Below are positions 1 through 64,000 of a DNA stretch of 64,000 nt, one piece after another; the stretch's first letter is position 1; each line of letters starts with the position of its first letter. The translations under genes were made by a program, and so were the position numbers. The DNA comes from an uncultured cyanobacterium (GTDB lineage: Bacteria > Cyanobacteriota > Cyanobacteriia > Phormidesmidales > Phormidesmidaceae), in assembly GCA_963793265.1 (NCBI GenBank), contig CAWBZI010000006.1, positions 704,001 through 768,000 on the forward strand, in the 5' to 3' direction. The notes beneath the pieces are model-generated. The model had not been told where the DNA came from. It made no database searches and saw only the letters and a program-made list of their open reading frames with translations.

Positions 1-171
1 CAAGCCACCCTTCGCAGTACAACCGCCCAGCTTCAAAACCATCCTTTCTACGCCAGCACCCTCTACGACTACCCGACCTGCTGGGCCTACCTTTTCGGCT
101 GCACCATCCATCAACTATTGCAGTGGAATCACCAGCTAACTCCATGCACACTGCGGGAATTATGGCCTTGA
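1..171 (+). CDS. 3' end of a probable CDS entering from the window edge (hypothetical)
   Basis: Frame 1 is open from base 1 to TGA 169-171 (QATLRSTTAQLQNHPFYASTLYDYPTCWAYLFGCTIHQLLQWNHQLTPCTLRELWP*). It looks protein-like but I do not recognise it, and frame 3 is also open here. Confidence 0.3.
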   Translation, partial: QATLRSTTAQLQNHPFYASTLYDYPTCWAYLFGCTIHQLLQWNHQLTPCTLRELWP

Positions 172-255
172 CGCTCTCCCCCTTTCTCGCTATATCTCCC
201 TCAAAAATAATCTCTTCGCCGTCTTTCTCTCAGCCAAAAGCGCTGCCAACCCTTC

Positions 256-1038
256 ATGAATCCATACGCCATCCTCCCTACCGATCTCAACCCTGAGTGC
301 CTACCCAAACACGTCGCCGTCATTATGGATGGCAACGGACGCTGGGCCAATCAGCGTGGCCTCCCCCGTGTCGCCGGACACCGCCAGGGCGCAAAAGTCC
401 TCAAAGATCTGCTGCGCTGCTGCAAAGACTGGGGTATCGGAGCCCTCACTACCTACGCCTTCTCTACTGAAAACTGGCGCAGGCCCACGTCTGAAGTAGA
501 CTTTTTGATGGTTCTCTTTGAGAAGATGCTGCGAAAAGAGCTAAAAGAAATGCACAAAGAAGGCGTACGCATTCGCTTTATCGGAGATTTGTCTGAGCTG
601 TCACCCGCTTTGCAAAGAGAGATAGATAGGGCTATGGAAGAAACAGCAGGCAATACTGCTATTGACTTTAATGTTGCAATTAACTACGGCAGTCGAAACG
701 AGATTGTTCATGCGTGTCAGCAGGTCGCTCAAAAGGTAGAAAGTGGCGAGCTTACCTCAACCGATGTCAGTGAAGATATTATTTCTCAGCACCTATACAC
801 GGCAGGTTGCGACCCCGATTTACTGGTTCGCACCAGCGGCGAGCAGCGCCTTAGCAACTTTCTACTCTGGCAGCTTGCCTACACAGAAATGTATTTTACC
901 AATGCCTTTTGGCCTGACTTTGACCGGGGAGAATTTCACCGGGCATTGCAGACTTTTCAGGGGCGCGATCGCCGCTTTGGCAATGCAAAAGATGCGGTAG
1001 CACAGGTGCGCATAGAAGAACCAGCGCTTACAGCATAA
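256..1038 (+). CDS. uppS: cis-prenyltransferase / undecaprenyl diphosphate synthase
   Basis: [53 protein letters not shown] and WPDF motifs. Confidence 0.95.
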
Positions 1039-1090
1039 GCGGTTGACAATGCAGCAATCATTATTGTCAACGATTTTTATTGCATCTCCT

Positions 1091-1178
1091 GTAGGGGCAC
1101 AAGGCATTGCGCCCTCCGGCCTTCGAATTCGGTTTTGCAGTGCACCCAGCCGGAGGGCGTAAGGTCTTACGCCCCTAC
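1091..1178. repeat. Inverted pair of REP-like palindromes (REPIN-like doublet)
   Basis: GTAGGGGCACAAGGCATTGCGCCCTCCGGC at 1091-1120. The reverse complement of 1149-1178 reads GTAGGGGCGTAAGACCTTACGCCCTCCGGC. Lies between convergent genes. Confidence 0.75.
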
Positions 1179-1204
1179 AATTCCGGTGCGATTAGAGGTT
1201 AATT

Positions 1205-1723
1205 CTAAGGCGCGATCGCCCCACCCGATAAATTATCCAACGCACCTGCAACCTGCTGAATCACCTCATTTCCACAAGCCCCTAACTGATGCCGCCCGCC
1301 CAAATAACGCGGGTCATTATAAGCAATCTGCACCTGCCCGGCCTCATCCTCCCAAATCAACATTTTCTGCGGCAAATCAATTGCAATACTCTGACTGCAC
1401 TGCATCAGCGGCGTACCCAGCTTAGGATTACCAAAAATCACCACCCGCGTCGGTTGCAAATCAAGCCCCGCTCCCTCAGCATTCTGCGCATGATCCACCG
1501 TCGCAAAAACGTTAAGACCTCTCTCTTCTAAAATGCCAACAAAGCGCCGTTCTGTTTCTTCTACGCTGTGAGGACTTTCTTTTATTACCAGTCCAGTCGG
1601 GGTCGGTACAGGTAGCGATCGCCCAGCCCCAACACCTATTCCCAGCGCGATCGCACCACCTAAAACAGCCGCACCACCCATCACCAAGATCTTTCTTTTC
1701 ACAGCACTTTTAGTAAACAACAA
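1205..1723 (-). CDS. DUF302 domain exported protein
   Basis: N-terminal hydrophobic segment; VFATVDHA, VIFGNPKLGTPLMQ, IAIDLPQKMLIWED. The real start may be GTG at 1702. Confidence 0.85.
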   Translation of the reverse strand: MLFTKSAVKRKILVMGGAAVLGGAIALGIGVGAGRSLPVPTPTGLVIKESPHSVEETERRFVGILEERGLNVFATVDHAQNAEGAGLDLQPTRVVIFGNPKLGTPLMQCSQSIAIDLPQKMLIWEDEAGQVQIAYNDPRYLGGRHQLGACGNEVIQQVAGALDNLSGGAIAP

Positions 1724-1746
1724 TTTTTAGTAAACAACAATAGAAT

Positions 1747-2616
1747 TCAGCGCTCTGGATCGACCGCACTATAAATTGCAGAATAATCCGCATCGGCCAG
1801 CCCCTGTGCGATCGCCTTACTCGCCACCTTACTCACCCCTGCTGCCACTGTCGCATCAATTCCCTGCGCCTGCGCGGCCTGCACAAACAAATTCATATCC
1901 TTTAACAGGTGCTTCGTTGGAAAATTAGGGTTTGCAAAATTGCGATCACACATCCGCGCCAGCTTCTTATCAAACGTCGGCGCATACAGCGCACTTTCCC
2001 GCACCACCTGCATAAACTTCTCGATATCCAATCCTTCACGCTGTACCAATCCCAAACTCATCGAAAACGCCGCCGTCAGCGTTCCAATGAGCTGATTCAT
2101 TGCCAGCTTAGTTGCCGCCGCCGCACCCACTGGCCCCATTAGTTGAGGATCAGGCCCAAAGCACTTAAGCACTGGTAGCCACCGCTCATACTGCTCAGGG
2201 GTAGCGCCGACCATTAATATCAGCTCGCCCGCCTTCACCTGTGGAATGCTGCCCAGTACAGGCGACTCAAAGTAAGCACCGCCCGCCGCCTCAACCTTCT
2301 TAGCTAGCTCACGGCTTTCATCCGGCGCAATCGTCCCCATTTGTAGCAGCGTCCGATCCTTTAGCGCGGCAGGCTGCGCAAGCACCGCCGCCTCAATCGC
2401 CGCCGCATCACTCAGCATCGTAATTGTCATCTCAGCCGAAAGCAGCACATCAGTCGCCGTTGCGGCTGAATGAATGCCCGCCGATTGCAAAGGTATTAGC
2501 TTTGTAGCCGAGCGATTCCAAGCGGTTACCTCAAAGCCAGAGCGCTGTAGCTGCAGAGCCATCGGCCCACCCATGAGCCCAGTGCCAACAATGCCGATTT
2601 GCTTTTCAGAGTGCAT
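1747..2616 (-). CDS. NAD(P)-dependent beta-hydroxyacid dehydrogenase (3-hydroxyisobutyrate dehydrogenase / glyoxylate reductase family)
   Basis: IGIVGTGLMG Rossmann motif, WNRS, SPVLGS, catalytic K in ATKLAMN, KHLLKDM. Confidence 0.9.
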   Translation of the reverse strand: MHSEKQIGIVGTGLMGGPMALQLQRSGFEVTAWNRSATKLIPLQSAGIHSAATATDVLLSAEMTITMLSDAAAIEAAVLAQPAALKDRTLLQMGTIAPDESRELAKKVEAAGGAYFESPVLGSIPQVKAGELILMVGATPEQYERWLPVLKCFGPDPQLMGPVGAAAATKLAMNQLIGTLTAAFSMSLGLVQREGLDIEKFMQVVRESALYAPTFDKKLARMCDRNFANPNFPTKHLLKDMNLFVQAAQAQGIDATVAAGVSKVASKAIAQGLADADYSAIYSAVDPER

Positions 2617-2704
2617 AAGCTAAGTGCCCAAGTCCTAAAAATTCACTGTTTCTATCATAAGAGTCCTTCGCCCTTGCTAAATGGCTCTGGTGCTGTTCAT
2701 AGAA

Positions 2705-2745
2705 AGGTTAAAAACACGTCAAGGATTCATTACAGAATTCTTAAG
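2705..2745. promoter_or_regulatory. Candidate OmpR-family (Pho box / HLR1-like) direct repeats with 11-bp period
   Basis: Minus-strand 8-mers CTTAAGAA, TGTAATGA, CTTGACGT, TTTAACCT separated by 3-nt spacers, in the divergent region before ppk2. Only one unit matches YTTAAYYW perfectly. Confidence 0.35.
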
Positions 2746-2860
2746 AGCTTGTAATATTTCAGACAGAATACTAGGACTTGCTTATAGCCTGAATAAGAAT
2801 GGCCTTCTTAGCTAGTCTTTTTCGACTAGCGGCTCACTTTACTACACTTTTGGAAGACTC

Positions 2861-3844
2861 ATGGCAAAGAAGAAATCTGGCACATCCACAGCGACCGCAA
2901 AACTGAATGGGGCAGAGACGGAAGCCAAGGTTGCAAAAGGTGGCGCTCAGGAGAAAAAGGTTGAGGACAAAGCTGAAAAGAATAGCGCTGGCAAAGGCAA
3001 AGAGAAAAAGGCTGAAAAGAGTAGTGCTAGCAAAAGCAAGGGCAAGGATAAAAAAGAAAAGAAGCACAAAAAGCTGAGCAAGAAGGTTTACAAGGCAGAG
3101 TTAGAGCGCCTGCAAAGAGAGCTGGTTAAGCTTCAGTATTGGGTGAAAGATAAAGGTCTGAAGGTTGTTGTACTGTTTGAAGGTAGAGACGCAGCGGGTA
3201 AAGGTGGGGCGATTAAGCGCATTTCTGAATGCTTGAATCCTCGCATCTGTAAGGTTGTGGCGCTAGGAACACCTACTGATAAAGAGAAAGGGCAGTGGTA
3301 TTTTCAGCGATATGTGGCACAGCTTCCGTCAGCGGGCGAAATCGCTTTGTTCGACCGTAGCTGGTACAACAGAGCGGGCGTAGAGCGGGTAATGGGCTTT
3401 TGTACTCATCAGGAATATGTTGAGTTTCTGCGCTCTTGCCCTGAGTTTGAGCATATGCTGCAACGGGCTGGCATCGTTTTAGTCAAATACTGGTTCTCAG
3501 TGAGCGATGATGAGCAAGAAAAACGCTTCCAGGATCGCCTTGAAGATCCGGCTAAGCGGTGGAAGCTCAGCCCAATGGATTTAGAAGCACGGGCTAGATG
3601 GGTGGAATATTCAAAGGCTAAAGACGATATGTTTGCAGCCACAGATACGACCAGATCGCCCTGGAACGTAGTAGAAGCAGACGATAAAAAGAGCGCCCGG
3701 CTCAACTGCATCAGCCATTTGCTCAGCCAAATTGAATACGAAGATCTCACACCGCCGCCGCTCAAGCTGCCTAAGCGTCAAAAGAATATAGACTACGAGC
3801 GCCCACCGATGGAAACCCAGAATTTCGTGCCACAGAAATATTGA
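2861..3844 (+). CDS. ppk2: Polyphosphate kinase 2 with Lys-rich N-terminal extension
   Basis: FEGRDAAGKGG Walker A, WYFQRY, FDRSWYNRAGVERVMGF, WKLSPMD. Confidence 0.95.
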   Translation: MAKKKSGTSTATAKLNGAETEAKVAKGGAQEKKVEDKAEKNSAGKGKEKKAEKSSASKSKGKDKKEKKHKKLSKKVYKAELERLQRELVKLQYWVKDKGLKVVVLFEGRDAAGKGGAIKRISECLNPRICKVVALGTPTDKEKGQWYFQRYVAQLPSAGEIALFDRSWYNRAGVERVMGFCTHQEYVEFLRSCPEFEHMLQRAGIVLVKYWFSVSDDEQEKRFQDRLEDPAKRWKLSPMDLEARARWVEYSKAKDDMFAATDTTRSPWNVVEADDKKSARLNCISHLLSQIEYEDLTPPPLKLPKRQKNIDYERPPMETQNFVPQKY

Positions 3845-3866
3845 GGTTTCTGAGCTAAGGTTTCAT

Positions 3867-4409
3867 ATGGCTAAACAGTACGAACAAATCACAGAGGCTC
3901 ACCGCTCTTTTATAGAACAGCAGAAAATGTTTTTCGTTGGCACAGCAGGCGCACAGGGCCGCGTCAATGTGTCGCCAAAAGGGTTAGACAGCCTGCGGGT
4001 GCTCAATCCTAATCGGGTTGTTTGGCTCAGCGTAACGGGTAGCGGCAATGAGAGCGCAGCGCATGTTTTAGAAAATGGCCGAATGACGGTGATGTTCTGT
4101 TCTTTTGAAGGAGCACCGATGATTTTGCGGCTGTACGGAGAGGCAAAAGTTGTTTACCCTCGCGATGCTGAATGGGATGTGCTAGTACAAGAGTTTCCTG
4201 AAGTGCCAGGCACACGGCAGCTATTCGACCTGTCGGTGAGTATGGTGCAAACCTCCTGTGGGATGGCGGTGCCGCTGTATGAGTATCAAGAAGATCGTGA
4301 GATGCTGAATAGCTGGGCGCAAAAGAAAGGCCCCGAAGGTATCGGAGCCTACTGGGAAGAGAAGAATCAGGTCAGTATTGATGGAATGCCAACTCAGATC
4401 TTTAAATAA
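3867..4409 (+). CDS. Pyridoxamine 5'-phosphate oxidase-like FMN-binding protein
   Basis: MFFVGTA, NVSPKG, TGSGNES, RMTVMFCSFEGAPMILRLYG, VQTSCG, SIDG. Confidence 0.9.
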   Translation: MAKQYEQITEAHRSFIEQQKMFFVGTAGAQGRVNVSPKGLDSLRVLNPNRVVWLSVTGSGNESAAHVLENGRMTVMFCSFEGAPMILRLYGEAKVVYPRDAEWDVLVQEFPEVPGTRQLFDLSVSMVQTSCGMAVPLYEYQEDREMLNSWAQKKGPEGIGAYWEEKNQVSIDGMPTQIFK

Positions 4410-4412
4410 CGA

Positions 4413-4952
4413 CTAGCTAACAAGCTGCCGCGTTTTATTGAAGTCAGGAGACTGTATGCTCAGCGAGTCTGCCATTGGATGCTGTAGCTCGTGATGGAAC
4501 AGAAGGCAGTCTCTTTTGAGCCATTCGTAGCGATCGGGTAGGCACATGGCCATGGCAATGACTTTAGGCGAATCGAGCGTGTCGCCAAAGCCGCCGCGTA
4601 CCGATACCTTGAAGCCCTTTAGCTCGGTTAAAAACTGGGCTGTATCTGTACGAATGACAGGCGGACGTTTGGCAGGCAGGGCGATCGCCATTTGCGCAAA
4701 CAGCTTTTGCTGCCAGCGATCGCCTGTTGGCATATAGCCATCAATATCGTTCGCAACATTAGCAAGCAGCCGCTCAGCACCCATACAAACGCTTTGCAAA
4801 TTCACCGAAATTCCCGCCACCATCAAATCAAAAGAATCAGCGTCCTCGTGATATTCAGCGAGTACGTCTAAGAACTTAGTGACTTTTTCGACGGTTAAGC
4901 TGATTTTCTCTAACTCATCCCAATTTTTGTCGAAGAGCGCCTGGTAATCCAC
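4413..4952 (-). CDS. HepT-like (HEPN) protein with degenerate catalytic motif
   Basis: LQSVCMGAERLL, IDGYMPTGDRWQQKL, RPPVI resemble the HepT-like RNase family. The usual FRHxxRxxY segment reads FKVSVRGGF. Confidence 0.65.
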   Translation of the reverse strand: MDYQALFDKNWDELEKISLTVEKVTKFLDVLAEYHEDADSFDLMVAGISVNLQSVCMGAERLLANVANDIDGYMPTGDRWQQKLFAQMAIALPAKRPPVIRTDTAQFLTELKGFKVSVRGGFGDTLDSPKVIAMAMCLPDRYEWLKRDCLLFHHELQHPMADSLSIQSPDFNKTRQLVS

Positions 4953-5094
4953 GTGTCGGTGACCTGTTTGCTAGAGGGGTATCTTGATGCATCAACAAAC
5001 GGCTGACCAGACTAACAATCCGGCCAGCCGCGCTGACGTTATCATGCCCAAACCCTAAGATCCAGATCACAAATTAAGTGAGTTTACTGGCCTT

Positions 5095-7203
5095 CTACTG
5101 GGCCTTCTGCACGGTGGCATATTCACCTGTAAGCTTGCCTAACTGCTGCACAAGCAGGCTTAAGAACAGGCCAACATCTGTGACGACGCCCGTGGACTCA
5201 ACCGAACCGCGATCGCTCAGCTTCGTCACCACCGCCGGGTTAATATCCACACACACCATCTTCACACCTGCGGGTGTCATATTCCCTACCCCAATCGAGT
5301 GCAGCATCGTCGAGAGCATCAAGATTAAATCCGCCCCTTCGATCAAACGCGCATAGTCCGTCTGCGCCTCTATCAGGTTCATCTTCGTATCGGGCAGCGG
5401 GCCATCGTCACGAATGGAGCCCGCTAAGGAAAACGGCACGTTGTTTTTTACGCACTCATACATCACGCCGCTGGTAAGTGCGCCTTTTTCAACCGCGTTG
5501 GCAATGCTGCCATACCGACGGATCGTGTTAATCGCTTTGAGGTGATGACGGTGACCGCCCTGAACAGAAACGCCGCGTTTCATGTCCATACCGAGCGAAG
5601 TGCCCATCATCGACTGCTCAATATCATGCACCGCGATCGCATTCCCACCTAACAAAGCATGGATATAACCACCTTTGATCAGCTTCTTCAAATGCTCACT
5701 GCCGCCCGTATGAATTACTACCGGGCCAGCCGTGACCACGACTTTGCCACCGCGATCACGAATCCGCCGCAAATCCCAGGCAATCTGCTCAACGACTAGC
5801 TCTACTCGGCGTTCACTAGAAACGCCCGCACCCATAAAGCTAAAGTCATCTGTTTTCTTTTTCAGCGAAGGAGCCGTACGCAAAGTATGAATACCTTTAC
5901 TGCCGACCACAACGTCTTCGCCTACTTTTAAATCGCGCAAAAGCTTGCAGGTCGCAACAGGCTTACCGGCTTCATGGGTAATCGCGATCGCCCCATCCAT
6001 ACGCTGCCCCTGTACCCGATACCAGTGGTCGCCAATCAGCACTTCCGAAGGATAAATCGTCGTTACGTAAAAGTCATCAGGCGCAACGCCGTCTTGCACC
6101 ACGGCCTCCAATTTTGCAGGGGTCGCTTCTTGGGGCAAACTCACTGCGCCCAGGTCAATAAGCTGACCCATAATGTCATCCATCACCGTAGTATCTGGCG
6201 CGACCACTTTCACCTCAGCAACAGATGTGTCTTGGCGCTGAGCCCCCAAATCAAAATTAAGCACCTGGAAGCTGCCACCGCCAGTGGTGATCGTATCGAG
6301 CGCCCGATTGACGATGCCAGAATCTAACAGGTGACCTTCTAAATGCACGACTCTGCTTTGAATGGTAGAGACTTTAGGCGTCTGTTTCTTAGGCTCAACA
6401 ACTTTAAGCGTTAGGCACTTAGCTGCACCGCCTGCTTTTAAGAACTCAGTCAAAGGCGTTTCTTCTATGGTAAAACCGCGATCGCCTAAAGCCTTTTTCA
6501 GCGTATCGCTCGCCTGATTCATCACCACAACTTTGCCAACATTCACCGTATTGCAGGCAAAGTTAATCGCATCGACTTCTTCAACGACAATTCGCTTTTC
6601 TTCAGGCACCCGCATTTCAATCAGCCGATTAGAATACGCATCAAAAGCAGGCGGATAGTACATCAAATACCCGCCTTCTAAAGGGCAAAAGCACGTATCC
6701 AAATGATAGAACCGGCTGTCTACAAGCCGCAGAGACAGTACCTCTACGTCTAGCCACTCAGCTAGGTAAGGATGAGAATCTAGCTCAGAGCGAAACCCAT
6801 AACCGGCCCACAGCCAGCCGCCAGCGCGATCGATCAGCGCGTCACCGGCCCCTTCAAACGGAAGACTTTTAGGTAGCGTATGCACCGTAAAGCCATTGTC
6901 TTCAAACCACTTTTGGAAAAAAGGCTCCTCGCCCTGACGCTCAGGATGCAAAAACCGGCTAAGCACAACGCGATCGCCCAGCACCAGCCCTGCATTCGCC
7001 GCAAACACCATATCCGGCCAGCCTTTCTCAGGCTCTACCAGCTCCACCGTCACATGCTTTTTCAGCACGCCGTACAGCTTATTCCACTGGGCCTCAGCGC
7101 GCTCCCGCGACGAACGGTGAATATTGCCTTCCATCCATGGATTGATTACATAGTCCACATCGTAATGGTGGGGCGGGCACATCAAAATTCGCATATCGGT
7201 CAT
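5095..7203 (-). CDS. argZ: Bifunctional arginine dihydrolase / ornithine cyclodeaminase (ArgZ/AgrE, TIGR00300-type)
   Basis: N-terminal guanidine-removing domain (YVINPWM, PDMVF, FEGAGD, HLDTCF, GGAAKCL). C-terminal domain with FSFM..VSSER, GGNAIAVHDIE, AGSIRDDGPLP, VTKLSDRGS. ATG at 7203 with GGAGGA RBS at 7211-7216. Confidence 0.93.
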   Translation of the reverse strand: MTDMRILMCPPHHYDVDYVINPWMEGNIHRSSRERAEAQWNKLYGVLKKHVTVELVEPEKGWPDMVFAANAGLVLGDRVVLSRFLHPERQGEEPFFQKWFEDNGFTVHTLPKSLPFEGAGDALIDRAGGWLWAGYGFRSELDSHPYLAEWLDVEVLSLRLVDSRFYHLDTCFCPLEGGYLMYYPPAFDAYSNRLIEMRVPEEKRIVVEEVDAINFACNTVNVGKVVVMNQASDTLKKALGDRGFTIEETPLTEFLKAGGAAKCLTLKVVEPKKQTPKVSTIQSRVVHLEGHLLDSGIVNRALDTITTGGGSFQVLNFDLGAQRQDTSVAEVKVVAPDTTVMDDIMGQLIDLGAVSLPQEATPAKLEAVVQDGVAPDDFYVTTIYPSEVLIGDHWYRVQGQRMDGAIAITHEAGKPVATCKLLRDLKVGEDVVVGSKGIHTLRTAPSLKKKTDDFSFMGAGVSSERRVELVVEQIAWDLRRIRDRGGKVVVTAGPVVIHTGGSEHLKKLIKGGYIHALLGGNAIAVHDIEQSMMGTSLGMDMKRGVSVQGGHRHHLKAINTIRRYGSIANAVEKGALTSGVMYECVKNNVPFSLAGSIRDDGPLPDTKMNLIEAQTDYARLIEGADLILMLSTMLHSIGVGNMTPAGVKMVCVDINPAVVTKLSDRGSVESTGVVTDVGLFLSLLVQQLGKLTGEYATVQKAQ

Positions 7204-7574
7204 GGGATTATCCTCCTTGAAAACACGCTGGCAAAAACACTGCAAGGCAGCAGGTTAAATAACGAAAAAATACCAGGACTTAAAAGCTTATATAAATACG
7301 GGCTTAAAAACATGTAGAGGCGATCGCCAATCACAGGAGAATTTCACAAGCTACACGCACAAGTAAATTTCAGAGGCCAATCCCGTAGCGCACAAAACAG
7401 CGCATTACGCATCGATATTTCTATGCCTAAAGATAGATGCCTGAATTACGCTAATAATAGTCGCTTTTACTCAGCACAACAGAACATGTAAAACGCCTCT
7501 TTAATCAAACATTTAGCAACAGATTTATGCGCATAACAGAACGATTGCGTTTCGACACACAACAGAAATATTAT

Positions 7575-7588
7575 GTAGCATCTGCTAC
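7575..7588. promoter_or_regulatory. NtcA box candidate upstream of argZ
   Basis: GTAGCATCTGCTAC = GTA-N8-TAC in AT-rich flanks, about 370 bp upstream of the argZ start. No canonical -10 at N22 was seen. Confidence 0.55.
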
Positions 7589-8096
7589 TTAAAGAGATTG
7601 CGTACGCCTATCCAATAGCCAGTAAATCCTTTAGCACCACAGGGATTGAGCACGATTTACAAATTATTAGCACACAAGCCTATGTCAGGAAATCATAACC
7701 AAAAGGCTTTCTTTGGCAGAAAAGGGTGATGTAAAATACCGATGTAGGAATAAAGGAGTATCGAACTGTTGATTATTGTTTTGTTTGAATGGTAAAACAA
7801 AATTTACTTAGTTAAGAACGACGAAACAATAAGCTTATGCGCACGTCACTAAAGGGCTCGCAAGGGACAGATTGAAGTTAGGTTGCTGAGAAAGGAATTT
7901 CTGAGGACAGCAACCAGAAATAAATACTAAAACAGATACTAAAACAAAAAGATTCCTTGAGGAAATCTTAAATATCTAGGGCAGATACTTAATCTGTACT
8001 GGAAGGAGCGGTGCCTAATACCTGATACGCCACTGAATCGCAGCAGATAGCCAAAAACCCATAAGACTTTCCTATCGATGCTATCAGGATCTAATA

Positions 8097-8125
8097 TTGA
8101 AATTACCCCAACAAGCCTATAACCT
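8097..8125 (+). promoter_or_regulatory. Sigma70-type promoter candidate for the DUF4327 gene
   Basis: TTGAAA (8097-8102), 17-nt spacer, TAACCT (8120-8125). Confidence 0.45.
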
Positions 8126-8144
8126 TAGTAGTAAGCTTGCTAAA

Positions 8145-8160
8145 TGTATCCCCTTTTACA
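8145..8160. promoter_or_regulatory. NtcA box candidate at a repressor position
   Basis: TGTATCCCCTTTTACA = TGTA-N8-TACA, about 20 nt downstream of the putative -10. Confidence 0.55.
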
Positions 8161-8348
8161 GAAAGGAAGGATGTTTTGATCGGGTTTTGATTGAACTGAC
8201 GACATAACGCATAGCGCTCAGAAGTATCTCAGTTTCCACAGACAGTATTTTCACAGTTTGTTTTCGCAAAAGAAACAGGTCTGCTAGAGCTTATTGATTG
8301 CTCTTAACTCCCCATTATTCATTCACACCTTACATCAAGGAACACATC

Positions 8349-8573
8349 ATGCTCAAAGAAGCACGTCAGTATTCAATCAATGTCATTCAAGACGAAGTAC
8401 GCGCCCTGGTTACAAAAGGCTCGATTGGTAAGCAAAATCAAATCTATTCGCTATCTCGTTACTTTGGTGATAGAGAGTGGCCTGTGGTTGAAAGGATTTT
8501 GGAAACTAACGACTACTTGCTAAGAGACTACGTTTACGACCTTATTGGTCAAGAGTCTTGGGCGAGCGACTAA
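8349..8573 (+). CDS. DUF4327 family small cyanobacterial protein
   Basis: YSINVIQDEVRALV..G, REW..VE..LE.NDYLLRD, DLIG.E.W. ATG 8349 follows AAGGA. Confidence 0.85.
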   Translation: MLKEARQYSINVIQDEVRALVTKGSIGKQNQIYSLSRYFGDREWPVVERILETNDYLLRDYVYDLIGQESWASD

Positions 8574-8667
8574 GTTTGCAGAGCCCTCACAAGCTCTCTA
8601 TTTCAAGAGTTCTTTTAGGCTGTTGGCTAAGATTCCCAACCAAGTCGATACAAACTATATTTAAGAC

Positions 8668-8705
8668 AAGTCCGCTCAAACCTAAATCTGAGCGGACTTA
8701 TTTTT
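8668..8705 (+). terminator. Intrinsic terminator
   Basis: AAGTCCGCTCA / TGAGCGGACTT 11-bp stem followed by ATTTTT. Confidence 0.75.
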
Positions 8706-8756
8706 ATGAGATAGTCTTTTCATGAGATAGTCATGAGAACTTCGGCTGTACGAACG

Positions 8757-8996
8757 TTAGATATACGAACTGCCTTTCAGCGGAGGTTTATTCAGATTAG
8801 CTTTGCCAACAACGTATATCATTTCGCAGGGGTCATCCACTCTTTTAGAGGCCCCTCTTAGCTCAAAACCAATTACCTTTCCATCCTCGTTGTAGTCCAG
8901 AATCAGACCTGGGGAAAGCTGGGCAGTTTCTTCGATCAAGTCCTTATTAAACGAAACCTGCAAAATATCTTTATCTGAATCGTAGAGTACTTTCAT
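8757..8996 (-). CDS. DUF2283 domain protein
   Basis: MKVLYDSDKDIL, GLILDYNEDGKVIGFELRGASK. Confidence 0.85.
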   Translation of the reverse strand: MKVLYDSDKDILQVSFNKDLIEETAQLSPGLILDYNEDGKVIGFELRGASKRVDDPCEMIYVVGKANLNKPPLKGSSYI

Positions 8997-9254
8997 GTGA
9001 ACGTTCGCAAAATGCTAGAGAGTGGCCCACTTTGGATTTAAGTAGCTGTATTCAATGATAAGGCGAGAGAAACCACTACGGCGAATTTAAAACAGACGGC
9101 AAAAGTGGCTGACATGCGATCGCTAAAACCACGCTCGTAAAAACGCAGTGAGTGTGTCTTAAAAGACAGTCAAAAAAACCACTAACTAGCATTGTATGGT
9201 TAAAGATAAGCCATCTGCTGTTTTGCTCACGTCATATTGGACTCGATACTCGTT

Positions 9255-10955
9255 ATGCCTAGTTTTGAAAGAAAGGCGGCGAAGCCCGCTACGATTCGCC
9301 CAATCGGCGTATATGTTCTTTCCGGGCTGGCAACGGCTGATACCGCGAGCGGCAAGCGACTATTGGCAGTCGATACGCTGCGGGGTTACTTGGTAGAGGT
9401 TGACCTAAAAACGAACAACACCACTATTTTAAATTCTCATCAGGTCGCTGAATGGATTGGCGCAACGGGGCTCGCAGTTGCAGACGGCACCGTCTGGTTT
9501 ACGCAAGGGGCCTCTGTTTTTAAGTGCGCGCTTAAAGGTGTTTCTGAGAACGCAGCCGAGCTAGTACCCCTGACACCAGAGTTTTTTGCGAAGCTCGCTT
9601 ATCCTGCTGATGGGGTGGCTGTTTGGGGTTCCGATGTCTATGTAACCTGTGAAAAGTCTGGGCATATTCATGTTTACGACCAGCAAAGCGCAGAGCTTAA
9701 AGGTGAGTTTCGTCAGCCGGGCGTTGGGGTTGAAAACATTACGGCGACTGAAGATGAGCTTTGGGTATGCGATCGCACAGAGCAATCCGTCTACTGTCTA
9801 GAAAGATCTAATGGCTCAGTAAAGTTCAGCGTCATCACCCCGTTTAGCTCACCCACCGGCATCACGCTCTTTCCGCAAGATTCAGGCCAGCCCCCCGTTT
9901 GCTACGTTGCCTACGCGAATGAAGAAGCCTATATTCGTGACGATCCAAACGCGGCTAATCCTTACCAGCTTACGTTTCGCGATCGCACCTTCATCCACCC
10001 CCTCTTCATCCATCACAACGAGCAAGCCCGCTACACCCTCTCCAACGGCTACCTCACCGAACTTTCCTACGTCGAAGAACTCCTCCCACTCGAAGACGTA
10101 CCCGCCCTTAGCAACGTAGAATGGCGCATTGCGCTGCCTGCCGACACCCCACGACAAAAAGTCCGCCATGTAGAAGCCATCGGCCACCCCTTCACTGAAG
10201 AAATTCAGGACGGTCAGCGCGTCGCCGTTTATAAATTCGATGGGCTTACCCCGACCCAAGCAGGCTTAGTCGGCTGGAAAGCTGTCGTCGAAATGTATAG
10301 CATCAAGTACAGCCTGACGCCGCTTGACGTAACCGCAACGCCGCCGCTCTCAGAAGAATTTCAGCAGCGCTATCTGGTTGATGATGACGAGCTAGCTATG
10401 GACTCAGACATCATCCAGGCAGCGGCCAAAGAAGCCGTTGGTAGCGAAACCAACATCTTGCGTAAAGCACTCAGAATCCGTAACTACGTCTACGATCAGC
10501 TTTCATACGGCATCCAGCCCAAAATCGACACCCCTGATATTGCCCTCAAGCGTGGCGTCGGTTCCTGTGGTGAATACGTCGGCGTTTTGCTCGCACTCTT
10601 TCGCCTAAACGGCATTGCCTGCCGCACCATTGGCCGCTACAAGTGCCCACAAACGCCAGAGATGCGAAATCTTCCTTTAGAACCTGACTATAACCACGTG
10701 TGGCTAGAGTTCTACATTCCAGATATCGGCTGGCTTCCTATGGAATCAAACGTAGATGACGTAATTGATCGCGGCCCGTATCCTACTCGATTCTTCATGG
10801 GGCTCGCCTGGTACCACACCGAACTGGGCAAAGGCATTCCCTTCGGCAAGCTCAAAGCAGACAACAGACCCGAAAAGTTCTCGTTAGGAAATCTCGCCAT
10901 CAACCATATTCGCTTTACGATACTAGATGAGCTAGATCCATCTGATTCCGCGTAA
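9255..10955 (+). CDS. Transglutaminase-like domain protein with N-terminal beta-propeller-like region
   Basis: GSCGEY (Cys), YNHVWLEFY (His), GWLPMES. The N-half has repeated beta-strand units. ATG 9255 preferred over TTG 9237. Confidence 0.85.
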   Translation: MPSFERKAAKPATIRPIGVYVLSGLATADTASGKRLLAVDTLRGYLVEVDLKTNNTTILNSHQVAEWIGATGLAVADGTVWFTQGASVFKCALKGVSENAAELVPLTPEFFAKLAYPADGVAVWGSDVYVTCEKSGHIHVYDQQSAELKGEFRQPGVGVENITATEDELWVCDRTEQSVYCLERSNGSVKFSVITPFSSPTGITLFPQDSGQPPVCYVAYANEEAYIRDDPNAANPYQLTFRDRTFIHPLFIHHNEQARYTLSNGYLTELSYVEELLPLEDVPALSNVEWRIALPADTPRQKVRHVEAIGHPFTEEIQDGQRVAVYKFDGLTPTQAGLVGWKAVVEMYSIKYSLTPLDVTATPPLSEEFQQRYLVDDDELAMDSDIIQAAAKEAVGSETNILRKALRIRNYVYDQLSYGIQPKIDTPDIALKRGVGSCGEYVGVLLALFRLNGIACRTIGRYKCPQTPEMRNLPLEPDYNHVWLEFYIPDIGWLPMESNVDDVIDRGPYPTRFFMGLAWYHTELGKGIPFGKLKADNRPEKFSLGNLAINHIRFTILDELDPSDSA

Positions 10956-10978
10956 ACGTTATTTAACCCGTATCTTCC

Positions 10979-11908
10979 ATGAACAACAAATATTCTCTTA
11001 TTATCCACGGCGGGGCAGGGGCACTAGAAGACCTTAAATACGAAGCGGGTGAATCAGAATTTAAGACCAGCATTATCGAGATTTTAGAAGCCGGTCGTCA
11101 GCGGCTTGAGAAAGGAGACTCGGCCCTAGATGTTGTTGAATTCTGCGTCAACTTACTAGAAGACAATCCGCTTTACAACGCAGGCAAAGGATCTGTTCTC
11201 AATGAAAACGGTCAGGTAGAAATGGACGCGGCCCTGATGAATGGTAGCGATCTGAGTGCAGGTGCGGTTACCTGTGTCAAGAACGTCAAGAATCCGATCT
11301 CTCTTGCTCGCCAGGTGCTAGAACAGGGCGACCACGTAATGCTCGCAGCCGAGGGTGCACTAGAGTTTGCCAAATTCTGCAACGCGCCCCTACGCCCCGA
11401 CGACTATTTCATCACCCAGCCGCGCATCAAGCAGCTCGAAGAAGCCATAGCAGCCGGACGTATGACTCTTGACCATGAGCGCATTAAGCCCGCGCAGAAA
11501 TTAGGCACCGTGGGCGCTGTCGCTCAAGACGTTGAAGGAAACCTCGCAGCGGCCACTTCTACCGGCGGCCTAGTCAACAAGCGCTGGGGCCGAGTCGGCG
11601 ATACGCCGGTAGTGGGTGCAGGCGTCTTTGCCGACAACGAAACCTGCGCAGTCTCGGCTACAGGATACGGCGAACAGTTCCTTCGCACCGTCCTTTCTAA
11701 AACAGTTTCGGACTACGTTCACTTCAAAGGCATGAGCGCCAGCGAAGCAGCTAAAGCAGGCATTGAGTATCTGGTTGCAAAGGTAAACGGCGAAGGCGGT
11801 GTAATCGTGATTGATGGCGAGGGTCGTTGTGCGGCGGCTCAATCCACCTCTGGCCTTATCCACGGCTGGATTGAGTCAGGGGAAGAAGCCATCTGTAAGC
11901 TAGGCTGA
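10979..11908 (+). CDS. iaaA: Isoaspartyl peptidase / L-asparaginase (Ntn hydrolase)
   Basis: IIHGGAG, NAGKGS, EMDAALM, GTVGAVA (Thr nucleophile), AATSTGG, GRVGDTP, SATGYGE. Confidence 0.93.
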   Translation: MNNKYSLIIHGGAGALEDLKYEAGESEFKTSIIEILEAGRQRLEKGDSALDVVEFCVNLLEDNPLYNAGKGSVLNENGQVEMDAALMNGSDLSAGAVTCVKNVKNPISLARQVLEQGDHVMLAAEGALEFAKFCNAPLRPDDYFITQPRIKQLEEAIAAGRMTLDHERIKPAQKLGTVGAVAQDVEGNLAAATSTGGLVNKRWGRVGDTPVVGAGVFADNETCAVSATGYGEQFLRTVLSKTVSDYVHFKGMSASEAAKAGIEYLVAKVNGEGGVIVIDGEGRCAAAQSTSGLIHGWIESGEEAICKLG

Positions 11909-11925
11909 TAAAAGTAAAGGAACAA

Positions 11926-12744
11926 ATGATGAGAGCTGCTATTATCGGCTGCGGATACGTGGGAACAGCAGTTGCCCAGCGCTGGAAAGAGCAAGGGCTA
12001 GATGTGCTAGCGACGACCACTCGTCAGGAGCGGGTCGAGGATCTGAGTGTGATCGCTCATAAAGTAGAAGTGCTAGTCGGGGCAGATAGCGATCACCTCC
12101 AAGCTGTCCTTTCAGATCGCCAAATCGTCCTCCTCTGCGTCGCCTCCAAACGTGGGTCAAGCTATGCCGACACCTACCTCAAAACCGCCCAAACTATCGC
12201 CAAAGTGCTCCCGCATACGCCCGTAGAACAGCTCATCTACACCAGCAGTTGCTCCGTTTACGGCCAGCACAACGGCGCTTGGGTCACCGAACTCATGCCG
12301 CCCAAGCCCATTACTGACAATGGCAAAATTATTGAACAAACTGAAGAGACTTTGCTTTCGGCTACTAGCCCACAGCAAAAGGTGTGCGTGCTGCGGCTCG
12401 GCGGCATTTATGGGCCTGGTAGAACCTTAGAGAGAATCTACAGCCGTGCTGCGGGAACAACGCGGCCAGGCAAAGGAGAAGAAGGCACTAACTGGGTGCA
12501 CTTGAACGATATTGTAGAAGGGATTGACTGGGCTAGAACGCGGCAGCTATCGGGCCTGTATAACTTGGTGCAGGATGAAGTGTTGACAGTGAGAGAGTTG
12601 ATTGATGAGGTGTGCGATCGCCACAACATAGCCCCCGTCACCTGGGATGAAAGCCAGCCCAGCACCCGCAAAAACGTTCGCGTTTCCAACGGCAAAATCA
12701 AAAAGACTGGCTACGAATTTGTTCATCCGACCTTCGAGCTATAG
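11926..12744 (+). CDS. Atypical SDR / NAD-dependent epimerase-dehydratase
   Basis: IIGCGYVG, YTSSCSVYG, LRLGGIYGPGR, NWVHLNDI. Confidence 0.88.
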   Translation: MMRAAIIGCGYVGTAVAQRWKEQGLDVLATTTRQERVEDLSVIAHKVEVLVGADSDHLQAVLSDRQIVLLCVASKRGSSYADTYLKTAQTIAKVLPHTPVEQLIYTSSCSVYGQHNGAWVTELMPPKPITDNGKIIEQTEETLLSATSPQQKVCVLRLGGIYGPGRTLERIYSRAAGTTRPGKGEEGTNWVHLNDIVEGIDWARTRQLSGLYNLVQDEVLTVRELIDEVCDRHNIAPVTWDESQPSTRKNVRVSNGKIKKTGYEFVHPTFEL

Positions 12745-12775
12745 CTGACCTGTAGTCGTCTACAAACCTAAGCAG

Positions 12776-12964
12776 CTATGCCATTTCACGACAGGAGTTA
12801 GCGCATGCCCGGCAAGACTTGGCGCAGCGCTGGCAGTGATCAAACTCGTGAGAACCGCACTCTTCAGCACAGCGATCACACGCATCCGCACACACACTGC
12901 ACACTGCCTGATGCACCGTCGACTGACGCGACAACCTACCGTTTGATATATCGTAAAGCGACAT
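12776..12964 (-). pseudogene. N-terminally truncated four-helix-bundle copper storage protein (Csp3/DUF326-like)
   Basis: LSRQS..HQAVCSVCADACDRCAEECGSHEFDHCQRCAKSCRACANSCREMA (10 Cys) matches only the last two helices of the family. Confidence 0.7.
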
Positions 12965-12974
12965 TCAGCCTGAG

Positions 12975-13772
12975 CTACAGCACATCTGGATCGATACCCA
13001 ACTCACGCAGCTTCGCTACCAATACGGCATTGCGACTGCGTTCTTTGTCAACCTGCTGCTGTGCCGCTATTGCTTTTTGCTGCTCTTCGTCAGCCTGCCG
13101 CTGTGCCGCTATTGCTTTTTGCTGCTCTTCGTCAGCCTGCTGTAGCGCTAGCTCAGTAGCTTCCTCTAAGGTAGGCACCAGCGCCCCATCAGCCGTAAAA
13201 AATCTCAGCGCGCCTTCACGAACGCCCAGATATAGCCCCAACTGCTGACTCCACAGATGACCTGACTCGTTAGGCTCCAGTGCTCTATAAGTGCCACCTA
13301 CCAACTGAAAGCCCTGAAACTCCGAACCGTTAGGATCAAACCAAAAGTAGTCAGGGGTGCGAAATATGTCTTGATAGAGCTGCTTTTTCAAGCCGCGATC
13401 CACCTTTGCTGTCGAGGCTGAAAGCAGTTCTATGATGACGTTGGGATATTTTCCGTCTTCCTCCCACACAACCCAGCTGTTTCTAGGACGTTTCTCGGTG
13501 CCTAACACGACAAAAAAGTCTGGTCCTCTAAAATCTTCAGACTTCCGGCGACGCTGGCTGTAGTAAACCGTTAGATTTCCCGCCGCGAAGTAGTCAGTAC
13601 GGTCTTTCCAAAGCCAGTCTAAGCACTTGAGCAGCAGTACCATCTGCTGTAGGTGAAGGTAGGTTTCCAAAGGGGGTTCATCGCTATAGAGATTACCAGG
13701 GGGAAACACTACCTCATCTATTGGCGTGTCGCTAGGGATATCTTTGATATATTCAGGCGCTAAGGGAGACAT
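12975..13772 (-). CDS. Uma2 (DUF820) family endonuclease-fold protein
   Basis: SDEPPLET, FRGPDFFVV, SWVVWEEDGKYPNVIIELLS, YFWFDP, C-terminal coiled coil ending LRELGIDPD. Confidence 0.92.
   Translation of the reverse strand: MSPLAPEYIKDIPSDTPIDEVVFPPGNLYSDEPPLETYLHLQQMVLLLKCLDWLWKDRTDYFAAGNLTVYYSQRRRKSEDFRGPDFFVVLGTEKRPRNSWVVWEEDGKYPNVIIELLSASTAKVDRGLKKQLYQDIFRTPDYFWFDPNGSEFQGFQLVGGTYRALEPNESGHLWSQQLGLYLGVREGALRFFTADGALVPTLEEATELALQQADEEQQKAIAAQRQADEEQQKAIAAQQQVDKERSRNAVLVAKLRELGIDPDVL
13058..13140. repeat. 42-bp-period tandem duplication in the Uma2 coiled coil
   Basis: 41 identical nt twice, encoding QADEEQQKAIAAQ x2. Confidence 0.9.
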
Positions 13773-13812
13773 AGCCGCTCACGTGCTTAGATAGCTTCAG
13801 TTTAGCTTGCAG

Positions 13813-16800
13813 TTACGAATCGACGCCTTCAATTGGGGCAAATCCTTGACGCTGAACGTTCTCAGTTACCGTGCGTGGGTCTAAAAACTGAAGGAGGTAG
13901 TCGGGGCCACCTGCTTTAGAGCCAACGCCGGAGAGCTTAAAGCCGCCGAAGGGCTGGCGACCGACAATAGCGCCCGTACAGGTGCGGTTGATATAAAGGT
14001 TGCCAACTTCAAAGTCTTCATAAGCTCGGTCGATATGGGAGGGTGTGCGCGAGTAGAGGCCACCTGTTAAAGCAAAGTTAGTATTGTTGGCAATTTCTAG
14101 AGCATCCTCAAAGTTTTCAGCCTTCAGTACTGCGAGCACTGGCCCAAATATCTCCTCTTGGGCAATCACCCCGTCAGGCTTCACATCTGTGAAAATTACA
14201 GGCCCAACAAAGTACCCTTTCTCAGGCGCAGACAGCTCTAACGCTAGCGTAGCTTCTTCCTTACCCTTCGCAATATAGCCCTGAATGTTCTTCTGAGCAG
14301 CCGCATCAATTACCGGCCCCACTCTAGTTGCCGGATCTTTTGCAATCCCCACGTTCAAAGACTTTGTGGCTTCTATCAGCCGCGCTACAAAAGTCTTGTA
14401 AATAGAGGCCACCACCACCACACGAGAGCAGGCAGAACACTTTTGTCCGCTATAGCCGAAGGCAGAATAAACCACGCCCTGCACGGCCTGATCAAGGTCG
14501 GCACTCTCATCAATAACAATCGCGTTTTTACCGCCCATCTCTGCAACAACGCGCTTCAGATGCTTTTGCCCCGGCTGCAAAATAGCCGCATCTGCATATA
14601 TCTGGCAGCCCACTTCTTGAGAGCCTGTGAACACAATCATATTCACGTCTTTGTGCTTCACCAGATGATTGCCCACCGTAGAGCCTTTGCCCGGAAGATA
14701 CTGGAAAACACCCTTGGGAATACCCGCTTCTATCAAAATTTCTGAGAGCTTAGCGGCAATTACAGAAGTCACAGCAGCAGGCTTGAGCATGACGCAGTTT
14801 CCAGTCACCAAAGCTGCTACAGTCATGCCGGTAGGGATTGCGAGCGGGAAGTTCCAGGGAGAGATGACCAGCACCAAGCCTTTTGCCTGATAGAAATAGC
14901 GATCGCGCTCCCCTGCCACGTCATAAGCAATCTCTTGATCCAACCGCTCCATCTCAGCCGCATAATAATCGCAAAAATCTATCGCCTCCGATACTTCCGC
15001 ATCCGCCTGCTGCATGGGCTTACCGCCTTCAAACACCATCCAAGCATTCAGCTCATGACGCCGTTCTTCTAGCAGCTCGCCTGCCCGTCGAATAATTCCA
15101 GCCCGCTCACTCGCAGGCGTTTTCTTCCAGCCCTTAAAGGCCGCTTTAGCCGCTTCAACCGCCTGATCGGCCTGTTCAATATTAATTTGACCAATCGTAC
15201 CGACCACCTCATCGGGATCACACGGATTTACAGAGTTGATAGTGTCTGCTGTCTCAACAGACTCCCCATCAAGCACGGGCCAATAGGTTTTACCAAGCTG
15301 TTGTTGAACAGCATTCAAGCTGGCGTTAGCATCTCTTCTTAGTGCAACAGCGGCATAGTCGGTATCGGCTGCCAAATTAATCCGCGTGATCGAGTCATTA
15401 TCAGAGACAATCGGCACAGGCAGCACTTCGTCCTCATCTCTATCGCCTTCACCCCAGCTCGGAATCGCCAGAAGCTCTGCCGATGGGCGATCTTCTAAGC
15501 TCTGCTTTAAGAACGAACTGTTCGCAGTGTTTTCTAAAAGGCGACGGATGAGATAGGCCATACCGGGAATCAAATCACCGTAGGGGCAATAGACTCGGAC
15601 GCGGTGACCTTGCTTGACAAGGGCGGTGGCAATGGTATCAGCCATGCCGTATAGCACCTGAAATTCGATATTGCGAGAGGGAATATTCAGAGCGTTTACA
15701 ATCGCTAAAGCATGAGCCTGCGACCTGACGTTATGGCTCCCAATCGCCGCATATAGAACGTCGTAGTTCTCTAGCAGCAGCGCCGTCATGCGCTCAAAGT
15801 TCGCATCGGTTGAAGACTTGTGATTATAAACAGGCGTTGGCCAAAAATTCTGACGAGCCGTAATGGTTTCTTGATCCCAATAAGCGCCTTTTACCAGGCG
15901 AACGGTGATGGGTGTACCGCGCTCTTTGGCCCACGCAATTAAATCCTGCAAGTCCTGATAGCTATCGCGCAGATATGCTTGAAGCGTGATCCCCAAATCA
16001 CTACGCTCTTTGAACTCATCTTCATTCAACAGCTTTTTCAGCGCCGCTAAGGTCGCATCTTTGTAGCGATACTGTTCCATGTCGAAGTGAACAGCTACGC
16101 CTAGCTCTTTTGCCCGACGTAGCAGTGTCCGAATATGCGCAGCCACCTTACTTTCCGAGCCTTCCACATCTAACGGATCGAACTGTGAATAAAAGGCTGT
16201 TAGCTTCATCGTCACCTGCACTTTAGGCAGCGGCTCGCCGTCAGCAACATCTACCTGTGGCACCTGCGACCACTTCTTAGACGCCTCAGTCAAACGCTCC
16301 ATCAGCAGCAGATACTGATCGAGATAAGCCTGTGCTTCTTTCTCAGTGACCACCGCCTCGCCCAGCAGATCTACCGTAAAGGTCATCGACTGCTTGCGAA
16401 TGCGCTCAATGCTTTTAAGCACCTGCGTCATGTTCTCACCCGCAACGTATTTACGGGCAAGCGTTTCTACCGCACCCGAGAGCGTGGTGGCAGCAACATT
16501 TGCAGGCATAGAATTAGGATCTGCAAAGTTCAGCAGGCTTTTGAGCGCCTGCGGAACTTCAACGCTTTTGTCGCCTAGATATTCTTGCAGGTGCCGGGCG
16601 ATTTCAGGCTTAGAAGTGAGCGCTGGTAAACAGTCGATGAGGCGGAACATCTGCACGCGCAGACCCGGATTATCCATCGTCCAGCTCAGCAGCTTATCGT
16701 CCCATTTAAGCTGATCTCTCACTTTAGAGAAGAGTGACTTTTTGCCTTTGCTATCGGCTAAAAGCTGCTGGGCGATCGCCTGCGTTTGATCCTCATAGTC

Positions 16801-16863
16801 ACTGCGAACGTCATCAACCCGATTGCTAACTTGACTATCAGAGCGAGCGGCACTAATCACCAT
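13813..16863 (-). CDS. putA: Bifunctional proline dehydrogenase / P5C dehydrogenase
   Basis: DLLGE, DME, VRLVKGAYWD, SHN, EFQVLYGM, YLIRRLLENTAN; ALDH motifs ISPWNFP, FTGS, AEMGGKN, GQKCSA, EEIFGP. AGGAG RBS. Confidence 0.96.
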   Translation of the reverse strand: MVISAARSDSQVSNRVDDVRSDYEDQTQAIAQQLLADSKGKKSLFSKVRDQLKWDDKLLSWTMDNPGLRVQMFRLIDCLPALTSKPEIARHLQEYLGDKSVEVPQALKSLLNFADPNSMPANVAATTLSGAVETLARKYVAGENMTQVLKSIERIRKQSMTFTVDLLGEAVVTEKEAQAYLDQYLLLMERLTEASKKWSQVPQVDVADGEPLPKVQVTMKLTAFYSQFDPLDVEGSESKVAAHIRTLLRRAKELGVAVHFDMEQYRYKDATLAALKKLLNEDEFKERSDLGITLQAYLRDSYQDLQDLIAWAKERGTPITVRLVKGAYWDQETITARQNFWPTPVYNHKSSTDANFERMTALLLENYDVLYAAIGSHNVRSQAHALAIVNALNIPSRNIEFQVLYGMADTIATALVKQGHRVRVYCPYGDLIPGMAYLIRRLLENTANSSFLKQSLEDRPSAELLAIPSWGEGDRDEDEVLPVPIVSDNDSITRINLAADTDYAAVALRRDANASLNAVQQQLGKTYWPVLDGESVETADTINSVNPCDPDEVVGTIGQINIEQADQAVEAAKAAFKGWKKTPASERAGIIRRAGELLEERRHELNAWMVFEGGKPMQQADAEVSEAIDFCDYYAAEMERLDQEIAYDVAGERDRYFYQAKGLVLVISPWNFPLAIPTGMTVAALVTGNCVMLKPAAVTSVIAAKLSEILIEAGIPKGVFQYLPGKGSTVGNHLVKHKDVNMIVFTGSQEVGCQIYADAAILQPGQKHLKRVVAEMGGKNAIVIDESADLDQAVQGVVYSAFGYSGQKCSACSRVVVVASIYKTFVARLIEATKSLNVGIAKDPATRVGPVIDAAAQKNIQGYIAKGKEEATLALELSAPEKGYFVGPVIFTDVKPDGVIAQEEIFGPVLAVLKAENFEDALEIANNTNFALTGGLYSRTPSHIDRAYEDFEVGNLYINRTCTGAIVGRQPFGGFKLSGVGSKAGGPDYLLQFLDPRTVTENVQRQGFAPIEGVDS

Positions 16864-17027
16864 CTAAAAAAGTCTCCTAACTTCCTATTAACCTTTCAAA
16901 AATTCAACCAAGATCCAGCTTTCAAGCCTACAAGAACCACGGGCACAAAAGCATGATCCAGAAGGAATGGATCATACCTGTACAAATCTCTAATCCCAAC
17001 CGTATAGCGCCTAATTACATCGGCGAA

Positions 17028-19979
17028 TTAGTGCACAGCCGCATTAGCAGGCGTCGAACTATTGAGCCCCTTCACGCCGCCCGCAGCAGCGCCAACCTTA
17101 GCATCCTTGATCTCCTTGATAGGATTATTAGGAAACGCCATCCCCTTCGGACTATCAGCAGATTCCTTCAGTTCTCCCGCACCTTCAATCAGCGGATTAC
17201 GCGCCTTGATAATCTCAATTGCCGCGCTCACGCTCTCAGGCAAGATCACCACCAACCCATCATCAGGGGCGTTGTCTAAAGCCCATGCGATCGCCTCGGC
17301 CTCATCCAAACAAATCTTGTGAGTACCGCTCTTATCTTCACACTCAGCACTCAAATCAGGCTGACTGCTTCCGCCGTCATCAGCATCGCTACTCTCAGCC
17401 TCCACACCTTTCGGCCCAAAACCTGTCCCTGCTTTTACCGTCACCTTCTCAACTTCAGGTGCTTGGCTAGCATCACTCGCCGCCACCGCATCCGTCTGAA
17501 TCTCGACCTCAACTGATTTGCCGACAATGCCCTTCGCAATCAGTTTGGCCACCTCACCCGGCTCACGTCCGCGCCTATCGCGATCTTCTTTTATCACCAC
17601 ACGATCAAATATCTGTGCTGATAGCTCGCCTAGCGCAACCAAATCTTCATCGCGGCGATCGCCCGGCGCACCAATCACGCCCACCGACTCACCCGGCCAG
17701 TTTTTCACAAAGCTACCCACGGCCTCATAACCAGCCGGATTGTGGGCGTAGTCAACCAGCGCATGAAAGCGACCCATATTGAACAGATTCATTCGACCTG
17801 GGATTTGCCCAGACGTTGCCTTGAAGCTCTTCAGCGCCGCGCGAATATCTTCTATTTTCACGCCTTGTACAAAGCCAACTAAGCTGGCAGCAAGGGCATT
17901 AGCAATCATAAAGGGCGCGCGTCCAGCCATCGTCACCGGCACGTTTTCGGCCTTTTCAATGCGTAAGAGCCAGTCGCGCTGCAAAATTGATAGGTAGCCT
18001 TCTTCGTAGACTGCGGCCACACCGCCTGCTTGAACGTGCGATCGCACCAACTCATTCTCAGCGTCCATCGAGAAATAAGCCACCTTAGCCCGCACACGCT
18101 CAGCCATCGCCACTACGCGCTCATCATCGGCATTTAGCACCACATAGCCCTCCGTTCGGACGGACTCTGCCACCACCGCTTTAAGCTTAGCAAGCTGATC
18201 TATCGTGTCGATATCGCCAATGCCCAGGTGATCGGCTGCTACGTTTAGCACCACGCCCACATCACACTGCTTAAAGGCAAGACCAGAGCGCAGTAACCCG
18301 CCTCGTGCTGTTTCCAATACCGCCATCTCTACCGTCGGATCTTGCAAAATCATCCGAGCACTCTGAGGCCCAGTCGTGTCGCCTTTTTCTACAAGATGGT
18401 CGCCTAGATAAATACCATCGGTCGTAGTAAAACCAACCACATCGTATACCTGACGGAAAATATGAGCCGTCAGCCGCGTTGTCGTCGTTTTCCCATTTGT
18501 CCCTGTGATCGCCACAATCGGAATCCGCGTCGGCTGATTGGGCGGCAGCAACATGTCCATAATCGGGCCAGCCACATTGCGCGGTACGCCCACGCTAGGA
18601 GCCACATGCATCCGCAGTCCTGGTGCAGCATTCACTTCCACAATCACGCTGTTGGTCACCTTCATTGGCTGGGAAATGTCGGTCGTGACAATATCAATGC
18701 CAGCCACATCTAAGCCAATCAAGCGAGACGCGCGCTCTGCAATCCAAATCGTCTCAGGATGGATCTCATCGGTTCGATCAATCGCAACGCCGCCTGTACT
18801 TAAGTTCGCAGTTTCTCTCAGATAGCAGATCTCGCCTGCTTCTAAAACGCTATCGAGCGTCAGCTTCTGAGTTCGCAACAGCTTTTCTGTGGTTTTATCG
18901 AACTGTATGTGAGTCAGAATATTATCGTGACCTTCGCCTCTACGGGGGTCTTTGTTTTCTTTCTCAACCAGCGCCTCAATCGTATCTTTGCCGTTGCCAA
19001 TCACGTGCGCGGGCACCCGTTCGGCCACCGCAATCACCTTATGATTCACCACCAAAACGCGGTGATCGCGGCCCCGATAAAAGTGCTCTACAATCACGCC
19101 ATCCGACACCTCACGAGCCTTGTCGTAGGCAATCTCAGCCTCTTCCCAAGTCTCGATTTCTAACGTAATACCGCGTCCGTGATTGCCGTTCAAAGGCTTC
19201 ACCACAATCGGATAGCCGCCTAAATAGTCCAGCGCATCTTCCATCTCACGCAGCGAATACACCACGCTACCTTTAGGTACCGGAATCCCAGCGCCTGCCA
19301 GCATCAGCTTTGTGCTTTCCTTATCACAGGCCAGTTCCACACCTAAAATGTTGCTATAGGCTGTTAGCGAAGCCTGTATACGCTTTTGATATTTGCCGTA
19401 GCCAAACTGAAGCAAATTACGCACGTCTAGCTCAAACCAGGGAATTTTGCGCGCTTCTGCCTCGCGTACCAAAGCTTCCGTACTAGGCCCTAGCGCCGCT
19501 TTTATCTTGAGATCTCTGAGATCTTCTAAGTCTTTTTGCAGCTCGGTGTTGGGATAGCCACCCGTCTCGACAATGCTTTCACAGATACGTAAAGCCGCTC
19601 TAGCCGCATAGCGCCCGGCCTGCTCGTTTTCATATTCAAACACAACCTGATAAACGCCAGGCGTTGCCGTTTCACGGGTACGGCCAAAGCCAACGTCCAT
19701 ACCGGCTAATGACTGTAATTCAATCGCAACATGTTCCATAATGTGACCCATCATGGTACCTTCCTGAAGCCGCTGCAAAAAGCCGCCTCTGTAGCCTGGA
19801 GAGCAAAAGTGCTCTATCAAGCTAGGCAGCGTGGTGAGCAGGCCATCGTAAAAGCCATCGATAGTATCAGAAGGACGATCTGCGAGTTCCTCCAGATCCA
19901 AGCGAACAACGATTAGGTTGGTATAACCGATGCTCCAGTAGTTGGGGCCGCGTAGCGTTTGGGTCTTGAGAATTTCCAT
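17028..19979 (-). CDS. cphA: Cyanophycin synthetase
   Basis: LRGPNYWS; N-domain C..GGF..R...GT...H..EH; ATP-grasp region (VVKPLNGNHGRG, EVNAAPG); Mur-ligase region (TGTNGKTTT, ETARGG, DYAHN). Confidence 0.97.
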   Translation of the reverse strand: MEILKTQTLRGPNYWSIGYTNLIVVRLDLEELADRPSDTIDGFYDGLLTTLPSLIEHFCSPGYRGGFLQRLQEGTMMGHIMEHVAIELQSLAGMDVGFGRTRETATPGVYQVVFEYENEQAGRYAARAALRICESIVETGGYPNTELQKDLEDLRDLKIKAALGPSTEALVREAEARKIPWFELDVRNLLQFGYGKYQKRIQASLTAYSNILGVELACDKESTKLMLAGAGIPVPKGSVVYSLREMEDALDYLGGYPIVVKPLNGNHGRGITLEIETWEEAEIAYDKAREVSDGVIVEHFYRGRDHRVLVVNHKVIAVAERVPAHVIGNGKDTIEALVEKENKDPRRGEGHDNILTHIQFDKTTEKLLRTQKLTLDSVLEAGEICYLRETANLSTGGVAIDRTDEIHPETIWIAERASRLIGLDVAGIDIVTTDISQPMKVTNSVIVEVNAAPGLRMHVAPSVGVPRNVAGPIMDMLLPPNQPTRIPIVAITGTNGKTTTTRLTAHIFRQVYDVVGFTTTDGIYLGDHLVEKGDTTGPQSARMILQDPTVEMAVLETARGGLLRSGLAFKQCDVGVVLNVAADHLGIGDIDTIDQLAKLKAVVAESVRTEGYVVLNADDERVVAMAERVRAKVAYFSMDAENELVRSHVQAGGVAAVYEEGYLSILQRDWLLRIEKAENVPVTMAGRAPFMIANALAASLVGFVQGVKIEDIRAALKSFKATSGQIPGRMNLFNMGRFHALVDYAHNPAGYEAVGSFVKNWPGESVGVIGAPGDRRDEDLVALGELSAQIFDRVVIKEDRDRRGREPGEVAKLIAKGIVGKSVEVEIQTDAVAASDASQAPEVEKVTVKAGTGFGPKGVEAESSDADDGGSSQPDLSAECEDKSGTHKICLDEAEAIAWALDNAPDDGLVVILPESVSAAIEIIKARNPLIEGAGELKESADSPKGMAFPNNPIKEIKDAKVGAAAGGVKGLNSSTPANAAVH

Positions 19980-20133
19980 AAGATTCGTAGGCGCATTTCT
20001 TTATCGCCAATGATCTAGATACAACGTGGGTAGCTTTTTCGTCTGTTTTTTAACTCTTTAGCCTTCTAACTCTCTATGGATTTCGGCACGTTTGGAATGT
20101 CAAAAACCCTTAGAGAAAAGTCGTTAAACGACA

Positions 20134-20976
20134 CTAGAATAGAAGAGAACGATTTTTATAATCATACCGATCGCCTCGATTTAGCACATGCAATTTAAGG
20201 TTATGCAGGCTAAGAGGAGCCGTATCTTCGGCCCTGACATAGTTGGTATGGCTCAGGTGACCCGAATCAATCACGGTAATAGAGCCTTTGCCTAGCACTT
20301 GAAAAGTACCGTCGCCAGCAAGAGCGATGCAGGTGTCTTCATCAATGCCAATACCTAGCTTGTCAGGGTTGGCTGCGATCGCACTGAGCAAGCGCGCCAT
20401 TCGATTTCGATTGTGAAAATGTTGGTCAACAAGCAACTCAGGAACAATTGCTAGGCCCACTGATAAGTCTACCAGAGCTTTGTTAGGTGATTCACCGCTG
20501 CTGCCGCCTGCGATCATTTTTTCGCCCATCATGGCTGCGCCTGCGCTCGTACCTGCTAGGACGACTCTGCCCGCTGCGAGCTTTGCTCTAATCGCTTTGA
20601 TCAGGCGCGTATCACCGAGCAGATCGCACAGGCGCACCTGATCGCCGCCGGTAACAAAGATGCCGCTACAGTCATTAAGCGCATCTATCCACCGTGATTC
20701 TTCGCACTCTTCACGATGGCGAATGTCCATCACCTGGACTTGCTTTGCGCCCATTTTGGTAAAAATTTGATAGTAGCGATCGCCCACAATCGTAGGCTCT
20801 CGCGAGGCTGCTGGGATGATACCAATCGTTGCCATATCGCCACCGGCACTTTCAAAAAAAGCCTTGAGGATATCACAACCATTCGTTTTATCTTCTGCCC
20901 CACCAATGATCATCACTGGGTACCGGGTAGAAATTGTCATAGACTGTTGAGCCAAACGAGATTGCAGTTCCAGCAT
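20134..20976 (-). CDS. cphB: Cyanophycinase
   Basis: IIGGAEDK, TGGDQ, GTSAGA (Ser nucleophile), DQHFHNRNRMARL, GIDEDT. The start is either 20976 or 21006. Confidence 0.96.
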   Translation of the reverse strand: MLELQSRLAQQSMTISTRYPVMIIGGAEDKTNGCDILKAFFESAGGDMATIGIIPAASREPTIVGDRYYQIFTKMGAKQVQVMDIRHREECEESRWIDALNDCSGIFVTGGDQVRLCDLLGDTRLIKAIRAKLAAGRVVLAGTSAGAAMMGEKMIAGGSSGESPNKALVDLSVGLAIVPELLVDQHFHNRNRMARLLSAIAANPDKLGIGIDEDTCIALAGDGTFQVLGKGSITVIDSGHLSHTNYVRAEDTAPLSLHNLKLHVLNRGDRYDYKNRSLLF

Positions 20977-21093
20977 AAAACTATCCCAGCGATTTATTAA
21001 CGTCATGCACCAAAAGCAGTCCTAAACAACCGAATTAACGTCTAAGTCTCCCTACGTGAATTCATGGTCTAGTTTAGAACGCTAACACCCCGC

Positions 21094-21136
21094 ACTCTAT
21101 CAAGGCTTCATGACATGGTTTTGTATAAAATTTAAC
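21094..21136 (-). promoter_or_regulatory. Candidate class II NtcA-activated promoter for cphB
   Basis: Minus strand GTT-AAATTTTA-TAC (21136-21123), 23-nt spacer, then TAGAGT (TAN3T, 21099-21094). Confidence 0.5.
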
Positions 21137-21223
21137 TAGAGCTTAATTTTTAGCGAGTGAGTGAGGGGGCTTTACAATGGTGATCAGTCGCGATCCCTAT
21201 CTATTGAATCCTTAACTACAAAC

Positions 21224-21490
21224 ATGAGCAAAGAAGAAGTTAACCAGTCTATCGAAGCGCTCCATGCTGAAATTGCGCAGCTTGATACACCAGATACTGC
21301 GGTGAGAGAAAAGTTGCTAGCGCTGATCAGCGATGTTGAAAAGCAAATGCAAGATCCTGATAGCGTGGCGCACAAGGAAGCAAACTTACAAAATCTGCCA
21401 TCGTTAATAGAGCAGTTTGAAAGCGAGCACCCCAAAGTGACGACGACACTGGGTCGATTGCTCAATACGCTTAGCAGCCTTGGTATCTAG
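21224..21490 (+). CDS. DUF4404 family protein
   Basis: Helical protein ending IEQFESEHPKVTTTLGRLLNTLSSLGI. ATG 21224. Confidence 0.8.
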   Translation: MSKEEVNQSIEALHAEIAQLDTPDTAVREKLLALISDVEKQMQDPDSVAHKEANLQNLPSLIEQFESEHPKVTTTLGRLLNTLSSLGI

Positions 21491-21503
21491 TTACGTTTAA
21501 GCG

Positions 21504-21992
21504 TTATCCATGGCAGTGCTTGAAGAGTTTTCCGCTGCCGCACCAGCAGGGCTCGGTTCGCTTAGGCTGATAGGGCAGTAGCATTTCGCCCGTGGTATAC
21601 AGCCAGCGACCCGATGACTTGATGAAGTGCGATCGCTCGTGCATCTGCCTCACCTCACCTACAGACTGAGCCATCAACACTGATCCTGCTGGCTGATAGG
21701 CGGCAACAAATTCTACAATGCCGGTTTTGTCTCTAGTCTTGCCTTTTTGAGTGCTGACGATTAACAAGTTCAGCCAGCGGGTGTTCTTTATGCTTTGAGC
21801 AAGGCTGGCGCGCGTCTCAGGCGTTTTGTGCGTGGCGATCAGGTAGTCAATTTGGCCCTGATGAAAGGCGGTATAGCGCGATCGCATCAAGGCTTCTGCG
21901 GTAGGGGCGCTCACTTCACCGGCTAAATACAGCCCGCAGCAGTTTGATAGCGTCTTTTGAGAACCACACGGGCATAAAGCCGACTCGCTCAC
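21504..21992 (-). CDS. ychJ: YchJ family protein with SEC-C motifs
   Basis: CPCGS, TAEALMRSRYTAF, VEFVA, HERSHF, PCWCGSGKLFKHCHG. Confidence 0.9.
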   Translation of the reverse strand: MSESALCPCGSQKTLSNCCGLYLAGEVSAPTAEALMRSRYTAFHQGQIDYLIATHKTPETRASLAQSIKNTRWLNLLIVSTQKGKTRDKTGIVEFVAAYQPAGSVLMAQSVGEVRQMHERSHFIKSSGRWLYTTGEMLLPYQPKRTEPCWCGSGKLFKHCHG

Positions 21993-22357
21993 GACTTGCC
22001 GCCATCCACACTGATCAGCCCAGGGCCGTTTGCAATCGTCATTAGTAGCCCGCCAATCAGGGCCAGATTTTTTAAAAAGCCAGTCAAATCTCCTGGCAAA
22101 GGATGAAAGAGTAGCGTCGTTGGAATCAGGAACAAAATGAGCAGCACAGCGCCTACTTTTGTCTTGTAGCCCAGCACTAAAGAAATTGCACCTAGCAGCA
22201 AAAAGACGACGGTTCCAACTGCCAGCACAGGCGCAGCAGGCAACCCCTTTTCGCTAATGGCTGATACGAGTCCTTGGAATCCAGTGAGATGATTAATCCC
22301 CGAGTTCAAAAAGATAAGTGCTAGGCAAATGCGGCCTGCTAAAGGGAGATAAGCCAT
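21989..22357 (-). CDS. DoxX family membrane protein
   Basis: GRICLALIF, FLIPTTLLFH, FLKNLALIGGLL, GPG. Confidence 0.88.
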   Translation of the reverse strand: MAYLPLAGRICLALIFLNSGINHLTGFQGLVSAISEKGLPAAPVLAVGTVVFLLLGAISLVLGYKTKVGAVLLILFLIPTTLLFHPLPGDLTGFLKNLALIGGLLMTIANGPGLISVDGGKS

Positions 22358-22511
22358 AGATAGATTGAGCCTCTAGATCCGATAAAGAGGTATTTTAACG
22401 ATTTCATGGACGACGTAGATGAGAGGCGCATAATTTACGCAACTTCCAATCAACTTCAAACTGACCAGACCGCGCTGCCGCTAAAATAGACGCACCCGCC
22501 AAGTAGTACTT

Positions 22512-23834
22512 ATGTCTCAGTCTGTCTCTGTACCTACCGACACTATCCCCGAAGTCCTTCCAGGCATAGCGCTTTCTCAGCAGCAGTGGCAAAGCTTGCA
22601 GGCGCTCGAAGATTTTGTGAATAGCGATGAGAAAATCTATCTACTAACAGGCTATGCGGGCACAGGCAAAACGACGCTGCTACAGGCGCTCATTGCCAGG
22701 TTGCAGCAGCAGTACGATGCTAGACCGATTGCGCTCACGGCCCTGAGTAATAAGGCGACTAAGGTATTGCAGGCGATGGCCTATCGGTGGGGCTGCGAAG
22801 TAGACTGCATGACCTGCTGTAAGCTGCTGGGCTTAAGGCCAGTGATTGATAAGGAAACGGGCGGGCAGAAGTTTGAGCCGGATCGCGATCGCAAAAATCT
22901 CACCACTGAATACGATTTGGTCGTGGTAGACGAATGCTCCATGATCAATCAGGAGATGTGGGAGCTGCTAGTTAATTCAGTTTCAAGACTCACCGATGGT
23001 ACGCAGCTATTGTTTGTAGGCGATTCGGCTCAGCTACCGCCTGTAGGTGAAGAAGAAGCCCCTTGCTTTGAAAGAATTTTCCACCGCAGCGATCTCACTG
23101 AAGTCATTCGCTATGGCGGCGCAATCGGCCTGCTAGCTGAAGACATTCGCACCAACTTAGAGCGGCCCGCTATGCCGCAGCCCAGCAACGACTATAACGA
23201 GGCCCACACCGAAGGCATTTTCACCGTGCCGCAGCCGCAGTGGGAAAAGCTCATGCTTAGGGCCTTTAAGAGCAAAGCCTACGAAAAAGACCCCGACCAC
23301 GTGCGCGTACTGGCCTACACTAACGCTAGAGTCAACTACCTAAACAACAAAATTCGCGCGGCCATTTATGGCGACAAAGCCGCCCGATTCGTTTCAGGCG
23401 AGCGGCTAATCGCCAAAAACGTCTGCATGGGCAAAGACCGCATTCTCCTGCAAACTTCTGAAGAGTGCATGGTGATGGAAGCCTATCTGGTGCGCTTTGA
23501 AGGCTGGCTGGTATGGGAGCTAGAGATCGTCACTGAAGACCATCAGGAAAAGAAGCTCAGGGTTCTGCACGAGGATGAACAAACGCGCTTTAAAGGACTT
23601 CTGTCTGATTACTCCGAAAAAAAGCAGTGGATGGCCTTTTGGGACTACAAGCAGCTTTTTCACGAGCTGAGCTACGCCTACAGCCTTACCGTCCACAAAA
23701 GCCAGGGCTCTACCTTTCAAGACGTATTCGTAGACGTGCCTAATCTGATGCTGAATCGCAAAGTCACCGAGCGCAACCAGCTTTACTACGTGGCATTTAC
23801 GCGGGCAGCAAAGCGGCTGTTTTTATGCCGGTAG
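22512..23834 (+). CDS. SF1B DNA helicase (RecD/Dda-like)
   Basis: GYAGTGKTT, VVDECSM, GDSAQLPPV, LTEVIR, TVHKSQGSTF, LYYVAFTRA. Confidence 0.9.
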   Translation: MSQSVSVPTDTIPEVLPGIALSQQQWQSLQALEDFVNSDEKIYLLTGYAGTGKTTLLQALIARLQQQYDARPIALTALSNKATKVLQAMAYRWGCEVDCMTCCKLLGLRPVIDKETGGQKFEPDRDRKNLTTEYDLVVVDECSMINQEMWELLVNSVSRLTDGTQLLFVGDSAQLPPVGEEEAPCFERIFHRSDLTEVIRYGGAIGLLAEDIRTNLERPAMPQPSNDYNEAHTEGIFTVPQPQWEKLMLRAFKSKAYEKDPDHVRVLAYTNARVNYLNNKIRAAIYGDKAARFVSGERLIAKNVCMGKDRILLQTSEECMVMEAYLVRFEGWLVWELEIVTEDHQEKKLRVLHEDEQTRFKGLLSDYSEKKQWMAFWDYKQLFHELSYAYSLTVHKSQGSTFQDVFVDVPNLMLNRKVTERNQLYYVAFTRAAKRLFLCR

Positions 23835-24236
23835 TTCTGTCGCCATCGGACTACAAAACTCTATCAGTGTGCCTTCTATCGCACGGACATAGGCAACCGT
23901 TTGCCCCCAAGGTTTCTCTTTAGGCGGCGCGACTGGCAGCGCCCCTTCATCTAGCGCCTTTTTATAGTCGGCCTCTACATCCTTGCTCACCAGCGCTAGC
24001 TCAAAGCCAAACGGCGTTTTCTCTAAGTCAGACTTCTGATAAAGCCCTTGCAGATTTGTTTGCCCTAAATCATGCGAAGCAAAGGCCAAAACGGTTTCTC
24101 CCGTTTGCAGCTCGCCGTAGTCAACCGTGCCGCCATCCTCATACACCATCCGCGTTTCAAACCCAAACGCTCGGGTGTAAAAGTCCATTGTTTTGTTCAC
24201 GTCAGCGACATAAATAATCACGTATCCTAGTTTCAT
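23823..24236 (-). CDS. VOC (glyoxalase/bleomycin resistance) family protein
   Basis: YVIIYVADV, YGELQTG, KPWGQTVAYV. Confidence 0.88.
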   Translation of the reverse strand: MKLGYVIIYVADVNKTMDFYTRAFGFETRMVYEDGGTVDYGELQTGETVLAFASHDLGQTNLQGLYQKSDLEKTPFGFELALVSKDVEADYKKALDEGALPVAPPKEKPWGQTVAYVRAIEGTLIEFCSPMATELPA

Positions 24237-24276
24237 TCGCTATACCTATTTACGTACCTTTTAATCTCTGATCATT

Positions 24277-24849
24277 ATGACGACTGTTGCAATTATCTAT
24301 TTTTCAGGCGAAGGCCACACCCACAGCATGGCCGAATCTTTTGCCGAAGGCGTGAAGTCTGTTGAAGATACCACCGCCAAACTATTCAGAATTACCGGGG
24401 ATCAGATCGTCGAGGGTCGCTGGCAGGGTGAAGACACCCTTGCTGAGATTAGTCGCTGCGAGGCGATTGTGCTGGGCTCGCCAACCTATATGGGTGGCGT
24501 AGCAGCGCAGCTCAAAGCCTTTATAGACGCAGCGGGCGGCATCTGGTTCAGCCAGGGCTGGAAAGACAAAATTGCAGGTGGATTTACCCACTCGGGTTCT
24601 CCTAGCGGCGATAAGCAGGGTACGCTGCTCTACCTGGCAACTCACGCGGCGCAGCACAGCATGATTTGGATGGGGCCAGGCGTTATGCCTGACGAAACTG
24701 GCGTTAACCGCTTGGGCTCATTCTTAGGCGCGATGGGCAGCGGACATGAGGAGAACGTTGATGAAGGCGATCTCAAAACGGCTTGGTTGTATGGACAACG
24801 AATTGCTAAGGCGAGTCATGCGGTAAAGGCACTGGCTGGTGATAAATAG
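24277..24849 (+). CDS. WrbA-like flavodoxin family protein
   Basis: IYFSGEGHT, GSPTYMG, WKDKIAGGFT, SGDK. Confidence 0.88.
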   Translation: MTTVAIIYFSGEGHTHSMAESFAEGVKSVEDTTAKLFRITGDQIVEGRWQGEDTLAEISRCEAIVLGSPTYMGGVAAQLKAFIDAAGGIWFSQGWKDKIAGGFTHSGSPSGDKQGTLLYLATHAAQHSMIWMGPGVMPDETGVNRLGSFLGAMGSGHEENVDEGDLKTAWLYGQRIAKASHAVKALAGDK

Positions 24850-26506
24850 AAGGTCTAAGGTGCTGCTCTGCTCGATTGAGCGCTTCTAGCCGACTGGCTA
24901 GCGTATTCTCAGGTGGCAGCATGTCCAAAATGCCCAGCGCACTTAGCCGCTGCTGGGCATGGCCTTTGGCTCCTACGATAAAAACAAGCCGCTGCTTGGC
25001 GATCGCATCTCCCACAATATTCTCAATCGCCAGCGCCGCCGTCACCCCCACTCTAGGCGCATCCGCCAAGTCCAAAATCAGCGCCTCAAACTGATTGACG
25101 ATCGTCATTCGCTGCGAAATCGTCCTAGCCGCACCAAAGCTCATTGGCCCGCTCAGGCGAAACAGCAGCAACCGGCCTTCCATCGTGGCCAGAAGCGATC
25201 GCTCCTCTTCAGTCAGGCTTTCATCATCCGGGCTCACAATTGCCCGCACGTGCTTCCGCTGCTCATCGGTAACGGTTTTCACCGTCAGCAAATTCGACAC
25301 AAAAATGCCCGCCCCCACCGCCGTAATTAAATCGACAAACACGGTCAAAAACAGCACACCGTACATCACCCAGGCCGCCTTCCAAGACACCCGATGCGCC
25401 CGCTTCAAAAAGCTCCAGTCAATAATATCGATTCCGACCTTCATTAAAATACCGGCCAGCACCGCCAGCGGAATCTGCCCAGTAATCGAGCCTGCACCCA
25501 GCACCACCATCAATAGAATGAGCGCGTGAACAATGCCCGACAGCGGCGTCTTCCCGCCCGACTTCACATTGATTACCGTACGCATCGTTGCCCCGGCTCC
25601 CGGCAGGCCGCCCATCAGCCCAGACACCATATTGCCGATTCCCTGACCAATCAGCTCGCGGTCAGAGTCATGCTGAGTGCGCGTAATATTGTCAGCCACC
25701 AAAGAGGTGAGCAGTGAGTCAATCGCGCCCAAAGTGGCCAGCACTAGGCCGTAGCCGAGCATATCACGCAGGGCTTCTGGGTTAAATTCTGGTCGTTGAA
25801 AGGTAGGTAGGCCGTTAGGAATATCACCAATACGCGGCACTGCATCGCTTGCCAGCAGTAAAGAAACACCAGTGACGACAACCAGCGCGACCAGCGGCGC
25901 AGGCAAGATTCGATTGATCTTGCGTGGCATACCAAAAACAATTACCAGCGTCAGCAAACCTAAGCTCGCTGCCGTCCAGTTTGCTTGGGCAATCACGCTC
26001 GACACCGCAGCAATAGAATCGGTCACACTACCGGAGCCAACAGCCCCAAAAAAGGGTGCAATTTGCAGCACCAAAATAATCACGCCAATGCCTGACATAA
26101 AGCCCGAGATCACCGTGTAGGGCATGAGCGTGATGTAGTCGCCCAAGCGCAGTAGCCCAAAGCAAACTTGAAACAGCCCGCCCAGCATCACAACGGTAAA
26201 AACCATTGCGACACCAGCCTCAGGATACTTAGCGACTAATCCTGTAAAAACGGTGGACATCACCACCGTCATCGGGCCAGTAGGGCCCGATATCTGCGAT
26301 GGCGTGCCGCCAAAGAGCGCCGCGAAAAAGCCGGTTGCGATCGCACCATAAAGCCCGGCTTCTGCACCTAAACCCGAGGAGACACCGAAGGCCAAAGCGA
26401 GCGGGAGAGCAACCACTGCTGCCGTCATCCCGCCAAAAAAGTCGCCGCGCAAGTTTTGGAAGCTAAGCCGGTTAATCTTAATCGCACGAGCCATAGATAA
26501 GGTCAC
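24806..26506 (-). CDS. bicA: SulP-family Na+/bicarbonate transporter (BicA-like) with STAS domain
   Basis: ALPLALAFG, SGPTGPMTVV, IDSLLTS, ELIGQG, GAGATMRT, STAS GPMSFG. The 3' end overlaps the convergent flavodoxin gene by 44 bp. Confidence 0.85.
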   Translation of the reverse strand: MTLSMARAIKINRLSFQNLRGDFFGGMTAAVVALPLALAFGVSSGLGAEAGLYGAIATGFFAALFGGTPSQISGPTGPMTVVMSTVFTGLVAKYPEAGVAMVFTVVMLGGLFQVCFGLLRLGDYITLMPYTVISGFMSGIGVIILVLQIAPFFGAVGSGSVTDSIAAVSSVIAQANWTAASLGLLTLVIVFGMPRKINRILPAPLVALVVVTGVSLLLASDAVPRIGDIPNGLPTFQRPEFNPEALRDMLGYGLVLATLGAIDSLLTSLVADNITRTQHDSDRELIGQGIGNMVSGLMGGLPGAGATMRTVINVKSGGKTPLSGIVHALILLMVVLGAGSITGQIPLAVLAGILMKVGIDIIDWSFLKRAHRVSWKAAWVMYGVLFLTVFVDLITAVGAGIFVSNLLTVKTVTDEQRKHVRAIVSPDDESLTEEERSLLATMEGRLLLFRLSGPMSFGAARTISQRMTIVNQFEALILDLADAPRVGVTAALAIENIVGDAIAKQRLVFIVGAKGHAQQRLSALGILDMLPPENTLASRLEALNRAEQHLRPSIYHQPVPLPHDSP

Positions 26507-26710
26507 ATAACAGCTCAGACTTCAGATGGTAAACGGAAATGAGGACACCGAGAGCAGCATTCGTTACTGGCGACTATTCTTAAGCGTTTTTTGAGGATGG
26601 TTAAGACTTTGTGAGCACCTCAGCGACAAACGTGATTTTTTATACCTTAACCGTGCGTTTGGGCATCTTAAACCTAGTTTTTGTGCCCAATATTTACGTA
26701 GTCGGTAGCT

Positions 26711-27184
26711 ATGAACACACCCTTTCGCAATAGTCCGAACGCCCACCGTATGTTGCAGCGAATGCCAGCGGAAATAAGCGCCACGTTCTCTGCCGGGCAA
26801 GTTCAGGCGATAGAAGCTGCGCTAGTCCCTCGTACGCATGTAATAGACGTGCGGCTGTCGCTGCCTTTTTTAGGCAAGGGAGCCTACTTAGTATTCGCTG
26901 CAGGGCCGAACAAACGCGCGCACTATCGAAATCTACAGAACGGCAACCCATTCGTAATGCCCGCCGTGCTAGCCAGCGCCTTTGTTGGCGCAATCTCTAT
27001 CTTTGGGCTAGTTCAGCTCAACGGTAGCGCGCTGCTGCAAGAGCCCGATCCTGTCTTTGCTCAAGGTGAAGAGTTTCACCCCACCATCGTGCCGTTTAAA
27101 AAAAACCGACAGGAGTGCGAAGAGAGCGGCAGACAGTGGACAGATGAAAAGTGTATTGATACCGTCCACGATCCTGACTTTTGA
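26711..27184 (+). CDS. Hypothetical membrane-anchored protein
   Basis: HVIDVRLSLPF..YLVFAAGPNKR, one hydrophobic helix, C-terminal CEESGRQW...KC Cys pair. Confidence 0.65.
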   Translation: MNTPFRNSPNAHRMLQRMPAEISATFSAGQVQAIEAALVPRTHVIDVRLSLPFLGKGAYLVFAAGPNKRAHYRNLQNGNPFVMPAVLASAFVGAISIFGLVQLNGSALLQEPDPVFAQGEEFHPTIVPFKKNRQECEESGRQWTDEKCIDTVHDPDF

Positions 27185-27306
27185 TGACTTTTCTTTAGAT
27201 AGCTGTTCTTTAGCTGTCTTTTGTATAGGGGCCTAGCGCCAAGATTGAGACGCGCGCTCTGCTGTGAATTCGGGAAAATTAGAGCTATCAGCCAGCGCCC
27301 TACACC

Positions 27307-28731
27307 ATGAAAACTCCCGTGCATCCTCAAATACAGAGAACATTGGCGGCTATTGTAGTCACCGATGCGGTGGGCTTTAGTCGGCATATGTCGCGGGACG
27401 AAGACAGAGCGCTCTCTATTATCAATCGGGATCTTCAGCTCATTTCAGAACTGTGCGAGTTCTTTGAGGGCCAAATTTTGAAGACGGTGGGGGACGGGGT
27501 GCTGATGTACTTTGTGAGCGCTGTTCAGGCGGCTGCTTGCGCGGTAGAAATGCAAAAGACTTTTGCTAGTTTCGCAAAAAACGGGAAGGCCGACGAGCAT
27601 TTTACCCACAGAGTTGGGGTGCACTTAGGCGATATCTTTTTTAACGAGCAAGACATGATGGGCACTGGGGTAAATGTCGCCGCCCGGCTCGAGGCCGAGG
27701 CAAAGCCCGGTGCTATTTGTATGTCGCAGGTAGTGTATGACGTTGTAAAGTCGCGGCTGGAGCTGGATGCAAGCTACATCGGTCAGCTAGATCTTAAAAA
27801 TATTGAAGAGGCCGTCGCGGCCTATCACGTGTGGCCGTTGGGGATGCGCCCAAAGGAAAGTACCGAAGATACCACTGAGGCGATCGCACCTCTCACAGTC
27901 ACCCCAATCAGCGCCGCGCTTAAAGTATTGCTAGAGCATCCCAACAGCCGCCGCATCAAAAAACTGCTGTACGGCACACACCAGTCGGTCTGGGAAAATG
28001 ACGCTGAGGTACTTGAAAGCGTTTCACTCAGGCTGCTAGTAGAATCACTCACCGAACGCAATACCACCTTAGAAGACTGCCGACGCAGCCTTTATCGAAT
28101 CGTCGGCACGCTTAACCGGCAGGCAGAATACACACAGGTTGCCGATGTTATTCTTGAAAACTTAGAAGACTTCTACTCCGATATCACCAGCATTAAAGCC
28201 GACGCATCCGCTTCAATTGCCGATCCGCGCAAGGTGCTATATCGAGATATTGCCGAGCAGCTAGAGCAAACGTCTGATGTGATTCGGATGAAGAAAATGC
28301 TTTACTGCCTGTGCTACGACAGTTGGGAGAATAATGGCGATCGCATCAGTGCGATTCAAACTGTCACACTCGTATCAGAGCTATACCAGCAGGTAAGCAC
28401 CCTGCAAGGATTACAAAACAGACTGCGCGCTATTTTGCTGAGGCTGAACCGAAAAAACAAATACGCGCCTATTGCCAACCTGATCTTTGAAGAATGTCAG
28501 ATTCTCTATCCAGAAGCCAATAGCCACGTTTCAATGCCGGGTGCGGTAGAAGAGGGTGCAACAGATGGCACCATAGAGCCGGAGGATTTATCGGGTGATA
28601 ACACTCAGATAAACGTCCGTAGCGAACCGGCGCAGCGGTGGGCGGCTATGCCATCAGAGAGTAACAGCAAGAGTCATCAGAAAAATAAAGGAGGAGCGAC
28701 TCGATTAATGCGCTCCACCGCCTTTACATAG
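27307..28731 (+). CDS. Class III adenylate/guanylate cyclase with two C-terminal repeats of an unknown domain
   Basis: IVVTDAVGFS, KTVGDG, RVGVHLGD, DMMGTGVNVAARLE. Confidence 0.88.
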   Translation: MKTPVHPQIQRTLAAIVVTDAVGFSRHMSRDEDRALSIINRDLQLISELCEFFEGQILKTVGDGVLMYFVSAVQAAACAVEMQKTFASFAKNGKADEHFTHRVGVHLGDIFFNEQDMMGTGVNVAARLEAEAKPGAICMSQVVYDVVKSRLELDASYIGQLDLKNIEEAVAAYHVWPLGMRPKESTEDTTEAIAPLTVTPISAALKVLLEHPNSRRIKKLLYGTHQSVWENDAEVLESVSLRLLVESLTERNTTLEDCRRSLYRIVGTLNRQAEYTQVADVILENLEDFYSDITSIKADASASIADPRKVLYRDIAEQLEQTSDVIRMKKMLYCLCYDSWENNGDRISAIQTVTLVSELYQQVSTLQGLQNRLRAILLRLNRKNKYAPIANLIFEECQILYPEANSHVSMPGAVEEGATDGTIEPEDLSGDNTQINVRSEPAQRWAAMPSESNSKSHQKNKGGATRLMRSTAFT

Positions 28732-28790
28732 CACCTTTACATAGCAAAAGTCAGATATGATCGCTATTGTGAATAGCAAAGGGTCAGCAA

Positions 28791-29768
28791 ATGGGCGCTC
28801 CAACAGTATTTATCGATGGCGAAGCAGGGACAACCGGCCTACAGATTTATCAGCGCCTAGCAAAACGTGATGACATCCAGGTGATTAGCATTGATGCTGA
28901 CAAACGGAAAGATGCTGATGAACGCGCCAAGCTGTTGAACGCTGCTGATATTTCAATTTTATGTTTGCCAGATGACGCAGCTCGCGAAGCGGTGAGCTGG
29001 GTGACCAATCCCAAAGCCAGAATTTTAGACGCGAGCACCGCCTATAGAACTGCTGAGGACTGGGCCTATGGATTTCCTGAGCTAAAAGAGGGTCAGCGCG
29101 ATCGCATTGCGACCTCTACGCGGGTCAGCAATCCGGGCTGCTATCCAACTGGCTTTTTAGCAGTTGTTTCCCCTTTAGTGCAAGCAAAGCTGCTGCCTGC
29201 CGACCTACCCTTGACGGTGAATGCGATTTCTGGCTACTCAGGCGGCGGCAAAAAGCTTATTGCCCAGTACGAGGGCTTCCGTACTGATAGCCCTGACGAC
29301 GAATCTACCGCGCCTTACAGTCCGTACGGGCTGGCGTTTGGACATAAGCACGTCAAGGAAATGCAGGTATATGCAGGGATCAACCACACGCCGCTGTTTA
29401 TTCCAGCAGTGGGTGATTTTGAGCAGGGAATGTTGGTACAAGTCCCTTTGCCGCTGTGGTCTTTAGAGAAGCCGCCTACCGGAAAGCAGTTACACGGTGC
29501 GCTGAGTAAGCACTACGACAACGAGCCGTTTGTGCAGGTGATGCCTTATGGCGATCGCACCCTACTGCGCGACGGCAACTTTTTAGAAGCCAAAAGCGCT
29601 AACCACACCAATGAAGTTCAGCTCTTTGTCTTTGCTAACGACAATACCCAAGAAGCCCTACTCGTGGCCCGCCTTGACAATCTAGGCAAAGGAGCTTCGG
29701 GCGCTGCTGTGCAAAATCTCAATATTATGCTGGGTTTGCCTGAGTCGTCAGGCTTGATTGCAGCCTGA
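28791..29768 (+). CDS. argC: N-acetyl-gamma-glutamyl-phosphate reductase (short type)
   Basis: FIDGEAGTTG, LCLPDD, DASTA, SNPGCYPT, SGYSGGG, DNLGKGASGAAVQN. Confidence 0.95.
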   Translation: MGAPTVFIDGEAGTTGLQIYQRLAKRDDIQVISIDADKRKDADERAKLLNAADISILCLPDDAAREAVSWVTNPKARILDASTAYRTAEDWAYGFPELKEGQRDRIATSTRVSNPGCYPTGFLAVVSPLVQAKLLPADLPLTVNAISGYSGGGKKLIAQYEGFRTDSPDDESTAPYSPYGLAFGHKHVKEMQVYAGINHTPLFIPAVGDFEQGMLVQVPLPLWSLEKPPTGKQLHGALSKHYDNEPFVQVMPYGDRTLLRDGNFLEAKSANHTNEVQLFVFANDNTQEALLVARLDNLGKGASGAAVQNLNIMLGLPESSGLIAA

Positions 29769-30368
29769 GAAAGCCTCTATCGTTAGCATCTGAACTTTGT
29801 TGTTGTTCATAATAAAAGAGTGCAGAGCAGGTACTTCGACAAGAACATCATGCACGTGCATTTTCGATTCTTCAGCCCCTACAACAACATCATTGATTTC
29901 ATCACCAAACAGGCTTGCCCTACCAGTCGGGCCAATATTGCCTGTGATGATGGTGTAAGGACACATTAGCGCTGACAACCGTTCGTAAAACTCAAGGCTC
30001 GCCATATTTGCACCACTTTGCCCAGCGAACCAGGCAAAAGGCGGTAGACGATTGGCTAGTCTTGCCAGTCGAGGGGATTGATTCGGCGGAGCGAGCATCA
30101 CCACATGAGCAGGCAGAGGAAACTCAGCAGTCGAGAGGGCCGCACGGACGAGAATACCCCCCATAGAATGGCTCACGATACCGTAGGAACCTAGCGCAGA
30201 GAGCTTTCTGAGGCGAGCACGCAGCTTAATGACAATATCGTCAAACGACTGCAAGAGCGTGGTGTAGCCAAAGAACTCCGGCGCATGACCAGCCCTCTTC
30301 AATACCTTGCCCATACCTGACATAGAGAACGGTGTACGACCGAGGCCGTGAATTAAAAGAATATTCAT
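29748..30368 (-). CDS. Alpha/beta hydrolase (lipase/esterase-like)
   Basis: LIHGLG, SHSMGG nucleophile elbow, LAPPN, HSFIM. Confidence 0.85.
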   Translation of the reverse strand: MNILLIHGLGRTPFSMSGMGKVLKRAGHAPEFFGYTTLLQSFDDIVIKLRARLRKLSALGSYGIVSHSMGGILVRAALSTAEFPLPAHVVMLAPPNQSPRLARLANRLPPFAWFAGQSGANMASLEFYERLSALMCPYTIITGNIGPTGRASLFGDEINDVVVGAEESKMHVHDVLVEVPALHSFIMNNNKVQMLTIEAFSGCNQA

Positions 30369-30433
30369 GATTATTTTCTTAAACGCCCGGCTGTTATAGT
30401 TGCTCCTACGACAAGTATGGAAGTAATACTCTC

Positions 30434-30823
30434 ATGGTTCAAGTAAAGATTACCGGCTGCGCAGCGAGTCTAAACCCAATTAAGGCTCAGCTCTCTGATA
30501 TTGTTCATCAGTGCTTACAAGAAGCCATCGGAACACCAGAGAACAAACGCTTTCAACGGTTCTTTTCAATGGAGCCAGAAAACTTCTACTACCCAGCAGA
30601 CAGATCGACGCAATACACCATCATTGAAATTGTAATGTTTGAAGGTCGTTCTGTTGCTGCAAAAAAGAAACTCACCCATCTTCTTTTCAAGAGAATTTAC
30701 CAGCAGCTCAATATTGCCGTTGCAGATCTTGAAATCGTGATGTTCGAGCTGCCTAAGCATAACTGGGGTATTCGAGGCGTCCCTGGTGATGAATTAGTGC
30801 TGAATTATATTGTTGAGGCTTAG
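30434..30823 (+). CDS. Tautomerase family protein
   Basis: KRFQRF, IEIVMFEGRS, NWGIRG. Residue 2 is Val rather than the catalytic Pro of classical members. Confidence 0.8.
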   Translation: MVQVKITGCAASLNPIKAQLSDIVHQCLQEAIGTPENKRFQRFFSMEPENFYYPADRSTQYTIIEIVMFEGRSVAAKKKLTHLLFKRIYQQLNIAVADLEIVMFELPKHNWGIRGVPGDELVLNYIVEA

Positions 30824-31065
30824 CAGCTAAGGCTTAGTAGTATCAACATATAAAATAAACATCTAACCATTAGATGAATTGAACGCGTCAACAAACACAC
30901 CAACAGGGATAGAACATATTCTCGCTTGCTGTGTAACTATACGATCAGCAACTACTGAGCTAATCACAAATAACCCATAGACGTATCCCTTTGGTAGAAC
31001 CCATAGGTAATGCGGGTCTGGAAATGTTTAGCCCTCAATTATACATACATAAGGAGATTCACTTC

Positions 31066-31485
31066 ATGAACATCGGTACATCAATCAAAAAAGGTCTTTT
31101 CGTATCAGCATCTGTTCTGTCCGCAGCAGGTTTGCTGGCAGTCATGCCGCTATCAGCTAGTGCTCAGATGATGGAAGATCGCGTGATTAGAGATGACGCT
31201 GCCGTAGAATCTTCACAAGAAATGCGTGAAGGCGACACCGCAATAACGGGTGACGAAGATACCATGCAAATGTCTGAAGATATGGATATGGACATGGACA
31301 CCACTGAAGCTGCTGAAATGGAGGACGACAGTTTCGTTCAAACAACTGAAATGGAAATGGAGGACACAGGCACAACTTACTCTACGCCTACAACAACGTC
31401 TCCAACCTATTCCAATGTCTCTGACGACGATGATAGTGACACATCCACAACTTATTCCAGCACGAGCCCACGTGCCCTTTGGTAA
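31066..31485 (+). CDS. Exported acidic Met/Thr/Ser-rich disordered protein ending in PRALW
   Basis: AAGGAG RBS, ATG 31066, signal peptide ending SASA-Q, low-complexity mature part. Confidence 0.8.
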   Translation: MNIGTSIKKGLFVSASVLSAAGLLAVMPLSASAQMMEDRVIRDDAAVESSQEMREGDTAITGDEDTMQMSEDMDMDMDTTEAAEMEDDSFVQTTEMEMEDTGTTYSTPTTTSPTYSNVSDDDDSDTSTTYSSTSPRALW

Positions 31486-31550
31486 ATTGACTGAAGTAAG
31501 CTACCTAACTAAGCTGCTCGGTTAGATGTTTGGTTAGATTAGGTAACAAC

Positions 31551-31591
31551 AAAAAGCCTCTCCTTTGTGAAATAGAAAGGAGAGGCTTTTT
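31551..31591. terminator. Bidirectional intrinsic terminator
   Basis: AAAAAGCCTCTCCTTT ... AAAGGAGAGGCTTTTT between convergent genes. Confidence 0.85.
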
Positions 31592-31669
31592 GATATGCTA
31601 TAAAAAATGTCTTCTAGCCTCTATAGCTGTGCATTCTTTGAGTTCAGTCTTACAAAAGTTACTCAATAG

Positions 31670-32365
31670 CTAAGGCTCAACGACAACAGGCGTACCAAGC
31701 GCGACCAAATCGTATAGCTCTCGAACGTGCTCATTATACATACGAACGCAGCCATGGGAGGCAGCAGTGCCAACTGATTCTCGATTAGGCGTGCCGTGGA
31801 AACCGATCACGTTATTATCGTCTGTCCAGAATGCAATCCAGCGATCGCCCAGCGGATTATCTGGCCCCGGTGCCATCACTTCATCGGTCAATGGATTTGT
31901 CCAACCCGGATCAACGAGCTTGTGAAACACGCTAAATTCGCCAGTAGGCGTTTCCCAACCGGCCCGGCCAACGGCTACCGGATAGCTAGCTTCTACCGTC
32001 TCACCCCGGTAAACATACACCTTACGCTCGCTTATCTTGAGTAAAAGCCGAACGGCTTGAGCCTCTGCGTTTTGATCTGTAGAGGTCGTAGCGTCCACCG
32101 CTGGTTCAGGCGCTACTACCGCATCGGGCACTGGTTGAGAAACTGGCTCGGTGCGACGCTCTGGAATAGTTCGCAGTAAGTCTCGTATCGTTGGCCTCGG
32201 CTGCGCGTCTGAGAGTGACTGAGCGCTCAATGTCTGAGCGGACTCACTAAGCCGATCCTCGGCAAGCGCATGGCTAGGACTTAGCGTACTTAGTAGTAGG
32301 CCACCGACGCCCGCAGCAAGCGATCGAAAGGCGAGCTGCCTGTAGCCATGTAACTTATGGTTCAT
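31670..32365 (-). CDS. L,D-transpeptidase (YkuD family), exported
   Basis: Signal peptide ending ALA; YPVAVG...TPTG, NPLG, GFHGT, ASHGCVRM. Confidence 0.92.
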   Translation of the reverse strand: MNHKLHGYRQLAFRSLAAGVGGLLLSTLSPSHALAEDRLSESAQTLSAQSLSDAQPRPTIRDLLRTIPERRTEPVSQPVPDAVVAPEPAVDATTSTDQNAEAQAVRLLLKISERKVYVYRGETVEASYPVAVGRAGWETPTGEFSVFHKLVDPGWTNPLTDEVMAPGPDNPLGDRWIAFWTDDNNVIGFHGTPNRESVGTAASHGCVRMYNEHVRELYDLVALGTPVVVEP

Positions 32366-32512
32366 GGGGATGTTTAGCTTAATATAGATGTCTTTTAGCG
32401 GTAGATCATTGATACTTTGTGCATAAACTCTAACCCAAAAGAGTCAGTAGGACTGTCTACCTTTTGACACTATCTCAAAATGGATTCTTATTGGTAGCAA
32501 CGCATACAAACT

Positions 32513-33430
32513 TCAAGAGGCAGTCGCTTCTGATAGCACAGCAGACTGTCGTGACTTTTCCCAAAAGAAACCGGCGACCATGGCCATTTGAGAGAGTAAA
32601 AATAGACCTGATAGTGAGAGTTGAAAGCCGTTGACGCGCTGCTTGAGTGGATAGGCTAAAAGGTTGAGATAGAAGGAGAAAGGCTCTACTTTGATTTTGT
32701 CTTCGGTTCTTTTGGCGCGAGCGGTATGAAAGTAGAATGCGCCGCGCCCATAGCTGAAGTGCTGTTTCCAGAAGGAGCGGAAGGAGAGATCGTGAGCGTG
32801 GACGATGTTGACTTCGGGGGCGTAGATAAGCGGATGGTTGTTCTGCCGCCAGCGATCGCACAGCTCTCTGTCCTCAGATGCAATCCGCAAGTCGGCATTA
32901 AAGCCGCCCACAGCTAAGAATGTCTCTTTAGCGACGCCCATATTGTTAGAGGTAAAGAAGCGAATAGAGGTTTCCTGCTTGTGAAAGTACGAATAGAGGT
33001 AGTCGATAAGCTGCTGAGAAGCCGATGAGTAAGGATTATTGGTCAGTGCGTTTAGCGTATGGCCGCCGATGAGGGCCTGGGGCAATCGCTTCAAATGCGC
33101 CGCAATTTTCTCAAGCCAATCGGGCTTAGGCATACAGTCGTCATCGGTGAAGGCGATATAGTCTCCTTTGGCTTGGGCAACGCCTGTGTTGCGCGCCGCA
33201 CCAGGGCCAGCGTTTTCCTGCACGAGTAATCGAATATTTAAATCTCCCTCGCCCTTGGCAGAGTCTACAACAGGCGTCAGACTCATATCGCTGCCGTCAT
33301 CAACAACAATGACTTCAACGCAGTCGCGGGGATAGTTTAGGGCTTGGAGTGATCGCAAGCAGTTCGCGAGCTGCTCGGGCCGGTTATAGGTTGGAATGAT
33401 AATTGAGAAGGAAAGCGGCATGATGGACAT
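32513..33430 (-). CDS. Glycosyltransferase family 2
   Basis: SIIIPTYNR, VVDDGS, GPGAARN, FTDDD, SEDRELC. Confidence 0.92.
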   Translation of the reverse strand: MSIMPLSFSIIIPTYNRPEQLANCLRSLQALNYPRDCVEVIVVDDGSDMSLTPVVDSAKGEGDLNIRLLVQENAGPGAARNTGVAQAKGDYIAFTDDDCMPKPDWLEKIAAHLKRLPQALIGGHTLNALTNNPYSSASQQLIDYLYSYFHKQETSIRFFTSNNMGVAKETFLAVGGFNADLRIASEDRELCDRWRQNNHPLIYAPEVNIVHAHDLSFRSFWKQHFSYGRGAFYFHTARAKRTEDKIKVEPFSFYLNLLAYPLKQRVNGFQLSLSGLFLLSQMAMVAGFFWEKSRQSAVLSEATAS

Positions 33431-33495
33431 GGCGTGAAACTAAATTAAGGAGACGGTTAGCGAAAAGAATTGAAGTTCTGGTGCAGGAGCGGTGC

Positions 33496-34734
33496 TTATG
33501 GATGGCTGTATTGAGGTGAGTGCTTGGCGATCGCAGCAGTCTTCAGAAGATCGCGGTAAAGCCCCAAAAAGCTCTCGACACAGCGAGCTTCGCTAAACTC
33601 AGCGATCGCGCGCTGATGCCCTGCTGCGCCCATTCGCTCTGCCACACGCTGCTGCTGCAAGATAGGCAACAGTGCAGCGGCTAGAGCATCGACATCGCCA
33701 GGCGGCACCAAAGTGCCTGCTGCCTGCTGCTTGCCCACAATCTCAGGCTGAGCACCTACCGCACTCGCCACCACTGCCGTTCCCCGCATCATCGCCTCTG
33801 TCGTCACGTTGCCAAACGGCTCAGCCCACAGTGACGGTACCGCCTGCACCCATACCGAATCGAACTGTTGCTCTAGTTCAGCGCGCGAAATGTGCCCTAG
33901 CCAAATTACGTTCTCTTCAATGCCGAGCTGCTGAGCTAATGCTTTCAACAAGGCTTCATCAGCCCCTTTCCCAGCGATCTTAAGCTGCGCGTTCGGCACC
34001 TGCTCGCAGACTTTAGCAAACGCCTTGAATAAAGTTTCAACCCCTTTTTCAACCGAAAACCTTCCGGCATAGCCAACGGTAGGGACACATTCAGGCATAG
34101 AGCTTAGCGGCGGACGAGCAGATCGCTCAGGCACTCCGTTATAGATCACGCTCACTGACTTCATCCCTGCGGCCTCAAGCGTTTGCTTCATGCCTGCACT
34201 TAAGGCCACGACTCGATCAAACGTCTCTTTCCACCGATCCCACAGCGCGCGCTGCGCCATCATGACAACCCAGGTCTGGGGCGTCAGACAGCCCGCTTTC
34301 AGGCAAGCAGATCCAGGGTCAAACGGGCAGGCTTTACCGTCGGGTAAAATATTGGTTCCCATCGGACAAATTGCCTTGTACACTGCCGTTTGATAGAGGC
34401 TTGGGTAGGGCCGTAACAAAGGGAGAATTAGGGGTGAGAGCTGCCATAGGAACATCCGCACGTGAACCACGTCCGGTTGAAAATCTTTGAGGGTTCGTTT
34501 GAGCAATCGATAGGCTGAAAAATTGAGCGTTTGCGAGAGAACTTGAGCGCGGTTGCCGGTAGTCCCGTAGCAGGCATAGTCAGCTAGAATAGGGCTGTTT
34601 TTCACGACTTCAGCATTGCTTGTAAAAAGTCGGGCATCGTGGCCGCGATCGCGCAGCTGTTGCCGCAGCGTCAGCATTTGGATCTCTGCGCCACCGGTCG
34701 CCCCACCGTAATCGTTTATCAACAATATTTTCAT
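33496..34734 (-). CDS. Glycosyltransferase family 4 (GT-B)
   Basis: GGAE, IYNG, YAGRFSVEKG, PSLWAEPFGNVTTEAM. Confidence 0.92.
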   Translation of the reverse strand: MKILLINDYGGATGGAEIQMLTLRQQLRDRGHDARLFTSNAEVVKNSPILADYACYGTTGNRAQVLSQTLNFSAYRLLKRTLKDFQPDVVHVRMFLWQLSPLILPLLRPYPSLYQTAVYKAICPMGTNILPDGKACPFDPGSACLKAGCLTPQTWVVMMAQRALWDRWKETFDRVVALSAGMKQTLEAAGMKSVSVIYNGVPERSARPPLSSMPECVPTVGYAGRFSVEKGVETLFKAFAKVCEQVPNAQLKIAGKGADEALLKALAQQLGIEENVIWLGHISRAELEQQFDSVWVQAVPSLWAEPFGNVTTEAMMRGTAVVASAVGAQPEIVGKQQAAGTLVPPGDVDALAAALLPILQQQRVAERMGAAGHQRAIAEFSEARCVESFLGLYRDLLKTAAIAKHSPQYSHP

Positions 34735-35774
34735 AGCAGGTGCTTGCGGGCATATTGGCGCGTCATCACGCGGTTGATTGCTGTTTCAATCGGTGCTAGT
34801 AGCCCAAACATCAGCAGCTTGTGCGGAAAAGAGCGGCGATCGCGCAAACCAAGCTTGTCCAACAGCGGTTTGAGAATGGTGTCTCTTCGCCGCCAGCCTA
34901 GCGCTTTGTACTTTTGCTTAAAGTAGCCGTCCTCTGCTAGGTTCCATTTCTCTTGCAAACGAGCCAGGCTAGTTAACTCCCAGTCATTGCTCCATCGCAG
35001 CATATAAAAAGGAATGTCGCGCCAGGCCAAGACCGGCCCCGGCACGTAGGTCACCACGCTATCAGGCTCAAAGTAGACCGTACGGCCTAGCGCCATCACG
35101 TTCATACAAAAGTCCAAATGCTCTTTGGTATTCAGCAGCGTTTCGTCAAAAGGCCCTAGCGTTTCAAATACATCGGCGCGCACTAACATACAGTGAAACT
35201 CGCACAGCTCTGTTTCGCACTGCTTAAGCTTAGAACGTACCGCCTCGACCGCTTTGTCTTGAAGGTACATCTTTTCTCTCAGGTGCCGCCGACTTTTTAC
35301 ATCAACCACAATATGAGACTCTCCACCCGCAAAGTGAACGATCTCGTGCACAGGCTCTTCGTGACACATCAAAGGCCCAACAACGGTTGCGTCTGTGCTT
35401 TTTGAACAGTCTATCAGCAGCCGTAGCCACCCAGGCTGAACCACCACGTCGTTATCGACAAACACCACGTAGGGCGTGTCCGCCTCGGCCAGTCCTAAAT
35501 TGCGCGCGCGGTTGGGCCAGAGGTAATGATCCCGGCGAATGAGCTTAAAGCCTTTTTCGTATGACTGCTGCTCGATGTATTCACGCTCTGGAGAGGGCGA
35601 ATTACCGTCTACATAAATCAGCTTAAAAGGAACCTGAGTATGCTCATAAAGACTATCCAGAGACTGTTTGGCATAGCTGAATCGTTCGCGCGGGGCGACC
35701 ACGATAGTCACTTCTGGCGCGTTCTCTTCTGGCATGTTTTCTTTGGGAAATGTCTCTTTTGCTTTCATTGACAA
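34731..35774 (-). CDS. Glycosyltransferase family 2
   Basis: VTIVVAPRER, YVDGNS, ARNLG, FVDND, EHLDFC. Overlaps the start of the next gene. Confidence 0.88.
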   Translation of the reverse strand: MSMKAKETFPKENMPEENAPEVTIVVAPRERFSYAKQSLDSLYEHTQVPFKLIYVDGNSPSPEREYIEQQSYEKGFKLIRRDHYLWPNRARNLGLAEADTPYVVFVDNDVVVQPGWLRLLIDCSKSTDATVVGPLMCHEEPVHEIVHFAGGESHIVVDVKSRRHLREKMYLQDKAVEAVRSKLKQCETELCEFHCMLVRADVFETLGPFDETLLNTKEHLDFCMNVMALGRTVYFEPDSVVTYVPGPVLAWRDIPFYMLRWSNDWELTSLARLQEKWNLAEDGYFKQKYKALGWRRRDTILKPLLDKLGLRDRRSFPHKLLMFGLLAPIETAINRVMTRQYARKHLL

Positions 35775-35836
35775 TATTCCTAAACCTTAATGCACAATTT
35801 CGACATAACTTCGACATAACAAGGTTAGCTAGCGAA

Positions 35837-37342
35837 TTAGCCTGCAAACACTTCTACACGGCCTTCCTTTGGCTTCTCTCCCGTCGCCTCTTCTGGCTTT
35901 TGAAGATTTTTAGCGTCGCTCCACTGCTCTTTCGTAAATTCCTCGTGGTACGAACGCTCAACGTTTACGTTCCAAAGGTCATGCGTTTCGCCTAGTATGT
36001 TTTTAGCGGCTAGCAGTCCAGTCAACATAGAATGATCTTGATTGTTGTATCGGTGCATACCGTTACGGCCTACCGTTTGCAGATTTTCAAACTGCTGTAG
36101 ATAGTCTTGAATCACGTCTAAATGCTGACGGTACATGCCATCGTAAACAGGATAGGCTTTCTTTTGACGAATAACCGTACCATCTTCTACATATTTTGTG
36201 TCAGGCACTAGGCCCAAGCCGACAATCTCTTCAGCAGCCTGCGCAATCAGATCTTCATCTGACATTTCCCAGAGGCGATCGCCCTCACTGCAAAAGTACT
36301 CCATCCCAACACAGGTCTTGCTTAAGTCCGGCACCATTGCCGCACTCCAATTCTTAAAGTTCTGAATGCGCCCCACCTTAAACTTTGGGCTGTGAATGTA
36401 AATCCAGTTATCAGGAAAAATATCCTTCAGGTTTATTACCAGCGGCACAATCAAAAAATCCCGGTACTTAAGACCTTTAGCCGCTTCTAGCACGCGAGCA
36501 GGCGGCGCGGGATCAAGGCACCTAGCGAGCGCGGTTACCGGCATACTAGAGACAAAGTTGTCGCCTGATAACTCAAGCGTTTCACCCGATTCATTTTGTG
36601 CAATCACTCGCTGAACCCGCTTGCCATCGTGCTCAACTTTGGTCACGCGCGTTTTCATGTGCACAGGCGAACCCTTATCGGCCAAAATCTCCTGGCACCG
36701 CTCCCACATCATGCCAGGGCCATAGATTGGATAGTCAAACTCTTTAATGAGTGTTTTGGTATCATTACTACCGAATATTGCGTTAATCACAGCTTTCTTG
36801 AGAGAAAGGCCCTTAATACGCTGAGCTGCCCACTCTGCCTGAATTTTATCGCAAGGAATACCCCAAACTTTCTCGGTGTACGACTTAAAGAACGTTCGGT
36901 AAAGGCGATTACCAAATCTCTCTATCACCCAGTCCTCTAGGTTTTCTGCCTCTGCCCCAGGACTGATTTTGCCTTTAATCTGTGACTTCAAGTAGCTAGC
37001 AATAATCAGGCCGCTATCTACTACGCCCAAGTTAGAGAGCGTACTGCCGATAGAAAGCGGATAGTCAAAGAACTTTCCCTGGTAATAAATCCGCGAGAGT
37101 CTGGGCACTTGAATAAACTCATCGCCCAAGATCTCTTTCCAAATTTGCTGAACCTCACCCACCTTAGTAAAAAAGCGATGCCCGCCAATATCAAAGCGAT
37201 ATCCTTTGTATATTTCTGTCCTAGAGATGCCGCCAACCTTATCGGCCTGCTCTAAAACAACCGACTTCTGGCCCTTTTTGGCCAATTCGTAAGCCGCTGT
37301 TAGCCCTGCTGGCCCTGCACCCATCACCACAGTATTAGTCAT
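35837..37342 (-). CDS. FAD-dependent oxidoreductase (UDP-galactopyranose mutase / HemY-like superfamily)
   Basis: GAGPAG, FDIGGHRFF, YTEKVWG, AYPVY, GRNGMHRYNNQDHSM. Confidence 0.85.
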   Translation of the reverse strand: MTNTVVMGAGPAGLTAAYELAKKGQKSVVLEQADKVGGISRTEIYKGYRFDIGGHRFFTKVGEVQQIWKEILGDEFIQVPRLSRIYYQGKFFDYPLSIGSTLSNLGVVDSGLIIASYLKSQIKGKISPGAEAENLEDWVIERFGNRLYRTFFKSYTEKVWGIPCDKIQAEWAAQRIKGLSLKKAVINAIFGSNDTKTLIKEFDYPIYGPGMMWERCQEILADKGSPVHMKTRVTKVEHDGKRVQRVIAQNESGETLELSGDNFVSSMPVTALARCLDPAPPARVLEAAKGLKYRDFLIVPLVINLKDIFPDNWIYIHSPKFKVGRIQNFKNWSAAMVPDLSKTCVGMEYFCSEGDRLWEMSDEDLIAQAAEEIVGLGLVPDTKYVEDGTVIRQKKAYPVYDGMYRQHLDVIQDYLQQFENLQTVGRNGMHRYNNQDHSMLTGLLAAKNILGETHDLWNVNVERSYHEEFTKEQWSDAKNLQKPEEATGEKPKEGRVEVFAG

Positions 37343-37414
37343 AAAAATATCTCCAAATGCCCTATTAATTCAAAAGATTCATCAAAAAAGTTAAGCGCTA
37401 CTGCCGTATCAAAA

Positions 37415-38461
37415 TCAGATTCGACGCGGCCTGTTTAGCCAGCCGTACTGCTGTAGCTCGTGGCGCAACGTGCCGACAACAAAAGCCAGTCCGCTGTATA
37501 GATAGTAAAGCCAGTGCCAGGGCAGCGCGCGGGCTGCGAATAGAGCGCCACGTTTGCGATAAAAGAACTGGTATACCGGCCAATTTATAGCGAGCAGCAT
37601 CAAGCATAGTCCAACTGCAAACCACAGCGCTGGTTGAAACCACAGCGCTGCAATCATTGCAAAACAAAGTGCATAGGTAAGCGCTACACTCACGCGACTT
37701 GACCACTTTAAGTTGAGGTCGCTCGTAAAGCGCTGATATTGCTGCGGGCGATCCTGACGGATTTTTAGCAGCAGCGCCATCCAGGGAAGCGCCCTGTAAA
37801 AGACCTCCGCTCTGAGCAGTGAAAAAGGTGTCCAATGCTTCAAATGCTTGACCTGAATGCATTTACACAGCCGAATGTTGTAGCCTGACTGGCGCAATCG
37901 ATAGCCCAGCTCAATGTCTTCGATACAGGGCTTGCGGTAGCTCTCATCGAAGCCGCCCAGCTCCAAAAATACCTGCTTGTTGACAGCGCCGCAGGCACCC
38001 CAAAAGGTAGAAGCTTCTACGCTGGCATCTTGGTGGGTGTAGTGATGGAAGAGATTCTTGTACTGAGAGAGAAAGTTCGCTGCGCCGGGCGCGTCGTCGT
38101 AAGAACCGATGAGCGCAGTGATGCCAGGATGCGCTTGAAAAGCGTAAATCACTCTTGGCACTGTGGTCGGGTGAATTTCTACATCGGCATCGACAAAAAA
38201 CACGATATCGGCTGAAGCAGCCTTAGCACCGACGTTCCTAGCCCGAGCTGGCCCACCGGATTCGGGCAAAAGAATTACTTTGAATCCTTTCTCTTCCGCC
38301 AGCCGCCAGCTCCCATCAGACGTGCCGTCAGCAACTACAATGACCTCAGCAGAGGCGCGCCACCGACTCATTGCATCCAAGCATTTGCGAAAACTCTCGC
38401 CCCCGTTGTGTACTGGAATGACAATAGACACGGGAGGCGAATCAGAAATTAACTTCTCCAT
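37415..38461 (-). CDS. Glycosyltransferase family 2 with C-terminal membrane helices
   Basis: SIVIPVHNG, GPARARN, FVDAD, GGFDE, EDIELG. ATG 38461 preferred. Confidence 0.9.
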   Translation of the reverse strand: MEKLISDSPPVSIVIPVHNGGESFRKCLDAMSRWRASAEVIVVADGTSDGSWRLAEEKGFKVILLPESGGPARARNVGAKAASADIVFFVDADVEIHPTTVPRVIYAFQAHPGITALIGSYDDAPGAANFLSQYKNLFHHYTHQDASVEASTFWGACGAVNKQVFLELGGFDESYRKPCIEDIELGYRLRQSGYNIRLCKCIQVKHLKHWTPFSLLRAEVFYRALPWMALLLKIRQDRPQQYQRFTSDLNLKWSSRVSVALTYALCFAMIAALWFQPALWFAVGLCLMLLAINWPVYQFFYRKRGALFAARALPWHWLYYLYSGLAFVVGTLRHELQQYGWLNRPRRI

Positions 38462-38998
38462 AGGGATACGAGATAGGACGTGAAATGCACGCAAGGGCTA
38501 TGTGTCTCTCAAGAAAGCTGGGAGAGACGTGTGACTGTGTGTATCCAGGAAGCTGTCTTGAAGGCTGCATTCAGTTCGTTGGAACAGACAGCAGAATAGT
38601 GCCGCTTGTTAGATGATTCTATTGAGAGCTGCTGTCACAAAGAAACATGAAGACAACAGCACAACATCGCATCCCTACTATTAAAGTAAAAACATTCAGG
38701 TGTAGTTGTAGACATCTATCTGAGGGTGTGCTGAATTTGCAGCCAGCAGGAACGCTTAGGTAGTATGTGAAAGTTATCCACCGCGCTTAGTAGTTACACG
38801 TAGGGGCGTTTGGGCCCACTATAGCAGGTTAATTCGAGCAGCCATAAATTACCGAACTGTCTTCATCGTTTCTTGATTGTGCTTGTCCATATTTTCCGAT
38901 CCCCTATACTTCGGGAACTTTTTGTAGAAGCCGGACACTTTAGAGGATAAATAGGATATTTGGGACGACGCTATCGTTACATCCTCAGAGGATTCATG

Positions 38999-40579
38999 CT
39001 ACTGCTTTAGATCGCTTTTGTACTGAGAAATTTTGAACCAAGTTCCAGGGCCAACTTCTTTTTCAAATTCTTGAATTACCCAGTCGCCTGTCTTTCCACC
39101 GCCGCGCCTGGCGCTCTCATAAAGATAATCGACGATGGCAAGCTGCTCATCTAGCGTAGGGCGCGCCCCAAAGAGGGAGCCATAGCACCAGCTAGGGATA
39201 GGCGATCGCCCGCACTGATCGTAAAACGCTCTATCGGCCCAGCTAGGCGGACGATTCGCCTTAAAAGCCCGTCGCCGATGACCGTGATACAGCTCTATGA
39301 GCGTAGGCACATCCCGAATTTGCTGAGCTTGGGCATTGGAGTAGATTTCCACCATACTTTCTGTATTAATGGGGCGATCGCTGACCCATTTATGCTCACA
39401 GTCGGGGCACTTCACAATAAACGCAAGCACAATTCGACCGCAGGCTGGACAGGGCTTAGTTGGCGCAGCGCCACCACCACTGGTAGCAGCCTTTCGAGTT
39501 GGTAATGTATATTCTGTTACATCTTCAGGAAAACCAAGCCGCTCCAAATTTCCAGCCTGGTCGAGAATAATACCGTAGTCTTTACCCGTATGCGGCGAAA
39601 TTCTCATCACCCGACCAAGCTGTTGAAAGTGCATCGCGCTAGATTTTGTAGGGCGTAGCATCAGCCCGACTTCTACACTGGGCTCGTCAAAACCAATGCT
39701 GATGACGTTGCAGGAGGTGAGCACCATCAGCTCGCCTGTTTTGAGCGCGTGATAGAGCTTTTTGCGGTCTTTAATAGAGGTGTTGCCATCAACGGTATCT
39801 GCCGTGATTCCCGCCTTGCGAAATTCTTCAGCCACGTGATTAGCGTGTTCTATATCTACGCAAAAGGCAATCGTGCGTTTGTTGTGGCCAATGCGAAACC
39901 ATTCTTCAACAATTTTTTCGACGAGTTCTGTGCGATCGCAAGCATTCTTCAAATCTCTCTCATCATAATCGCCTCGCGCCGTCTTCACCTCCTCCAGATT
40001 CGCCATGCTATCTCTTGGCATACTGTAATACTTCATTTGCGAGAGATAGCCCATATCTTGCAGCACGTTCGGCACAGGCGAAGCCACCAATGTGTCTAAA
40101 TAATCTCCTAGCTGCTCTTTTCCTAATCTCAGCGGCGTTGCTGTCATTACCAAATGAACCGCATCTTTGTGGGTGCGCATCATCACCTTTTTACCCACCT
40201 GGCTGAACAGCGTAATGTGGCCCTCATCATAAAACACCACATCGGCAGGCCATGTTTGCCACCAGCGTCGCTTCGCCATCGTTTGAATGCTGGCAATCTG
40301 AATCGGCGCGTCGCGATTTTCTTCCCAGCCCGCTTTTATAAAGCCGCACTGCAAGCCAAACGCCTTCATCTTTTCGTAGGTTTGGCCCACCAGCACATCT
40401 AGATGCACCAAAAACATCAGCCGCTTACCGGCTTCTTCTGCGTGGGCGCAAATTTGGCCGCTAATAATAGTTTTACCCGCACCTGTACCCGCGATAATAG
40501 CCACCCTTTTATGGCCTTCGTTTAGTTCGTGGTACAGGTCGTTCACAAGCTGAACTTGGTAGGGCCGTAGGGTAGGCAT
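38999..40579 (-). CDS. SF2 DEAD/DEAH helicase with C4 zinc finger (RadD-like)
   Basis: LRPYQ, GTGAGKT, DEGH, TATP, GFDEP, QQLGRVMR, CPAC...CPDC. Confidence 0.88.
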   Translation of the reverse strand: MPTLRPYQVQLVNDLYHELNEGHKRVAIIAGTGAGKTIISGQICAHAEEAGKRLMFLVHLDVLVGQTYEKMKAFGLQCGFIKAGWEENRDAPIQIASIQTMAKRRWWQTWPADVVFYDEGHITLFSQVGKKVMMRTHKDAVHLVMTATPLRLGKEQLGDYLDTLVASPVPNVLQDMGYLSQMKYYSMPRDSMANLEEVKTARGDYDERDLKNACDRTELVEKIVEEWFRIGHNKRTIAFCVDIEHANHVAEEFRKAGITADTVDGNTSIKDRKKLYHALKTGELMVLTSCNVISIGFDEPSVEVGLMLRPTKSSAMHFQQLGRVMRISPHTGKDYGIILDQAGNLERLGFPEDVTEYTLPTRKAATSGGGAAPTKPCPACGRIVLAFIVKCPDCEHKWVSDRPINTESMVEIYSNAQAQQIRDVPTLIELYHGHRRRAFKANRPPSWADRAFYDQCGRSPIPSWCYGSLFGARPTLDEQLAIVDYLYESARRGGGKTGDWVIQEFEKEVGPGTWFKISQYKSDLKQ

Positions 40580-40802
40580 AGCAGTAGTGAGTTTGAACTA
40601 GGCTCATATAAAACTAGGTTTCTATAATACGCCGCGCTTGCAAAACTGCTTAGCTGAATAGCAATAGGCAAAGCAAGCGCCAGCTAAATTGCAGACACAT
40701 TACATTGTTGTAATTTATCCCTATGTCCATTGGCAGAGAGTTATGTTGCATATCGATTGTTATGGTGTGAGTACATTATTCTTTAAGGAGAACACAACAA
40801 AT

Positions 40803-41606
40803 ATGGTTAATTTATTCACAACCCTTCGTCGCCATCGCACCATCGCTACTAGCCTTGTGCTAGCAGCTTCTATGAGCGTCATAGCAGCGTGTGGGCCAGC
40901 AGAAACTGAGACAGAACAAGAAGCTGCAGATAATGTATCAGTAGAGGAAGTCGCCAGCGGCACTGAAGGCTTAGTTGGTGAAACTGTCTCCATTCGGGGA
41001 GAAGTGGAAGAGACAGTTGATGATACTTCTTTTTTGCTCGAAGACGATAAGCTCTTTGGTGGCGAAGATGTGTTAGTCATCAACGCTTCTGGCGAGCCCT
41101 TTGTACTGATTGACGGCGATGATACTGAAGTGCAGGTGACAGGCGAAGTTCAGCAGCTTGTCATTGCTGACTTTGAAACGGAGTACAGCCTTACGCTCGA
41201 TCCTACGCTGTATGCAGATTATGAAGACCGCCCGGTCGTAGTGGCTCAGTCTATTGCGCTTTCTCCTGATCCAGGTGACATTACCAGCGATCCTGAGAAG
41301 TACTACAACAAGCGAATTGCGATACAAGGAGAGGTCGAAGATAAGCTTTCGCCAACAACTTTCACATTAGACGAAGAGCAGCTTTTTGCAGGTGAAGACT
41401 TGCTTGTGCTGACTCAAGGCGCTACGCCTGATACTCAAGATGGTGAGTCGGTCACAGTAACAGGCATTCTACGGCCTTATGTAAAAGCAGAGTTCGATAC
41501 TGATTACGATTTGGATTGGGATCTTTCAGTTGAAGAGCAGGTAGAAGCAGAATACAGTGAAAAGCCTGTGTTTGTGGCTGATGGCGTTTATCCTTCTGCG
41601 ATGTAG
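40803..41606 (+). CDS. Acidic lipoprotein with two internal repeats
   Basis: AAGGAG RBS, ATG 40803, lipobox IAAC, two copies of G-E-V...F-x-L...LF-x-GED-x-LV...V-x-VTG. Confidence 0.8.
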   Translation: MVNLFTTLRRHRTIATSLVLAASMSVIAACGPAETETEQEAADNVSVEEVASGTEGLVGETVSIRGEVEETVDDTSFLLEDDKLFGGEDVLVINASGEPFVLIDGDDTEVQVTGEVQQLVIADFETEYSLTLDPTLYADYEDRPVVVAQSIALSPDPGDITSDPEKYYNKRIAIQGEVEDKLSPTTFTLDEEQLFAGEDLLVLTQGATPDTQDGESVTVTGILRPYVKAEFDTDYDLDWDLSVEEQVEAEYSEKPVFVADGVYPSAM

Positions 41607-41649
41607 GATTCTCTCTTTCTCATTTCCTGATTGAATCTTGATTAGAGCC

Positions 41650-41687
41650 AAGGCATCCCTACGAGTAATTGGTAGGGATGCCTTTTT
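41650..41687 (+). terminator. Intrinsic terminator
   Basis: AAGGCATCCCTAC / GTAGGGATGCCTT stem followed by T run. Confidence 0.8.
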
Positions 41688-41845
41688 GTTTACATGTTAG
41701 TGACTGCTATCCACCATGGTAAGTACGACCCAAGCTGTATTGTGCAGCGATGCGCACTTTATTCGGCCAAAAGGGTGATGAAGTATAAATCATGACGGCG
41801 ATAGGGTACGTAAGCTCGTTGTTTATACAAAGTAGGTGTGTAGTT

Positions 41846-42487
41846 ATGACCTTTGAAACTGTTTTAAGAAAGATAAGCGTGGCAAGTTTTGTTTGTGGTG
41901 GCTTGCTATTAGGAAGTGTTTCTTTTGTGCAAAGTGTTGGTGCGCAAGTAGACGATCAGCCTGACTCGATTGAAGAGATAGAGACTGCACCGGATAATGA
42001 TTTAGGTATTAGCGATAGCGATCGCACTATCCGACTCAGAGAGCTACAGTCCACTATCCTTGACAGAAATACTAGCCCAGGTGCGCTATCTCAGCCTGAA
42101 GATTCATCAACGCCAGAGCAGATGACACCAACAAATTCCTCTAGTGAGGCTTTACCGGATGATCTAGGTGAGGCGATCGCAGTGGCGCTGCCAGTAGACG
42201 ATCAGCTATCTGTTGAGTTGATGAATGATACAGGCGCGCTGATGACCTATGAAGTGATAGGAGATACCACTCGTAGAGAACTAATGGCAGGAGAATCTGC
42301 CATGCTGCAAGGTATTTCTCTGCCAACGACTATCACGTTGGTTCGTCAGGATGAAGGGCTCATAGAAGTGATGACTGATGTATCAGAAGCAGGCGTGCTG
42401 AAGGTGATGGTGACACCGGATGCGACGCTGGACGATACGCAGGGCGTTATGAGAATTCAGGAAGACGGTCAAGTGTTCGTTTACTAA
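41846..42487 (+). CDS. Exported acidic hypothetical protein
   Basis: Signal peptide ending VGA-Q, disordered linker, beta-rich C-terminal domain. ATG 41846 preferred. Confidence 0.7.
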   Translation: MTFETVLRKISVASFVCGGLLLGSVSFVQSVGAQVDDQPDSIEEIETAPDNDLGISDSDRTIRLRELQSTILDRNTSPGALSQPEDSSTPEQMTPTNSSSEALPDDLGEAIAVALPVDDQLSVELMNDTGALMTYEVIGDTTRRELMAGESAMLQGISLPTTITLVRQDEGLIEVMTDVSEAGVLKVMVTPDATLDDTQGVMRIQEDGQVFVY

Positions 42488-42538
42488 GGATCGAACAGAA
42501 GACTCACGTAAGGGCGCGTAGCTATGCGCCCTTTCTGC

Positions 42539-43435
42539 TTATCCCTCAAGCGTAAACATCGTCAGCTCGGGCCGACAGAATATTCGTATCGGCGCAATAC
42601 TCATCCCGATACCCACGTTGACATACAGGTTGTTACCTGGCTCGCCATAGCCTTGCGCCCAGCCGTCAGCATACACCTTATCTTCTTGCGTAAATCTGAG
42701 CCACGACCACTGCGGAGAATTAGGTAGGCGCGCCTGTCCGCCGTGAGTGTGGCCTGCTACGGCTAAAGGCGCAGTGCTAGCCGGAAACAGCTCGTAGCTA
42801 TCAGGATTGTGCATCATAGCAACTCTCGGCGCGCCCTCAGGAATGCCTTGTAGGGCCGCACTGGCGTCGTCGTTGTCAGCCCAAAGCGATCCTACTGCGG
42901 CTAAATACAAAGGCTCGTTGCTATCAGGAATCTCCATTTGCGTCGATTCATTGGCGAGCACAGTTACCCCGGCAGTCTCTAGCGCAGTCTCTAGCGCTGA
43001 GGCAAGTTCTTGATCGGGAGCGGCTGTCTTGCTGCTCATGCCATAGTCGTGATTGCCCAGCACCGCGTAAGTCGGAATGCCAGCGTCTATCAGCGGTTCA
43101 ACAATGCTGACTGCTCGGTCTATTTCATCTTGCGGATCGGGCTTGGCATGATAAATAAAGTCTCCGCTGATGAGCACAGCCGCCGGGGCCTGGTCTATGG
43201 CTTCTTCAACAGCTCTGCGGGCGGTGCCGCTATTGTCTAGCCATAGGCCCACCTGGAAGTCTGAAAGCTGCGCGATCTTTTTGCCTTCCCACTCAGGCGG
43301 CAGATTGGGTATTTCAGCCGTCTCTTCTCGAACGTCAAGCAGACGCGGCTCTATAAAGCCCCAAACAGCGAGCAAAGCAACAATACCCGCAATGCCTGTC
43401 AGCGTGTAAGTTATTCCTTTTGTAATGCCTTTCAT
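42539..43435 (-). CDS. Calcineurin-like metallophosphoesterase (YkuE-like)
   Basis: LSDFQ, SGDF, GNHD, HNPD, AGHTHGGQ; N-terminal membrane anchor. Confidence 0.9.
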   Translation of the reverse strand: MKGITKGITYTLTGIAGIVALLAVWGFIEPRLLDVREETAEIPNLPPEWEGKKIAQLSDFQVGLWLDNSGTARRAVEEAIDQAPAAVLISGDFIYHAKPDPQDEIDRAVSIVEPLIDAGIPTYAVLGNHDYGMSSKTAAPDQELASALETALETAGVTVLANESTQMEIPDSNEPLYLAAVGSLWADNDDASAALQGIPEGAPRVAMMHNPDSYELFPASTAPLAVAGHTHGGQARLPNSPQWSWLRFTQEDKVYADGWAQGYGEPGNNLYVNVGIGMSIAPIRIFCRPELTMFTLEG

Positions 43436-43501
43436 GTCTATCAGTAGATAATTCTACGGCGTGTAAAGCTATACCGTAGAACGATTTGTTATTTAATTGC
43501 T

Positions 43502-46267
43502 CTACCTATTAGTAGAAGAATGTTCATCAATGGTAGAAGCGCGTTCATTCAACAAATCAACAATTGTTGTAATTAAAAAGTCTGGATCGACAGGTTTAGC
43601 GATGTGTCGCTGATATCCGGCTGCGAGCGATCGCGCTCTGTCCCCTTCACCTGCATAGGCTGTCAGCGCGATCGCCAGCACGTTACCACCTTGCTCAGGC
43701 GATCGCCGCCGAATCTCTTCTATCAGCACATAGCCATCCATTCCCGGCATCCCCACATCGCTAATCACCAGATCAGGAACACTCGCCGCTATCAGCTCAA
43801 GCGCCTCAGCGCCCGAAGCAGCCACGACAATGTTTGCATTGGTTTCTTCTAACGTAAAAGCAGTCACCAAACGAGAGTCTGGATCGTCTTCTACTAACAA
43901 TATATCTACGTTACTAAGATTATTTGTAAAGCTAACAAGACCATTTTCTGGCACAGATGATTTCATATCCTCAGCCAGCGGAAAGCTAACTGTAAATGTC
44001 GTGCCAAACCCTTCCCCAGCGCTATCGACACTCACGCTACCGTTGTGCAGTTCTACCACCTGCCTCACAATGGCTAAGCCCAAGCCTAGCCCGCCAAACT
44101 GCCGCGTTGTTGAATAGTCTTCCTGGCGAAAATGCTCAAACACGTAGGGTAAAAACTCAGCGCTGATGCCTTTACCCGTGTCAGCAATGGTGATTTGAGC
44201 GCGATCGCCCACAGGTGCGAGCGAAACGCTAACTGAACCGTTCTCGGGCGTGAACTTCACCGCATTAGAAAGGATATTCCAAATCACCTGCTGCAATCTT
44301 CCAGCATCACCAGTGACACTGCAAGCAGCCATATCAGTGTTAATTTCAACAGACTTTAACTCAGCTGACTGACGGACTGTCTCTATTGCAGCCGGAATCA
44401 CCGCACTTAAATCTACTCTATTTTCTTCAAGTGTCAGCTTGCCGCGCAAAATACGAGAGATATCTAACAAATCTCCAATAAGCTGTACCTGAAGCTGAGC
44501 ATTGCGCTCGATAGACTCTAGTGCCTGCTCTGTTTTTTCAGCGCTGAGCTTACCGCGTCGCAGAAGCTGAGTCCAGCCGACAATCGGGTTCATAGGCGAT
44601 CGCAGCTCATGAGAAACCACGGCCAAAAACTCATCTTTAATCCGATTCGCTCGCTCTGCCGATTCTCTTGCCGTTTGTTCTCTAAGCAAAAGCTGTTCGC
44701 GCTCAGCAGCTACGTTTTTACTCTCTGTAATATCGCGGGCCACCGCATAAAACTGATTTTGAGCTGACATGTTCGTGACGTTCCAGGCTAGCCAGCGGTA
44801 AGTACCGCCTTTGCAGCGATAGCGATTCTCGAAGTTAACGACATCGTTACCGGATGAAAGCCTATCGGCCTCAGCAATCGTTATAGCGCGATCGTCAGGA
44901 TGAATAAATTCCAGGTAGGACTGCGCTGTCATCTCTGCAGGAGTGTAGCCCAAAATCTTTTCCCAGGTCGGGTTTACATAGGTAAAGTGACCGTTGGGAT
45001 TGCCAATTGCAAACATATCAGGCGAGAGGCTAAAGAAGCGATCGCGCGCCTCCATTACCTGCTTAGTCTCAGTAAGATCGAGCACAATAGCAATAATCTC
45101 TTGCCTTTGATCGTATGGCTGCTGTAGCATCGCCGCTGTGATTAATACCGAAACAGATCGACCGTCTTTGTACTGAAATACTTTCTCGTAGGGCTTGCAT
45201 ACGCCGTGCTCGTACAAAGCCGTCAAAGCTCGCTGATCGAGCGTGGCAAACTTTGGCAGCGTGAGCTGATCCCATCGAATCTGCCCGGACTCAAGTTCAG
45301 CGGGCGTGTAGCCCAATAGATTTAGAAAATAGTCGTTACCATAGTGAATGCCACCAAAGCTATCGCCAAAAATAACGCCAAACATATTCGACTCAACCAC
45401 CCGTCGAAACCGTCTTTCGCTTTCCTTAACGCGCGTTTCAGCTTGCTTACGAGCGGTAATATCGGTAGAGATACCCACCATTTTCTCAGGCTCACCTGCA
45501 AAATCGCACACCACCTGAGCGCGCACCACTACCCAGTGCGTACTGCCATCGTCCCAAACGGTTCGATATTCTGCGTCATAGTTAGTGCGGCCAGCGATTG
45601 CGGTTTCTACAGCCGCCATCACCCAGTCAAGATCGTCAGGGTGAATGCGCGCTTTTAGCGTGTCATACGAAAAGTCAGCATCCTCATCCAACCCATAGTT
45701 AATCTTGCACTGACCAGAGGCCAGCAGTTGCCGGGTCGCTATATCTAACTGCCAGGTGCCGATTTTGCCCATTTTAAGCGCTAGCGTGAGCTGCTTTTGC
45801 TCAGCTTCGGGCTCTACAAAGCAGGTGCACATAACGCCGCCAATATCGCCCTCGTCAGCGTGTACGGGGCGGTAGGCGGTACTCACGGCTACCGGGTCAC
45901 CGCAGCATCCAGACAGATCTATCAGCTCAGATTGGACAGCAGCACTTTCGGCCAGCGCACGTTCTGCGTCTGAGGAAATTTGTGACCACAGCGACGGCAA
46001 GGCCGTTTGCACCGGCTCACCTAGAGAAGTTGTTGTAGGTTCGATGCAAAAGAGCCTACGAAAGCCATCGTTATAAAGAACAACGCGCTGCTGGCCCCAC
46101 AGCACAAAGGTGGGCAAAGGCGACGATAGCATAATGCTCACCGTCGTTTTTAGGCTGATAGGCCAATCTGTCGCCGCACCTAGCAGCGTTTGGTACCAGG
46201 GATGAGCCTGCATCACCGCGCTCATTTCGCTGCTGCCAACAAAGACAGTCTTATACAGAGTTTTCAC
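43502..46267 (-). CDS. Hybrid histidine kinase (multi-PAS, HisKA, HATPase, REC)
   Basis: SHELRSPM, NILSNAVKFT, DTGKGI, GGLGLGL, receiver LLVEDD...SDVGMP...KP. Confidence 0.93.
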   Translation of the reverse strand: MKTLYKTVFVGSSEMSAVMQAHPWYQTLLGAATDWPISLKTTVSIMLSSPLPTFVLWGQQRVVLYNDGFRRLFCIEPTTTSLGEPVQTALPSLWSQISSDAERALAESAAVQSELIDLSGCCGDPVAVSTAYRPVHADEGDIGGVMCTCFVEPEAEQKQLTLALKMGKIGTWQLDIATRQLLASGQCKINYGLDEDADFSYDTLKARIHPDDLDWVMAAVETAIAGRTNYDAEYRTVWDDGSTHWVVVRAQVVCDFAGEPEKMVGISTDITARKQAETRVKESERRFRRVVESNMFGVIFGDSFGGIHYGNDYFLNLLGYTPAELESGQIRWDQLTLPKFATLDQRALTALYEHGVCKPYEKVFQYKDGRSVSVLITAAMLQQPYDQRQEIIAIVLDLTETKQVMEARDRFFSLSPDMFAIGNPNGHFTYVNPTWEKILGYTPAEMTAQSYLEFIHPDDRAITIAEADRLSSGNDVVNFENRYRCKGGTYRWLAWNVTNMSAQNQFYAVARDITESKNVAAEREQLLLREQTARESAERANRIKDEFLAVVSHELRSPMNPIVGWTQLLRRGKLSAEKTEQALESIERNAQLQVQLIGDLLDISRILRGKLTLEENRVDLSAVIPAAIETVRQSAELKSVEINTDMAACSVTGDAGRLQQVIWNILSNAVKFTPENGSVSVSLAPVGDRAQITIADTGKGISAEFLPYVFEHFRQEDYSTTRQFGGLGLGLAIVRQVVELHNGSVSVDSAGEGFGTTFTVSFPLAEDMKSSVPENGLVSFTNNLSNVDILLVEDDPDSRLVTAFTLEETNANIVVAASGAEALELIAASVPDLVISDVGMPGMDGYVLIEEIRRRSPEQGGNVLAIALTAYAGEGDRARSLAAGYQRHIAKPVDPDFLITTIVDLLNERASTIDEHSSTNR

Positions 46268-46454
46268 AGGTTTACTTGTAACGGTAGGCTGTAGTTCTTA
46301 TTTTTTGATTTCTATATTGTTAGCTTTCGCTTTTATGGTTTTTATTTTATAGATGAAGCATTTAGTTATGTAAAAAAATATACACCAATATGAGCGATCA
46401 CTTACCCCTCTGCCTAATCCTACTAAACTAAGCAGTTTCAAAGCGTCAAGCAAA

Positions 46455-49391
46455 CTACATTTCTTTATCTTTAAGCAGTTCGCAGATAATCTCTATTAAA
46501 CGGTCAGGATCGACGGGTTTGGCCACATGCCGCTGAAACCCGGCAGATATCACTCGCTGATAGTCTAGCTCAGCAGCGTAGGCAGTCAGGGCAATTGCTG
46601 ATACCTCACCGCCAGCATCCGGCGGCAACGCTCTAATCCGCGTCATCAGCGCACAACCGTCCATGTCGGGCATTCCTACGTCGCTCACGATCATATCTGG
46701 CGGTGAGTGAGCGATCGCGGCGAGTGCTTCAGCCCCAGATGTCACGGCTGTTACCCTCGCATTGGCCGCTTCTAGTGCAAATTTCGTAATCTCTAAAGAG
46801 TCAGGGTCATCATCAACAACCAATATGTCTAAATCGCTTAAATCGTTGTTCACGCTTTCTTTTGCGTCGTTTGGCTGAGTATGGTGTTGAGCAGCCAGCG
46901 GAATTTGCACTGTAAACGTAGCACCTTTGTTCTCACCTTCACTTTCAGCCGTTATTTGGCCGCCATGCAACTCTACTAGCTGCCGCGTGATCGCCAGCCC
47001 CAAGCCCAATCCCCCAAACTGCCGCGTCGCTGAATAGTCTTCCTGACGAAAATGTTCAAACACATAGGGCAAAAACTCAGCGCTAACACCCTGCCCCGTA
47101 TCACTCACCACCATCTGAGCAGCGTTGTCTTGAGCCTGCAAACCCACGCTCACCTGGCCGCCCTCGGGCGTGAATTTCACAGCATTGGAGAGTAAATTCC
47201 AAACGATCTGCTGCAATCTGCCCGCATCGCCAGCCACCCAGCAGGGCGACAGTACTGGCTCAATGGTGATCCCTTTTGCCTCAGCCGCAAGCTGCACGCT
47301 TTCTAAAGCTGATGTCACAACTTCGCTCAGGTCAATCGGACTTTGATCTAGGCTCATTTTGCCGCGCAAGATCCGAGAGATATCTAGCAAATCGTCAATG
47401 AGCTGCACCTGAAGCTTCGCATTGCGCTCAATCGTTTCTATGGCTAAGGCAACTTTCTCTTCTTTAAGCCGACCCCGCTTAAGGAGCTGCGACCAGCCTA
47501 GTATCGGATTCATCGGCGTTCTTAGCTCGTGAGAAACCACCGCCAAAAACTCATCTTTCATCCGATTCGCCCGCTCAGCCGCCTCACGAGCCGACAGCTC
47601 TCGCGCCAAAAGCTGTTCTCGTTCTATCTCTATCTGCTTACGCTCTGTAATATCAGTAATCAGTGCTACAAAGCCTTCTACCTCGCCCGAGTCTGCGAAT
47701 CTTGGTACATACGTGGCGTTGAAGTAGTGGTGATCGCCCTCCTCCCTAAAAATCTGGCTCTCATAGGTTACCTGCTCGCCTGCTAGCACCCTTTCAACAT
47801 AAGGCAAAATTGTCGCATAGGCACTTTCTCCTAGCACCTCTCGCAAGTGCTTTCCATACAGCTCTACGGCTGAGCAATCGAACCACTCTTCGTAGCCCCT
47901 ATTGTTAAAGCGATAGCGCTGATCGGCATCAACAAAAGAGATAAGTACGGGCACCGCGTTGGTAATTAGGCTAAGCTCTGTTTCTCTTTGTTTGAGAGAT
48001 TGTTCTGCGCGTTTGTGATCGCTAATATCCAACACAAACGCTACTGACTCTTCTCTGGCCTCACCTAGCAGGCTATAGCCCACTAGCACCGCCACCCGGC
48101 TACCGTCTTTGCGAATGTACTCCTTTTCGTACGGCGTACAAGCGCCCGTCGCCCGCGCCTCAGCAATGCCCATCTCATCAAGCGGCAGATATTCAGGCGG
48201 GGTTATCTCTGTCCAGCGCAGTCGGCCTGCCACCAAATCTTCTCGGCTATAGCCCACAATTCGCAAAAACTCATCGTTCGCTTCGTTAATCGCGTCGTAC
48301 ACATCACCGAATAAGATGCCAACGACATTCGCTTCTACAAAGCTTCTTAGCCGACCCTTGCTAATTTTGAGTGCTTGCTCTGTTTGCTGGCGATGGGTGT
48401 TGGCAGCGGCGGTGGTGAGATAGGCAGCGATCGCATCAAAAAAAGCGCTGTAGTCAGCATTCAACGGAATCGCTGGATTGACGCCCAATAGCAGCAGCGC
48501 CGCCACCGACTTACGCCCCGCCGTCCATATTGGCAACACCTTAGCCCGAGTCACTGGCAAATCAAAAACGCCTGTCGGCCCTAGTCCATCGAACCGCTCT
48601 GTCACCTCGCCAATGCCTAAGCTGCTACGGGTATGCAGCACATGCTCAAAAGACCAGGGATCAGCGATCGCAAAATCTATCAGTCTCGGGAATGCTGTAG
48701 CTTCTGCCTCAGCAGATAGCCTGCTGTTTATCTTTTTGCCACAGAGTACAGCCTTACTTTTAGCAGGATTTAAGCGATACAGCGCGGCAAATGGAATATC
48801 TAGCGCATCACCGGCAAACGTCTCAATCATTGAGCGGTAAATATCATCTAGCGCTTTGCCCTCGTTGGGCTGAGCCGACAGCGCTGTTAGCAGCGAGAGT
48901 CTTCTTTCACTCAAAATCTGCTTTGTCGTTTCAGCGACCACCGCAAAAACGCCGCCTGCTCTACCGTTAGATAGTAATATCGGACTATGAGAATACGTCC
49001 AGTAAGATTCTTCTAAAAAGCCAGCGCTCATCACCGGAATCTGCATATTCTCCGACCGATTCGCCTGCTGGGTTTCAAACGCGCTGCTGATTTGTGGCCC
49101 GATCGCTGGCCAACTAGCAGATAGTGCAACCTCGCCTGGCACACCTAGCGTCTGCGGATGAAGATTCAATACGGACTGCAATGCATCGTTATACAGCAAC
49201 CGAAAGTTCGGCCCCCATAAAATTGCCATGGGAAACTGAGCATTCAAACAAATATTGACGGCTGTCTTAAGGCTATAGGGCCAGTCGGCTACCGGCCCAA
49301 AAGACGTATTGGCCCAGTCGTACGACGCCATGAGTGCGCTAATTTTGCCACCGCCAACAAATATATTCTCAACCGCTGCGTTGGCATTCAT
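46455..49391 (-). CDS. Hybrid histidine kinase (PAS/GAF-like, PAS x2, HisKA, HATPase, REC)
   Basis: SHELRTPM, NLLSNAVKFT, GGLGLGL, receiver VVDDD...SDVGMP...KP. ATG 49391 preferred. Confidence 0.93.
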   Translation of the reverse strand: MNANAAVENIFVGGGKISALMASYDWANTSFGPVADWPYSLKTAVNICLNAQFPMAILWGPNFRLLYNDALQSVLNLHPQTLGVPGEVALSASWPAIGPQISSAFETQQANRSENMQIPVMSAGFLEESYWTYSHSPILLSNGRAGGVFAVVAETTKQILSERRLSLLTALSAQPNEGKALDDIYRSMIETFAGDALDIPFAALYRLNPAKSKAVLCGKKINSRLSAEAEATAFPRLIDFAIADPWSFEHVLHTRSSLGIGEVTERFDGLGPTGVFDLPVTRAKVLPIWTAGRKSVAALLLLGVNPAIPLNADYSAFFDAIAAYLTTAAANTHRQQTEQALKISKGRLRSFVEANVVGILFGDVYDAINEANDEFLRIVGYSREDLVAGRLRWTEITPPEYLPLDEMGIAEARATGACTPYEKEYIRKDGSRVAVLVGYSLLGEAREESVAFVLDISDHKRAEQSLKQRETELSLITNAVPVLISFVDADQRYRFNNRGYEEWFDCSAVELYGKHLREVLGESAYATILPYVERVLAGEQVTYESQIFREEGDHHYFNATYVPRFADSGEVEGFVALITDITERKQIEIEREQLLARELSAREAAERANRMKDEFLAVVSHELRTPMNPILGWSQLLKRGRLKEEKVALAIETIERNAKLQVQLIDDLLDISRILRGKMSLDQSPIDLSEVVTSALESVQLAAEAKGITIEPVLSPCWVAGDAGRLQQIVWNLLSNAVKFTPEGGQVSVGLQAQDNAAQMVVSDTGQGVSAEFLPYVFEHFRQEDYSATRQFGGLGLGLAITRQLVELHGGQITAESEGENKGATFTVQIPLAAQHHTQPNDAKESVNNDLSDLDILVVDDDPDSLEITKFALEAANARVTAVTSGAEALAAIAHSPPDMIVSDVGMPDMDGCALMTRIRALPPDAGGEVSAIALTAYAAELDYQRVISAGFQRHVAKPVDPDRLIEIICELLKDKEM

Positions 49392-49489
49392 CCTTGATGT
49401 AGCTATCGCTATAGTCCTAAAACCATATAAGCCAAAGGGCACATAGCTCCTCTATCTTTTGAAGGATCTGTACTATGGACTTTTCCATC

Positions 49490-49503
49490 AGAACAAATAT
49501 ACT
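49490..49503. promoter_or_regulatory. Candidate cyanobacterial LexA box overlapping the sbcD -10
   Basis: Reverse complement AGTATATTTGTTCT versus consensus RGTACNNNDGTWCB (one mismatch). Overlaps TATACT at 49498-49503. Confidence 0.55.
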
Positions 49504-49545
49504 GAATCTATACGGGCTTCTTAAGTCTCCACACATCCTCCACGT

Positions 49546-50847
49546 ATGGTTAAGATTCTTCACCTGTCAGATATTCATATGGGTAGTGGCTTCAGTCACG
49601 GACGCATCAACCCTAAGACGGGTCTAAATACGCGGCTAGAGGATTTTACGCTGGCACTCAGAAGGTGTGTAGATAGTGCGATCGCTCAGCAAGTAGATCT
49701 CGTTCTCTTTGGCGGCGATGCCTTTCCTGACGCCACCCCACCGCCCTATATTCAACAAGCCTTTGCAACAGAATTCTGCCGCCTGGTTGCCGCAGGGATT
49801 CCGACTGTGCTACTCGTCGGCAACCACGATCAGCACGCCCAGGGTATCGGTGGTGCGAGCCTCTGTATCTACCGCACCCTCGGCGTCCCCGGCTTCATTG
49901 TTGGCGACACCCTCACCACCCATCGCATCGAAACCAAAGCAGGCCCCGTCCAAATTATCACGCTTCCCTGGCTTACCCGTTCCACGCTGCTCACCCGCCC
50001 CGAAACACAAGGACTCTCTATGGGAGAAGTCTCAGAGCTGTTATTAGATCGGCTGCGTGTTGTACTTGAAGCAGAAATTCGCAAGCTTGACAAAGAGATT
50101 CCGACTGTACTGCTTGCGCATTTAATGACAGATACAGCGCGCTATGGCGCAGAGCGATTTTTGGCGGTGGGCAAAGGCTTTACGGTACCAATGGCAATCT
50201 TAGCAAGAGATTGTTTTGACTATATAGCACTGGGTCATGTGCACAAATATCAAGAGGTTTGCAAGTCTCCTTTAGCGATTTATCCAGGCAGCATTGAGCG
50301 CGTAGATTTTAATGAGGAAAAAGAAGATAAAGGCTATATTTTGCTAGAGCTAGAGAAGGGGAAAGCGACGGCTGAGTTCTGTGCTTTACCGGCTAGAGTG
50401 TTTGAGACGTTGGCGGTTGATTTGACCCAAGAAGAGAAGCCGCAGGTGGCTTTGGTGGAGGCGATCGCGCAAGCCACTATCTGCGAGAAAGTCATCCGCC
50501 TAATCTACAAAATCAGAGCCGATCAGGTAGAAGATATTGACAACAACGCTTTAGCAGCAGCCTTAGCAGAAGCCCATAGCTATACCATTCAGCCGCAGCT
50601 CATCAGCCAGCTTTCCAGACCTCGCCTGCCCGAACTTGGCGTAGATAGCTCGCTTTCGCCCATGAGCGCGCTAGAGGCTTATCTAGAAAATAGAGAAGAT
50701 TTGAATACGTTAGCGCCAGATATTCTCGTAGCGGCCCAGGGACTTCTAGCGCAAGATCCTCACGGAGACAAAGCCATCGTTGCCTTAGAAGAAGTTGGCG
50801 AGGCAAGTATAGAGGTAGAAGATACGCGGCAGCTAAGGTTGCTATAG
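49546..50847 (+). CDS. sbcD: Exonuclease SbcCD subunit D
   Basis: LSDIHMG, GGDAF, GNHD, YIALGHVH, YPGSIERVDF.E. Confidence 0.93.
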   Translation: MVKILHLSDIHMGSGFSHGRINPKTGLNTRLEDFTLALRRCVDSAIAQQVDLVLFGGDAFPDATPPPYIQQAFATEFCRLVAAGIPTVLLVGNHDQHAQGIGGASLCIYRTLGVPGFIVGDTLTTHRIETKAGPVQIITLPWLTRSTLLTRPETQGLSMGEVSELLLDRLRVVLEAEIRKLDKEIPTVLLAHLMTDTARYGAERFLAVGKGFTVPMAILARDCFDYIALGHVHKYQEVCKSPLAIYPGSIERVDFNEEKEDKGYILLELEKGKATAEFCALPARVFETLAVDLTQEEKPQVALVEAIAQATICEKVIRLIYKIRADQVEDIDNNALAAALAEAHSYTIQPQLISQLSRPRLPELGVDSSLSPMSALEAYLENREDLNTLAPDILVAAQGLLAQDPHGDKAIVALEEVGEASIEVEDTRQLRLL

Positions 50848-50873
50848 GGTCAAAATACTACTGTCAAAATACT

Positions 50874-50921
50874 ACATAGGAAGCCCGAAGATAAACAATG
50901 TCATCTTCGGGCTTCCTATGT
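50874..50921. terminator. 19-bp perfect hairpin between convergent sbcD and catalase
   Basis: ACATAGGAAGCCCGAAGAT / ATCTTCGGGCTTCCTATGT. Confidence 0.75.
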
Positions 50922-50926
50922 TTACT

Positions 50927-50955
50927 GTAGGGGCATAGCATTGCTATATCCCTAC
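50927..50955. repeat. REP-like palindrome
   Basis: GTAGGGGCATAGCATTGCTATATCCCTAC. Confidence 0.65.
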
Positions 50956-50966
50956 GACTAAGAGCG

Positions 50967-52445
50967 CTACACAGAAGCAGGCTTCGGCTCGGGCTTCGGC
51001 GGCTTCACTTCACTACACGCCGTTGTCACGCGCTCAGCAAAATGCTCGTCTATCTCACGGAACAAAGCAATCTGCCGCTCGCGAATAGAGTCTCTGCACT
51101 TACCTAGAGAGCCACCAATATTGTGAACCAGGCGATCTTTCTCGTCATCGTTCAGCATGTTGTAATACATGCGAGCCTGATCGGCGTAGTCCTTATCCTC
51201 CTCTAAGTTAATCCGATCGGCCATGCCTTCCACCTTGTACGGCGGCGTAGCAGCTCGCTTGTCAGCCTGCGGATACTTGTACTCAGTGGGGTGGTAGTTC
51301 TGACGGCTGCCGTAGTTACCATCTACCCGCATAGAGCCGTCGCGATAAGTCGTGTTGGCCTCCGTAGCATGAGGCTTATTCACCGGAATCGTGTCGTAGT
51401 TTACGCCCAAACGGTAGCGGTGCGCGTCGGCATACGACATAATCCTAGCCTGCAACATGCGATCGGGAGAAGCCGCAATACCCGGCACCATATTGCCAGG
51501 AGAGAAAGCAGCCTGCTCTACTTCAGCAAAGAAGTTCTCAGGATTTCGGTTTAGCTCAAAGCGACCGACTTTTTGCAAAGGGTAGTCTCCATGGGGCCAA
51601 ATCTTAGTGAGATCAAATGGGTTCCACTGGAAGCTTTGCGCTTGCTCATCGGTCATGGTTTGAATGTACATTGTCCACGATGGATAGTTACCTTCATCAA
51701 TGGCATTGAACAAATCCTTTGTCGCCCAGCGAGGCTCTACGCCCTGTAACTTCGTCCACTGCTCTTCAGTGAAGTTTCTAATGCCCTGGTCAGTGAGGAA
51801 GTGAAACTTCACCCAGGTGCGCTCTTCACTGTCGTTAATAAAGCTAAAGGTGTGTGAGCCATAGCCGTTTATATGACGCCAGCCCATCGGGGCACCGCGA
51901 TCGCCCATTAGCCACACGACCTGATGCAAACTCTCGGGTACCTGCGACCAGAAGTCCCACCACATTTCATCCTGTCGCCAGTTGGCTTCAGGATGCTCCT
52001 TTTGCGAGCGAATAAAGTCCATAAACTTCATCGGATCGCGCATGAAAAAGATCGGCGTACCGTTGCCCACCATGTCCCAGTTGCCATCTTCAGTGTAAAA
52101 CTTCACTGAAAAGCCGCGCAGGTCACGGTAGATATCAGAGCCGCCTTTTGACTTTGCCACCGTAGAAAAGCGAGCAAACACTTCTGTCTCTTTGCCCACT
52201 TCGCCAAATAGCTTGGCCTTAGTAAGGTGAGTAATATCGTCAGTCACCGTGAACTTGCCGTATGCGCCTGCACCAATCGCGTGAACAACACGCTCAGGAA
52301 TCCGCTCCCGGTTAAAGTGCGCCATTTTCTCTAGCAAATCGTAGTCCTCCATCAGCAAAGGGCCATACTTGCCCGCTGTTTTGGAAACTTCGTTGTTTGC
52401 AATAGGCACGCCCGCAGCATTTGTCAGCGTATTGTTGTCAGCCAT
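50967..52445 (-). CDS. Monofunctional heme catalase (small subunit)
   Basis: HFNRERIPERVVHA (distal His), RFST, GNWDMVGN, RIMSYADAHRYRLG (proximal Tyr). The usual VGNN reads VGNG. Confidence 0.95.
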   Translation of the reverse strand: MADNNTLTNAAGVPIANNEVSKTAGKYGPLLMEDYDLLEKMAHFNRERIPERVVHAIGAGAYGKFTVTDDITHLTKAKLFGEVGKETEVFARFSTVAKSKGGSDIYRDLRGFSVKFYTEDGNWDMVGNGTPIFFMRDPMKFMDFIRSQKEHPEANWRQDEMWWDFWSQVPESLHQVVWLMGDRGAPMGWRHINGYGSHTFSFINDSEERTWVKFHFLTDQGIRNFTEEQWTKLQGVEPRWATKDLFNAIDEGNYPSWTMYIQTMTDEQAQSFQWNPFDLTKIWPHGDYPLQKVGRFELNRNPENFFAEVEQAAFSPGNMVPGIAASPDRMLQARIMSYADAHRYRLGVNYDTIPVNKPHATEANTTYRDGSMRVDGNYGSRQNYHPTEYKYPQADKRAATPPYKVEGMADRINLEEDKDYADQARMYYNMLNDDEKDRLVHNIGGSLGKCRDSIRERQIALFREIDEHFAERVTTACSEVKPPKPEPKPASV

Positions 52446-52623
52446 AAGAGATTTTAGTTTTGTTGAGTCAGTTTAAAACTTTAAAGGGAGTCCAAACGGC
52501 TAGCCTCTATCAAAGGGGTTGATTGACCTTAGAGGTTAGGACGACTAAACAATTTTTATCAAAACGGGCAACCTAACGGTGGGTCTAGTTCGCCACAAAA
52601 TCACTGTTTGTCGCAGAATCGCT

Positions 52624-53706
52624 ATGGAAGCACAAGTCACCGCTGCTCTAAAAGCTAGTAACTATAAGCAGGCCGCTAAACTGCTTAAGCAGTGGCAGGC
52701 CCAAGATCCTCAAAGTCCGCTGCTAAGACTGTATGCCGGACAGCTACAAGAGCAAACAAATCGGCCTGAGGCCGCTGAAAAAAACTATCTTAAGCTGCTT
52801 AAGCAAACGCCTAATAGCAAGATCATGAATCAGGCGCGGGCGGGCATTGAGCGCATTGCCCGGCAGCGAGAGCATCAGAAGGCAGCGGCGCTGAGCCAGG
52901 CTAAGACGGTGAGTGGGGGTGATGAGATAGCGGTTTTAGCGATCGCCACGCCCCCCGAAGCCAGCCGAGCCCAAGCTATCCAGGGCGTTGCCAATATCTT
53001 CAATCTAGACGCCTACACTGCCCGCATGAAAGTCCCTTCAAGTGGCTTTCGCCTGCACCGCATAGGTTCCTGGGGCGAAATTAACTATTACCAAAAGGCG
53101 CTCGGACAGACAAACGTGCCGACGCTAAGCGCCAAAATCAGCCATATCAAAACGCTACAGACATTCCAGGTCTGCTATTTCGAGGCGTTAACGCCTCAGC
53201 CTGCTGTCATTTGTAAAAATGCAGAAGGTCAGCTCGGGAAGATTGAATTTACCTGGGCAGAAGTAAGCCAGAGGGTGAGCGGTCAGCTACCTATTTTTGA
53301 GCAGGTTGTAGATATTGGCAACTGGGGTAAAACAGTTCACAAAGAGAAAGTGCAAGACTATGTGCAGGTTGTTGATCTTCATTTAAAGGAGAGAGAGATT
53401 GTTGTGAGGCTGTGCGATCGCCTCTACCAATATCAAAAAAGCACTCCTCTTTCCACTACAGCCGATAAAGCAGGCAGTCACAACAAGCTCAACAGCCGTA
53501 TCCAGTGGAATCATCTTCTCACCCACCTTAACCAGTCAATAGAATCCCCCCACCACAGCGACTTCACCCGCTTCGGCAAAGGAGCCCTAGAATTCATCAA
53601 CCTATTACCACCCATTCATCCCAACCTAGATATTGACCGCCGCGCCCCTAGCCACTGGGATCAGGCTTTCCACCTCTACAGCAGCCTTTGCTACTTCAAT
53701 AACTAA
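52624..53706 (+). CDS. TPR-containing cyanobacterial protein
   Basis: N-terminal TPR-like helices (AAKLLKQW...AEKNYLKLL...ARAGIER). ATG 52624. Confidence 0.75.
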   Translation: MEAQVTAALKASNYKQAAKLLKQWQAQDPQSPLLRLYAGQLQEQTNRPEAAEKNYLKLLKQTPNSKIMNQARAGIERIARQREHQKAAALSQAKTVSGGDEIAVLAIATPPEASRAQAIQGVANIFNLDAYTARMKVPSSGFRLHRIGSWGEINYYQKALGQTNVPTLSAKISHIKTLQTFQVCYFEALTPQPAVICKNAEGQLGKIEFTWAEVSQRVSGQLPIFEQVVDIGNWGKTVHKEKVQDYVQVVDLHLKEREIVVRLCDRLYQYQKSTPLSTTADKAGSHNKLNSRIQWNHLLTHLNQSIESPHHSDFTRFGKGALEFINLLPPIHPNLDIDRRAPSHWDQAFHLYSSLCYFNN

Positions 53707-53789
53707 GAAAGTCTAGCAATCCAACGAAAGAACCAGCGAAAGTCTATAATCCATCAAGGACGTAAGTTGGGAAAAAAGGAGTTTTAGCT

Positions 53790-54090
53790 ATGACACAGCA
53801 GCTAGCCGTCGTACTAGAATAAGCAACCGCTCTCTCCTCGAACGATAAGCTTATTCTTATTGCTCACTTAGCACAGCTTACACAGAGCGATATTGAGCAA
53901 GCAGAGCCTATATCCCAAGATGAGCCTAATGTTGTAGACACCAATGCTTCCGATTCAGTGAAGTCCATTGAAGTCCATTTTGGGAATCACAGCAGCCTTC
54001 GCTGCTAATGTGCCCGATGAAGTACTCGCAAAGCTGCCGAGAGATGGCGCAGAGCAACACGATCACTATATCTATGGCACATCCAAAACC
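53790..54090 (+). pseudogene. Disrupted small antitoxin-like gene (LPxDGAEQHDHYIYG family)
   Basis: AAGGAG RBS then ATG 53790; in-frame TAA at codon 11; 10-bp duplication TGAAGTCCAT (53959-53978) shifts the frame. The repaired frame ends ...VPDEVLAKLPRDGAEQHDHYIYGTSKT. Confidence 0.75.
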
Positions 54091-54725
54091 TATCCTTCCC
54101 TCTCTCTGAGAGCTTTAGGCATGTAGGCGCGATCGCCCATTCGCTGCAAAAGCGGCCCATACTTACCAAAGCTCACCACGCTCAAAGACGCTGCTGGGTA
54201 GTCAAGGCGATCGCGATACCGCCCCAAATCAATTCCTAACAAACTGCACAGCACAATCCGCAGCGTCGTCCGATGCGCCACCACCAGCACATTCCCTTCC
54301 GTGTGCTTCTCTTCTATCTCTGCAATCACGGCCATTGCGCGATTACGAATTTCTACCGCTGTCTCGCCGCCCGTTGGCGCATTCCACGCCGGTTCAGTCA
54401 TCCAGTCATAGTTATCATCGCCATAAAGCTCTCTCACTTCGGCCTTGCTCTTACCTTCCCACTCGCCATAGTTACACTCACGCAACCCGTCGCGATACAC
54501 TGGCTCTAGTCCGGTTGCCTGAGCAATCGGTGCAGCCGTTGCCCGCGTCCGCTTCATCGGGCTACAGTAAATTGCTTGCCACTTCAGCGACTTGTACTCG
54601 TCAGCAAATGCCTGTGCCATCTCGCGGCCCGCGTCTGTTAAATCGGCCTCTATGGTGCCGCAGAAGTTGCCGCTCATGCTGAAAGTCGTTTCACCATGTC
54701 GCAGAAAGTAAAGTTTCAGGCTCAT
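54090..54725 (-). CDS. Histidine phosphatase (phosphoglycerate mutase-like)
   Basis: LRHGET, SPMKR, ECNYGEWEG, VAH. Confidence 0.92.
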   Translation of the reverse strand: MSLKLYFLRHGETTFSMSGNFCGTIEADLTDAGREMAQAFADEYKSLKWQAIYCSPMKRTRATAAPIAQATGLEPVYRDGLRECNYGEWEGKSKAEVRELYGDDNYDWMTEPAWNAPTGGETAVEIRNRAMAVIAEIEEKHTEGNVLVVAHRTTLRIVLCSLLGIDLGRYRDRLDYPAASLSVVSFGKYGPLLQRMGDRAYMPKALREREG

Positions 54726-54763
54726 AATGATTGGGGTATGTAGTAGGGCACCTATAGTTTACG

Positions 54764-55570
54764 GTGCTTATTGCAGCAGTGATCGTACAATGTAGTCTTC
54801 ATTCTCATAGCAGTATCGTGACTTCAGAGATTCCAGACACTTCAAAGACATCGGAAGCGACAGAATTTTCTGTTCCGCTAGAGACGGTTGCCGACGTCGA
54901 AGCACCTTCAGAGCCGGTGCTTAAGCCGATTTATTTTATCAGCGGTTTAGGTGCGGATGAACGCATTTTTCAATGGCTACGCTATGACGGATTTAGGCCC
55001 GTTCATATTCACTGGGTACGCCCCGAGAAAAAAGAATCTATCGAAAGCTATGCCGGGCGGCTAAGCACGCAAATAACCGACAAAGATCCGATTATTGTAG
55101 GTCTTTCGTTTGGCGGCATGATTGCTGTTGAACTTGCCAAACAAATTAAAACGGAGAAAGTAGTTCTACTCTCTAGTGTTAAAAAGCGTTCGGAGGTGCC
55201 CTACTATTACAAGCTTTTTAGGGCTTTCCCAATTCATCGGATCTTTCCTTTTAAGAGTGTATTATGGGCGGTCTATGGCATCGCCTACTGGCTGTTCTCG
55301 CCAGAAGGAACAGATGAGAGAGCGCTGCTTAAAATAGTTTTGCAAGAAACCGACCCTCACTTTTTGAAGTGGGCGCTGCATAAGGTTGTTGTTTGGAAAA
55401 ATGATGAGGTGCCAGAGAACTTGGTGCATATTCATGGAATGCGCGATCGCATCTTCCCTTTCTGCTTTGTCTTCCCTGACTACACCGTCGAAAACTGCGG
55501 GCACCTCATGGTCATGAACCGGGCCGAAGAAATTTCTAACCTACTGAAGAAACTGACTCTAGAGGCGTAG
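54764..55570 (+). CDS. Alpha/beta hydrolase
   Basis: ISGLGADE, GLSFGG, HIHG..D, GHLM. The start may be GTG near 54818. Confidence 0.85.
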   Translation: MLIAAVIVQCSLHSHSSIVTSEIPDTSKTSEATEFSVPLETVADVEAPSEPVLKPIYFISGLGADERIFQWLRYDGFRPVHIHWVRPEKKESIESYAGRLSTQITDKDPIIVGLSFGGMIAVELAKQIKTEKVVLLSSVKKRSEVPYYYKLFRAFPIHRIFPFKSVLWAVYGIAYWLFSPEGTDERALLKIVLQETDPHFLKWALHKVVVWKNDEVPENLVHIHGMRDRIFPFCFVFPDYTVENCGHLMVMNRAEEISNLLKKLTLEA

Positions 55571-57620
55571 CAATAGCCTCGTTCGCCTGCACCTTAGCCC
55601 GACTAAAAACCTGTTCTTTGTGCAACGTTTGGGGCTCTTCCTGCGCAGCTTTTACAGTTTGAATCATCTGGCTTTTAGCCTCCTTCAACTTAGCCCCTTG
55701 TACGTCTACTCGATAGCGCAAAGGCGACAGGTAAACCTGAATACCCCGCTCAAAGCAGCGCTGATTGAACGCGCCGAGTGCCGCCTTTTTACTCTCAAGA
55801 ACCTGTTCTTCCTGAGTCGCTTCTAGCATCCCAGAAAATCCTAAGAAAGCCAGCCGATAAACCAACTCGCGGCTGTATTTACCCCTAAAGTAGCCGCCGT
55901 GAACATCTCGCTTGCCAGTTATCATGTCAAACAATAAGCCCGCATAGTCCTGCAGCGATAGAAATTCTCGCTTTCCTTTGTTCTTTCTGGGCCGAGTCAG
56001 TACGCCATCTACATTTTCAGAAGTCTTATTCATGCCACCTTCTGTCAAAATTACCACGTTGTCCTGGTAATCAGTACAATCAAAAAAGGTGAATAAGTCA
56101 GCCAGTGTAGCCCGAGATTCTGTTTGGTGCTCGTGAGCAAATAGCGCTTCTAGCGTTTGAAAGCGATCGCCGCCCTTACCCTTTCTCACGCCAGTTACCA
56201 AACGCTGCAAAATATCCCAAGGGTCTTCTCTAACCGCATCATAAAGCGACTTTTCAGGCGTATAGTACTTGTTCAAATTGTCTAGGTTGATGATACCTTT
56301 GCCGTACCTATCATCGCGTAGCGCAACGCTACCTAGCCGATGACCGTGGTCTTGGCGAGCGCTGGGAAAAGAAATGTAGTTCGCAGCAGTTGAGGCTAGC
56401 TTAAGGGCCAAATCGCCTTCGCTGCTGAACAGATAAGCCTCGTCAAATCGACGTAGTGAAGAGGCCAAACCATTTGCGCGGCTAGAGACGACAGAGAGTA
56501 CAGGAATATCAGGTGAAGCGAGGATCAACCGGCCTAGCCGCAGGGTATTGCCGATTTTAGATGAGGGGTTCTGTGCAATAGAGCCGTGGTCGAACACATC
56601 TGAGAGAATTCTGACAACGTTCGTAATTACTAGCCCGCCCATACTGTGTCCGACAAAGCTGAGCGTGACTCGCTTGCAGTCGGCAATATCCGAGCACTTG
56701 TCCGAGGCTAAAGCATCGATCGGCACGGCATAGACAGTTGAAGGTTCGTTTTTCTCAAGATCGTAAACGGCTTTGTCTATCTGTCTAATTAGCTCTGTAA
56801 GATCAGGAACGGCAAAGTTAATGGCGCGGTAAACATCTCGAAAATAAACAGAGAGTCGAAGCAGTAAAAGAACAGCAATAGCAAAAGGCACTATCAAAGC
56901 TAGGCCAAATAGCAGCTTTGAGCTGATAATAAAGGCTGCTTGAACGATTCTTCCGAAGGGGCCGATTTCGTTCCCACTCATCGCGCTCATTACAGTATCA
57001 AGGAACCGAATTAAGAAAGAGGGAGAGCTGACGAGCTGAAGCGATCGCGCCACTTCTAGCACCATATCGCCAATACCAAACACCAACAAAACCAGGCCAA
57101 TCGTCAGTATCGCTTTAGGCACATCAGGCAGCGCTCTCAGGTTTCCATACAGCGGCACAAACCCACGAGAAATCTGTTCTGAAGACCATCGATAGCCTAC
57201 AAATACCAGATTGGACTTACCCGAAATCTTGTCGTCTTTGTAGGCCGCATAGCGAAAGATATCGTTGTACCACTCCTTAATGCCTTTTTCGGCTGTGTTG
57301 TAGCCGTGAACCGAGATTACAAGCTGAGGGGGCTCAGAAATAGTCGGATCGTTTTTAATATTGTGGAGGTGCCGGGCGATCGCCTGAATGCCCATCTCGG
57401 CCTGCGCTGGAGAATTTGACACAGCCGACTCAGGCAATACTTTGTCGTCAATATTGTAAGGCGCAGTGCTCGTCACCGCATATCCAGCCACCTTCGCATC
57501 AACAATATGGCCATGCGAGCCTTCAAAGTCAGGGTCAAAGCATTTTACAGGCATTCTTGACACCTGCTTTTTACCGGCACGTAAAACTATCTTTTCAATT
57601 CTAAAGGGGGCGATTTTCAT
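55536..57620 (-). CDS. Alpha/beta hydrolase (DUF900-like) with inserted membrane helices
   Basis: SVHGYN, GYRWSS, GHSMG, LASPDI, DVHGGYF. Two hydrophobic helices lie between the oxyanion and nucleophile motifs. Confidence 0.75.
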   Translation of the reverse strand: MKIAPFRIEKIVLRAGKKQVSRMPVKCFDPDFEGSHGHIVDAKVAGYAVTSTAPYNIDDKVLPESAVSNSPAQAEMGIQAIARHLHNIKNDPTISEPPQLVISVHGYNTAEKGIKEWYNDIFRYAAYKDDKISGKSNLVFVGYRWSSEQISRGFVPLYGNLRALPDVPKAILTIGLVLLVFGIGDMVLEVARSLQLVSSPSFLIRFLDTVMSAMSGNEIGPFGRIVQAAFIISSKLLFGLALIVPFAIAVLLLLRLSVYFRDVYRAINFAVPDLTELIRQIDKAVYDLEKNEPSTVYAVPIDALASDKCSDIADCKRVTLSFVGHSMGGLVITNVVRILSDVFDHGSIAQNPSSKIGNTLRLGRLILASPDIPVLSVVSSRANGLASSLRRFDEAYLFSSEGDLALKLASTAANYISFPSARQDHGHRLGSVALRDDRYGKGIINLDNLNKYYTPEKSLYDAVREDPWDILQRLVTGVRKGKGGDRFQTLEALFAHEHQTESRATLADLFTFFDCTDYQDNVVILTEGGMNKTSENVDGVLTRPRKNKGKREFLSLQDYAGLLFDMITGKRDVHGGYFRGKYSRELVYRLAFLGFSGMLEATQEEQVLESKKAALGAFNQRCFERGIQVYLSPLRYRVDVQGAKLKEAKSQMIQTVKAAQEEPQTLHKEQVFSRAKVQANEAIATPLESVSSVG

Positions 57621-57942
57621 AGCTGTAGACGGGAGAGCGCAGCCAGACTTCGTTTCACTTTAAAAAGTAAAACAAAACCTGACTACAAAACAAACGTGCT
57701 TCCTGATGGTTATTCCCAAACTACTCTGCACTTGATAAACGGAGAATAAAGGTCTTATCAACTTTATTTGAAGCTTTTTCTATAACTTCAAACATTCGCT
57801 GACCTGAGAAATCCGAAGCAATCCGAACTATTCTCACAAATCGTTGCAAGTAACCGCAGGTAGTCGTAGAAACTACAGACCTCAGCACTGTCTATCTATC
57901 AGCGATCGCCCCACACTTTCTGCACATGTCCACTCGTACAGC

Positions 57943-59427
57943 TTACGAACCTACAGGCTCAGGAATCGTCACATCTAAAGGCACCAGTTCTGCACCTAAT
58001 GCGCTCAACGAAGGATCTATCTCCGCCATATTCCCCACGACTACCGTAATCAGCTTCTCTGGCATCAGTACCGCCTGAGCTGCCTCAAGCACCCCTTGAG
58101 CCGTCGCACTCTCTACTTGATCTCTAAACTGAAAAACAAAGTCTGATGGATAGTCGTAGTACTCATAGCGAATCAAGCGCGAAAGCGTCTGGTTAGGCGA
58201 CTGAAAATTGAACACAAAGCTATTGAGCACCGAATCTTTAGCAAAGGCCAGTTCCGTTTCAGTAATCGGCTGCTCGCGAACCTTCTCTAGCTCCTGATAC
58301 ATTGACTGAATAAATGGCACCGTCGCCTCAGAGCGCGTTTGCCCGCCACCGATAAAGATGCCGTTGTGGTCGTACCGAGGGCTCCAAAAGGCATACACGC
58401 TATAGGCCAAACCCTGCCGCGAGCGAATCTCGTTGAACAGTCTGCCCCCAAAGCCGTTAAGCACTTCGTTGAGCACAGCCATCTGGGCGTGATAGGGGCT
58501 GCTGAGTTCGCCGCCAATGTGACCAATATGAATGTAGCTTTGCGTAAGCTGCGGCTGATCGACAAAAAACAAACCGGCTTTTTGCTGTGAGCCCTCTGGC
58601 GGCTGAGGCACCGCCGCTACCGCGTCTGACTGCCATGCGCCCAGCGTGCTCGCAATCTGAGCCTTCATTACATCCGGGTCAAAGTCACCAACAATGCCCA
58701 AAATAGTGTTTTCTGGCGTGAGCGTGCGCTGATAGAAATTCACTGCATCTGCGCGGCTAATGTTCGCCAAATTGGCGTACTCTACCGTGCGAGCATAGGG
58801 GCTTTCCTCACCGTAAATCTGTTTGCTAAACTCTCTAGACACAATGTCGTCAGCGTCATCATTACGCCGAGCAATTCCACCTGCCGTACGGCTTTTAATC
58901 AGTTCAAACTGCTCCTCGTCAAAAGCAGGCTGAGTAATCACCTCAGCAAACAGGCCAAACACCGTTTCCAAGTCTTCGCTCAAAGACGAAAACCCGGCGC
59001 TACCGCTAGTGTCGCCAATACTGGTTTCTACCGAAGCGGCCTTTTGCTCCAAAATCTGATTTAGCTCACTAGGAGAATGGCGCTCGCTACCGCCCAAGCG
59101 CATGGCCTCGCCGGTAATGCCTGCAAGGCCCGCCTGCGGAGCATCCACCAAATAATCGCCCGTGCGGAAAGTCGCAGACCCGCTCACCAACGGGAGATCG
59201 TGATCTTCCATGAGGTAGACTACCAAGCCGTTTTCTAGCTCGTAGCGCTCGTATTCAGGAATTTGAATGTCGCCCAAGGGCGGAAACACAAGCTCCTCAT
59301 AAGGTTTAGCCTCAATTGCCTGCGCTGGACTGGGCCAGGATAGTGTCAGCAGCACCGTACAGGTAGCAGCAGCTAAAAACAAAAGCGGTAAAAGTTTTCT
59401 GCGAATGCGCCGTAAGTTCAAACCCAT
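57943..59427 (-). CDS. M16B peptidase, non-catalytic subunit, exported
   Basis: Signal peptide ending AQA; LENGL...EDHDLPLV, RLFNEIRSRQGLAYSV. No HxxEH. Confidence 0.9.
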   Translation of the reverse strand: MGLNLRRIRRKLLPLLFLAAATCTVLLTLSWPSPAQAIEAKPYEELVFPPLGDIQIPEYERYELENGLVVYLMEDHDLPLVSGSATFRTGDYLVDAPQAGLAGITGEAMRLGGSERHSPSELNQILEQKAASVETSIGDTSGSAGFSSLSEDLETVFGLFAEVITQPAFDEEQFELIKSRTAGGIARRNDDADDIVSREFSKQIYGEESPYARTVEYANLANISRADAVNFYQRTLTPENTILGIVGDFDPDVMKAQIASTLGAWQSDAVAAVPQPPEGSQQKAGLFFVDQPQLTQSYIHIGHIGGELSSPYHAQMAVLNEVLNGFGGRLFNEIRSRQGLAYSVYAFWSPRYDHNGIFIGGGQTRSEATVPFIQSMYQELEKVREQPITETELAFAKDSVLNSFVFNFQSPNQTLSRLIRYEYYDYPSDFVFQFRDQVESATAQGVLEAAQAVLMPEKLITVVVGNMAEIDPSLSALGAELVPLDVTIPEPVGS

Positions 59428-59493
59428 GTTTCTCTTGATAACTCGCCTAAAAATGACTAGAAGAATGACTGCAAAATTAATCAGTGGTTAGCG

Positions 59494-61272
59494 CTACCAC
59501 AAGCCTCTAACCGGCTCGGCGGCGGGCTCTATGGCGGGCTCTGGTGGCTGGGCTGAGCTAGTGCGATCGCCATCCAAACTCTCAGACGGTTCATTAGGCG
59601 GCTGCGTAGGCCCTTCAGGCGCTGTCCCTGGTGTGCCTTCATCAGGCGTCGGCACCGTTGGCTCTAGTGCTGGCTCTAATGGGGCGCTTTCCTCAGCAGA
59701 AATGAGCTTACCCACCGTCCGATTCTCAGGGCGGAAGGTTGCTCTAGCCACGCGCTGCACGTCAGCAGCACTCACCGCCTCAATTGCCTGAAGCTCTGCA
59801 AAAACATTGCGCCAGTCGCCCGTTTTAGCTTCGTACTCCGCCAGCAAACTTGCCATACCGTTATTAGAGTCCAATAGTCCTAATAATCCAGCTCTTGCCT
59901 GAGTCTTTACGCGCTCTAGCGTATCCACATCCACCGGCTCATCTTTCAACCGCTGAAGCTCTGCTTCCAAACCTATCGCAATTTCTTCGACGGTATGACC
60001 GGGCGCAGTTAACCCATACAGCAACAGCACCGAAGACTGCTTATCACCAGGAAATCCATTCGAGCTACCAATATCTAGCGCAATTTGAGGCTCCACAAGG
60101 GCCTTGTACAGGCGAGCAGTACGCCCCCCGGTCAAGATGCTGTCGATCATTGAGTACACCACATGATCAGAATCTTCAATCCCCGGTCGGTGAAAGCCCT
60201 CTAGATACCAGGGCTGCGAAATCAGCTCCAGCGTGAAATCGCGAGGCTCGTTTTGGTCAGACTTATCAACGTTCAATGCGGGCGGCGTTGCACGCGGCTG
60301 GTAGCGGCCAAAGTAAGCCTCTGCAAGCTGTCTTACCTGATTGGGATCTACGTCGCCCACAATCGCAGCAATTAGATTACTGGGGCCATAGTAAAGATCA
60401 AAAAAGGCTTGGACATCCGCGCGAGTCGCCTTGCGCAAATCTTCTTGATAGCCAATAACCGGACGGCGATAGGGGTTATTGGTAAAGGCTACTTCTGAGA
60501 AGCGCTCAACCATCTGGCCAATAGGCGAGTTGTCTACGCGCATTCGGCGCTCTTCGAGAATGACTTCTTTTTCTTTATAGAATTCTCTCAGTACCGGATC
60601 GAGAAAGCGCTCAGATTCAAGCGAGAACCACAGCTCTAGCTTATTAGAAGGCAGGCTATAAAAGTAGCGGGTAGCGTCGGCTGAGGTGGTGGCATTAAGG
60701 CCCGTGCCGCCCGCCTGCTCAATGATTTGACCAAATTTATTTTGCTCTACGTAAGAAGCAGCCTCGGCCTGAAGCGCTTCAAACTCGGCGGTCAGGGCGG
60801 CCATCTGAGCCTCGTCGCCTGATGCCTCTGCAGCTAGAAGCTGACTAAAAACCTCGTCGAGCTGGTCGAGAGCTGCTTTTTCGGCAGGATAGTTAGTGGT
60901 GCCGATGCGGGTAGTGCCTTTAAAGGCCAAATGCTCTAGGTAGTGAGCAACGCCAGTTTTACCATCTTCTTCATTTGCCGCGCCAACGTTGGCATACAGC
61001 ATCATCGAGACAACGGGGGCCTCGTGCTGCTCTAGCACGATAAACTTCATACCGTTATCTAGCGTAAATTCAGTGACTTCTTCGGCCACCCGGTCTAGAT
61101 AGGGCTGAATGGAGCTACCGGGCTGTTGTGCTAAAGCAGGCGGTGCGATCGCGCTGAGGCCAAACCAACAGGCCAGCGTCACTACAGCAATGCGATATGA
61201 CCATTGTGATAGGCGAAAAGAAGATAAAAGAAGAAAGGCCCTAGAAATTGTCAGGTAGCGGCAAAAACCCAT
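59494..61272 (-). CDS. M16B zinc peptidase, catalytic subunit, exported, with Pro-rich tail ending PVRGLW
   Basis: Signal peptide ending PALA-Q; GVAHYLEHLAFKGT (HxxEH), NATT, EERR. The start is uncertain (61272 or 61302). Confidence 0.92.
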   Translation of the reverse strand: MGFCRYLTISRAFLLLSSFRLSQWSYRIAVVTLACWFGLSAIAPPALAQQPGSSIQPYLDRVAEEVTEFTLDNGMKFIVLEQHEAPVVSMMLYANVGAANEEDGKTGVAHYLEHLAFKGTTRIGTTNYPAEKAALDQLDEVFSQLLAAEASGDEAQMAALTAEFEALQAEAASYVEQNKFGQIIEQAGGTGLNATTSADATRYFYSLPSNKLELWFSLESERFLDPVLREFYKEKEVILEERRMRVDNSPIGQMVERFSEVAFTNNPYRRPVIGYQEDLRKATRADVQAFFDLYYGPSNLIAAIVGDVDPNQVRQLAEAYFGRYQPRATPPALNVDKSDQNEPRDFTLELISQPWYLEGFHRPGIEDSDHVVYSMIDSILTGGRTARLYKALVEPQIALDIGSSNGFPGDKQSSVLLLYGLTAPGHTVEEIAIGLEAELQRLKDEPVDVDTLERVKTQARAGLLGLLDSNNGMASLLAEYEAKTGDWRNVFAELQAIEAVSAADVQRVARATFRPENRTVGKLISAEESAPLEPALEPTVPTPDEGTPGTAPEGPTQPPNEPSESLDGDRTSSAQPPEPAIEPAAEPVRGLW

Positions 61273-61395
61273 AGCAATCCAAAACTGCCCGATGAAAAAC
61301 ACTGCTATACAGCATAGGTTTTTTTGCCAGTTTTAGGGGTTTCTAATAGAGCAGCTATGTAAAACGGCCATTGCTTAATGCTTATTCATCAATCT

Positions 61396-61716
61396 TTAGT
61401 AGCTGCCATCTTTAGTCGCGGCAAGCTGCCATTCGGAGCGTTGACTGCGCTTGTAAGCGCTAAAGCCGTTGAGCAGTGAGGCCACAACGCCGAGGGTAAG
61501 GGCGATCGCAACCACGCCTTCTAGGCGATCGCCACCCCCAAATACCATCAAAAATCGACTCATCTGTTCGTATATAGGGTTTGAAATTATGCCAAGCGGC
61601 GATACATTAAGCGCCACTAGCACACCCAACAAGCAGCCCAGTACACTGACCGATAGCAAAAATCCAGCTACCAAAGTTACTGCTAGTGACCGAAGAAAAT
61701 GTAATAAGGTAGCCAT
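61396..61716 (-). CDS. Small hypothetical membrane protein
   Basis: Two hydrophobic helices around FLMVFGGG. ATG 61716 preferred. Confidence 0.65.
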   Translation of the reverse strand: MATLLHFLRSLAVTLVAGFLLSVSVLGCLLGVLVALNVSPLGIISNPIYEQMSRFLMVFGGGDRLEGVVAIALTLGVVASLLNGFSAYKRSQRSEWQLAATKDGSY

Positions 61717-61931
61717 GATGAGATAAAACGCAGTATTCGTTTTAAAAGCTTGGGTTCGACTCTCGAACACCATAAGAGATAAAACTGGCTATTAAGGTCA
61801 CCTGTGAGAAATCTTAAATTTTCATAAAACATCGTTGCTCTGTTCTCATTTAGCCTCTCATTTAGCCATACCCGTTTTGTACCTAGCTGTCTGTGCCTAG
61901 CCTATCTTCTTCAATCACATGAACGCGACCC

Positions 61932-62726
61932 ATGAGTCCTTCTCTTATTCCCACTAATCTTTCCCTCTGGCTAGGGCGGATGCTGTCCGCAATATTTCTC
62001 GGCGGGCAGGTACTCATCCACGTCATCTCTCGCCCTGTTCACCGCCGCAATACCATCGAGCAGATGGCCCTCGTCGGCCCAGGCTCTATCTTGATCTCGC
62101 TAGTTACTGCCTTTTTCGTCGCCATGGTCTTTACCATCCAGGTGGCCCGCGAGTTCATTACCTTTGGCGCAACCACGGCGATCGGTGGCGTTTTAGCGCT
62201 AACGTTGGCCCGAGAGCTTGCGCCCGTACTCACAGCAGTCGTACTGGCCGGGCGGGTGGGCTCAGCGTTTGCTGCCGAAATCGGTACGATGCGCGTTACC
62301 GAACAAATCGATGCGCTGCAAATGCTCAAAAGTGACCCAGTAGACTATCTTGTCATTCCTCGGGTCATCGCCTGCGCGTTGATGCTGCCCTCACTCAGCA
62401 TTTTGGCGTTTATTACCGGGATGACGGGCGGACTCATCGTCGCCACCAGCTTGTACGGCATTCCCGCCGCTGTGTTCTTAAATTCAGCCCGCAACTTTCT
62501 CACAACCTGGGACTTAGCGAGTGCGCTCATTAAAGCCGTCATCTTCGGCGTTTTAATTGCAGTCATCGGCTCAAGCTGGGGCCTCACCACCACGGGCGGC
62601 GCAAAAGGCGTTGGGCAATCTACCACGACAGCCGTAGTGACCTCTCTACTGGCTATTTTTATTACTAATTTCTTTCTCTCTTGGATGATGTTTCAGGGCA
62701 ACGGCAGCGCTTTTGTCGGAAACTGA
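61932..62726 (+). CDS. mlaE: MlaE/TGD1-type lipid ABC transporter permease
   Basis: RELAPVLTA, AGRVGSAFAAEIGTMRVTEQIDAL, GGAKGVG. Confidence 0.93.
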   Translation: MSPSLIPTNLSLWLGRMLSAIFLGGQVLIHVISRPVHRRNTIEQMALVGPGSILISLVTAFFVAMVFTIQVAREFITFGATTAIGGVLALTLARELAPVLTAVVLAGRVGSAFAAEIGTMRVTEQIDALQMLKSDPVDYLVIPRVIACALMLPSLSILAFITGMTGGLIVATSLYGIPAAVFLNSARNFLTTWDLASALIKAVIFGVLIAVIGSSWGLTTTGGAKGVGQSTTTAVVTSLLAIFITNFFLSWMMFQGNGSAFVGN

Positions 62727-62759
62727 GCCATCATTAGTTTTTCTCACGTCCTTAAAGCA

Positions 62760-63137
62760 ATGCCTTCAACCGCCTTCACCTCGACGCCGCTTACGCCTAG
62801 CTACAAGCTCCCAATCGCAATTACCTTACTCTCTATCCCTCTCCTATTCTTTCAGCTAGGAATCGGCCTTTTTGTAGCGCTGCTAGGGCTGTTTTTGCTC
62901 TACCAGACCACCACAATTCGTCTTATTTTCACAGACGTAGCGTTAGAGGTCAGACGCAACGAAAAAATCCTCAAAACTTTCCCCTATATAGACTGGGAGA
63001 ACTGGACAATTTTCTGGCCGCCCGTTCCTATCCTGTTCTACTTCAAAGAAGTTAACAGCATTCACTTCTTACCAATGCTTTTTAGCCCAACCGAGCTGAG
63101 AGAAAATTTAGAACAAATCAATTGCCAAACGTCTTAG
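62760..63137 (+). CDS. DUF3119 family protein
   Basis: ILFYFKEVNSIHFLPMLF; position between mlaE and plsY. Confidence 0.85.
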   Translation: MPSTAFTSTPLTPSYKLPIAITLLSIPLLFFQLGIGLFVALLGLFLLYQTTTIRLIFTDVALEVRRNEKILKTFPYIDWENWTIFWPPVPILFYFKEVNSIHFLPMLFSPTELRENLEQINCQTS

Positions 63138-63756
63138 GCTCAGTGCCCGTGAGCAGGCGAGAAATGTTGCTACGGTGGCGAAACACCACATAAAAGCCAC
63201 CTGCGCAGGCAAGCAAGATATAGGGGATTGGCTGCTGCATCGCGGCCATGAAGATAGCTGCCGAAAGCGCTGCGGCAATAGAACCCACTGAAACGGTGCG
63301 AGAGATCGCCAGCGCTGTGCCGAATACAGCCGCGACACTTAGCCCAACCGGCCACATCAGCGCCAGCAGCACGCCCAAACCCGTCGCCGCCGACTTGCCG
63401 CCTGCAAACCCTAGCCACACTGATTTGCTATGGCCTAGCACAGCTAGTAGCGCGGCCCCGACAGAAATCCAGGCGATCGCATCCCCTGACAGTCCCACCC
63501 CGCTCGCAGAACCCACCAGCGCGCGAATCATTAAAACCGCCGCGGCCCCTTTAATCAAATCAATCACCAGCGCCGTAATTCCCGCGCCTTTACCCACCAC
63601 CCGAAACACATTGGTCGCGCCCGTATTCCCAGAACCATGCTCGCGAATATCAATACCTCGCAGTGCCTTAGCTAACAAAAAGCCCGTTGGAATAGAGCCG
63701 AGCAAGTAAGCAGCCAGTAAACCTAGCAGCACGATCACAACAGTAAGCACAGGCAT
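63118..63756 (-). CDS. plsY: Glycerol-3-phosphate acyltransferase
   Basis: YLLGSIP, GSGNTGATN, GGKSAATG, RHRSNI. Confidence 0.95.
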   Translation of the reverse strand: MPVLTVVIVLLGLLAAYLLGSIPTGFLLAKALRGIDIREHGSGNTGATNVFRVVGKGAGITALVIDLIKGAAAVLMIRALVGSASGVGLSGDAIAWISVGAALLAVLGHSKSVWLGFAGGKSAATGLGVLLALMWPVGLSVAAVFGTALAISRTVSVGSIAAALSAAIFMAAMQQPIPYILLACAGGFYVVFRHRSNISRLLTGTEPKTFGN

Positions 63757-63827
63757 GGTGGGTCTTTTAACGTAGGTAGGGTGTATAAAATAATCAAACT
63801 AAATAATCGAATTAAAATAATCGAGCT

Positions 63828-64000
63828 TTAGTAGTAGTCGTAGTCGGCAGAAGGATTAGCTGGATCAGGCGCAAATCCCAACCAAAGCGGGAACTGAAGC
63901 AAAGACAGACTTACCTTATCTTCAGCTTCATCCATAATCAAAAAAGGAATTCGCCCGCTATCAAGTAACCGTTCAGCCCGTTGACTCATCGGCTCAGGGG
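63828..64000 (-). CDS. 3' end of DUF3086 domain protein (partial)
   Basis: ...AERLLDSGRIPFLIMDEAEDKVSLSLLQFPLWLGFAPDP...YY* directly upstream of plsY. Confidence 0.75.
   Translation of the reverse strand, partial: PEPMSQRAERLLDSGRIPFLIMDEAEDKVSLSLLQFPLWLGFAPDPANPSADYDYY

Follow-up and report, generated by a model that had tools for sequence, protein, structure and literature searches.

Why does a small, predicted exported protein of an uncultured cyanobacterium end in P-R-A-L-W, and does the similar end of an unrelated peptidase 28 kb away mark a signal that both share? Both genes lie in the window, by which we mean the whole 64,000-nucleotide stretch of DNA analysed. The first (31066..31485, + strand, 139 aa) opens with an ATG at 31066, preceded by AAGGAG at 31051-31056, and closes with a TAA stop at 31483-31485, its final codons, CCA CGT GCC CTT TGG TAA (31468..31485, + strand), spelling P-R-A-L-W-stop, the first copy of the tag. 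Its first 33 residues (31066..31164, + strand), read by eye from the sequence, form a predicted Sec signal peptide with an A-S-A end and the junction ASA/Q after residue 33, as judged by inspection, not by a predictor. An acidic, disordered, low-complexity body follows, then a Ser/Thr-rich linker, then the tag, with zero Lys anywhere beyond the signal, so that each element lies where the original prediction, which proposed a portable C-terminal signal on exported proteins, had placed it. The protein has no folded cargo domain, and a Pfam and NCBIfam scan of it returned nothing above cut-off; the predicted signal peptide is retained in homologues P0242-P0245 and the SPRALW end in 4 of the 4 homologues found. 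Downstream, an inverted repeat flanked on either side by T/A runs (31550..31592, strand unassigned), read from the sequence as a likely two-way terminator though not listed by a consensus terminator scan (loop limit 3-8), separates this gene from a convergent one at 31670..32365 (- strand). The original prediction had named that neighbour an L,D-transpeptidase (LDT), and its match to PF03734 (E 2.3e-26) identifies it as a YkuD-family protein, with an export signal and an intact His/Cys motif.

The second copy of the tag, P-V-R-G-L-W-stop (59494..59514, - strand), ends an M16 peptidase (59494..61302, - strand, PF00675+PF05193) which carries an export signal and an added Pro/Glu linker, and whose terminus does read AEPVRGLW as first reported. 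The core of its homologues (n=120) stops near KLLSAES, beyond which the terminus is W in 39 and RGLY in 8, and the linkers between core and tag vary freely. A second exported M16-like gene, untagged and probably encoding a partner subunit, follows it at 57943-59427 (- strand). Beyond the window, R[AG]LW ends occur in 4 of the 21111 open-reading frames of at least 50 aa in the whole genome, and in 4 of its 4639 genes, where the frequencies of terminal residues would predict 0.05 (Poisson p 2.5e-7); five genes end in [RP][AG]LW against 0.09 expected. The tag is thus commoner at C-termini than chance and no longer depends on the two copies first noticed. The whole-genome scan added a fasciclin protein (C1:1386460-1387245), a disordered protein (C4:253849-254415) and a membrane-anchored protein with a PAVPALW end, the PVPALW variant (C1:518354-518923), and all five tagged proteins combine an N-terminal export segment with a floppy linker. 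Several long proteins on C1, C5 and C6, which we take to be CHAT-type, end in HP[FY]YWS[AG]FTMIG[NS]PW, a domain end unrelated to the tag.

Across genomes the motif is six residues long, P-[VI]-[RPQ]-[GA]-[LM]-[WY], so that the R[AG]LW first described is real but shorter and narrower than the true tag, which is almost certainly a genuine portable unit. The last six positions of 122 complete tagged open-reading frames, in which the final five positions were imposed by the selection pattern, hold P in 106, V or I in 120, R or P in 122, then G or A, L in 120, and W in 122 of 122 by selection. A picocyanobacterial family of 120 unselected homologues ends in W in 111 cases, nearly all [VI]RGLW. A PVQGLW variant was also seen, the P[VI]P[AG]LW variant is without Arg as well as Lys, and Tyr can substitute for the terminal Trp. 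As had been claimed, a low-complexity linker comes before the tag (in the preceding 30 residues Pro makes up 18.6% against 5.0%, and Thr is abundant too), no membrane helix lies within the last 40 residues (0/122), and the carriers look exported: a hydrophobic segment lies at the N-terminus of 108 of the 122, compared with 1595 of 4639 background genes (34%), the former count being lowered by the spurious-looking open-reading frames retained in the set. Lysine is scarce, being found within the last 15 residues of 14/122 tagged proteins against 2510/4639 genes (54%), and 25 of the 122 carriers have none after residue 40. Among homologues the linker diverges while the hexapeptide stays; since linkers differ and M16 homologues end in W, in RGLY or in neither, the tag is gained and lost as one unit.

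The carriers, in oxygenic cyanobacteria, are unrelated to one another and include soluble proteins, proteins anchored in the inner membrane and outer-membrane barrels. BLAST grouped 136 tagged open-reading frames into 45 clusters, a number inflated by low-complexity proteins, with six spurious-looking loci (L021, L031, L119, L236, L388 and L396) omitted from both the cluster and the neighbour analysis; the named cargoes are fasciclin, M16, DUF1400, ferritin-like, META, DUF3747 and outer-membrane barrels. For example, P0246 is an 8-strand-type outer-membrane barrel that ends in GFRYRF, continues through an Ala-Pro linker and closes with PIRGLW, and the junction between barrel end and linker weakly matches the OmpA model NF008071. 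L317 1-1521 (+ strand, G038) covers the C-terminal portion of a large outer-membrane barrel-like protein, to which a Pro/Glu linker and PVPALW are appended, whilst carriers such as L286 have their N-terminus held in the membrane. The tag is optional within families, seven other barrel homologues being without it, two of them from genomes with YkuD. We considered the tag as an outer-membrane beta-signal and rejected this, as most carriers are not barrels and the beta-signal of P0246 (..GFRYRF) is separate from the tag, some 40 residues ahead of it. Barrels, membrane-anchored proteins and soluble proteins appear to have only the periplasm in common, therefore the tag would be read there. Two carriers deserve mention in their own right. 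L043 3910-4392 (- strand) and its homologues P0001-P0120 are named 'Occludin/ELL family protein' without any Pfam match, which looks like a misannotation of a family of exported proteins. The Synechocystis PCC 6803 protein that sources name Sll1338 ends in PIRGLW, and one RNA-seq study places its gene in the top 50 by expression (PMC3564720 Table 2); the main text of PMC6878006 does not name it.

A strict DNA pattern, P[VIM]R[AG][LIMF]W-stop, run on 301 genomes of the phylum, matched 112 of them (102/136 within the class of the window, 10/165 outside it) with 179 matches against about 23 for a reversed control, whilst a very loose pattern gave counts at the control level, useless for counting. 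The 10 strict-pattern matches in non-photosynthetic relatives all proved to be chance on checking. An exact scan of all GTDB species gave at least 80 named loci; among the matches listed, 31 are in Cyanobacteriota and 49 in others, 28 of the 31 cyanobacterial loci have a long open-reading frame ending in the tag, and 2 of the 49 others have one of >100 aa. One of these two looks spurious, and the other, also among the matches listed, is a gene of picocyanobacterial type whose short contig carries the label Klebsiella. This tagged gene (L138 2001-2543, - strand, 6165-base contig, labelled uncultured Klebsiella) belongs to a picocyanobacterial family, and its contig was likely misbinned. The sole credible copy seen beyond oxygenic cyanobacteria is in a non-photosynthetic relative, Candidatus Caenarcanales, where L168 2001-3110 (- strand) encodes 369 aa with an export-like segment, a Pro/Gln linker and PVRGLW. 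The pattern matched viral contigs 28 times, with no credible tagged gene among them. The tag is thus cyanobacterial within what was searched.

The convergent LDT gene had been offered as suggestive only, but the adjacency holds well beyond the window. The genome has four YkuD genes, three of which flank tagged genes, and two of its five tagged genes adjoin an LDT when only six such slots exist among 4639 genes (p 1.7e-5). Loci fetched solely for their YkuD gene had a tagged direct neighbour in 5 of 39 cases, a 40th locus, known beforehand, having been kept out of this count. From the other side, an LDT directly adjoins 12 of 123 tag-centred genes and is not next to the other 111; profiling of neighbours, as proposed at the outset, singles out the LDT as the neighbour family shared by the largest number of cargo clusters (11). 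Tag-LDT pairs within 1.1 kb number 26 (15 same strand, 10 divergent, 1 convergent), and in genomes with a single YkuD gene that gene lies beside a tagged gene in 7 of 13. ThiO and ferredoxin were rejected as partners, their recurrence reflecting one syntenic locus of a fast-evolving family. At that locus a membrane-anchored, disordered tagged gene lies directly upstream of a thiO-like gene (L003 5355-5924, L034-L036, L047, L286), and this arrangement recurs across several families even though the tagged gene itself can barely be aligned.

Neither a protease family nor a secretion gene recurs among the neighbours of the 123 tag-centred genes, which weighs against two further readings. A signal that directs a further export step, either through the outer membrane or to surface display, would suit the two-step secretion layout of signal, cargo and C-terminal signal, and fasciclin-type cargoes, often surface or secreted proteins, are among the carriers. 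However, integral barrels and membrane-anchored proteins are tagged as well, and exosortase (PF09721) was not found in 5/5 tag-bearing picocyanobacterial genomes searched, which leaves this the most improbable reading of those weighed here.

The LDTs beside tagged genes look like ordinary YkuD folds. In the window LDT, H99, S112, G114, C115 and R117 are invariant in 46 relatives, and its predicted structure matches B. subtilis YkuD with an rmsd of 1.4 A. These enzymes are small and single-domain, with no wall-binding domain in Pfam. In a quick tree of 135 columns, which left out rows L006, L024, L105 and L113 and is weak evidence, the tag-adjacent LDTs do not form one clade and are absent from two clades of 9 and 10 rows. 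When the window LDT domain was modelled in complex with the C-terminal 32 residues of the tagged M16 peptidase, the scores were 0.24 and 0.25 against a mark of 0.32, which we weigh neither for nor against the pairing.

The phyletic profile points to the same enzyme. Our set of 73 hand-picked oxygenic genomes comprised all 34 without a strict match and 39 with one; they are related genomes, so kin are not independent. YkuD is present in 54, absent from 18 and broken in one, and the tag, verified as a real open-reading-frame end, occurs in 46 of the 54 genomes with YkuD against 0 of the 19 without an intact YkuD. The tag was sought with loose R, P and Q/K patterns, whose matches in the 19 proved on checking to be chance; the loose R and P patterns were applied to genomes other than G047 and G259. 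Both states, tag with YkuD and neither, are found inside families f13, f14 and f18, and in the YkuD-less G241 an orthologue of a tagged protein stops right after its domain, before linker and tag. The eight YkuD genomes without a detected tag are G047, G097, G113, G119, G123, G215, G259 and G273, all three f19 genomes being among them; in G097 the short clade is the only form of YkuD present, and G123 and G215 gave no more than partial matches. G074 belongs to a family most of whose members have neither YkuD nor tag; its YkuD match at G074:C1:274391-274726 has five internal stops and is likely a pseudogene. Single-protein searches in genomes without the tag or without YkuD, run without positive controls, returned no member of three cargo families.

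Small, streamlined genomes account for seven of the 19 losses, yet S41 tail proteases are retained in 19/19 tagless genomes and SLH proteins in 12/19, or 12/12 outside the seven smallest, so the loss is not a blanket loss of envelope genes. Tail-specific proteases recognise a hydrophobic C-terminus that is free and preceded by a disordered linker. This is what the tag offers, and on these grounds it could serve proteases of the periplasm or lumen, CtpA/Prc or HtrA for instance, as a degron or PDZ ligand. The universal retention of S41, whilst not strictly excluding this, and the proteases' failure to recur beside tagged genes make it very improbable, if marginally less so than a second export step. 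The rival partner families profiled were three only, HtrA not among them, and another, unrecognised partner may possibly have been lost alongside the tag. Taken together, genomic linkage and co-loss make a functional tie between tag and LDT very probable. The original prediction had named three options; the peptidoglycan-tethering one, with its LDT, thereby gains strong genomic support, and the protease or PDZ ligand and the secretion signal are disfavoured.

What the LDT might do with the tag is a matter of graded likelihood. We put at about even the chance that tagged proteins are tethered to peptidoglycan in an LDT-dependent manner, and most of that reading lies in a covalent donor chemistry which is plausible but on balance rather doubtful. 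A tagged protein with an export signal would reach the periplasm, where a cyanobacterial YkuD LDT would read the terminal hexapeptide and tether the protein to peptidoglycan. In described LDT reactions the protein is the amine acceptor and D-Ala is released, according to the excerpted text of PMC12729407, and the tethering amine, in the excerpts of PMC12274547 and PMC12729407, belongs to the C-terminal Lys of Lpp or OutB, to an internal Lys or to the N-terminal residue. As the tag has no Lys, an Lpp-type linkage is excluded for it, and as it offers no amine, it must act as donor if the LDT links it covalently. Cyanobacterial YkuD would then be a periplasmic sortase, an idea we hold tentatively and at somewhat longer than even odds: the C-terminal P-V-R-G-L-W would serve as acyl donor, and the catalytic Cys would cleave its final bond, Leu-Trp, as at mDAP-D-Ala, release the Trp and transfer the C-terminus so created to mDAP at its free amine, sortase-like, the Lpp reaction reversed, so that the protein is welded to mDAP. 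The literature searched yielded no precedent for an LDT that cuts an L-Leu-L-Trp bond. The window protein, which is signal, spacer and tag alone, might be a wall-bound spacer, or a substrate competing for the adjacent LDT.

Two readings keep the tie to the LDT and forgo covalent attachment. The tag could be a docking peptide, uncut and unlinked, that recruits, activates or inhibits the LDT or brings cargo to wall-remodelling sites. This would explain adjacency and co-loss equally well and require no new chemistry, it suits a terminal aromatic that hardly varies (W, sometimes Y), as a binding pocket would require, and several LDT neighbours (the window gene, L076 of 94 aa and L082 of 123 aa) are just signal, spacer and tag, as a regulator might be. 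It does not readily explain a tag on dozens of unrelated cargoes or on barrels at the wall-binding position of OmpA, and a small single-domain LDT without a Pfam wall-binding domain would be a poor anchor; we regard it as possible, at something like one chance in a handful or slightly better. Alternatively, the tag could bind the wall itself, non-covalently, at a structure that the LDT makes (3-3 cross-links or tripeptide stems), and be lost with it. Co-loss, the OmpA-like layout and the missing amine all fit, but six residues would be very short for an autonomous wall-binding module and the repeated adjacency to the enzyme suits a substrate or ligand better, so this is unlikely, though less so than the protease or export readings.

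Were covalent, LDT-dependent tethering by the tag correct, outer-membrane barrels, inner-membrane proteins and enzymes would all be pinned covalently to the cyanobacterial wall by a general route, in organisms for which, to our knowledge, no Lpp-type tether has been described. The tag gives cyanobacterial L,D-transpeptidases a candidate job and dozens of hypothetical proteins a shared address; a 2025 review of LDTs has 0 occurrences of 'cyanobact', and the text of PMC10936207 has no 'transpeptidase'. If covalent, the attachment would be a new LDT reaction, in which the donor is the protein, and would provide a tool of six residues with which to anchor proteins in the envelope of cyanobacteria. 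Sll1338, tagged and highly transcribed, makes the tag directly testable in Synechocystis PCC 6803.

The original prediction knew of no function for the tag, and the literature and the models bear this out: no description was found in the papers searched, most subscription journals lying outside that search, and no curated sorting-domain model of NCBIfam or Pfam matched any of the 4 + 13 + 32 tagged proteins scanned. The nearest systems each resemble it in part. OmpA has a barrel, an Ala-Pro linker and a periplasmic wall-binding domain, and P0246 repeats this layout, with barrel, beta-signal and Ala-Pro linker, but has a six-residue peptide in the position of the folded domain. LPXTG with sortase A, PEP-CTERM, GlyGly-CTERM and MYXO-CTERM likewise place one C-terminal motif on unrelated cargoes after a low-complexity linker, with gene context and phyletic profile pointing to one Cys enzyme, and sortase cuts its motif and joins the protein to the wall (excerpts of bioRxiv 10.1101/2023.06.07.544157). 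The tag differs from them in having neither transmembrane helix nor basic tail (0/122), and in a candidate enzyme that is YkuD, not a sortase or an intramembrane protease. The Coxiella and Brucella barrels, with N-terminal Gly-Gly and Asp-Ala, share LDT-dependent tethering and a short Lys-less terminal motif, but use a free N-terminal amine, whereas here the C-terminus is conserved and some N-termini lie in the inner membrane (excerpts of PMC12729407). In Braun lipoprotein and Dickeya OutB the counterpart is the Lpp box, which, in the excerpted text of PMC12274547, also comprises the six extreme C-terminal residues after a dispensable linker, is without a membrane helix, occurs on outer- and inner-membrane proteins, opens with V-R as the tag does and has a YkuD partner (for the tag, a candidate one); the six-residue box of OutB suffices to attach a reporter to the wall via LDTs. 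By the same excerpts, the Lpp box depends on a Lys at its C-terminus, through the amine of which it is joined, tolerates many changes and serves few proteins, whereas the tag ends in Trp, has no Lys, is tightly conserved and serves dozens of cargo families. The lack of a terminal Lys, a membrane helix and a basic tail thus places the tag outside the Lpp box and LPXTG classes despite a similar layout, and it is likely a C-terminal wall-sorting signal of a new sort, which belongs to none of the Lpp box, LPXTG and CTERM systems.
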